From the human T2T-CHM13v2.0 reference genome, Homo sapiens, in the NCBI RefSeq assembly GCF_009914755.1, contig NC_060930.1: DNA of 64,000 nucleotides; one strand, 5' to 3'. Below the pieces are notes generated by a model. The model was not told where the DNA came from. It searched no databases and saw only the letters and a list, made by a program, of their open reading frames with translations. Of the stretch, positions 1-64,000 are shown in pieces. Made by a program: the position numbers and the translations under genes. Each line of letters opens with the position of its first letter. Positions within the stretch are counted from its first letter, which is position 1.

Positions 1-61
1 CGGTTTTGACCATTAGGGTAACATTGTTACATAAATGTGCTTTTTCTTAAATATTTGAGAG

Positions 62-325
62 ACTGTGTAGCAGAGTGTGTCATGCTTGGACTCTAAGCTA
101 CACTCCAGGATGCCTGGGCTCAGACCTTAGTCCTCCAGTTGTGAGCCACGTGACCATGGGACATTTGTTGTTATTCACAGCCCCGTGCCTTAGGCTCCTC
201 GTCTTCAGCATGAGGATTATAATAATGTGTACCTCCTAGGCTTGATCTGGGGATTAAGTGAGTTAACACAAAGAACTTGGAACTGAGCTTAGCACATAGT
301 AAATGTTAAGTGTTTGCTTTTATTG
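62..325 (+). mobile_element. MIR SINE (degenerate)
   Basis: Core-like gtgaccatggg...ggattataataatg..acctc...ggattaagtgagttaa...agcacatagtaaatg. Confidence 0.7.
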
Positions 326-614
326 CAGTTATTAATCCAATCCTACCTCTGCTGGAAATCCTTGAGAAGCTCCTCCTTATGGACAGGATAAATCTCAAAC
401 TTAGAAGCCTGGTACACAAGGCCCTGCCAGACCCAGCCTCTCCCCTCTATCCCCCCGTCAGCCACACACAGCGCCCCAGTGGCTGTCCCAAGTCAGTCTG
501 CCCTTGCCATTAAGCCGGTGTCCCCAGCCTCTCAGCCATAAGTGCCCTTTCCCCTCTTCTGCCACAGTCCCCAGCCAACAATGAAACCCCCATCAAGTGG
601 CACCAACAATTTTG

Positions 615-765
615 ATACTTTACATCCATTATATGGTTTAATCCTGAGAACACCTCTTCATGTGGACAGTGTTAGGATTATCTGTTTTACAGAGAAGAGA
701 ATGAAACAAGAAAAGATGCAAGCAACTCCCCTAAGGTCCTACAGGCAGGCAGTGCAGAGGCTCAC
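615..765 (-). mobile_element. MIR fragment
   Basis: tttaatcct...gttttacagagaagagaatgaaac...aaggtcctacag, reverse MIR core. Confidence 0.55.
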
Positions 766-979
766 CCAGCTGCAGGCTCTCCCAGCCCCTGAAGCCAGCT
801 CCTGAGGGTTCAGCTCCAGAAGTGCTCATTCAGAGGACTCTCCACCAACCCCCACCAAGGGGACCCTCAAGCCCTCAGCCCCCATCAGACTCACTCTCCC
901 TTCTCTCTTGCACTTTTCACATTGCATGCTTTGTTTTGCTTTTATCCTTTTTCTTGTTTTCACCCTTGCTGCTTTACTG

Positions 980-1035
980 CACACACACACACATGCATAC
1001 CCATACGTGCACGTGCATGCACACACACACACATA
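980..1035. repeat. Interrupted (CA)n
   Basis: cacacacacacatgcatac...gcacacacacacacatac. Confidence 0.8.
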
Positions 1036-1329
1036 CCCATGTAGATGTGAGCTTCTCGAGTGCAAGAACTGGATTGTATTTAGCTTTACGTCACCTGTGC
1101 CTAGAACAGCTTCTGGAATGTAGTAAGTGTATAGTTATGTTACATGGATGGAGAAAGGCTTCCAAAAAATAGTAAGGACTGATTGGGAAACACTAATCCA
1201 TATTCCACACACACTTGTCTTTCGCATTTATGTAATTTCAACATTCAGTTATCAGGAGGCAGCACATTTTATTGGTCAAATACATGGGTCCCCGAGCCAG
1301 TTTGCTTGAGCTTCAGTACTAATCTTCTA

Positions 1330-1470
1330 GCTCTTGATTTTTCTCATTTGTAAATGGAGTCCTGGGGTATCTATATTTCATGTGGTTATTGGAAGAAATG
1401 AATGAATTCATTGGTGCAAAGCACTTAACCAAGTGCCCAGCACACACTGTGGTTCAGCAGCTGTTATGAT
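1330..1470 (+). mobile_element. MIR fragment
   Basis: ttttctcatttgtaaatgg...gcaaagcacttaaccaagtgcccagcacac. Confidence 0.6.
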
Positions 1471-1554
1471 TGAAGTAGTATCATGTGTACCTTTGATTTA
1501 CTTGAATCTATCTACACACAATCAAAAGGTGTGAAAGGAAAGGGAAAACAACTG

Positions 1555-3480
1555 CCATCCCTCACCCCCGCCTCCGGCCCTGCCCGCCGTCCCCCACCCC
1601 CGCCTCCGACCCTGCCCTCCATCCCTCACCCCCCGCCTCCGGCCCTGCCCGCCAGCCCTCACCTCCGCCTCCGACCCTGCCCGCCTTCCCTCACCCCCGC
1701 CTCCGGCCCTGCCCTCCGTCCCCCACCCCCGCCTCCGGCCCTGCCCTCCATCCCTCACCCCCGCCTCCGGCCCTGCCCTCCGGCCCTCACCCCAGCCTCC
1801 GGCCCTGCCCTCCGTCCCCCACCCCAGCCTCCGACCCTGCCCGCCAGTCCTCACCCCCGCCTCCGACCCTGCCCGCCTTCCCTCACCCCCGCCTCCGGCC
1901 CTGCCCTCCGGCCCTCACCCCAGCCTCCGACCCTGCCCTCCGTCCCCCACCCCCGCCTCCGGCCCTGCCCTCCGTCCCTCACCCCCGCCTCCGGCCCTGT
2001 TCTCCGTCCCCCACCCCAGCCTCCGGCCCTGCCCTCCGTCCCCCACCCCCGCCTCCGACCCTGCCCTCCGTCCCCCACCCCCGCCTCCGGCCCTGCCCTC
2101 CGTCCCCCACCCCCGCCTCCGACCCTGCCCTCCGTCCCCCACCCCCGCCTCCGGCCCTGCCCTCCGTCCCCCACCCCCGCCTCCGGCCCTGCCCGCCAGC
2201 CCTCACCCCCGCCTCCGACCCTGCCGTCCGTCCCCCACCCCAGCCTCCGACCCTGCCCGCCAGCCCTCACCCCCGCCTCCGACCCTGCCCGCCAGCCCTC
2301 ACCCCCGCCTCCGACCCTGCCCTCCGTCCCTCACCTCCGCCTCCGACCCTGACCTCCGTCCCTCACCCCCGCCTCCGGCCCTGCCCGCCAGCCCTCACCC
2401 CCGCCTCCGACCCTGCCCGCCTTCCCTCACCCCCGCCTCCGGCCCTGCCCTCCGGCCCTCACCCCAGCCTCCGACCCTGCCCTCCGTCCCCCACCCCCGC
2501 CTCCGGCCCTGCCCTCCGTCCCTCACCCCCGCCTCCGGCCCTGTTCTCCGTCCCCCACCCCAGCCTCCGGCCCTGCCCTCCGTCCCCCACCCCCGCCTCC
2601 GACCCTGCCCTCCGTCCCCCACCCCCGCCTCCGGCCCTGCCCTCCGTCCCCCACCCCCGCCTCCGACCCTGCCCTCCGTCCCCCACCCCCGCCTCCGGCC
2701 CTGCCCTCCGTCCCCCACCCCCGCCTCCGGCCCTGCCCGCCAGCCCTCACCCCCGCCTCCGACCCTGCCGTCCGTCCCCCACCCCAGCCTCCGACCCTGC
2801 CCGCCAGCCCTCACCCCCGCCTCCGACCCTGCCCTCCGTCCCTCACCTCCGCCTCCGACCCTGACCTCCGTCCCTCACCCCCGCCTCCGGCCCTGCCCGC
2901 CAGCCCTCACCCCCGCCTCCGACCCTGCCATCCGTCCCTCACCTCCGCCTCCGACCCTGACCTCCGTCCCTCACCCCCGCCTCCGGCCCTGACCTCCGTC
3001 CCTCACCTCCGCCTCCGACCCTGACCTCCGTCCCTCACCCCCGCCTCCGGCCCTGACCTCCGTCCCTCACCTCCGCCTCCGACCCTGCCCTCCGTCCCTC
3101 ACCTCCGCCTCCGGCCCTGCCCGCCGTCCCCCACCCCCGCCTCCGACCCTGCCCTCCGTCCCCCACCCCAGCCTCCGACCCTGCCCGCCAGCCCTCACCC
3201 CCGCCTCCGACCCTGCCCTCCGTCCCTCACCCCCGCCTCCGACCCTGCCCTCCGTCCCTCACCTCCGCCTCCGACCCTGCCCTCCGTCCCTCACCTCCGC
3301 CTCCGGCCCTGCCCTCCGTCCCTCACCTCCGCCTCCGGCCCTGCCCGCCGTCCCCCACCCCCGCCTCCGGCCCTGCCCGCCAGCCCTCACCCCCTTCTCC
3401 GACCCTGCCCTCCGTCCCTCACCTCCGCCTCCGACCCTGCCCGCCCGCCCTCACCCTCGCCTTTGACCCTGCCCGCCAGC
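1555..3480 (+). repeat. GC-rich VNTR, 32-bp unit (CCCTGCCCTCCGTCCCCCACCCCCGCCTCCGG and variants), ~60 copies
   Basis: 32-nt periodicity read directly; extreme C skew on +; repetitive Pro-rich and Gly/Arg-rich ORFs in the track. Confidence 0.97.
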
Positions 3481-4151
3481 TCTCCTGCTGCCGTGTGCCG
3501 TGCTTGTGCTGGGACAGTTTTCCGAGATGTGGCAGCCAGCACAAACCAGCTGCTCGATCTGGTACTCAAGCAAAAAAAGAAAGAAAGAAAGAAAAATATT
3601 ATTCCCAACTTAGAGGAAAACTGGGGCTCATGTCAGGTTCCCGCGTGACACCTTCCTGTGGGGTTTTAAAGGATGATTTTGACCATATGTGCATGTCGTC
3701 TTACACGTTGTCTTTTTGAGCCCTTTCACATGACTGTTGAAGGTAGCAGTGATCTAGTGGTGTGATCTCAAGAGTGGTGCTCACCATTTTGGTTAAAATA
3801 TAAGAATATGTGGTGTTGAATGGATTGAGGCAGCACTCGGTGTCCCTTGCCTATTCATAGGGTTTGTTTTTTGTTTTTTTGTTTGTTTCTTTTTATGACC
3901 AGCCTGAATTTCTCTTCATCAGTGCAGTGGTCCTCTGGGGCTGTCTGTATTTGAGTCACTCTCTGAGGGCCTGGGAGTGTGCAGAGAGAGCATGTTTGAG
4001 ACTGGCAGCTGCACCAGCAGCAACAGGAAGGGCCTATAACGGTCATGACTAATACTCCGTGCTGATCGCATTGTTGGACAAAAAGTATTTCCAGTGAATG
4101 TTGTCACAAGTTTAAATAAAAGGCTTTACTTTGTGTTTGCTTTTTGTTTAG

Positions 4152-4479
4152 GTAACTACTCCAGACCCCCAGCGTATAGTGGGGTGCCCAGTGCAAGCTA
4201 CAGCGGCCCAGGGCCCGGTATGGGTATCAGTGCCAACAACCAGATGCATGGACAAGGGCCAAGCCAGCCATGTGGTGCTGTGCCCCTGGGACGAATGCCA
4301 TCAGCTGGGATGCAGAACAGACCATTTCCTGGAAATATGAGCAGCATGACCCCCAGTTCTCCTGGCATGTCTCAGCAGGGAGGGCCAGGAATGGGGCCGC
4401 CAATGCCAACTGTGAACCGTAAGGCACAGGAGGCAGCCGCAGCAGTGATGCAGGCTGCTGCGAACTCAGCACAAAGCAG
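4152..4479 (+). CDS. ARID1B: ARID1B coding exon, 328 nt (~exon 8): (G)[10 protein letters not shown]...AANSAQS(R)
   Basis: tttttgtttag| acceptor, CAG|gtacgc donor, phase 1 to 2; lies within ORF 4094..4540. Confidence 0.95.
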
Positions 4480-6252
4480 GTACGCCACCCAGGAGCACGC
4501 CCCGGGCAGGTACGCTGTGTGTCTACCCGTGACCACGTGACTGCGCACATAGCTGCATTGTTCCCTGGGGTCACACAGAGCAGTAGAATGTCACTGTGCT
4601 TGGCCGTTCTTTTTGTGTTAAATATATTCTGTAGCATCGAGGTCAGAGAACTAAGTGACAAACCATGTTTTATGATACATGAGGAAGGAATGTGAGCGGT
4701 GAGCACATCAGTCGTGGGAGGTGATTTGAAATGCCTGTGAATAGTCATTGCAGCAGCAAACCAGATCTGGTTGCACAGGGAAGTGTCTGCGTGGTACCAA
4801 TTGAAGCAGTGACTTTTAAGCAGGAAATACGCTTAGGAACGATTTAAAATCTAAAACATTCAAAAGGAACACACTCCCCACCTTTTTTTCACCCTACCAC
4901 AAGAATCTTCCTAAAATACAAACTTCGTATGTATACATACGTGTATTGTGTGTTTGTCTAAATGTATATGTGTGAGATTTATATACTTGACATTCTTATG
5001 TTATATTTTATTTTTCCAGGCATATCTATCTGTCCAAACCAAAATGTGGTTTAAAAAGCAAATATAATATTTTAGAAAGTTTGAGTTGATAAAAGGCTTT
5101 AGCTACAATTACTTACTCATTTTTAATCCCGACTTAAAAATTAATTTTGAAGTAAATACTTGACCTGGATAAAAATAACATAATTAAAAATTTATAAGGC
5201 AAAGGTGAATATGTTTTAAAAGCACATGTAAATATGTTTTAAAGCAACATACTTTGAAAGATGTGTATCTTAATGATATCTTCAGAAGCAAAGTAGAAGA
5301 TTCCGATTTTTGTCAAAGGGAAGCAAAAGCTAAGGTGTGTGTGCGTGTGTGCATGTGTGTGCGTGTGTTTTTAAATGTGTCTTTTGTTACTTTTCCTCTG
5401 AAGCTGCTATCTGGGGAATGTGGGACCCCTCCAGTCTTATTGTTTTTTCCAAATAATAATAAATTTCCCTTGAGGAAATAAAATGAAAATCAATCATTAT
5501 CTTTCTTTCTGTCTCCACATTACAATTACTTAAAATCTTCTGAACTCCAGCAGTCTAGCCCTCTGCCGAACCTACACAGGCTTTAGGGAATATTTTTGTA
5601 AACCTGTCTGTGAAAACTGGTTTGGCTGTTGAAATTGAAGTTCTAATTCAAGTTTAAATGAATTGTCCATTGTTGCAACTCATAAAGCGCAAGTTATTTT
5701 CTTTTTTTAAGTAGAAAGTATTTGATTGCATTTGGCACGCAGCCTTTGGAGGGACCTCAGAAGATAGCCACAGAGAGCCAGGCCTGATTTTGTGTGGTTA
5801 CAAAGCTACGCGTGCCCCCTCTCTGAGTCAGTGTTTATGTCATCCTGTAGCAATCAATATATAAATACACATCCATGCATTGCCATTTTCCGTTTCTAAT
5901 GCGTAGACCATTCCAAAGCCTTGCCTTCAACTTACTGCCCATTTTAGCTCACCAGGAGTTTAAATGGGGGCTGTATATCTTCTTGTTTGCTTTTACCAAA
6001 GTCAAAGCTATACTTTAAAATGGTAAATGGAGATTAGAATTGAGAATATTACTTTTCTCTGCCTGTCCCCACCCTTTCGTTGGAGGCATTTTCTGTACCC
6101 CCCACCCCTCAGGCAGCGGCAGGATGCAGGGTATTCAACTTGCCTCCATGGTCTGTAAGCCCCGCACCTATGTGTGGGGGTGACAGATATACAGGGCTCA
6201 TGCTTGTGCATCAGAACAAATCCCAAGAAGCTGTTCTTCTGTTCCACTTTAG

Positions 6253-6381
6253 GCCACCATACATTAGGTCGCCTGCTTATCCCAGCCAGTCTGGGGCTGG
6301 CGGACGCCCCATGTTTTCTTCCCAGCACCCCAACTATGGCAACTCTCAGGCTCCCATGGTGCACCAGCCTGACCAGTACGG
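6253..6381 (+). CDS. ARID1B: Putative alternative cassette exon, 129 nt/43 aa: PPYIRSPAYPSQSGAGGRPMFSSQHPNYGNSQAPMVHQPDQYG
   Basis: gttcttctgttccactttag| acceptor, CGG|gtaggt donor, symmetric phase 2-2 matching both neighbours, no stop, P/Q/S/G/Y composition like flanking exons. Confidence 0.7.
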
Positions 6382-9229
6382 GTAGGTAGCAACACACCCC
6401 GACTTGCTGCGGGACCTGGGCGTTTTCTCTGAAACTGTTAACGATCGTGCCGTCTGGCCGCGAAAGGAACACCCAAACCAAGAAAGCGAAACACCTAACA
6501 GAAAATCCATCTCCAAGGGGGTTGTCCTTCTGTCCATTTTTGTTGGTGTGTTTGTTTCGTTTTCCTTTCGTATTAACAGTACTGTGGCCGTTCGGTGGAA
6601 ACCCGCATGCGTCCTCAGGCCCTGTCTGTGCATGGCTTTCGGCATGGCTGCTTTCCTTCATGCCTGAGAGGGAAATAGAAACTTTGATCTGTGTCGAAGA
6701 CATGATGTCACCACCTCTGGCGTCATTTCCCCCATTGTTGTCATTGTTTTGTCTAGGAACCTGTGTTGTGCAGCGCTGTTCTCATGACTATATTATCACT
6801 CCTGCTGCTACAGTGAGCGGCTGCCATACCCACCCCCAAATTAAGAGCACAGCATCTCATTTGACAAGAGACTCACTGCAGTTGAGCTGACAGGCTATTC
6901 ATAGGACTTAGGAGGAGTTTCATTATATCACCACCAAGCAAATGTCTGTGCCAAAAACTTCTATTATTTTTTCTCCAGCGAGTATCAGAATATTGAAGTC
7001 ACCAGGAAAATACAACAAAATAATCCAACAGATAATTTTCTGTCTAAACACAGTGTTGCCATATTATTCTCAATTTCAACACAGGAATTACATACAGCAA
7101 CAAAAAGTATCTCTTCTTTCCTACTACAAAACTGTGTAATATCAGGTTCTGTCACCATGTTTAGGTTAGTAAATGCTCTTAAAGTCTATTACTATTGAGT
7201 GAATTGCTAAAAAAAATAATTATTGCTATCATCCTGGGCAGACTTAATCATGTTTGGTAGTTAGTTTTAGTAGAGACATGCCCCATCTTTGGTTAAAATC
7301 AAACAGGGAACTATCACCTAGCTTTGTTTAAACAGTAAACTTATAGAACTATGCTTTCACTACTGGTTATGAATGCCTGACAGAGCTTTTTAGTAGTTTT
7401 ATATTCAGTTTACATTTATTTAGACAGAACAAATGATAATTTTGGAATCGAGAGTTCTAAAGTCTGTAAACATGGCCCTAAATGTGGACCAACAAATATA
7501 GAATCCTGTAAACATCATCCCCAAAGTGAAATAACAAATATAGAATGAGGTAAACATGGTTATTCTTGGGAAATTGGCTTTTCCTCTTTCTTACTTTCTT
7601 GTGGTACCTTCAAGGTCAATTCATGAGTCAGTAGGAAGATAACAGTCGGAGGAAGCAAGCATTCATCATCTGCAGCTAATCCATAGGATCTGTCCTTTTA
7701 CCAACTCCAGAGGCCTCTTTAGACCCACAAAGCTAGTTTGACTGTGCCTTGCCAAACCACATTAAGCAGCTGTGTAAAATGAATTTAAATGGCATGCATC
7801 AGAGTGAAATCTCTTCCACTGGGGCAGAAAATCGATGTTAGCTAACCAGCACGAGGAGATCAAATCTGTATTTCAGCCAGCAGCATCCAGATAGCTTCCT
7901 TAGAGTACAACACCTCCTCCTTAATTAAAAATAAGAAAAAGAAAAATGTTGGCGTTATTCTATGTAAATCTTATAAAGCACACTTGGCAAGGGCTCATAT
8001 TCATAGCCCCATGACTGTTAGCTGTGAATTTTAACTTTTATGTCTACACTATTCTTTCTAAAAAAAGAAAGAAGTTAAGTTTTATTTCTATTTTAAATCT
8101 TCCTTCTGTTCACTTCGCAATGCACATAACCTGTGTTGTGCCTTTTTTAAAAGCAGAAGCTTGAATCTGAGAAAACATGTGTATGACATGTTTTAGTGCT
8201 CTGGGTTGAGAAATCTGATTTTCAACATGCTTTTGCTTTACTTATTTAACAGCTTGTTGCAGCAAACTCGTGGTTTTGCTTTGATTTTTGTTCCCCCATT
8301 GATGGCTCTGTTAGGTTGAAGTTAGGTTGGCGATTAGAAAAGCTAGTTTGCTAAATGTTAGTTTCTCTTTGGGAGAGGAAGAAATGGCATAGTGTGGGAT
8401 TCACAGAGCTTGTCAGAATGACTTCTTTCTCAAGGCACAATCCCAAAGGACCTAGAGCCCATGGAAGAATCTGAAAAGGACAAATTAATGATGAAGGTGG
8501 AGCGTGAGTGAGTGTGTGTCTGCAATTAGATAAAAACAGAATGCTCATTGTAAAAATGAAGGATTGGGGCAATTATGCTTCAGATTTTCTCAGCTGGTCA
8601 AGTATAAGATAGTAGAGAGAAAAAACATGCAAGTTTAACTGGTTAGAAACTGTTTTATTAATTTCTTTGAGAGTGACAATATGAAGGTAAAATCGACCTG
8701 CTGCATTGAATAAATTAAGAAACATAGATTAATTTTTTTTCTTTTTCACCTTTTGAGTAAATTCCTCATTTTGATCATCAGAGGATTTACAATAGAATCT
8801 GGTGAATCTTCTTGTTCACGTACTAGATTCACTGTGCAGTAATATCCAGTCATTTGAAGTTAATGGTTTATAAGTAATATCTGTACAGAACCCTCCTCCT
8901 TCTACACACTGATACCCTTTTTATCTGAAAATGCATTGTTGTGTACAGTTTTAAAGCATTGCTAGTTAAGGAATTTACTTTTGAAGATATAAGAAACAGA
9001 GAGTTGGAAATACTAGCTGATCTTACTAAAAGCCTACTTCAGGAATGGCAAATTAGTTCCATCCATCTGTAGATCAGTTCTCGTGGCTCTCTGTAGCATC
9101 ATTTTGGAGGATTCTGAGCCATTACCTGAGCATAGGTGAGCCAAAGTTTGCCAGAAGCTTAGGAAGAACTTTGGCCTACCACTTCCTAAAGAGCATAGCT
9201 GTGGATCCCAGGCTAAACACAGGCTTTAA

Positions 9230-9467
<238 letters not shown>

Positions 9468-10096
9468 TTGTAACATTTTTTAAATGACTGAATCCATTAT
9501 GTTTAAAGGCTGTGCGTGCAGATGTGCACAGGTAGAATAACTTTCCCCCATTCATTCCATGTGTCTTACGTCCTTTTATTAGTCCTAGATGGTACCTGGT
9601 GATGTCCAGCAATTGACAGCTCTTCAAAATACAACTGATTGTGGATTTGGAAATTTCAGCATTATCCAGAATTTTTTCTTGGAAATGAGCTCTAGGAGGA
9701 AGCATGATTTCACTGAATTTACAGAAGATCTCACAAGCCCTGGATCTTTAAGCCAGGGTAGATGGACAAACAGATTTTAATTCCTTAAGGCCTGCTACCC
9801 TAGCACCTCACATATATAAATTTTGATCAAGTCTTGAGTGACTTGAGATTGTGTCAAAATTCTGGCAGGGATCTTTAAGCTAATACTGTGTTCATAAGAA
9901 GAGGTTCCATAAGGACACAGAGTTTCAATTATAGAATGAGCAGATCTCAGAACTGGGAAGGTTTTAGACGTTACCCAGCCTCTATTTCTTGATTTTATGG
10001 TGGAGTCAACAAAGACCTACAGGGTCACCCACTCAGAATCATTGAGTCAGGAGCAGGGTCCTTGTCATCTGGTCCTGTTGTTGTTCTGCTCTTCTG

Positions 10097-10408
10097 TTTT
10101 TTTTTTTGTTTTTTTTTTTTTTTTTTGAGTTGGAGTCTCACTCTGTCGCCAGGCTGGAGTGCAGTTGCACAATATCGGCTCACTGCAACCTCCGCCTCCT
10201 GGTTCAAGTGATTCTCCTGCCTCAGCCTCCCGAGTAGCTGGGACTACAGGCACCTGCCACCATGCCTGGCTAATTTTTGTATTTTTTTTTAGTAGAGACG
10301 GGCTTTCACCAATTTGGCCAGGATGGCCTTGATCTCTTAACGTCGTGATCCACCCGCCTCGGCCTCCCAAAGTGCTGGGATTACAGGCATGAGCTACTGC
10401 GCCCGGCC
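10097..10408 (-). mobile_element. Full-length Alu (AluSc-like)
   Basis: Poly-T, both arms, gatctctt..cgtcgtgatc and tcgccagg diagnostics; flanking tgctcttct repeat (TSD-like). Confidence 0.93.
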
Positions 10409-22713: not shown

Positions 22714-25584
22714 GTAACCTTGGCAGCTCTGCGCTCCTGAGCCCCTCTCTCTCCCCTCTCCTCCTCTTAGGCTCCACCAGTGAATCTGCCTAAACGGCCC
22801 GAGAAGGTGGATCAGTTGGCGAAAGTGGGAATCATACTACTTTTCTGCTTCTCAGAAACTTGCTCCATCTATTTAAGACTTGAGAATTACATTATATTTT
22901 ATGTAAATTATTTTTATTCAATCTGTGTTTGTATAACAAGTGGACATATTTCAAGTATTATTGGAGATTGTTAAATATGCACACTAAGTTCTCTTTCTCT
23001 TTGGGAATTATTAGTATTGGAAGATCCTCAAATTCTCTCCATTTGGTAGTGGTGGAGACAAACATTTCGAATTCACATTTCAGGGGAAATCGCTGGAAGG
23101 GCAGAGCAAGGGGGGTTTGAAGTACTTTTTACATTTAGGGAAACACCTCTAAATGTATGCTCGGAAGTAGCTGCTTCATAAATGCTCTGTGCAGATTGTC
23201 TCTATTGGGAAACTGTTTTAAATGTTTCATGATGTTTAGTTATTTTAACCCATTTTATAATCTCCACAGTAGCGTTCTTAAAAGTCATGCCTGATGATTG
23301 CAGTGGATGAGTAGCCAATGTGTGGAAAATATCAAGAGTGTCTGAGACTGTGCATATCTCCCATGATCTTAGACTCTTCAAGACCCTTGAACCCCCTCCT
23401 CAGGTTCCGTAACTACCTAAAGACAATGAGTACCACTTTTTACATAAAGTGATGTGTATTTCCAGCGACCTGTTACTCTCTGTCACATGTTAAAATGGAT
23501 CTCACGGGAGGATTCCCTCCTTCAGAGACTGCAGGGCGTGGCTTAGCCAGTGTGTATCCCGTGATGCCCCGTGATGCGTTAGGAATGCATGGGACAGCCA
23601 GATCCTTGGTTCTTTCTGATTACATTTTTTCATTTCTTCTGCCTTCCACCTCCTTTCTGGCCTCTCTGTCTTTGAAAGTTCATGTCCCTGTGTCCGGCGG
23701 AACAGCCAGTGAGAGGCTGGGCTCGCCTCCTGTCTGAGCTTCTGCGTCGTTGATTTCTAGGACCTAATTGAAGGGTGACATTCCATGATAATTTCTCTTG
23801 AAAGATTTATGAAAGAGGAACACATAGAAACTAGTGGTAAAAATGAAGGTTTTTAAATAAATAAAATAGCCCTTCCTGATGCTGCGTTGAGTGCTTCTCC
23901 ATCACAGTTTGGTGGATGTTTTACATTCGAGATGAAAGTGAAAAGCTTGCAAACAGCCTGTTAGCTGGAAGCCTCTTCTTTCCCTAATTTCCCTAACCAG
24001 TGCTGGCCCAGGTAACAGAATATTGGGTTGTGACATACTATGTTTTGTCTGACTTGCTGGAATAAAATTACTTGAGAGCATTGAAACCACACAATCAGTT
24101 TTCACCTAATATCAGCAGCGCTCATTTTCCCCGTCTTCCTTTGGACCCCAGAGCCACAGAAACAACCAACAACAAGCAGATGGCCCAGTGCCCTGCCTCA
24201 GAAGATTTATGTATTCCTAAGGAATAGCCAGCTTAATGGAGATTCACAGAGAGGGTTTCTTTCTATTCTTATTATTCAGATAATTCAGCTATTCGTTATT
24301 CCGTACAGAGGAAATCTGTTCAGTGAAAGGCCGTCCATCCTCACGATCTTTTGTATGGGGTGGTAGTGTATTTTTTTACTGCATTGTACATTTTGAAACA
24401 TTGAATTTTTAATAATTTAAACATTTATCCAGTTTTCCTCTACACGTTGATCTGATTTTATCCCACCTTGATTAAGTGAAATGCATAACAGAGGAGGACT
24501 GGCCATTTCACATTGGCTGTGCACCTAGCAGCAGGTACACGTGAATCTGCTGTTACTGCGTTCTGATCTCTCAGAGAGACAGGAGTGACGCAGAGCGTTA
24601 CAGCACAGCCCCTGTGAGCGTTGGGATGCGTCTACCTGACTGCACAAGAGAAGGGCCAGAAATGGTGGGATCACCATCACTCCAGTCTCCTTGGTTTGGG
24701 CCCATGGAGATAAATTACCAGTGATAACAGCAAAGCATTTCTCCATCAAAATATACTTTTGGAGAAAGCGAGGACAGCACAAATGATGGCCAGGTCTGGT
24801 GGTGGAATTTTCTGAACCTCAGCAGCCAGTGCAACCAGCATTCCAGCAATTCTCTTCACCGAGTTCAAACAACTGTGTTGTAGACAGTGTACGGGGCCAA
24901 AAAAAAATCCTCCTGTGTAGTGACAAATTGTTACAGGCTTCAGTGAGCAAGTAATTATTTAAATGGAGTCAGTGTGAGTATAAATGTGACAACTATTTCT
25001 TCACTTAAAATGCCAAGGGAAGGAGGATGGTAAGCAGTGGGAATTTTTCCTTCTAAAGAGCTTTTTTGGTTTTGTTTTGTTTCAATTATTTAGATTAAAA
25101 GGTTAGAATTATGTATTACTGTGGACAAAATTACAAATCACTGTAATACAATACATGTGTGATTGGTTAGGTTTTACTTATTTGTGTTGAATTTTATAAT
25201 ATTCATTAGTCATTTGCACTTGTCTGCATATAAACCGTCATCTTAAAGTGGACATCTAAATTCCAAAAACTTTATCTCCCATCTGTGGTTCTAAGTTTGC
25301 CTCACCAGACGCTACTCTACAAAATGTAGGGCATTTCTCCTACTGCCACCTATAAATAGCACAGGAGCGGCCATATGTGCTGCTGGAACCAGGCTTTCTC
25401 ACAGAGAGCCCTGGGCACATTCCAGAAGTGAGTCCTTCTGCTAACCTAGCACCACTCAGTCCCAAACATGAAGTGTCCCGTTAATGCCCTGCCAGTACAG
25501 GGTATCCCAGCTCCAGCAGGCCTTTACGAAGAAAAAGGCAATCACACTACCACAAAAACTGAGAACCTCCTACCTCTGGACTTC

Positions 25585-25715
25585 CTGCAGTGCTTGTTAA
25601 AACTACCGATTCTGGGGCTCCCTTCAGAATTCTTGAGGTGGGTCCAGGAATCCGCATCCCTGACCACTTCCGCAGGTAGTTTTCATGCATGCAAGCTCAA
25701 GTTTGAGAAGCGCCA
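25585..25715. mobile_element. MER5-like hAT-Charlie MITE fragment
   Basis: gcttgttaaaactaccgattctgggg...ggtgggtccaggaatccgcat...aagtttgagaagc. Confidence 0.55.
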
Positions 25716-28700
25716 ATGTGGAGGTATTTTGCTCAACAGTCTCCTGGCAGATCTGCTGCCAGCTTTGTGGGGCATTAGCTGTTTACCAGATGATTTGCTG
25801 TTTTGAAATTGAAAAAAAGAAAAGATTCACAAAACTACTCCTAGAATATCAATCTTCCAGCTGGATCACTGTTTTCTGTCTTGGGACTTCAGGGTCTCTC
25901 ACAAAGGAAGGTTTGGGTCTTCAGCCTCATTGCGAGGGGCTGGTTGTCCGGGTTGTTTGTAGAGGTTGCTGGGGTGCTCACTTTCATGCTTGCTCTAAGG
26001 TAATGATTTCAAGTGAATTGCTGCCCTCCCACCATATACAAAGGACTTGATAAAAGGGTTTTGATAAGTTATGAAAACCAAATCTCTTAAACTGGGGGAA
26101 AATAGATCCTGAGATTATGCCAAAGTATGTGGATGGCTCCAGACTCTGTAGGTGGCTGGGGGAGCTGGTTTCCTTGGAAAGCCACCCAGCATGGCCAGTG
26201 TCCTGGGGGTGGCCACAGTGGGGAGGGGGCGCTGATGGCAATGATGGGGTATGCAGGGCCTCCAGGGTACTCGCTGGCCCCACTCTGTGCCATGGAGGGT
26301 CCTCCCGGTCAGGGCTGTCAGGGCCTTGCGTATCCAATGAGAGCAGTGCGTCTCCCGAGCCGTTCTTAGATCCTGTGTGTGTTACCTTCACAGTGGACTT
26401 TCTGTCTTGGCACATGTAAACATAGTCATGAACATCCGCGGATGTACATAGATCAGCCCTCTGTGTTTTCAAAAACAAGAAATCAAATATTTTGCAGTCT
26501 GGTATATTACCATGAAATGAAAAGAACTGTGCATTTCTGACCTATTTCACCATCTTCTGGAAATGATTTTGCAGACTTGTAAGGAGACTGAGTAAAGGAA
26601 GAGGAAGAAAGCAGGCATGAGTGTTGAAGTTCGGTTTGACTCATGTCATGTGTTCTTTACGTTCCTTTTGAATATATTAAATCCAGTGTGGAATAGCTGC
26701 CTTAGGACCTTGACCCACACTTACTTTAAGAAATCGTTCTAGTTCTTAAATTTCAATGGTAAAGCCAGAGGCTGGTGCTTGAAAAGTATTTACAGTGCTC
26801 AGGCAGCACTTTCTGCAGTTACAGATTCTTTACTGCCCCTTTTTATGTCTGAACTTTACATACTGGATTACTCGTGTCAATAGGAGAAGGAACAGTGCCT
26901 TGATTTAACACGTCCTTGTAATAGTCGTGGTCCTTCTCTTCTGGGAAAGGAGAAGAAATAGTGCCCCTGGAGTCCCATTGCCTTGGGAGGCATATGGCTC
27001 GTTTCAGTGATTCCTTGAGAATTCTGGTAAGAAGTCAAAAATAAGCATTTAAATAAAAAGAATAGTAAAAACCACAGTAAGGAAAGAGCTTCTGATCCAT
27101 TTAGTAAAATAAAACATACATTTTATAAGGTAGAAATATTAAATAGAACCATTTATTACTCTAAATTCTATCCTTATTTATCTCTCAAAATAATAGAACA
27201 GTGCCACTTTTGATAATTTTTCTATTTGCACACCCAAAATGCCTGTTTTAAAATATATAATAGAGAATGAAGAAATTTGGGGAATTTCAGACCAACAATG
27301 TGTTTATATTCATGTAAGTCTGATTTTCAAATCAGTGTAAATTGTCAGTAATTTCCATAATACATATTGGCCTAGTTCTGTATGCTTACAAGTTGCGTTT
27401 GTGTACGCTAGCACATTTAATGCGTAAAATAGAATCTTACTATTCCTGCCTTCAAAATAATATTCATACATAATTTATTGTAAATACTGACAAAACTACC
27501 ACTTAAAACCATTGGAGAAGCTCGATGCCACAGAAGCCATGTGCCCATGACTTTACCACTTTCTCTGGAATTGTTTTGGCTGTCATTCCTTTGAACCCGC
27601 TCTGAATCAACTAGCCAGGACATGTGGACTCGCATACATAAGCCCCTCTTTTCGCACTCATCCTGCTCTTTTATCCTTCTATTCTTCTGAAAAGGGTGTT
27701 TTTTAATGTACAGGTTTACTAATTCATATCTCGTTAGACCCCAGAGACAAAACTGCGTGGAAGCAGTCCAGTCCACTGCTTTGAACAAGGCGGTCTTCGC
27801 GGTGTAATATCTCTCAGCTGCTTGAGGTTTCACACATTCACAAAAATAACAGCATTTTTAGCTGATCCCAATAGATTTTTCTCTGCAGCTGCATCACTTG
27901 AAAAAGCTTTTTGTTCCAGTTCTTAAAGTCTAAGTATTGAAAGTAATTTGAAAAAAAGAAAAACATCCCAATTATGATTTGTGTGTGTTGTGATGACTTC
28001 AAGGACTGACTGGGCTGCAAATGGGCTTTGAAAAACAAGCCAATGCGCCCGTGGAAAAGACGGGATTTCAAAGTGTATTGTTGAGTGTGCTGATGTAAAC
28101 TCATGGGCACGTGGCAGGGCAGGCTTTTTTGGCAGGACCTGTGGTCTCAACCTGCAGTGATGCTAACGATATTAGCAAATTAGCACCACAAAGCTTGCCA
28201 GCTAATTCACCAGAGCCTGCTCACTCTCTCACTGCTGTAATTAAAACTAATTATTTTCTAAAACATAGTAATACATGAATATGTGCAATAATCATTTTGT
28301 AGTGGGCAATCTGCGGAGCCTTTTTTAAAGCTTTTTTTTTTTTTCTTGGCACATAACGCTACATGTGTCCCGCCTTGGTTGAGCCAGCACTTTCATTTGC
28401 AGAATGTAGAATGGGCCCTGTTCATCAAACCTCAGGTTTATTTTCATTTGAAATAGGCCTGGTTTCTGGTTCTTCCCACTCATGTATAAGGCTCATCATT
28501 CTCTCCCGTCTCTCTCCTTCCCTCTCTTCCTCACTCTGACTCTTCACATCTGGTTGGTGCCTCACTCGCAGCCCCTGCAGCCCAGTGTTGCGCAGATGGT
28601 TTTCACAGTGGGGTTCTGTAGAAATTCAGCTGTTATTCCCTGGATAGCTACACTGATTCCTTACTCTAGTCTTGTTCTTCCACTAAAAAGAAATCTAAAC

Positions 28701-29535
28701 CCATATTTTTAACCTGAAAATGTCTGCTGTATCTGCAATGAATGTGGAGAAATCAGTTGTTCTATGGTGAACCTTTGATGCTAAAGCCTAAATAGAATTG
28801 ATTGGATTTCTGAGCCTAGTGCTAGAAAATGTGGTGTTGACTCTGGAGCTGCTGTGGGCCTCTGACCTGGGCATTGAGCTGCTGTAAGGGTTGATGACCA
28901 CAGGCTCTCAGACAGACTGAAAGGATCCCAGCACAACTGCAAAGTAATCAGAAATCCTTTCCTTCCAAAATTTATTTTTAATTATATTGTTTTTGAAGCC
29001 ATCTGCTGTGATTGTCTTCCCTTATTGTTGACTAGACTACGTGCAATAGATAAGGTTTTCAAAAGAAACACTGTGAAATGTCAAATAATTTTGCAAACTA
29101 TAGATTATTTGCACTTATGAAATTGAGAAGGCACTAAATCCTCTAGGACCTAGGTAGAAAATACGCACACCCAGTATTTGCCTCCAACTCCTGATTAGTA
29201 ATTTAAACATTTGCCTTATTTCCACTTGTTGCCTACTCTTTTGAAGGTATAATAATTTTGAAAAAATAATATTGATATAAGTTGACCTTCATAGGTTTGG
29301 GTCTTAAGCACACAGAATGACTGCCCTTTTTTTTAGATAAAAAAGGATTTTGCCAGAATGCGGTGCTGTTTGCATTTCAGAAATTAATATGCTCCCCATT
29401 ACAATTTCTTTTTTCTTTTCTTCCTTCAAGGGAAATGCAAGGGCCTCCTGCTTCACTCTGTAACTTGTGTTGGCAGGAGTACAGTCTGACGAATCACACA
29501 TATAATCCTAAACTCTTTCTCCTGTTTTCGATTAG

Positions 29536-29645
29536 CATCTGTGGGTCTTGCAGATATGATGTCTCCTGGTGAATCCAAACTGCCCCTGCCTCTCAAAGCA
29601 GACGGCAAAGAAGAAGGCACTCCACAGCCCGAGAGCAAGTCAAAG
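29536..29645 (+). CDS. ARID1B: ARID1B coding exon, 110 nt (~exon 10): (A)[14 protein letters not shown]...ESKSK
   Basis: ctgttttcgattag| acceptor, AAG|gtactt donor, phase 1 to 0. Confidence 0.93.
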
Positions 29646-30246
29646 GTACTTCCTTCGCCTCTGCACGCGGTGTGAGGTCTGCCTAGCAAAAAGCTGCCAT
29701 GTCGTTCTCTCTTCACTGGTGTTGGCCGACACTTTTTTTTCATTTGGTCTCCTCTGCATGCCTTCATTTTGTGCAACATGTTTGTAGTCTTCTTTTCTTT
29801 CCCCAGCCCCTTCATGGTGTGGATCTGAAAGTTACTAGTTCTTATGGCATTAACTCACGGTTGGGGGAGAGGGGTGGAGGGACAAGACCCACCTAAGAAA
29901 AATGCTTCGGGGTGGGGAGAAGTAGGGGTCCTGCCTGGTTTCGGTACTTGCAGCCATTTTCTCTGCCTTCAGTTTATAGCTTCCTGTTTTGGCCGCCTCA
30001 GCAACAACAACATACTTAATATTTTGCTTTCCTGCCTTATTTGATAAATAAGGTGAACAGCTTTTTTTTTTTCTTTCTTTCATAAGGGGTAACCCATGCT
30101 TAGCATTCCATGTAAGCTTGAAGTAAGCATGGTGGCGTACTGGCCTTCTCCAGCATCCAGCAGACTTACCCAATTATACTAATTAAGAATGTTGTTTTAA
30201 TACCTTTATCTATGTGTGGTTTTGTGTGTTTGTTTGTACATGTCTT

Positions 30247-30277
30247 TATATATATATATATATATATAATATATATA
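30247..30277. repeat. (TA)n microsatellite ~100 nt upstream of the 159-nt exon
   Basis: Read directly. Confidence 0.9.
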
Positions 30278-30374
30278 AAAAAATTAGTTTGTTAAAGTGG
30301 ATGTACTTTTTGTTATTTTAAATAAAGTTTGCCCTACCTTTGTCATTTTTTTTTTTTTTATTCCTCTACCACAG

Positions 30375-30533
30375 GATAGCTACAGCTCTCAGGGTATTTC
30401 TCAGCCCCCAACCCCAGGCAACCTGCCAGTCCCTTCCCCAATGTCCCCCAGCTCTGCTAGCATCTCCTCATTTCATGGAGATGAAAGTGATAGCATTAGC
30501 AGCCCAGGCTGGCCAAAGACTCCATCAAGCCCT
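30375..30533 (+). CDS. ARID1B: ARID1B alternatively spliced exon, 159 nt/53 aa (~exon 11): DSYSSQG...PKTPSSP
   Basis: Poly-T tract plus ccacag| acceptor, CCT|gtaagt donor, symmetric phase 0-0; recalled as present in only some isoforms. Confidence 0.9.
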
Positions 30534-32054
30534 GTAAGTGGCTCTGGTTTTTTTTTGTTTTTTTTGTTTTTTGTTTTTTTGGGGTTTTTTGATAATTAAT
30601 TAATTCTACTTGAATGCTTGCTTGTTTATTTGTTTTGTAAGACTTTTTCTTCATTATTTATCCATGAAAGGGTTTTCTTTATAAATAATAATATTAGTGA
30701 CAAAATGAATAAAGTTTGCGTGCATCAAAGAAGTTGATTTCTGGTAATGAAAAAGCTGTTATAAAGAAGCACCTCTATACAAAGCATGCGAGTGTGTTAA
30801 CTGGGTCCAAACTCCTTCACACAGTGACTTTTTAAAAATGTCTGATCCATTATGCACTTATAGAAGATTCTTCAAATGCGTTACTTCTCCATTTATATGG
30901 GAACTAATAGCAGCCATTGACTGAATGATAAGTTTGGCCCCTGACCTGTATTTTGCATGTTCTATCTATTTCAAAACTGCCTACCTGAAAGAAGTAAATA
31001 CTCAATTTGGGTATGGTTTAGTGTAACATCAGCCCTGCTTTATTTTTAACCCATTTGTCTGAAATTAATAAAAACGTACAAGTTGTTAGTATGTGAATGA
31101 ATTTTTAGTTTAATAATGTGTACCTATGTTAGAATCAGTTGAGATAGAACAATTGTATTCTGCACAAGACTGCTGATAATCTTGAAATTAAGTGTTGATT
31201 TTTGTATGATATATAAATTATAACAAAAATGTCACGGATGTATCAGGGAATTTTGTAAGCCTCAATGTTCTTCTGACCCTAGAAGTGGGCCTTTAGTTTC
31301 CTACTAAAGAAATTCTGTACCATTAGAGAGAAAAAAAAAATGGTGCTGAAGCAACCTTTATTTTACATTCATATAAAGAATCAAAAGATCTTAAAAAAAA
31401 AAAAACAACATGCAATTACTTGCCAAGAAGGCTTAATTAACATGCTCATTTCTGTAAGGCGATGTATTGACGAGCACGGCTCAGGAAGGCAAGTTGGAGG
31501 CAAGAAGACCCTAGCTGTGCAGAATCTGGCAATCTAGTCAAAACCCCAAAAGGAGGCTGCTATTAATTATCCATTCACTGGTTTAAACAGATAGAGCCTG
31601 AAGGCTTGAAGAGTTGGTTGTTCTAGTAAATGTTTGTAAAATTCACATGCAGCTCTAGGATAACCAGCATTTTCCCTTTCAGAGGAGGAAAGGGCGATAT
31701 TCGCTCTTACCTTCTCTGTAGCTACGTTTCGATTTTGCAGCACCCGTGATGAAAGAGAAAGCGCTTCTAGGATGGGTATAGCAGACAGTGCGCTTCTAGG
31801 AGGGGTGCATCCGAACTCGCAGGAAGGGGCGCAACTCCTGCATTTTGATGTCTTTGTGTTATTTGCTTTGAGTCTCAGAAGGCAGCCGACATTGTGTTTT
31901 TCCCTCATAGTCTGCCCTGGTTTTTTGTTTTGTTTTCTTTTTTTAATAGGAAAAGCATTCCTGAATCAGTAATGCTCTCAAGTTAACAGGTAGAATTCAG
32001 ATAACTTCTCAAAAGTATTTGTGTGTTGGCCCAGAGGGAGAATTTCAGAGGTTA

Positions 32055-32399
<345 letters not shown>

Positions 32400-35300
32400 T
32401 TATTAAAAAGAAAGACTAACAATAGACCATATTATATTGTTTAAAACTTTTCATCTTGCTAATTTCATTGACTTATAAAGAAGGCTTGAGATAGTCACAA
32501 TATTTTAATTCACTAGTTAAGATTATCTCCATCCACTGTAGGAGACTTTATCAAAATCTGACTTTCTCCTTTAATGTAAGACAATAGCAAACTGAATTAT
32601 AAACTTTGTTTTCTGATTATAATTAAACTTGAAATTGTGTATTTTTTCTCAATATTTCCATATATATGATCTCTTCCTGTACCATAAATAGTTTTAAGAA
32701 TTTGCAAGCAAACTTCTGGCTCCTGTAGTAGATAGGAACAAGAGAAGCTGAAGTTCACAGTAGTGGAAAATGTCAGATTATTGCTCTGTGTTGAGAAAAC
32801 AGCCACTTTTTTGAATGAGATGCTAATTCAAAAAGGGGAGCAAAAGAGAGTATAATGAAGAACCTAACATTATCTCTGCTATCAAATCACTGCAAATACA
32901 TGCAACCCCGGAATAGTTAACTGCTCTTTCTGAGATGCCGCTTCAATTTGGGCTTAAAATTGCTCTTAATAGTGTCCTTAATAAAGCCTGTCTAACAGCA
33001 GGTCTGGAAAAGGCAAAATGATGAAGATGCTCTATGCTTTGACAGTGTACTGTGGACCAACATTGTTTTGTTACAGAACATTCTAAAATAAAAATAAACA
33101 TTTGTCCATACACATACACATACACATATTACCAGGCATATGGTAAAGACTGCTGAAATGTAAATCTGCCTAAAAGACTTGAGGAAAATGTACTTATAGG
33201 CTTAATTAAAGTATATGCAAGGAAAACATTTGTGGCACCATAATAATGTCTTGCTGTAATTTTACAGCAATTTCCATTCCTTTTTCTTGCCTCCACAAAG
33301 TTTCACAGCAGTAGGATACAATTTTTGCAACACTGAGGCGGTACTAGGTAGGCCTTAGTGACTGGGAAAAGTGAACCCGTCTTTCCGAAGGGCGAGTTTG
33401 TTTGCCTACTGTCAGTGGGAGGAGTGTAAATGAAGACCTTTATCCAAAGCCAGCGTCTATGAACAAGGACAGTATGTTTGGAGCCTGGTCAGTGATGAGA
33501 GTGATAACGTACATGCTCTCTATTCACTAAGTCTTTAATTGCGCTCTGTTCAGACACTAAATATTGGCTGTGGTCATTGCCTGCCCAGTATGCGAACCAT
33601 AAGCTGGGGTGGAGGCGTTGAGTGCTGGCAGCGGACGCAACCTCTTGCTCAGCCTTCAGTCTTACTAGACTGTGCCCACGTTCACTCCACACCTTGCTCG
33701 GTGAAATCCTGTTTATAGGATATTTGAATCAGCTGTTAATTCCTGTTAGCATGTTCCAAGCGTTTCACACCCTTTTTGTCCATTGGAGTAATCACTCATG
33801 GAAAAAAAAAATGCTATCACAGCCCTCCAGCATGCAGAGCACCACGCTAAGTGTTGGTGATCAGCATCCACCCAAACTCTGACTTGTGAAACTTAGGATC
33901 TAGTCGGAAAAGTGGGTGTCAGACAAATAGTTACGTGCAAAACATACAGTTTTACACAGTGTGTGACGTCGTGCTGCAAAGGAAAAGTAAAGCGTGTGGC
34001 AGTGGTGAAACTGAGGCCCTGGTTCAGCTAAGTGAGCCAGCCTCGGGAGGCCTCTTCCGAATTTATCACGTAAACTGAGGCCTGACCGTGTCAGTTCCCT
34101 GCAGATGCAGTTTCCTACATTATGGTGCCATAAAAATGCCTCTTAGAAGATCTAAAAATTATGAAAAAGAACTATTCTCTTAGAAAGTATCTTCATTTAA
34201 TTTTTCCAGTGTTATGACAACAAATTGAGATAGGCACAAGTTAATTAAACTTAAGTTTATTTAACCAAGGAGAGAAAAGTTAATATATAGTCAAACTGTG
34301 TCCATCATTATCTCAGGCCTATTCCAGCTTGTAAGAATCCAGTCCCTTCAGAAGCAAGAACAAGCATTTCTGTGCCCCGTTGCTCTGTTCATGATTCTAT
34401 TCATCCAGAACCACTCCCCAGTTTCAGTTTAGAGAGGACCAAACCAGGAACGGCAGATGGATCTTACAAACAGGATATTGGTTGAGCTAATTGGAGCAAT
34501 TTTAAATTGAAATGATTGCCTTTATTTGTCTTATCTTTAAACTGAATCTCAAACTTTTACCTCAGTTTTTTACAAATAAAATGCAAGAGGGAAGTTGTTT
34601 TACTGTTAACTGATTATAGATTATAATGCCTTTTTCTTCATGTTCTTATTTCAATTTTTCACTTTTGAAAACGTTGGACCCATTTTTTTAAGTGTAACTC
34701 CCCAAAGAAGAAAAAAACTCTATACTAAAATTTAGAAACCTCCTAATAATAACTGTCCCGTTAATAAAAAAGAAAACTCCATACTAAAATTTAGGAACCT
34801 GTTTTTAATAACTGTCCCATTAATGACGGCAGAGCTTCTGAGGTGCTGCCCGGATGAGAGTCTTGTGTAAAGTGTGTTAGAGCAGCCTCTTTTCCTAGTC
34901 AAGTAGGCCTTGGGTACAAGGATATGAAAAATAAGCTTTAAAAATTTATTTGGATATATAGTTTCTATATTCTAAGTGTACATATGGGTTTATAGACATA
35001 TATATATTCACACATATATGAATATGTATACATATATATTTTTTAAGCTCTTATCTAAAGTGGTTTTTAAGTGATGTGAAGTTTAACCTCAGCATCAAAG
35101 TATATTCTAAAATATAAAACAACTATTTTTTATCATTCTACATTTTTTATTTACATCAACTGTATCACCCATTACATATTTGATAAAGAGGTTATGCCTC
35201 AGTAATTCTGAAGCTGAAGGCTTAAAATCTCAGCCCAGTGACTCTGGAGAATCACGTGTTAGTTAAAGGGAAAGCGGCGGCCTCACATGCTGCGTAAGTT

Positions 35301-36496
35301 TCATTCTCAGGCATCCTTTCTGAGGGACCTACTTTTACTGGAGATCATTCTGCTAAATAAGGTAACATCTAGCCTCAATGGCAGTCATGTTAGTTAACCC
35401 CCTAAACCTTCAAAAATATGTTTAAAATTATGTTAAGCTAAATAAAGAAAAAAGGAAAAAAAACTTAAGAATTCTGTCTGTAATAATTTCTCTATATTGC
35501 AAATAATAACCTAGGTATGCATAAATAAAGTAAATTATTGTTCCAAGAAATCTTTATTGAGAACTGAGAAAAGATTTTGTACAATAACCCTAGTATTGCA
35601 AATATTGTAAATATTTTTACAAATACAGAGATATAAATAAGAAAGGGAAGAGATACAGTTGGCCCGCCTAGGGCTAAAAGTGTTACCTGTCCAGATTATG
35701 TAATCCACGGAGTAGGCTTCAGGTGTTCAGAAACGGCAACTCTTGATATTTTAGTGTCAGGTAAAAGCAGGTACATAGAAACCCAAGAACTAGAGTATCA
35801 ATATAAAACACATGAGCATATAAATACATGGGCATAAAAATAAATGTATATGTTTATCCATAAATCCCAAAGCTTTGGTTGACCCTTAGTTTATCTAAAA
35901 AAAAAAAACAAAAAAAAACAAAAAACACACGAGCTTATAGCCCACACCACTGGTTCCCGTGACTGGAAATCTACCTTATATTTTTCAGCAAGCACCGTGT
36001 GGTTGCTCATCCTCCAGATGCTGTAGCATTTTAACGAAGACACCCTTTAGCCATTCTTGTTTTGACAAGGAAAAGTAGGAGTCCATTTAATGTTTTGGGC
36101 TCTATAATATCACATGTAAAAATTTTAATTCACTATGATCATTCCATGAGCTAGAACCCTTTTATTTTTAAAAATAACATGAGGTGTCACTGGAATTTTG
36201 CCTTCTGGGATTCAACGCTTATATCCAAAAAGGGCTTTGTTCTTTTTTGTTTTTGTTTTTAAGTGTATAAAAGGGGGAGTTTGGGCCTTTTATTTAAAGT
36301 AAAAGTAAATTCCTAACTAAGAAAATGTATAGTTTGTGCCTGAACTAGTAGCCTTCATTCCTAATTGTTGTGTGATAGCAGTAGTTTTTAATCTCTTCTC
36401 TTCTTGTATTTGTTAGCTCATTACTTTTTTCTCACCTTCTTCCCTCTCCCTCTGCCCACCCATGCCCCACCTCCACATGCTGCTTCTGGGTACTAG

Positions 36497-36823
<327 letters not shown>

Positions 36824-37492
36824 TGAAAGTCGCCTTCTTGCAACCCACGTCTGTGTGCTGTCAGGGAGCACTGGGGGACCCTGGCTCTGCCACCAACTCG
36901 CAGCGTGACCTCAGCAGGTCATGTTCTTGGACCTCAGTTTCGTCATGTATACAGCGGGCCAGACTAGATTTTCCTGTAGGTTTTCTTACAGCTCCAGAAT
37001 TCTCTGGAATCTGCCAGTAGTTCATAGTAAATACTCAGAAATGTTTTACAAATGACTGAATTAATTATCTGTGTCAGATATAAGTCACATTTACTGCTTC
37101 CCTCTATCCAGAACAGGTTAGCAGGAAAATTAAGTGATACTTGTCAAACCATGCCCACAATAACTGGACAGTTAGGAGGGCCATTGCTGTGACCTCCAGC
37201 GGGCTAGGCCTGAGGTGTGACAGGGGAGCTGCCTGGGGTGCAGATTTAAGGAGCTATCCACTGTGTGCTTGCTTGACTCTCAGAGTGAGTGCGTCCTGAA
37301 GTCTCATACCCCAGGCACCGGCTTTCCTCACTGTAGCCCTCGCTCCTTAATCAGGAGTCTAGTTGTAGGACCACGCCCTGTCATAGGAACAGGGAAAAGG
37401 TACTCACTGTGTAACCTTTGTCTTTCTAAATACATGAGTCACCAGCCCCAAAGCATAGATGAGAAAACTCCTGTGTAACAAAATCAAGTACA

Positions 37493-37790
37493 GGATGGGG
37501 TGCAGTGGCTTACACCTGTAATCCCAGCACTTTGGGAAGCCAAGGCAGGAGGATCACTTGAGGCCAGGAGTTGCAGACTAGCCTGGGGACCCCAGTAAGA
37601 CTTTGTCTCCATTAAAAACTACAAAACTTAGCCGGGCGTGGTGATGCACACCTACAGTCCCAGCTGTTCAGGAGGCTGAGGTGGGAGGATCACTTGAGCC
37701 CAGGAGTTCAAGGTTACAGTAAGCTTTGATCACACTACTATACTCCAGCCTGGTTGACAGAGCAAGACCCTGTCTCAATAAAAAATAATA
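37493..37790 (+). mobile_element. Full-length Alu (AluJ-like)
   Basis: ggaggatcacttgaggccaggag...gagcaagaccctgtctc plus A tail. Confidence 0.92.
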
Positions 37791-37892
37791 TATTTTTTAA
37801 AAAATAGAATAATGCTGTAGCCCAGGGACACTCACAGGGTAGTTGGTGGGGCCAGGTCTGTCTGACTCCAGACACATACTCTTCCCATTTGC

Positions 37893-38030
37893 CACTGGTT
37901 CTGGAGTCCAGCTATGCATTAGAATGGCCTGGGCAGCTTTTCAAAGCTGTCAGTACCTGGGCTACCACCCGACATCAATGAAATGAAACCTTCTGTGCCC
38001 AAGGTAATCTAACAGGCAGTCAGAATCAGG
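37893..38030. mobile_element. MER5-like MITE fragment
   Basis: cactggttct...tgcattagaatggcctgggcagcttttcaaa...aggtaatctaa. Confidence 0.5.
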
Positions 38031-39758
38031 CGCCCTGCGCCCCACCAAGGTGGCGGGGGTCACTAACTATCCAAGGGCAAGTCATCTGCCCTGCAGGTGT
38101 CACTGACGGCCTACCGTGGTCTCAGTGCTGCGTCTCGGGGGAGAAAGGGGAGGCCTTCTTTGTGCTTAGCCTTCCCACTAGGTGCCTAATCCATTCCATG
38201 GGGGAACTGAGACCTGTGACAGAAAGAATTAGAGCTTGCCCATGACGCTGCATAACCAGCTGCTAAGTCGTGTGATACCACGTGTGAGTGATGGTCAGCA
38301 AAGAGAATGATTGAGACACGCCTCTCTCTGACCTGGACTCCCTGACCTTTCCCCTCTGCACCTGGGCTCCTTTGCCTTCTGCCCCTGGACTCCCCTGACC
38401 TTTCTCCCCTGCACCTAGCCTCTTCTGACATGGATTTTTTAGAATCACCAAGACTGCTCAAACGATTAGATTTTATCAGCCAGCACAGAGTAGATAGTGT
38501 CTGGCTACTTCCTTACTGTGACTGTGTCCACAGTATATATAACCAGGCTGGGTCTGTCATGAGACTCTCCGCGGGCTTATAATGAGGGTTGCTGGAATGT
38601 AGCTGGGTTGCATCTTTGTCCCCACCCCATCATGCTGTGTACCTTGTGGGCATCAGATGTGGTTGGGAGCAGGTGCTGCCACCACACAAAGCTCAGCTCC
38701 CAGCCTTCCTTCTTAGGTCACACTGAGCAGCGCCCAGCTTGCCATTTCTGAAGTAACCTGAAGACCCACAGTTTGCAGCCCTGCATTCAGTGCCAAAAGA
38801 GGGCGGTGGGCATCTCCGGGAGCATCCACAATTTATTATACACCACCGAGTACTAAGTAAATGGACAGAAGAGCCGTGTGAGAAAGTTTGAACCCAGAAA
38901 TTTAATATTTCATTAAAAACCACTGTCCCCTTACCTCCTCCCTTGCCACACAACGCAGGAGACATCAAAAGGCAAAACCTTCCCCAAGTTATTTGCAAAT
39001 CCTCATGTTTCATCCATGTGTTTAACCGTTTAACCTTTCATAACCTGTTCCCAAGTGGGAATCAAAAGGTTAAAATAATGCCTCGGATCTTGACGTCACA
39101 TTTCAGGAGTTCTCTTTCTTTCTCCTCCTTTTGCGACTGTGTTGTCTCCAGCCCTTTAAGCCTCCTTGAGTAAGAGCACCGCACAGGAAGGTGTGCACCT
39201 GCCCCGTCAGCAGGGCTGGTGGCCAGTGGCATCGCATCATGCTTTTTAAGTTGGGGGCCGTTGGTCCAGGGGCTCATTTGCCTTTGCACGAGGTGCTGCT
39301 TTTGCTTTTGCCTGACACCCCAAGCAGTCTTGGGGTGAGGGGATGGGTACGGCCCAGAATCACAGGCCCACTTCTGAGGGCTTGCAGCTGCTGGAATGAG
39401 CACTTTCACATCAGTGCCCAAAAACCTAACTTGGAAAATAGTGCCATTGTTGCTTTTTAAATGTTTTGAGATGCCCTTTTTCCTTAATTGGAGGTGCAGT
39501 GGGATGAGCGTGAGGCGTTGGGAGATGTGGCGGGCAGAAGGACCTCCGAGCAGTGCTTTTTCTGTTGCCATCAGCAGGTTCCCTAATGGTTTTATAACTG
39601 TAAATGCTGCCTATGCACTGCTGAGTGGGAGTAATGAGCATTAGTTAAAAGAGGCAAATGAAGAAAAGTCAACCAAGACATTAAGTGCTTTTTTTGTCTC
39701 CTGGCTTTAAACAAGCCACTTTGTTGCAAACCAATGATCCTGCCGTGTTTTTCACTAG

Positions 39759-40070
<312 letters not shown>

Positions 40071-43000
40071 TGAGAGGTGGGGGGTTCCTGTGTCGTTTTG
40101 TTTATTTAATTGGACGCCCACTGGCAGTGTTAAGGGATGAGAGAATTAAATCTGGGATATGGCCATTTCTGGTTGACACTTGGAAGGCACCCCTTCTTTT
40201 GCTTTACCTTAATCAAAACAGGCTTTCGAATTCTAAGCCATATACGTTTATTGCTTATACAAGTATTCAAAAAGATTCCATCTACCTCTACACAAAATAA
40301 AGATCCCCCAGTGGCCAGTTTGAATACATGTGCACTTCTAGGAAATGCCACCCTACAGGTTCGACAGCTCGAGCTCCCCCGCCCTCTTTCGGAAATCCTC
40401 AGATTTGAACTTTAGTAAAATGAAGCCTGGGCTTCGTTTCTAATGTCCCCTACCCAGCAAGTTCTCACTTCTAGGGAATTTAACAAGCTGTCGTGGTAAG
40501 GATCCACACGGCCTTGTTTTGGAAACAGGTGGTCTTTTGCAGCCTTGTTCTGGAAGTCAGGGGTCTTAGGAATGGGTGCAGCGCTGGCCACCAACACGCT
40601 CGCAGGCCGAGCCACATCAGTGACGCCTGCTGGCTCCCTTCCCTCTCCTCCCCACTGACAGAGACCCTCCCATTCCTTTCAGCTCCCCTGCCAGCCTTCG
40701 TTCTACCGTTTGGCTTTCAGATTTGAAATGACAAAATCATATATTCTGATAAATGCAATAGTAGAGAGGGGAAGAAATTGGCACCTTAGTGCTGGGTGGT
40801 GACCTTACTCCAGTAGATCCGACCATTCTCTTATCTGTGTCTGCCTCGCAGTCAGCGACCTTCAGCACATTAGCCTCACTGTTCCTGGTCCCTGTCTATG
40901 AGATGTGGCTGCACCCACCGCTCCTGTACACAGCTTGTTCTGAGCGTGGCTGGCAGCCCATGTTTCCTGAGCACTTCCAGTGTGCTGGGCCCTTTTCTAA
41001 GTGCTATCATTTCATTTTCACATCAGCCCTGTGACATTGATACTATTTTAAAATCCATGAGAAAATGAAGGTCTCGTGGAATCTAAGTACTTGCCCAAAG
41101 CCAACTAGCTGGGGAGTAGAAGGTCTTATCTGGGGCATCTGGTGCTACAGTATACACGATACCCACCAGACACCTCTGGCTGTATTGAAAATACCTTTGT
41201 AATATGTGAAATGTTTACACATAGAAGCCAGAGAAAGAGGTCATTTCATTTTTAATGATTTCCTCTAGCTGCTGTCTGGATGGCAAAGCTGATATCCAAG
41301 GTTGCTAATCAAGGGATCTCACATAAATACGTTTTAGGCCCAAAGTGCACTTGTAGTGAATATACCTAGAATTACATCTGTAGGCTCTAAAAACAAGTAG
41401 AAATCCTCGCTAACCTCATCCTTAAAGATTCAAAGGCTTTACCAACTCAGGTGTCCCTTAAAAACTGGGAAATCTAATTTTAAAAATCTCACAACATTAC
41501 ATCCAGTTCACAGAGTAAAACAAGCTGCCTGTGAACAGCTCTGAAACTATTTTTCCAAAATAAAAACCCAGTGGGGCGTAGGGACCAAAGTGGTGATGTC
41601 TGTAAAGATCTAAGGGTACATTTTATTTGCCAGGAAAGAACTCGTGTCACTGAATGGGCTGCACTTGTGTATGGAGAATAGCTCTCCCAGTGTGCATCAG
41701 CTTCAGGACGGGGGCCCTGCTGAGGCGTATAGATCCTTCAGAAAGTGGAGGGCCTGTTCTCTTAACAGCCAGCCGTTCCCTTTTCCCCTTTTTTAAACTG
41801 TCATTTTTATGGCAACATTATCATTTTAACTACACAAAAGAGCTTGGATTGCAAATGGACTCCTGGTATACATTCTTCTCAGTAGTCCAGATGGAGCCGA
41901 GGGCCTGTGACACAGGAGGCAGTGGAAGGAAAGCCTCCTGGTCTCGTCCAGCCCCGAGAGCGCGTGCAGGGGGCTCCAGGCACACACAGGCGTCTGGGGG
42001 TCGCAGGCAGAGGCACCCTGGTCTTCAGAAGCCTCTCGATTCACTGCCACCCACACAGCAGGTGGCCTCTCCGATTCCAGTCCCATCATTAGGGAAAGTG
42101 TCTGGAAACATTTTTGTTGTTAAAGGAAAATAAAATTATTCCCAACTATTGGCCATGTTAGAGTCTCATTTATTACAAGATTTTTAAACACAAATTTACG
42201 GTAAAAATGTATGTTCTTTGAAGTCACTTTTTCCTGGAAGAACATAATTATAGTTTATTTTTTACCAGCACATTCAGGCGAACTAAACTAAAAGATTCTG
42301 AAGAAACATTTTAGATTTTTTTTCACCCAATGGTTGCTCTGAACCAGCTAAAATCCTAAGTCTTTTGACTGTATTCTAAGAGCACTCTAAGTCATCTGTC
42401 TCTAGTCAGGTTTCAATTTGGGGTGCTAATACAGCTCTAGGCTTCAATTCTGTCAGCCTCTGGGAGGCATAAGCCCCTTGGCCCCTGGGGCTGCACCCCA
42501 CATATCACTGCCAAGTGGCTGTGTGGCTTCTCACACCGGATGTCTGGGTTCCTGTCTTCCAGCCACCAGAGCAAGTCAGTGATTGAGACTCCCAGGTGAA
42601 CCAAGGCAAGGCCATGGGGTGTGGTTTGTGTCTTTAAGGTGCCAGTGGCGATCTTGTTATAAAGCATCTAGAAAAGGTTGTGGGGGAGTTCCAATGAGCG
42701 CTGTAGGAAGCACCTCCCCAGCCTGTAAGCTGGAGATGGGGAGGGGAATGGAAGGGACCAGGCTGGGAGAAGTGGGGCAGGGGTGGGGCATGGAGCTCCA
42801 CATTCGGTTAATAAGTCTGTAACCAAAAACCCATCCATCTTGGCTGGCAGGTGGCTGACTGAATTTCTATTATTAGCTGACAGGTGATGTCACAAAACCT
42901 GTCATGGATCCAACTAGGGAATCCTCAGTGGAAGATAAATGAGAAAGGGACTCAGGTTATAAACAGAGGTGCCCTCTGGTTGACCTCTAGTCACTGTAGA

Positions 43001-43650
43001 CCTGGGACATATCAGCTATTCCTTCTCCCCACCCTACTTCGCTCAACCCCGCCAGAACTAGGGCACCAGGTTCGTGCCGGGTAAATTATCTTCCCAGCTA
43101 GGAGCCTGGCCATGCTGTCTGAAGTGTGTGAATGTACTTAACCTTCAGTAACCTTTCCATTGTTTACTTTAGAGTATACATTTGTAGCTTCTGGCAAAAG
43201 GTAGGGATGTCCTAGAGAGCCTGCCAGCCTCCTCTATTAATGGAGTTACAAGAGGTTGCATTCATTTTTTTTTTTTCCATGAAAGGAAAGGAAAAAAAAA
43301 ACACTGGCAAGGGAGATTTTTCCTTTTTTTTTTTATTAGCTATAAATGTGAATACTTGTAAATAAGGGTCTTTCTGAAATCAAGCCTTGCAAGTGATGTT
43401 TCCAAGGAGGCTGTCGGCTGGAGCGGAGCCTGCCTGAATTTCGAAAGCAAGTCATTTCTCTTCTGCAGCACTAGGCGGGCAACCATGTCTGCAGGATTAT
43501 TACCCTTTTATATCTGCAAAAGACGGCTTTCTTCCTTTACTCCAATATACCTTTTTAACATGTGTTTCCAGGGTTTTACGCAAATTTGGTTTGTAAGTAT
43601 GAGTGAATACATTTTTCTTTTAAAATACCTACAATAAGTGTCAATCTTCT

Positions 43651-43760
43651 CTGTATAACAAACCCCCATGACATGCGTTTACCTATGTAACAAACCTGCA
43701 CATCCTGCACATGTACCCCTCAACTTAAAGTTTAAAAAAAAAAAAGTAAATAAAAACTTT
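43651..43760 (+). mobile_element. 5'-truncated L1PA/L1PB 3' end with poly-A
   Basis: acaaacccccatgacatgcgtttacctatgtaacaaacctgcacatcctgcacatgtacccct.aacttaaa plus A run. Confidence 0.85.
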
Positions 43761-44699
43761 TTTAAAAAAGTCAGTCTTTGTGGCATCTCTGAGAACTTCT
43801 CTAAGTCATTCAGTGCAGGGCTCACAGGGACGGATGTTACGCAGTGTTCAGCTCTGTTGGCCAGCGTTCATTCCAACCCAGGCCAGAGGCTGGGCAGACC
43901 TCATCTGGCTAGGAATGTCTCTGTCTAGCTGAGGCTTTCCGAGTAGAAATAATGTACTCATTTTGATTTCTGACTCCTTCCCAGTGTCCTCTGTAACCTC
44001 TCGTGGTTTGTTTCACCTCCATTGCCACTAGAGTAAAATGTGAATAATGGTAGTTGTAGTGAGCCTTGGGAACGTCATAGGAAAGGCATTCTACACAATA
44101 ACATGGAAAACGTTATTCACAAGCAGCAGTAATCCTGCCATTTGTTCGGGGGGTTCTGCACGTTTTTATCAGAAACTCCATGAGGGCAGGGGTTGTTGTC
44201 TTTCTTATCAGTTTGGTCCACTGGTGTATGTGAGCATAGAAGAGAACCTAGACTATAGTAGGTGTATTACTCATTTATTAAGTATTTGTTTAATTCACAC
44301 ATGAAACCAGTATCTATTGATGATCTGGCGTGCTAAGGACTGCAGTAGATGACAGAGCAGGAGCCCTGCAAATGTTACGTTTTTCCCTCAAGGTGAGGTT
44401 AATTAATTTTTCCAAGAGTCCCACATAAGGTTTGGAAAAAATCAGTTCAATTCTGTTATTATAATGTAATTATACTTAAAGCCAAATCTCAGCACCCTGA
44501 TAACAGCATTAAAAAAACGCCAAACCAGTATGACTTGTGCTTTTTGATAACAAATCTGATTTCATAGGTCAAAAAGTGACACTATTAATGACAGCACAGA
44601 CACATTCAGATGTTGAGAAGCTATTGAAATGACATAAGGCTCATTGTTAATTTGTGTCCTTGCTTTTCATCTTAAACATTTCACATTGTCTAAGACCCA

Positions 44700-45100
44700 G
44701 AACTAAGTTTTCTAATTTCGTTTCTAAAACAGCACAATAATTCATCGAGTTGATGCACAAAAATTTTCATCCCATTTATAAAAATGTACATTTAGATTAT
44801 TTCCAGTCTAGACAACAGTGAATGAACACTCTTCTGCCTAAAGCCTCCTTTTTATTAGATTATTTTCTTGGGATAAATACCCCAGAAAATAAGTATCCAG
44901 TCAAAAGATATAAATGTGTTTTATGGCTCACAAATGAAATATGTTGCCAAATAGTTTACTCAAAAACTTCTTTACTAATTTTTACTGTAAACAATAGAAA
45001 AGCAACGAATTTTACAACATCATTATCAGCAATGGCTATTGTTACTGTTTCTAATAAGATGGTGTCTTATTTACATTTATGTCTTTCATCTGTATAACTA
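44700..45100 (-). mobile_element. Old L1M relic
   Basis: catttagattatttccagt...ttcttgggataaatacccagaa...gtcaaaagatataaatg...ttgccaaatag. Confidence 0.6.
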
Positions 45101-45169
45101 GCAAGGCAGCTGGGCTTACTTGATAATCTCTGGATTTCTTCCTGTTTCTCTTGGTGCTGCTACTATCAG

Positions 45170-45308
45170 CTAACTCGGGATCCTTGCAAGGCCCACAGAC
45201 CCCCCAGTCAACTGGCAGCAATTCCATGGCAGAGGTTCCAGGTGACCTGAAGCCACCTACCCCAGCCTCCACCCCTCACGGCCAGATGACTCCAATGCAA
45301 GGTGGAAG
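45170..45308 (+). CDS. ARID1B: ARID1B exon 14, 139 nt: (A)[12 protein letters not shown]...MQGG(R)
   Basis: tactatcag| acceptor, AAG|gtatgt donor, phase 1 to 2. Confidence 0.95.
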
Positions 45309-45565
45309 GTATGTTCAAATAACTCTGTGAGGCATACAAAGTCACATTTGTTCATCTTTTAGTTTTCTGGGGCAAACTTCACAGAGAGAAGAAATGGTAT
45401 TCCCTAGAGAGTTTTTAAATGTTGATGACTGCCAGTTTTCTTCATGTCATTTATCTTGAATGGTTTTTGCATTTGCACATTTCAAGATGGGTTCATCTTC
45501 TGAATGTACTGTTTGGAGGTAACTCCTGCTGTATCATTAAGCTTTCATTCTTTGCCTCTCTTCAG

Positions 45566-45738
45566 AAGCAGTACAATCAGTGTGCACGACCCATTCTCAG
45601 ATGTGAGTGATTCATCCTTCCCGAAACGGAACTCCATGACTCCAAACGCCCCCTACCAGCAGGGCATGAGCATGCCCGATGTGATGGGCAGGATGCCCTA
45701 TGAGCCCAACAAGGACCCCTTTGGGGGAATGAGAAAAG
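45566..45738 (+). CDS. ARID1B: ARID1B exon 15, 173 nt: [10 protein letters not shown]...DPFGGMRK
   Basis: cctctcttcag| acceptor, AAG|gtacgt donor, phase 2 to 1. Confidence 0.95.
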
Positions 45739-46169
45739 GTACGTGTAGAGGGGCCTCCACCCGGCCATGGACCAGTGGGCATTCTACTCTCTGCCGTTCC
45801 ACAACAGTTCACCTTTCACTCAGAACACCTCTGAGCCCATGCTGCATCGGTGTGGGTCCCAGGTCCCCATCCTACTCCACTTGTGGCCTTGGGAAAAGCA
45901 GTTAGCCTCTTTGTGCCCTCATCCTGTCCCCGGCTGGCCTCAGTGCCCTCAGCCTGTTCCCTGGCACATGCTCCCTGTTTCCGGATACCTGCCACCTCCT
46001 TACACGTGCCAAGTTACGTTCCTCATCTAGAAATTGGGAAAATAATAGGACCCGCTTCCAAAGGCATGGCGAGGATTAAGTTCCTGCAACAGAGCTCAGA
46101 GAAGAGTGGCTGGCAGCCGCGGTAAGTAAGCACGCACTTCACGGCACTTGGCATGGTGGTGTGCTAGTG

Positions 46170-47140
46170 TGCGCTGGGCGCTAGCTCGTGGATTGGTAAA
46201 TCAGAGTCGCTGCCCACCTTCAGGGAATCACAGACTCCCTGCCTTCTTACTTCCTGGGAGGAAGCAAAAAATAAGTTAAGCACAAATAAGCAGTTAAAGA
46301 TTGTGGTTGGTGGAAGACAGGAAAGTGAAAGGAAGAAAGGATACAGATAGCAGTGGCACTGGGTGGCGCGGTGGGAGAGAGGGAAAGCGATTTAGACTGA
46401 GTGGTCGGGAGGGAAGGGCCCTGAGGACCTGTCATGGGGGTGGTGGTGGGAATGAGCTTGGTGTATGAGGAGGTGGTGGGTGTCCAGAGCACAGTGAGCA
46501 TGGGCCCGGGGACAGGCTGAGGTCGTTGAGGCCGGCGGGGCCAAAGCCTTTCGGTGTCTGTGGGCGTATTGATGAATCTGGATTTTTCCCCAAGGTGAAA
46601 GATGTTATGCAGGGAAGTGATGTGAGTAGTTTTTTTTTGTGATAAATAAATAAATGACTGGCCATCTCTGGAGAATGTACTGGAAAGAGGTAAGAGTAGC
46701 TTTGGGGAGACCACTGTGAGAGTCTAGGGGGAGCTGGCCAACTGGAGCCGGACACCAGCAGCACAGAGGGAACCCGCCGGCAGAGTGTATGTCAGAGGTG
46801 CTGGTGGAGTGAACGCGGGCCCTGAGGGAGAAGCTAACCGTGACTGGGCGGGTGAAGACATTATTCCCTGCAATGCAGAGGATTGGAAAAGGACCGGGCT
46901 AGAGAGGGGAACCTGGAGTTCCTCTGGGGTGTGTCCCGGTGGTAAGGCATGGAGTGCATGGCTGGAGCTGAGCAGATGTTGGGATCGGTATGATCTTGGA
47001 GTAGTAAGTGTAGAAATGGCATCTGCAGTGATGGGATTGATGAGATCCTTGAGACAGAGAGTGCAGAAGTTTATGACTGCCATCAGGAGACACCAGGCTG
47101 GCCCTTCCCTTGATGCCTGCCGACTCCCAAGGTTGAGGTG
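46170..47140 (-). mobile_element. L2 relic(s)
   Basis: gctgcccaccttcagggaatcacagact; gggctagaga...acctggagttcctct...ggtaaggcatggagtgcatg. Confidence 0.5.
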
Positions 47141-47979
47141 GCACTGAGGCTGTGACTGTCTGAGCCACTGTCCTTCAGTTCTGCCCGTGGTCTACAAGCC
47201 ACAAGTGGAGACTTGATATTTTGCTCTTGCGCATTCTTCCAAGTGCATTCAAGGCCTGTGAAATTGAAGCATGATGTGTATATTATTGGAAAAAAACATA
47301 TAGAATAAATAGTGAATAATATTTTTATGGAAATACTTACTCTGGAATCCCTTAAATAATAGTACCTGTGTTGGGGTACATAAATTTCTTGATAATATTG
47401 TCTGAGTGGAGAGAAGCATAAAGCCCAAAGCCTTGGTTTTCATATGTATTATAGACCAATGAAAAAGAACAATGGAGAGTCTTTAAAATTTGAGTATAGG
47501 GCATATACCATTTAAAAATGAAATTCATAGTATTTCATGTACAACATTTCAGGTAACACTCATAAAGCAAGATCATCTATGATTTTTTTCTTTCAAAAGT
47601 TTCAGGGCTGCTTATTCCAAGTGAGGATTTTGTAGGACATGCAGTAAATCCATAAGCTTAGAATTTCAAAAGCTTTGTGAATGTTGGGGTAGCTGTTTTT
47701 CTTAGTGGTATGAGATGCTAGACAGAACATTTCGTTAGTGCTTTTGGTGGCTTTAGACTCTGAAAATATGACAACATGGAAAAAAATAATTAGTAGTATT
47801 TAGAATTTGGCCTCAAAATGTATTGCAAACCATTCCCATATCCCACCGATACACCACATTAGACAACTATAGGTGTATTTCCCTCGTGTCCTCATGCCTA
47901 GAATTTCTTATTACAAAAATAAATTTGTGGGGGTGGAATGATTCTGGGATCACCTTGCTAGGCCCTAGGTAGATATATG

Positions 47980-48193
47980 CAGATACTTCTCACCTTACAG
48001 TGGGGTTACATCAGAAGAAACCCATCCTAAATTGAAAATATTGGTAAGTTGAAAACACACTTTCACTTACGATATTTTTGATTGACAATGAGTTGATCCG
48101 GACATAACCCCATCTTAAATTGAGGAGCATACTGAATGCCTGTCGCTTTCACACCATCATAAGGTTGAGCCATCCTACTTTGGTGACTGTCTG
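47980..48193 (+). mobile_element. Tigger5/MER47-like Tc1-mariner MITE
   Basis: Termini cagatacttctcaccttacagtggggttac... and ...ggtgactgtctg|ta; internal inverted copy of the 5' end. Confidence 0.75.
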
Positions 48194-48719
48194 TAATGTT
48201 GTTTTCATCAACCATGTAAATGATCCCCGGTGGCAAGTACAATCCCTAGTGTATTTCAGTTCACCTGCTGCCTTACGGTATTGATGTATTCAGTACCAAA
48301 TTAAAGCAGATAAACAGAAAATCCACGGGAAACACATTTTCTAAGAGTCTTAATCCTGTTGTGTATAGTTTTCCATTCTTCAGTTTGCCTTACTCTGTCA
48401 GTAAACTTAATGGTGCTCTGATTTTTTATTTAATGACTAACTTCAGTGGAAAACATACTCTTTGTCGCTGTTGCTGCTGCTGGTGGTGTTAACCTGTAGT
48501 ACAAGTAGCATGGTCAGAGTCTGATCTAATATTAGCCCTCAGTAGCCCTGAGGGGCCTGGCCCTGCCTGTTCACCGGCCTGCCTTCCCTGCCTTCTTACT
48601 TCCTTACTTCACTGATTGAGGCATTGATTGATTACATATAAATGAACATCATTTTATATGTTTAACAGAATAGTATATATCGAATTTATATTATTATCTG
48701 TACACATAGCTCTACTTTT

Positions 48720-49760
48720 TTTAATTGAATAGATACACCCTAATGCTCTAGTAATGGGTGAGTTGTTCCATAATCTTTTCTATTATAAACAATGAAGCAG
48801 TGATTGTTGAAGTACAGTTTTTTCACATTGTAAGAATGTTTCTGCGAAATAGATTCCTAGAAGTAGAATTGTTGAATCAAAGGATATGAACTTTTTTTTT
48901 AGTTTACTGAGTATCTCAGCTTTTACAGTATAACAAACTACCCCCAAATCTTAGTGGCTTTAAAAACAGTAACACTTAATTATATCTCTCAGTTCTGTGG
49001 TAGACTGGGTAGTTCTTCGCTCTGTGTGTCATGTTGTCAGCTAGGATATTGAGGTGGCCGCCATCATCTGGGAGCCAGGCTGAGAGCTCTGCTGGGCTCT
49101 GATGTCTCTCAAGTGGCTGATGTCATCCCCAGGCTCTACTGGGACCTCAACTGGAGCTGTTGGCTGCAGCCTCCTCCATGGGGCCTTTCCATGTAGTTTC
49201 TTAGGTGCCTATAACATGGCAGATGGATTTCAAGAGGGAGCACTCCAAGAGGACAGGTCCCGGGAGCAAGCAGTTAAAAACTTTTGCTTGCATCTCACTT
49301 GCTGGAGCCCTCTTAGGCAATGCTAATCACATGACCAAACCCAAAGGCATCATGGGAGGGGTTTCCCAGGCTGCGAATGCTGGGAGATGCACTTCTTTGG
49401 GGGTTGCCAAAGCACAGCCTCCCATAGCAGGTAAAGCAGGTATTGGCAAAGCTTATACCAGCTTAATGTTCTCAACAAAAGCATGTGAGAGTGTGCGGGT
49501 TCTCACCCCCTTACTAAGAATGATCATTGTCCATCATTTTAACATTGGCCAATCAGATGGAAGGGGGAAGGCCTCATTACTGTTTACCTTGGATTCATTC
49601 CATTATTAGTGAACTCACACATCTTTTCATATGTTGATTGACCATTTGTTTTTCTTTTGTGAATGTTCATTTATGTGTTTGCCCATTTTTAATTTGATTG
49701 TTGCTTTTCCTGTTGATTTTTTTAAATTTCCTTGTGTATTAGAGAAAAGCTATTTAATTA
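48720..49760 (-). mobile_element. Old L1M relic interrupted by an MLT1 LTR
   Basis: tagattcctagaagtagaattgttgaatcaaaggatatg, resuming after the LTR at ...catcttttcatatgttgattgaccatttg. Confidence 0.7.
48910..49427 (-). mobile_element. MaLR solo LTR (MLT1H/J-like)
   Basis: taacaaactacccccaaatcttagtggctttaaaaac...tctctcagttctgtgg...aatcacatgaccaaacccaaa. Confidence 0.7.
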
Positions 49761-50367
49761 TGTCACGTGATTTCTTTCTATCTCTGTTTTCACATCTACA
49801 AAATAGAAAGTAACTTCAAAACTGGTTCTACCACAGGTTGATGTGAGATCAAATAGATAAAACAGGTGAAAGCACATTGCAAAGGAAAATACTTGATGCT
49901 GGCATTGGCCCCTCTCTACCAGCCTAACAAAATGTATCTACTCATGAAATCTTAACCAGCTTTTGCTTCACATAACATAAAAGTAACTATCATAGGATGG
50001 AGAAAGGTAGCAATACTGTATAACGATGAAAATTTATATTAAAATGTTTAATTTGCCTTCAGGCTAGTTTCTGGACTGAACACAATTTCCTTCAGGCTCT
50101 GAGCTGATGCTAATTTGCATGTACTACCTACTTGTCACTCCATCCTGTGTTAGAAATAGTTGTATTTCATCCCATCTTGAGCTATTCTTAACTCCTTAAT
50201 AATTTTTTTAATCCTTATTTTGGAGTGAATCAGTGGCTGAATGTTAAGGTTTTCACCTTTTTTCTTATGGGAGAAGGGAACTAACTTTGTATACATATTT
50301 TATGTCCTCCTTACAACCATTTCATGAGATAATATTACTGGCCTCATTTTATAGACAAGAAAATAGG

Positions 50368-50550
50368 GGCCAGGTGATGACTCATGCCTGTAATTCTAGC
50401 ACCTCAAGAGGTTGAGGAAGGCAGGCAGATCACTTGAGCCCAGGAGTTCGAGGCTACAGTAAGCTACGATTTCACCACTGCAGTTGCAACATTGCACCTC
50501 TTATCACTAGGTGATACAGCGAGACCCTCTCTCTAAAAAACATAATAAAA
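50368..50550 (+). mobile_element. Alu monomer (FAM/FRAM-like) inside a MIR
   Basis: Single arm ggccaggtg...gatcacttgagcccaggagttcgaggctacagt...gcgagaccctctctct plus A tail. Confidence 0.8.
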
Positions 50551-50614
50551 ATGTTGAAAAGAAATGAAATTAAACTCAGAGGTAACTTACCCAAGTAAGG
50601 AATGGATCTGGGCC

Positions 50615-51235
50615 TGTATTAGTTTTCTATGTTGTTATATAACAAGTTACCACAAACTTAGCAGCTTAAAACAACATAAATGTATGATCCTCCAGTGTCT
50701 GTGGATCAGGAATCTGGCACAGTGTGACTGGGCCTCTGCTCAGGGTCCCACAGGCTAAAATCAAGGTGTCTGCCAGCACTGTGAGCTCTTTGAAGGCTCA
50801 GGGTCCTCGTCCGAGTTTATTTAAGTCATTGGCAGAATTCACTTGCTTGTGTTTGTGAGGCTGCAGTCCCGTTTTCTTGTTGACTATCTTCTGCCCACCT
50901 TCCCTAACACGTGATCCCCCTCCACAGCATGCCAGTTGCTTCTTCAAGGCCAGCAGGAAAATATCTCTGACTTGCTTCCTCTCTAAGCTCTAGATCCAAA
51001 CTTAAAGGGCTACCTGGACAATCTCCCTTCTGTTTAAACTCACAATCGGCTGATTAGTAACTATAATCACATCTGTTAAGCCCCTTTTGCCATGTAACAT
51101 ACATAACATAATCATGGGAGTGATACCATCGTATTCATAGGTCCCACCCACACTGAAGGGGAGGGGCTCATGGAAGGTGCCCACCGGGCAGGGGGTGCTG
51201 GATCTTCGGGGCCATCTTAGATTTCTGCCCCCACA
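50615..51235 (-). mobile_element. MaLR solo LTR (MLT1E-like)
   Basis: TG...CA ends; reverse strand begins TGTGGGGGCAGAAATCTAAGATGGCCCC; taacaagttaccacaaacttagcagcttaaaacaaca. Confidence 0.85.
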
Positions 51236-51260
51236 GAGCACATCTTGGCTCCACAACTTA

Positions 51261-51600
<340 letters not shown>

Positions 51601-51692
51601 GTCCAAAGACAATAGAGATGACTAGAAGGGATGGATGGGCCTTTGACTTTCAGAAATGCCTAAATGTATGCATTTTATTTAAAATATTGCAG

Positions 51693-51843
51693 TGCCTGGA
51701 AGCAGCGAGCCCTTTATGACGCAAGGACAGATGCCCAACAGCAGCATGCAGGACATGTACAACCAAAGTCCCTCCGGAGCAATGTCTAACCTGGGCATGG
51801 GGCAGCGCCAGCAGTTTCCCTATGGAGCCAGTTACGACCGAAG
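51693..51843 (+). CDS. ARID1B: ARID1B exon 16, 151 nt: (V)[11 protein letters not shown]...ASYDR(R)
   Basis: atattgcag| acceptor, AAG|gtgagt donor, phase 1 to 2. Confidence 0.95.
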
Positions 51844-54338
51844 GTGAGTATTTTTTAAGATGACAATATGATGATTTACTAGAAACCGTGCTTTCCTCAC
51901 ACACACATTTCTGAGCCCTGGCAGCTGAGCCACTGATGACAATATACAGTGTCCCCTTTCCTGTGAAAGTAAAGAGGCAATGGCTGCTGGTCACCAGGTG
52001 AGTGTCAGGTGGCTGCCCTCAGTAGATGGCTATTCAGGACCAGGGAGAAGGACCTTGGCCTTGGTAGGAGTCTTCTTCCCGAAGTCAAGAGCCAGGGCCG
52101 CCACAAGTCACGCTGGCACCCGGCACCAGCACCCAGCTTCCTTCTGAGGGACTGCCAGCTGCACACTCCAGACATGGCTCGCCTGGAGCTCCTGGATGCC
52201 TGGGCCTCCACAGCACCCGCTCCCCTCCCTCCCTTCTTTCTGTCTGGGGGAAAGGCCTGTGCAGTGGTAGCCACACTGGGCTTTCAGCATTCTGGAAAGG
52301 TCTTCCAGGCAGTGCTTTTCCCCTGTGAATATTTTAAACAGAGGGACAATACTTTGCTCTTTAATAAACATCTCTAGAAAACCCACAGCACAGGCCTCAC
52401 TGCAGCCTCGCTTAAGGAAGTCATCTTGAAATGACTGAAAATGGCAAGTTAAACTTGCAAGTTAAAATGGCAAGTTCAGCTGCAGGACTGATGATGCAGA
52501 GTGATTTGTAACTAGATAGGAGGAAAAGTTATTGAAATGGCTCTGAAAGGTAACCTGAAAACTGCTTCCTAAGATGATGGCATAGGGTAGGCTTCTTTTT
52601 GTGAAGAAAGTCCCTTGCCTGGGCCCTGACTTCAATACTCATTGTCACAAAAACCCCTTCCCCTTGTTGGGTATGTTCTCTACCTCCTAGTAAGAGACAT
52701 GATGATAAGCAAGGTTTTCATATAATATTTCAGATTTTTAAAGAAAAAAGATAGAGGCATAATAGAAGGGCTTTTCCCTCCCCGGAGCCACAGTGTGTGC
52801 CACAGGGTGGAGCTGACTTCGGGATCGCGGCCTTCGGAAGCTGCGTGTGCTGTTCTACCGGGGACCGGCTGGGCCAGAGCCGCTCACCTTTCATCAGCCC
52901 ACATGCTGGGGTCACAGGGATGGGTCAGTGGGAAAGCTTCCTCAGTGTAATACAAAGGAGAAAAAGGTTGAAAAATCACGGCTTTACCAAATGAGGTTTC
53001 TTTATGGTATTGTCTGTGAGCCTTGTTCTTGAGAGTCCATCCCATGTTTAAGGAGACACGGTGCTTTCTCCTAGGGACCTAGGAATTTACTCTTCTAATT
53101 CTTAACCCGGCCATAATACGGCCAATATTTACTTGTGATATATTCGTTAATCAGTTAACCATAAGGTAACATTTAGTGTGCTGAATCAAGGATTTCAGTT
53201 AGGTTTGTTTTGTTTCTGAGGGTCCAGGAAAAGCTACAGATGTTTTTTTGGGGGGGGTAGCTGGCAAGATTAGAAGAACAATTATCTGGGCTCTATCTAC
53301 CACATTAAAGAGAGGTTTACCTCATTGTTAAGTTTTCTCTTCTGAAAAATGTTGCTTGTTAGGCAACTTAAATTTTACCCATGTCAATTACATTTCTTTC
53401 CTCCTATCTCTGCATTTCCTTCTTAGATATCAAAGTAGTTATCAAAAGTTCCCGTGTCTGTTTCACATGTGATAGTCTAAAAATTCAGTTATTTGTTTTT
53501 ATTATTCTCATTCCTTGATCAGCTTAGGAATATATTCAGTCCATTGTTCCCTTTCTTACAAGATTTAGTATATTAAACCAATGTATTTTTCAAAGTTCCA
53601 AATCTATTGTCTTTTAAAACATGCTATTTTTTATGGTATTTATAATTTCTTAATATACTAGTAGTTGAAAAATGAATGTATTATTCATTTCCATTTTAAG
53701 ATGTAATAGGTGTACATTTGAATCATCCCTGTTATTCTTTTCTGGAGCCTTTTAGGGCATAGGACTGTGAAATTCTGAGCACTTGTATTTATATAATGAT
53801 TAGCTAACATTTGAATTAAATTTGAAGTATAGCTTTTAAAAATTAAACATTTTCCATTCATAATGAGAATGTGCAAAGTACAAACATTTTGATGTTCTGG
53901 CACTTGTAGGAACATTGCCTTTGAGTCTTAAGTTCTTCTTGCTGTTTCTTGCTTCCCTTAATGCCTGTCATCACAGCACTGTACGACACTTCCTAAGGTA
54001 CACGTCAGTGGACAGGCGGGGCTGCGGCCTCCAAGCAGAGGCCAGAGGCTCTAACAAGTGCTTACAGGGTGCCTGCCTGCTCAACCGGTATTCCTCTGAC
54101 ACCTATTAGCCAACAGCCCAAACTAGGAGCTTGGCACCATTCCCAAAATGGGTGTTCCCATCCCTGGTGCTAACAGTTGGCGTGCAGCTGCCTCTCAGAG
54201 GGCCTTTGTCGGAGGGGTGCGCAGTAAAAGCCACACAGAGCTGCTTGAGGGAGTCAGGGTTCCAGAAATGGATTGTTTATTTCTCTGTTTGCCTGAAGCT
54301 TTTTCTCAGTTAAGTTTTCTTTGAATGCCTCATTCCAG

Positions 54339-54435
54339 GCATGAACCTTATGGGCAGCAGTATCCAGGCCAAGGCCCTCCCTCGGGACAGCCGCCGTATG
54401 GAGGGCACCAGCCCGGCCTGTACCCACAGCAGCCG
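54339..54435 (+). CDS. ARID1B: ARID1B exon 17, 97 nt: [10 protein letters not shown]...LYPQQP
   Basis: cctcattccag| acceptor, CCG|gtgagt donor, phase 2 to 0. Confidence 0.95.
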
Positions 54436-55188
54436 GTGAGTTGGCAAGTGGGCGTGGGGTGCTGTGTTTTCTGGTTCTGTCCTGGAGGCTAAAACTCAAA
54501 CTTGTCTTACTTCTGAAGATTTTCAGACATCTAACAAAAATGATTAGTGTTTGTTGAGCATTCAGGATATAGTTAATGCTAGAAAGTACTCCTGGGATGT
54601 TGAAGTCAGCAAATTAAAAATAACTCTTGATACACGGTTTCTTGAAACACATATGACCTGTAATAAGAAGTTGAGTGTATTCATCCTTGTAAATAATAAC
54701 AAGCCCAAGCTAGAATTAGTATATTTTAAACATGTATCTATTGTGCATACTGTTGTATCAGAAGCCATTTTAGAACAGAAATTTGTCAATGCTTTAAGGA
54801 GAATGTGTAGAAAAGCAACTTAAAATATTGTATACTAATAGTGAAAGTGAATTGGCTTATTTAAAAATGAGATAAGATGCTAATGATACTTATTTTGAAT
54901 AAGTAGGACAGGTTTTTGCTGGTTCACAGGTGACCATTGCAGCTCAGAGATGCTAAGTTACGCAGGATCTCCCCCTTACAGTGACCAGTGCCGCTGCAGG
55001 AACCGCCCTTCGTGGTGTGGCTTTCCAGACATACAGGACTTTGCTGTTTTTAAAAAACTTTTCAGATCTGAGAACTCTTGCAAAAAATAAAAATTTTGAA
55101 AACTATATATATGTTATATAATTATAATAATTATATATAATAATATGTATATCATTTTTCATTTATTTAATTTTGCTGGAGCATATAG

Positions 55189-55494
<306 letters not shown>

Positions 55495-56232
55495 AGTGAA
55501 TTGCATTATTAAACCAACTGATCTTAAACAGTTTTCAAGTAAAGTGGAAAACATCAGCATCTCACTGCCTCCCATCAGAGTCCCACCTACCCCGATTAAG
55601 CACTGGTCCCGGAGCATCCTGGGAAGCAAGCTTAATAACAGGTGTGGTCCCAGCCCTGTCCTCAGTGCTGGGACCAGTGGGGCTTTGGGGGAGCCACACC
55701 TGACCAGGCCAGAAGTCAGGGCAGGAGCCGTGGGATGGATGTTGGGTGACACGGGCCAGTCTGGGGAGCCGAGTCCTGTTCGGGGGCTTTTCTGTAAAAT
55801 GAGGCCCAAGAAACCCTTTTACCCCAAGACCCTTTCAGGCCGGCCCCTGGATGCTGGCTTTCCTGTGAGAGGGTCCTTCTGCCTCCTGCTGTGGTCCTAG
55901 TGCAGCTCCCAGCCCGGGAGCCGTCTGCCTGTGTGGGAGTTGAACGCTGGCTGTCCCGGTGGCACAGCCTAAGGAGAGGAGGCTTTTTTTTTTCCACAGG
56001 AAGTTTCAAACACGTGAAAACAAACTTTGGATGCTCTCTCCTCAGTGTGTGACATGGTGTATATAATACTGAAATATTGAACATAAATTGTTAGTTCTCT
56101 GTTGTTATAGGAGCTTCCCATATTCATTTTGAAATGAACATTCTAGCAGGTAATAACTATTTTGCATAATTTCAGTGTGTGATTATACCTGTAAGAGCAC
56201 ATCAGGATGATTTGTCTTTCTGTGAATTCCAG

Positions 56233-57016
56233 AATTACAAACGCCATATGGACGGCATGTACGGGCCCCCAGCCAAGCGCCACGAGGGCGACATGTACAA
56301 CATGCAGTACAGCAGCCAGCAGCAGGAGATGTACAACCAGTATGGAGGCTCCTACTCGGGCCCGGACCGCAGGCCCATCCAGGGCCAGTACCCGTATCCC
56401 TACAGCAGGGAGAGGATGCAGGGCCCGGGGCAGATCCAGACACACGGAATCCCGCCTCAGATGATGGGCGGCCCGCTGCAGTCGTCCTCCAGTGAGGGGC
56501 CTCAGCAGAATATGTGGGCAGCACGCAATGATATGCCTTATCCCTACCAGAACAGGCAGGGCCCTGGCGGCCCTACACAGGCGCCCCCTTACCCAGGCAT
56601 GAACCGCACAGACGATATGATGGTACCCGATCAGAGGATAAATCATGAGAGCCAGTGGCCTTCTCACGTCAGCCAGCGTCAGCCTTATATGTCGTCCTCA
56701 GCCTCCATGCAGCCCATCACACGCCCACCACAGCCGTCCTACCAGACGCCACCGTCACTGCCAAATCACATCTCCAGGGCGCCCAGCCCAGCGTCCTTCC
56801 AGCGCTCCCTGGAGAACCGCATGTCTCCAAGCAAGTCTCCTTTTCTGCCGTCTATGAAGATGCAGAAGGTCATGCCCACGGTCCCCACATCCCAGGTCAC
56901 CGGGCCACCACCCCAACCACCCCCAATCAGAAGGGAGATCACCTTTCCTCCTGGCTCAGTAGAAGCATCACAACCAGTCTTGAAACAAAGGCGAAAGATT
57001 ACCTCCAAAGATATCG
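56233..57016 (+). CDS. ARID1B: ARID1B exon 18, 784 nt: [19 protein letters not shown]...RRKITSKDI
   Basis: gaattccag| acceptor, TCG|gtaaga donor, phase 0 to 1; ORF 56179..57048. Confidence 0.97.
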
Positions 57017-57212
57017 GTAAGAATTCCAAAGCTTTCATTCTGAAATGAATTCCAGTTGCAGTGTAGAATTTTAATTTTAGTAAAGATGCTGTTCCTGCTC
57101 ATCTTAAAGGGATGAAAAAATTATGACTAGAAGTTATCAAGATGCGTTTTTATATAGGAGTAATATAGTTGGAGGCTGCTAATCTGAATTAAGAAATAGT
57201 GCCAGAAAGATT

Positions 57213-57317
57213 GGCCGGGCGCGGTGGCTCATGCCTGTAATACCAGCACTTTGGGAGGCCCAGGCGGGTGGATCACGAGGTCACGAGATCGAGACCATCC
57301 TGGATAACACGGTGAAA
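57213..57317 (+). mobile_element. Left-arm-only young Alu fragment (AluY/Sc8-like)
   Basis: ggccgggcgcggtggctc...gatcacgaggtcacgagatcgagaccatcctggataacacggtgaaa, then an abrupt end. Confidence 0.88.
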
Positions 57318-57971
57318 TAAAATGGTAGTTTTACGTGTGAATGTTATTTGTGTGAAAGATTAGAGCTTCAAGTAAGAGATCAGGGAATCCTGAGTGGTTA
57401 TATGCTGTATTTTGGGCTTAAAGATTTGAACTTAACCAAGCCACTTAATCACTACAATACGTGCCTAACAGACCCCCCCATGAGGCTAATGAAATGCTAA
57501 AGGTGACCTGAGAAAATCTGAAGGCAAGCCACTCTGTAATTTGGTGACAACATACAGTGAATTTCCGTGGGAAAAAGTTAAAGCTTGTATGTAATATGTA
57601 GATTGATAGATGGTATGACATAAAGAATATGCTATGCTGTGATACATAGAACTGATATCATCCAATGCACTGGTAGACTTGGGCCAAGAACCATGTCAAT
57701 CGAATGCTGATGTTGCTTGTTTATCCTCTGTGGGATGTTCTGAATACTAATCAGAGGTCTGGACTATCTGGAAGTACACACAGGGTTTCTGCATTATTTT
57801 TGAAGTACTTTTAACACAGGAAGGAAGATAATAGATCTGAGTTATATTAGGAAAAATTACTCAAAAAATATCAAGAACAAATTGACTTAAAATCTTTTTC
57901 AGTGATTAGAAAATTAAAGATATTAATAATTTGAAAGACATCAATCACTGGACATTAAGGAGATGTAGATT

Positions 57972-58176
57972 GAGAGACCAGGGCAGGAGAATCACTTGAA
58001 CTCAGGAATTCGAGACCACCCTTGGACAACCTAGCAAAACCTCGTCTCTACTAAAAAGAAAAAAAATTAGCCAAAAGTGAGATTCATTTCTGTAGTCCCA
58101 GCTATTCAGGAGGCTGAGGTAGGAGGATCACTTGAGCCCAGGAGATCAAGGCTTCAGCAGTGACTGTGCCACTGTA
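57972..58176 (+). mobile_element. Internal AluJ-like fragment
   Basis: aggagaatcacttgaactcaggaattcgagacc...tgtagtcccagctattcaggaggctgagg...ccactgta. Confidence 0.8.
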
Positions 58177-58440
58177 TACACACACACACACACACATATT
58201 CCTTTATATATATCTATCCATTTATATATAATGCATGTGTATCTATATCCCTTTATATATATATATAGATAGATATAAATATAGATATATAGATATATAT
58301 AGAATATGTGTGTGTGTGTATTTATATGGGGTTGCAGAGGGAGAGAAGGAGACACAGACACTGAGCACCATTTTATATATAGAAATATATACACACACAC
58401 ACACGTGTATTGTGTGTTTATGTGTGTATATGTATGTTTA
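58175..58440. repeat. (CA)n/(TA)n/(TG)n low-complexity cluster
   Basis: Read directly. Confidence 0.85.
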
Positions 58441-59393
58441 AATAAATACATCTAAATTTTCTAAAAATCTCCCAGTGCGGGTTATATAGCATTTGTCTTC
58501 AACCTAGGGAAATTTACATGTTTATTTTTAAAAGTAATTTTGATTTTTTTATTGTAAAAACAGTATGTAGCTATCTTAGAAAATTTTAAAACAGATAAAA
58601 TAAAAGTGGAAAAGCCACGGTGTCTCCCCCTCATGCAATGATTCTTGGTGCCTGGAGAATGCCCCCAGCCTCCAGGCAGCTCCAGGGATCTGGCCGAGCT
58701 GGGTCTCATGGCAAATCTTCCAAACTTTCTACCTGATCATTTTGTTTCCTTCAGTAGCAGGAATAGGGAAAACAACAAATTACTTCCCATTCTGTGGCTC
58801 CAGCCATACTCCTGAGAAATCTGAGCCATCAAAGTGCTAATATTTATCACAGCATGTTCTGAGGGCAGGAGCACAGGACTAGAGGAAAGCAGCCTGGGAA
58901 GCCAAGGCCGTGTGTCTGAGGAGGCTGTCTTGGAGTTAAATTTTGCTTCCATGTTCTGCATACTTGGCGGCCTTCCAGGACGCCACCTTGAGACACTCGT
59001 GAGTGGTGAAGCCAAAAGAAGACAAATACCACTTTTGGGTTTGACTCATTTATTAAAAGCTCTGATACCACATTGCAGACTCTGTAGGGTGGCTGAAAGA
59101 AATAACCCGGCCATGAGAAAGGACCATCTGTGCTCAACCACTCCACCTCCAGAAGCACTTTCGGCCCCTGCGTGACCAACAAAGCGAGATCTGAAACCAC
59201 AAAAGTTTCTCGTTACAGCTATGGCCTCCATTTAAAATCGGAAATGATCACGCTTAACTGTCCTTGAGAGCATTTGTTTAAAGTCAATATTTAACTTAAC
59301 ACTCCACTTATTTTTTCTTACTCTTTCGTTAACTTTCGTTCTTTCATGCATAGAGTCAACATTCATGATATCCTTGTTCTTCCCCATCTTCAG

Positions 59394-59524
59394 TTACTCC
59401 TGAGGCGTGGCGTGTGATGATGTCCCTTAAATCAGGTCTTTTGGCTGAGAGTACGTGGGCTTTGGACACTATTAATATTCTTCTGTATGATGACAGCACT
59501 GTTGCTACTTTCAATCTCTCCCAG
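59394..59524 (+). CDS. ARID1B: ARID1B exon 19, 131 nt: (V)[24 protein letters not shown]...FNLSQ
   Basis: ccccatcttcag| acceptor, CAG|gtaagc donor, phase 1 to 0. Confidence 0.97.
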
Positions 59525-59959
59525 GTAAGCCAGCATAGTCCAACTAACAACCAAATTAGGATAGGAGAGCATCAGGCCATGCACATTTGTGCTTGAACTA
59601 ATGCCTGAGTTGATGAGCACTGACCGTCCAACACTGTTAATCACTGCAGTTGTTATCAACCAGCCTTAATCAATGTAGAGTTATCTGGGATAATATTCAC
59701 TGTAGTCTTTAGTGTGTGTACACACACATACCTCTATTTCTTATGAGAGAACAGTGACTGTGTGTGTATGTGTATATGGGATAGATGACAGTAGTAACAT
59801 TAAATTGTTCAGAATGAATATTAGCTGGCCAATGGGAAGAAATCAAAATGTAACATTAAGTTGTGACTGGAGTCAGCATTGGAAACACAGTTGGTTGCAA
59901 TGGGACATAACCCTGCTTTCCAGGAGGACTTGACATCTTCTTTTCATTAAAAAGATATT

Positions 59960-60150
59960 CAAGATTTAGAAATTTTATATTCTATACATTTATAGAATGT
60001 ATAAATATATATAGAAGGAGAGAGAGCAGTTTAATGAACCCCCATGTACCTGTCAGTCAGCTAAAATAGTTATGAACTCATGGCTAAACTTACTTCTTAG
60101 TCTATGCTCTCTCATTTCTGCCTCTCTCCAGGTTATTTTGAAGCAGTCAT
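59960..60150 (-). mobile_element. L1MC/ME 3' fragment
   Basis: taatgaacccccatgtacc...aactcatggctaaactt...ggttattttgaagca. Confidence 0.55.
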
Positions 60151-61694
60151 GTAAAAGCCTACTACTTTTAATGAGCTTAAACCCCTCCTTTGTTCAGAGG
60201 TAGGCTTCAGGTAGCTTCCAGCATAATAGCTAGAAGAGAGGAGCACTGAAGTTTGGGGAAAATGCCCGAGTCCACTGGGCTATAGACTTTTAAAGAAATA
60301 TTTAGAAATAAAAAATGGAAAAAGGTCATTTTCCCTATAGTATACAAACAACTCTCTACTTTGAGTGCAAAAACTAAAACACTTAATTTCCTTGCTTCTA
60401 AGGAAATAAGACCAGAATCTTCTACTTCTTTCTTCTCTCATTTAAGCCCTCATTATCAGCCTAGAAAGGCAATTTTTCAATTGCTAGAAAGTTTATTAAT
60501 AAGGTCATAAACATTGTACGAGTTCTGTGTTAACAGAAAATAAGTATTTAAAAACTGTATACTGCATTTGCTAGAGTAATGCGCTTTCATCCTTATGTTA
60601 GGTGAACTGTTGTTGATCACATATTTGCATAACCAGAATTGCTTTATTAACTTTCCCTTTTCCCCTGGAAAAAAAAGGGAAAATGCCCTTGGAACATTGT
60701 GCCTTCAGCACACTAAAAGCAGTTCTTTCTAGTTGGTGCTGGGGGCTTCCCCTGACTTCTTAAAAATTGTTCCAACTCTACTTTCAAGAAACTGACAGTA
60801 GGATATGAAGGTATAGCTGATTTCCAGAACATCTACCGGGAAAGAATCCTTGTTAGAATCCTTGTTACTTACTCTTTAGAGTTCCTAAACATGGTGGGGG
60901 GTGTTGGGAGAGAGGGCAGTTGCTAATCGTGAAGTGTATTGGTTTTTTCTTGGTACAGTTGCTTAAAGGAAACCAAACTTGTTCTTGTAGTCAGTGGTTC
61001 TCTCATAGTGGTTTTTGCCTTTCAGCTAGAGTCATAAATAACTGAAATGTAAAATTGCATTTTATGAAACATTTTAATTTATTTATCATAGGCTAAATTG
61101 ATTTGTTTTTAATTTTCAGTGTTCATGAGCTACCACATTGCTGAAATTATCTTCTCCAAAAGATATATAGAGAACATAAATTAGGGTGACCTATGGTACC
61201 TGAGACAAAAATAACCATAAAATCCTAAGAATAACAACCATAAAAATCCCGGCAAGCAAGTCTCAGATAAATAATAGAAGAGAACAGAGTCACTTTGGGC
61301 AAAAGAGTCTATAAAATCCATGTTCCCACTCTTCTAATAATGAGTACATTGTCTCTAAATCAGGAACAGAAAGGTAAAGAACAGCAAGGCACTCCCTCAG
61401 TGATAAGATTAGAGATATGAGAATAAAAAGTAAGTTTTCGTGTAGATAGTCTAAGCAAGGAAGCAGCAAATAAGGAACATGCTAAACATCGGTTTAGTTT
61501 ATACTGTAAAATTCAGGAAGTTCGCTGGACCTGAAGGGTAGTTTATCTTTCATGGTCCAGCCAAAAAGGGAGACAAACGTGTGACAATGATGGAAAGGTA
61601 TTGACGGGTCTCAGGATCTTTACCCTCCTCGGTCATATCTGATGTCATGACATTGTACCTGTTCTTTCTTTCTTCTCCTCCTCCTCCTCTCCAG

Positions 61695-63419
61695 TTGTCT
61701 GGATTTCTCGAACTTTTAGTCGAGTACTTTAGAAAATGCCTGATTGACATTTTTGGAATTCTTATGGAATATGAAGTGGGAGACCCCAGCCAAAAAGCAC
61801 TTGATCACAACGCAGCAAGGAAGGATGACAGCCAGTCCTTGGCAGACGATTCTGGGAAAGAGGAGGAAGATGCTGAATGTATTGATGACGACGAGGAAGA
61901 CGAGGAGGATGAGGAGGAAGACAGCGAGAAGACAGAAAGCGATGAAAAGAGCAGCATCGCTCTGACTGCCCCGGACGCCGCTGCAGACCCAAAGGAGAAG
62001 CCCAAGCAAGCCAGTAAGTTCGACAAGCTGCCAATAAAGATAGTCAAAAAGAACAACCTGTTTGTTGTTGACCGATCTGACAAGTTGGGGCGTGTGCAGG
62101 AGTTCAATAGTGGCCTTCTGCACTGGCAGCTCGGCGGGGGTGACACCACCGAGCACATTCAGACTCACTTTGAGAGCAAGATGGAAATTCCTCCTCGCAG
62201 GCGCCCACCTCCCCCCTTAAGCTCCGCAGGTAGAAAGAAAGAGCAAGAAGGCAAAGGCGACTCTGAAGAGCAGCAAGAGAAAAGCATCATAGCAACCATC
62301 GATGACGTCCTCTCTGCTCGGCCAGGGGCATTGCCTGAAGACGCAAACCCTGGGCCCCAGACCGAAAGCAGTAAGTTTCCCTTTGGTATCCAGCAAGCCA
62401 AAAGTCACCGGAACATCAAGCTGCTGGAGGACGAGCCCAGGAGCCGAGACGAGACTCCTCTGTGTACCATCGCGCACTGGCAGGACTCGCTGGCTAAGCG
62501 ATGCATCTGTGTGTCCAATATTGTCCGTAGCTTGTCATTCGTGCCTGGCAATGATGCCGAAATGTCCAAACATCCAGGCCTGGTGCTGATCCTGGGGAAG
62601 CTGATTCTTCTTCACCACGAGCATCCAGAGAGAAAGCGAGCACCGCAGACCTATGAGAAAGAGGAGGATGAGGACAAGGGGGTGGCCTGCAGCAAAGATG
62701 AGTGGTGGTGGGACTGCCTCGAGGTCTTGAGGGATAACACGTTGGTCACGTTGGCCAACATTTCCGGGCAGCTAGACTTGTCTGCTTACACGGAAAGCAT
62801 CTGCTTGCCAATTTTGGATGGCTTGCTGCACTGGATGGTGTGCCCGTCTGCAGAGGCACAAGATCCCTTTCCAACTGTGGGACCCAACTCGGTCCTGTCG
62901 CCTCAGAGACTTGTGCTGGAGACCCTCTGTAAACTCAGTATCCAGGACAATAATGTGGACCTGATCTTGGCCACTCCTCCATTTAGTCGTCAGGAGAAAT
63001 TCTATGCTACATTAGTTAGGTACGTTGGGGATCGCAAAAACCCAGTCTGTCGAGAAATGTCCATGGCGCTTTTATCGAACCTTGCCCAAGGGGACGCACT
63101 AGCAGCAAGGGCCATAGCTGTGCAGAAAGGAAGCATTGGAAACTTGATAAGCTTCCTAGAGGATGGGGTCACGATGGCCCAGTACCAGCAGAGCCAGCAC
63201 AACCTCATGCACATGCAGCCCCCGCCCCTGGAACCACCTAGCGTAGACATGATGTGCAGGGCGGCCAAGGCTTTGCTAGCCATGGCCAGAGTGGACGAAA
63301 ACCGCTCGGAATTCCTTTTGCACGAGGGCCGGTTGCTGGATATCTCGATATCAGCTGTCCTGAACTCTCTGGTTGCATCTGTCATCTGTGATGTACTGTT
63401 TCAGATTGGGCAGTTATGA
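61695..63419 (+). CDS. ARID1B: ARID1B terminal exon 20, coding part (574 aa + TGA): acidic D/E tract, BAF250_C/ARM-like domain, LxxLL (LDGLL)
   Basis: (cct)n-ctccag| acceptor; ORF 61647..63419; ends DVLFQIGQL*. Confidence 0.98.
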
Positions 63420-64000
63420 CATAAGTGAGAAGGCAAGCATGTGTGAGTGAAGATTAGAGGGTCACATATAACTGGCTGTTTTCTGTTCTTGTTTATCCAG
63501 CGTAGGAAGAAGGAAAAGAAAATCTTTGCTCCTCTGCCCCATTCACTATTTACCAATTGGGAATTAAAGAAATAATTAATTTGAACAGTTATGAAATTAA
63601 TATTTGCTGTCTGTGTGTATAAGTACATCCTTTGGGGTTTTTTTTTTCTCTTTTTTTTAACCAAAGTTGCTGTCTAGTGCATTCAAAGGTCACTTTTTGT
63701 TCTTCACAGATCTTTTTAATGTTCTTTCCCATGTTGTATTGCATTTTTGGGGGAAGCAAATTGACTTTAAAGAAAAAAGTTGTGGCAAAAGATGCTAAGA
63801 TGCGAAAATTTCACCACACTGAGTCAAAAAGGTGAAAAATTATCCATTTCCTATGCGTTTTACTCCTCAGAGAATGAAAAAAACTGCATCCCATCACCCA
63901 AAGTTCTGTGCAATAGAAATTTCTACAGATACAGGTATAGGGGCTCAAGGAGGTATGTCGGTCAGTAGTCAAAACTATGAAATGATACTGGTTTCTCCAC
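63420..64000 (+). other. ARID1B: ARID1B 3' UTR (proximal part, continues beyond the window)
   Basis: Follows the stop codon; U-rich; no canonical AATAAA seen before the window ends. Confidence 0.9.
63908..63915 (+). promoter_or_regulatory. miR-25/32/92/363/367 family 8mer site (GTGCAATA)
   Basis: Exact complement of seed AUUGCAC plus A1, in the 3' UTR. Confidence 0.6.

What the first reader, a model, noticed from the sequence alone, without database searches (positions are those of the whole stretch)
6253..6381. Hidden 43-aa cassette exon in the ARID1B disordered region
Seen: good acceptor and donor, length divisible by 3, correct phase 2-2, no stops. The Tyr-spaced P/Q/S/G low-complexity peptide looks like the neighbouring exons. 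It starts R|PPY, as ARID1A continues at the equivalent junction (from memory, NR|PPGY), which suggests an ancient duplicated exon. I do not recall it in the main reference isoforms; it may be in predicted or minor ones. Inference: a tissue-specific insert adding 4 Tyr and 1 Phe 'stickers' to the IDR that mediates cBAF condensation and partner binding. Clinical exome analysis might miss it.
Basis: partly seen in the sequence, partly recalled or inferred. Interest (0 to 1): 0.8.

Follow-up and report, generated by a model that had tools for sequence, protein, structure and literature searches.

The report
Known, ancient ARID1B alternative exon
This is a real 43-codon optional exon of the human ARID1B gene that is already annotated and has been kept almost unchanged from sharks to humans, but it is missing from the reference transcript that clinics use and nobody seems to have studied it.

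Summary
Window 6253-6381 is a 129-nt, phase 2-2, stop-free exon with ordinary splice sites.

It is not hidden. The hub's RefSeq table lists it as an exon of other ARID1B transcripts. A human protein named "isoform X28" carries it at exactly the predicted junction.

It is very old. 50 named ARID1B proteins, from placentals to sharks and rays, carry a 43-residue insert at the same junction, with no indels and aromatic positions kept in 49-50 of 50. In frogs it is better conserved (84-95% identity to human) than either flanking constitutive exon (54-77%).

The ARID1A argument fails. Canonical ARID1A has no counterpart, and its sequence after the junction matches the downstream ARID1B exon.

New lead: the only cluster of three GCATG motifs in the 64-kb window lies 224-265 nt downstream of the exon. 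This suggests RBFOX-enhanced inclusion in brain, heart and muscle, which is untested.

Seven ARID1B-directed literature searches found no paper on this exon.

Verdict: known, real and conserved; function inferred only.

The parts
6253..6381 (+). 129-nt in-frame alternative cassette exon of ARID1B. It inserts 43 residues (PPYIRSP...PDQYG) between ...NSAQSR and QGSFPG...
   Evidence: It is present in the human protein named isoform X28 and conserved in 50 named ARID1B proteins. The hub RefSeq table lists it as an exon of other transcripts.
6232..6252 (+). Polypyrimidine tract and AG acceptor of the cassette
   Evidence: 16 of 20 pyrimidines, no upstream AG, T at -3.
6379..6387 (+). Donor site CGG|GTAGGT (7 of 9 match to MAG|GTRAGT). 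A second GT 4 nt downstream would bring an in-frame TAG into the exon.
   Evidence: In the unnamed read-through ORFs P0003, P0004 and P0025 the stop after ...QYG is replaced by Q, which implies C at donor position +2 in those genomes.
6605..6646 (+). Cluster of three GCATG motifs (one of them TGCATG), 224-265 nt downstream of the cassette donor. Candidate RBFOX-binding intronic splicing enhancer.
   Evidence: it is the only group of three or more GCATG within 60 nt among 68 GCATG in the window; 1 match against 0.15 expected in dinucleotide shuffles of the whole window, both strands.
6382..6700 (+). Conserved, CpG-retaining flanking intron downstream of the cassette
   Evidence: 200-nt windows starting at 6280-6430 hold 10-13 CpG, against an intron median of 2 and a 95th percentile of 7; read-through ORFs from unnamed contigs still align to about 6655-6684.
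4152..4479 (+). Upstream constitutive ARID1B exon (ends ...NSAQS + AG)
   Evidence: Hub table.
22568..22713 (+). Downstream constitutive ARID1B exon (starts G + QGSFPGMNQ...). Homologous to ARID1A residues 914-959.
   Evidence: Hub table.

Best explanation
Window 6253-6381 is a genuine, already annotated, frame-preserving alternative cassette exon of ARID1B. It arose no later than the common ancestor of jawed vertebrates. When included, it inserts 43 residues into the N-terminal disordered region, about 180 residues before the ARID domain in human isoform X28. Shown here: the exon's anatomy, its presence in a human protein model, and its strong length- and frame-preserving conservation at the same junction in cartilaginous fishes, coelacanth, amphibians, reptiles, marsupials and placentals. 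That conservation exceeds the conservation of the flanking constitutive exons. Inferred (about 50%): inclusion is tissue-regulated by RBFOX proteins binding a cluster of three GCAUG motifs 224-265 nt downstream. That position normally promotes inclusion, so higher inclusion is predicted in neurons, heart and skeletal muscle. Inferred (about 35-40%): the insert changes what the disordered region binds. It could do so by adding aromatic stickers; in four full-length reptile orthologues it supplies 11-12% of the Tyr of the N-terminal region in 3.6-3.8% of its length. Alternatively, and I think at least as likely given the near-invariant blocks, it could provide a specific short linear binding motif.
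For: Anatomy and frame. Human protein named isoform X28 contains the peptide exactly between ...NSAQSR and QGSFPG and holds all other window exons. The hub RefSeq table lists 6253-6381 under exons of other transcripts. Conservation by search: one search gave 29 hits from 30 candidates, 23 of them named ARID1B. One search gave 50 hits from 58 candidates, all ARID1B, including squamates, turtles, coelacanth, a caecilian, sharks and rays. One search gave 16 of 16. One search covered 50 named cassettes: all are 43 residues, all end in QYG followed by Q, and 15 of 43 positions are invariant. The aromatic positions are kept in 49/50 (Y3), 50/50 as Y or F (position 9), and 50/50 for F21, Y28 and Y42; identity to human in six frogs is 84-95% for the cassette, against 62-77% for the upstream exon and 54-60% for the downstream exon. 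Variable columns are 16 of 43, against 60 of 108 and 33 of 48; in read-through ORFs from unnamed genomic contigs, identity is highest in the exon and falls off in the flanks. RBFOX lead. Tyr number tunes condensation of mSWI/SNF prion-like domains, including ARID1A and ARID1B: passages of PMC10850361. Aromatic share.
Against: I could see no RNA evidence (junction reads, PSI), so the inclusion level and tissue pattern are unknown. X-numbered isoforms are automated models that may be partly homology-driven, so their existence in many species is not independent proof of expression. No named teleost, bird, mouse or lamprey protein appeared. Clustering at 90% identity may hide birds and mouse inside large clusters, but teleosts should have formed their own. 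Two unnamed genomic ORFs carry decayed copies: P0031 is 67% identical with conserved blocks altered, and P0032 switches reading frame inside the exon. The exon is therefore dispensable in some lineage, or those contigs contain errors. A mouse cortex splicing resource lists only a ~160-nt Arid1b cassette (coordinates 105500-105659) and not this exon (12 of 15 supplementary files searched). The GCATG cluster was found after scanning about nine motif families on two sides, so its nominal rarity must be discounted. Conservation of the exact motif letters could not be read from protein-level alignments. The crude splice-plus-ORF filter also passes two decoys in the same intron.
Confidence: 0.85

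Rival explanations
1. The exon was constitutive, or the major form, in early jawed vertebrates and still is in some lineages. It became a minor, largely dispensable alternative exon in mammals, so the human copy is a fading relic with little present function.
For: In some species the cassette form is the only model or the X1 model (Eublepharis single model; Candoia, Rhinatrema and Mobula X1). The human selected transcript skips it (hub table). Decayed copies exist in unnamed contigs (P0031, P0032). Some unnamed contigs carry C at donor position +2.
Against: Placental and marsupial cassettes remain 91-98% identical to human, with no indels. That is not expected for a relic drifting over more than 100 million years. 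X1 numbering does not reflect abundance (my own knowledge of NCBI naming).
Confidence: 0.15
2. The conserved block is primarily a non-coding regulatory element, such as an enhancer or intronic splicing element. It happens to be open in frame and was picked up by automated gene models.
For: A RefSeq enhancer feature (5834-6334) overlaps the 5' part of the exon (hub table). The flanking intron is also conserved and CpG-rich. Two decoys show that open frames with splice-like ends occur by chance.
Against: Conservation peaks in the exon and drops in the flanks. Length is fixed at 43 codons in 50 of 50 named proteins from shark to human, with mostly conservative amino-acid substitutions. The peptide is more conserved than the flanking coding exons. 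The composition matches the surrounding disordered region.
Confidence: 0.04
3. One reading: the exon is an ancient duplicated exon shared with ARID1A, so ARID1A has, or once had, the equivalent cassette.
For: The cassette predates the split of cartilaginous and bony vertebrates, so it could be as old as the ARID1A/ARID1B duplication. HMMER extends the upstream alignment two residues into the cassette, to ARID1A 913.
Against: The 2285-aa ARID1A chain has one residue between the aligned blocks, where the ARID1B isoform has 44. ARID1A 914-959 aligns to the downstream ARID1B exon. None of the hits (29; 50) or 42 (16) is named ARID1A. In one search (7 hits) the library carries no names.
Confidence: 0.08

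Closest known systems
ARID1B 159-bp in-frame alternative exon (exon 11 of MANE NM_001374828.1; window 30375-30533)
   Same: It is an in-frame optional exon in the same disordered stretch before the ARID domain. It was absent from the long-used clinical transcript NM_020732.3 and was flagged as a region pipelines might miss (passages of PMC8393241).
   Different: That exon is included in the selected transcript and is discussed in clinical literature. The 129-nt exon is skipped in the selected transcript and was not mentioned in any paper my searches returned. The 159-nt exon is Ser/Pro-rich with 5.7% aromatics, against 11.9% here.
ARID1B 39-bp exon 3 of NM_020732.3
   Same: It is a small in-frame alternatively spliced ARID1B exon whose clinical weight depends on isoform usage (passages of PMC8393241 and PMC6752273).
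   Different: Truncating variants in exon 3 are reported there as most likely benign. For the 129-nt exon no variant data were seen, and its shark-to-human conservation argues for function. Exon 3 lies outside this window and I did not examine its conservation.
RBFOX-activated cassette exons with downstream (U)GCAUG clusters
   Same: Three GCATG lie within 42 nt, 224-265 nt downstream of an alternative exon, inside a conserved flanking intron. That downstream binding promotes inclusion is established knowledge of RBFOX position dependence, recalled and not taken from a call.
   Different: No CLIP, knockdown or tissue PSI evidence was available. The one mouse cortex resource I could search does not list this exon.
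[quoted passage not shown]
   Same: The cassette is a P/Q/S/G-rich segment with regularly spaced Tyr/Phe. In those domains the number of Tyr tunes phase separation (passages of PMC10850361).
   Different: I did not see the boundaries of the ARID1B construct used in that paper, so whether it contains these 43 residues is unknown. The cassette is far more conserved than typical sticker-spacer sequence, which suggests a specific motif.

Membership tests
Conserved frame-preserving alternative cassette exon | AG acceptor with polypyrimidine tract, and GT donor | tested here: met
   16 of 20 pyrimidines and a 7 of 9 donor match, equal to the neighbouring constitutive exons.
Conserved frame-preserving alternative cassette exon | Length divisible by 3 and open in the host reading frame | tested here: met
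   129 nt, with 0 stops in the joined inclusion and skipping frames.
Conserved frame-preserving alternative cassette exon | Both inclusion and skipping forms annotated | tested here: met
   The selected transcript skips the exon and other transcripts include it (hub table). The human protein named isoform X28 includes it.
Conserved frame-preserving alternative cassette exon | Peptide conserved at the same junction in orthologues | tested here: met
   50 of 50 named proteins have 43 residues with no indels, from shark to human.
Conserved frame-preserving alternative cassette exon | Junction reads and measurable PSI in tissues | not testable with these tools
   No RNA-seq resource is held.
RBFOX-activated exon | (U)GCAUG within about 300 nt downstream of the exon | tested here: met
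   three motifs at +224, +249 and +261. This is the only such cluster in 64 kb, against 0.15 expected.
RBFOX-activated exon | Motif conserved in other species | tested here: inconclusive
   read-through ORFs P0003 and P0004 keep the surrounding block (CLCMAFGMA 9 of 9). Third codon positions cannot be read from protein.
RBFOX-activated exon | RBFOX CLIP binding and a change in inclusion on RBFOX loss | not testable with these tools
   The Rbfox target paper (PMC3992522) is not held. The searches found nothing on this exon.
Exon shared with paralogue ARID1A | Counterpart sequence in ARID1A at the equivalent junction | tested here: not met
   the aligned blocks end at ARID1A 913 and resume at 915. 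ARID1A 914-959 matches the downstream exon.
Sticker-spacer (prion-like) disordered segment | Spaced aromatic residues in a polar, Gly/Pro-rich context | tested here: met
   4 Tyr and 1 Phe in 42 residues; 8 Pro, 5 Gln, 6 Ser, 4 Gly.
Sticker-spacer (prion-like) disordered segment | Measurable effect on condensation or partner binding | not testable with these tools
   This needs an isoform-specific experiment.

The most novel reading that the evidence does not exclude
The exon and its conserved downstream GCAUG cluster form a splicing switch at least as old as jawed vertebrates (roughly 450 million years by my own recollection of that divergence). It would give neurons, heart and muscle an ARID1B with an extra, nearly invariant 43-residue binding module in the disordered region that steers cBAF. 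Truncating or splice variants in this exon are read as deep intronic on the selected transcript. They would then cause a tissue-restricted ARID1B deficiency that current clinical annotation overlooks.
Probability: 0.2. Interest if true: 0.6.

Novelty: already known. Interest (0 to 1): 0.3.

Why it matters
[quoted passage not shown] Interpretation of its variants depends on which exons count. That paper's authors already warn that exons absent from the habitual transcript may be missed by pipelines.

This 129-nt exon is annotated but sits outside the selected transcript. It appeared in none of the papers my searches returned. It is nevertheless more conserved than its constitutive neighbours.

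If it is substantially included in developing brain, loss-of-function and splice variants in it deserve clinical attention. If it is not, it joins exon 3 of NM_020732.3 as a region where truncations are probably tolerated.

It also offers a natural plus/minus test of how a short, conserved piece of the ARID1B disordered region affects cBAF behaviour.

Tried and rejected
1. Literature. Seven ARID1B-directed searches found no paper on this exon. One further ARID1B search concerned the disordered region. Passages read in PMC9924231, PMC12077678, PMC8710557, PMC13542418, PMC8437376 and PMC11100849 were irrelevant to it. The library does not hold most subscription papers, and supplements are not full-text searched.

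2. The Rbfox HITS-CLIP target paper (PMC3992522) is not held.

3. The supplements of PMC5989265 list only a ~160-nt Arid1b cassette, with no regulator called. Files 13-15 were not searched.

4. Residue-level view of ARID1A at the junction. The printed alignments were cut before the junction. Shorter queries gave 0 hits, probably because of composition filters. Only the downstream exon gave a readable alignment. I did not see the letters of ARID1A residues 905-913.

5. Searches for cassette-like peptides beyond ARID1B, or in teleosts, lamprey or ARID1A. Searches found none. Sensitivity is limited: sees only representatives of 50% clusters, and needs shared exact words.

6. Synonymous versus non-synonymous analysis was not possible, because no vertebrate DNA is held.

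7. Rfam scan of 5000-7800: only a sub-threshold chance match. Pfam on the cassette and on the antisense open frame: nothing.

9. Other splicing motifs (QKI, PTB, MBNL, NOVA, CELF, hnRNP A1, G-runs) showed nothing striking in the 300-nt flanks.

Full report
**Observation**

Window 6253-6381 is 129 nt. It is preceded by ttcttctgttccactttag and followed by gtaggt. Only one of its three frames is open. That frame continues the frame of the upstream exon 4152-4479, which ends with two bases of a codon, and hands two bases to the downstream exon 22568-22713. The joined reading frame has no stop with the exon (237 codons) or without it (194 codons).

By a crude count, its acceptor (16 of 20 pyrimidines) and donor (7 of 9 consensus matches) equal those of the neighbouring constitutive exons.

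The same crude filter was applied to the 18-kb intron. It asked for an acceptor-like site, a donor-like site, a length of 3n, and an open frame in phase. It found 54 acceptor-like and 39 donor-like sites, and three candidate exons passed. Two of these are compositionally unrelated decoys. Splice sites plus an open frame alone would therefore not have been convincing.

**Already annotated**

The hub's RefSeq table lists 6253-6381 under exons of other ARID1B transcripts.

A word-indexed search with the 42-residue peptide returned 29 hits from 30 candidates:
- 23 named ARID1B, including a human protein named isoform X28;
- one named hypothetical primate fragment;
- five ORFs from unnamed contigs.

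The human protein carries the peptide exactly between ...NSAQSR and QGSFPG.... It also contains every other coding exon of the window. X-numbered names are NCBI's automated models (my own knowledge), so the exon is annotated at least at that level. The exon is therefore not hidden, although it is skipped in the selected transcript.

**Conservation**

A second search centred on the junction gave 50 hits from 58 candidates, all ARID1B. It added squamates, another turtle (a cluster of 725 member sequences), coelacanth, a caecilian and seven cartilaginous fishes. A third search, using a shark cassette alone, gave 16 of 16 and added one more shark.

Fifty named cassettes were compared. P0006 was left out because its model has an extra 11 residues before an otherwise intact cassette.
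- The insert is always 43 residues.
- It always ends in QYG followed by Q.
- It has no indels.
- 15 of 43 positions are invariant.
- The aromatic positions are kept in 49/50 (Y3), 50/50 as Y or F (position 9), and 50/50 for F21, Y28 and Y42.

In six frogs, identity to human is 84-95% for the cassette, against 62-77% for the upstream exon and 54-60% for the downstream exon. This comes from 17 of the 23 aligned sequences; same-species duplicates, P0006 and the reference itself were not tabulated. Variable columns are 16 of 43, against 60 of 108 and 33 of 48.

Read-through ORFs from unnamed genomic contigs show identity highest in the exon and falling off in the flanks.

It dates the exon to the jawed-vertebrate ancestor at the latest.

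**Results that cut the other way**

- No named teleost, bird, mouse or lamprey protein appeared. Clustering at 90% identity could hide birds or mouse, but hardly teleosts.
- The library-wide scan of cluster representatives found seven hits. P0031 is a degenerate copy (67% identity, conserved blocks altered). P0032 changes reading frame inside the exon. P0033 is an unrelated chance match.
- Three unnamed ORFs read Q where human has the stop just past the donor. This implies C at donor position +2 in those genomes.
- I saw no RNA evidence of any kind.
- A mouse cortex splicing resource lists only a ~160-nt Arid1b cassette (12 of 15 files searched).

**The ARID1A argument**

With the cassette-bearing human and opossum proteins as queries, the 2285-aa ARID1A chain of PDB entry 6LTH aligns up to its residue 913. 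It resumes at residue 915, skipping query residues 328-371 and 200-243 respectively.

The downstream ARID1B exon alone aligns to ARID1A 914-959 with E 1.2e-5.

What follows the junction in ARID1A is therefore the homologue of the downstream constitutive exon. Canonical ARID1A has no counterpart of the cassette. The two-residue resemblance at the start is no evidence of a duplicated exon.

I could not view ARID1A residues 905-913, and I could not examine the ARID1A intron.

**How it probably works**

The insert is the most aromatic stretch of its neighbourhood: 11.9%, against 3.7% and 6.2% for the flanking exons. In four full-length reptile orthologues it supplies 11-12% of the Tyr of the region N-terminal to the ARID domain, in 3.6-3.8% of its length.

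Passages of PMC10850361 report three relevant points:
- prion-like domains of ARID1A, ARID1B and SS18 phase-separate;
- the number of Tyr residues tunes this;
- mutating all 29 Tyr of the ARID1A domain to Ser abolishes it.

A modest gain in sticker valence is therefore plausible. However, conservation this tight inside otherwise drifting disordered sequence points at least as much to a specific short binding motif. Neither possibility is shown.

**Regulation**

Scanning the 300-nt flanks for common splicing motifs showed three GCATG at +224, +249 and +261 downstream of the donor. This is the only group of three within 60 nt among the 68 GCATG in the window.

A gapped-pattern search found 1 match, against 0.15 expected. 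12 of 100 dinucleotide shuffles of the whole window had at least one match on either strand. The chance of such a cluster falling within 300 nt downstream of this particular exon is far smaller. The motif was, however, chosen after looking at about nine motif families.

The block lies in a conserved, CpG-retaining stretch of intron.

Downstream (U)GCAUG is the classical arrangement for RBFOX-enhanced inclusion (my own knowledge). This predicts higher inclusion in neurons, heart and skeletal muscle. It is a lead, not a result.

**Literature and novelty**

Passages of PMC8393241 and PMC6752273 discuss the 39-bp exon 3 of NM_020732.3 and the 159-bp exon 11 of the selected transcript. The latter is window 30375-30533. 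They do not mention the 129-nt exon. Seven ARID1B-directed searches returned no paper describing it.

**Verdict**

This is a real, known and very old alternative exon. The functional reading remains untested. I rate interest as modest.

Noticed in passing
window 1558-3474: A C-rich 32-bp minisatellite of about 60 copies (89% matches) lies in the intron upstream of exon 4152-4479. It leaves all three plus-strand frames open for more than 1 kb. It is not among the masked stretches listed by the hub.
   Followed up: partly
window 4476-4515: The donor 9-mer CAG|GTACGC of exon 4152-4479 is repeated exactly 30 nt downstream (after 4509). Using the second copy would add 30 nt in frame without a stop. 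The Galemys model P0006 carries an 11-residue insertion at this same junction.
   Followed up: no
window 6008-6781, minus strand: A 257-codon stop-free frame runs antisense to the cassette and its flanks. It is the longest open frame outside real exons and the minisatellite. It has no Pfam match. It is probably a by-product of the GC-rich conserved block.
   Followed up: partly
window 6355-6357 (cassette residue 35): Human has Val where nearly all other named species have Met. Aotus has Ala, Varanus has Ile, and Erinaceus also has Val.
   Followed up: no
P0031 and P0032 (unnamed contigs), aligned to window 6195-6382: These are decayed versions of the exon. One has conserved blocks altered. The other has a reading-frame switch inside the exon. 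The cause is either lineage-specific loss or assembly error.
   Followed up: partly
window 6383 (donor position +2): Unnamed read-through ORFs P0003, P0004 and P0025 read Q where human has TAG. This implies C instead of T, meaning a GC donor or loss of the site in those genomes.
   Followed up: no
window 5834-6334: A RefSeq enhancer feature from the hub table overlaps the first 82 nt of the cassette and its upstream flank. I did not test whether this reflects real enhancer activity or the conserved exon.
   Followed up: no
window 4160-4171 (upstream exon, residues RPPAY): The constitutive upstream exon begins [10 protein letters not shown], which contains a PPxY-type motif. The cassette's own PPY start does not fit PPxY. 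The motif definition is recalled, not taken from a call.
   Followed up: no
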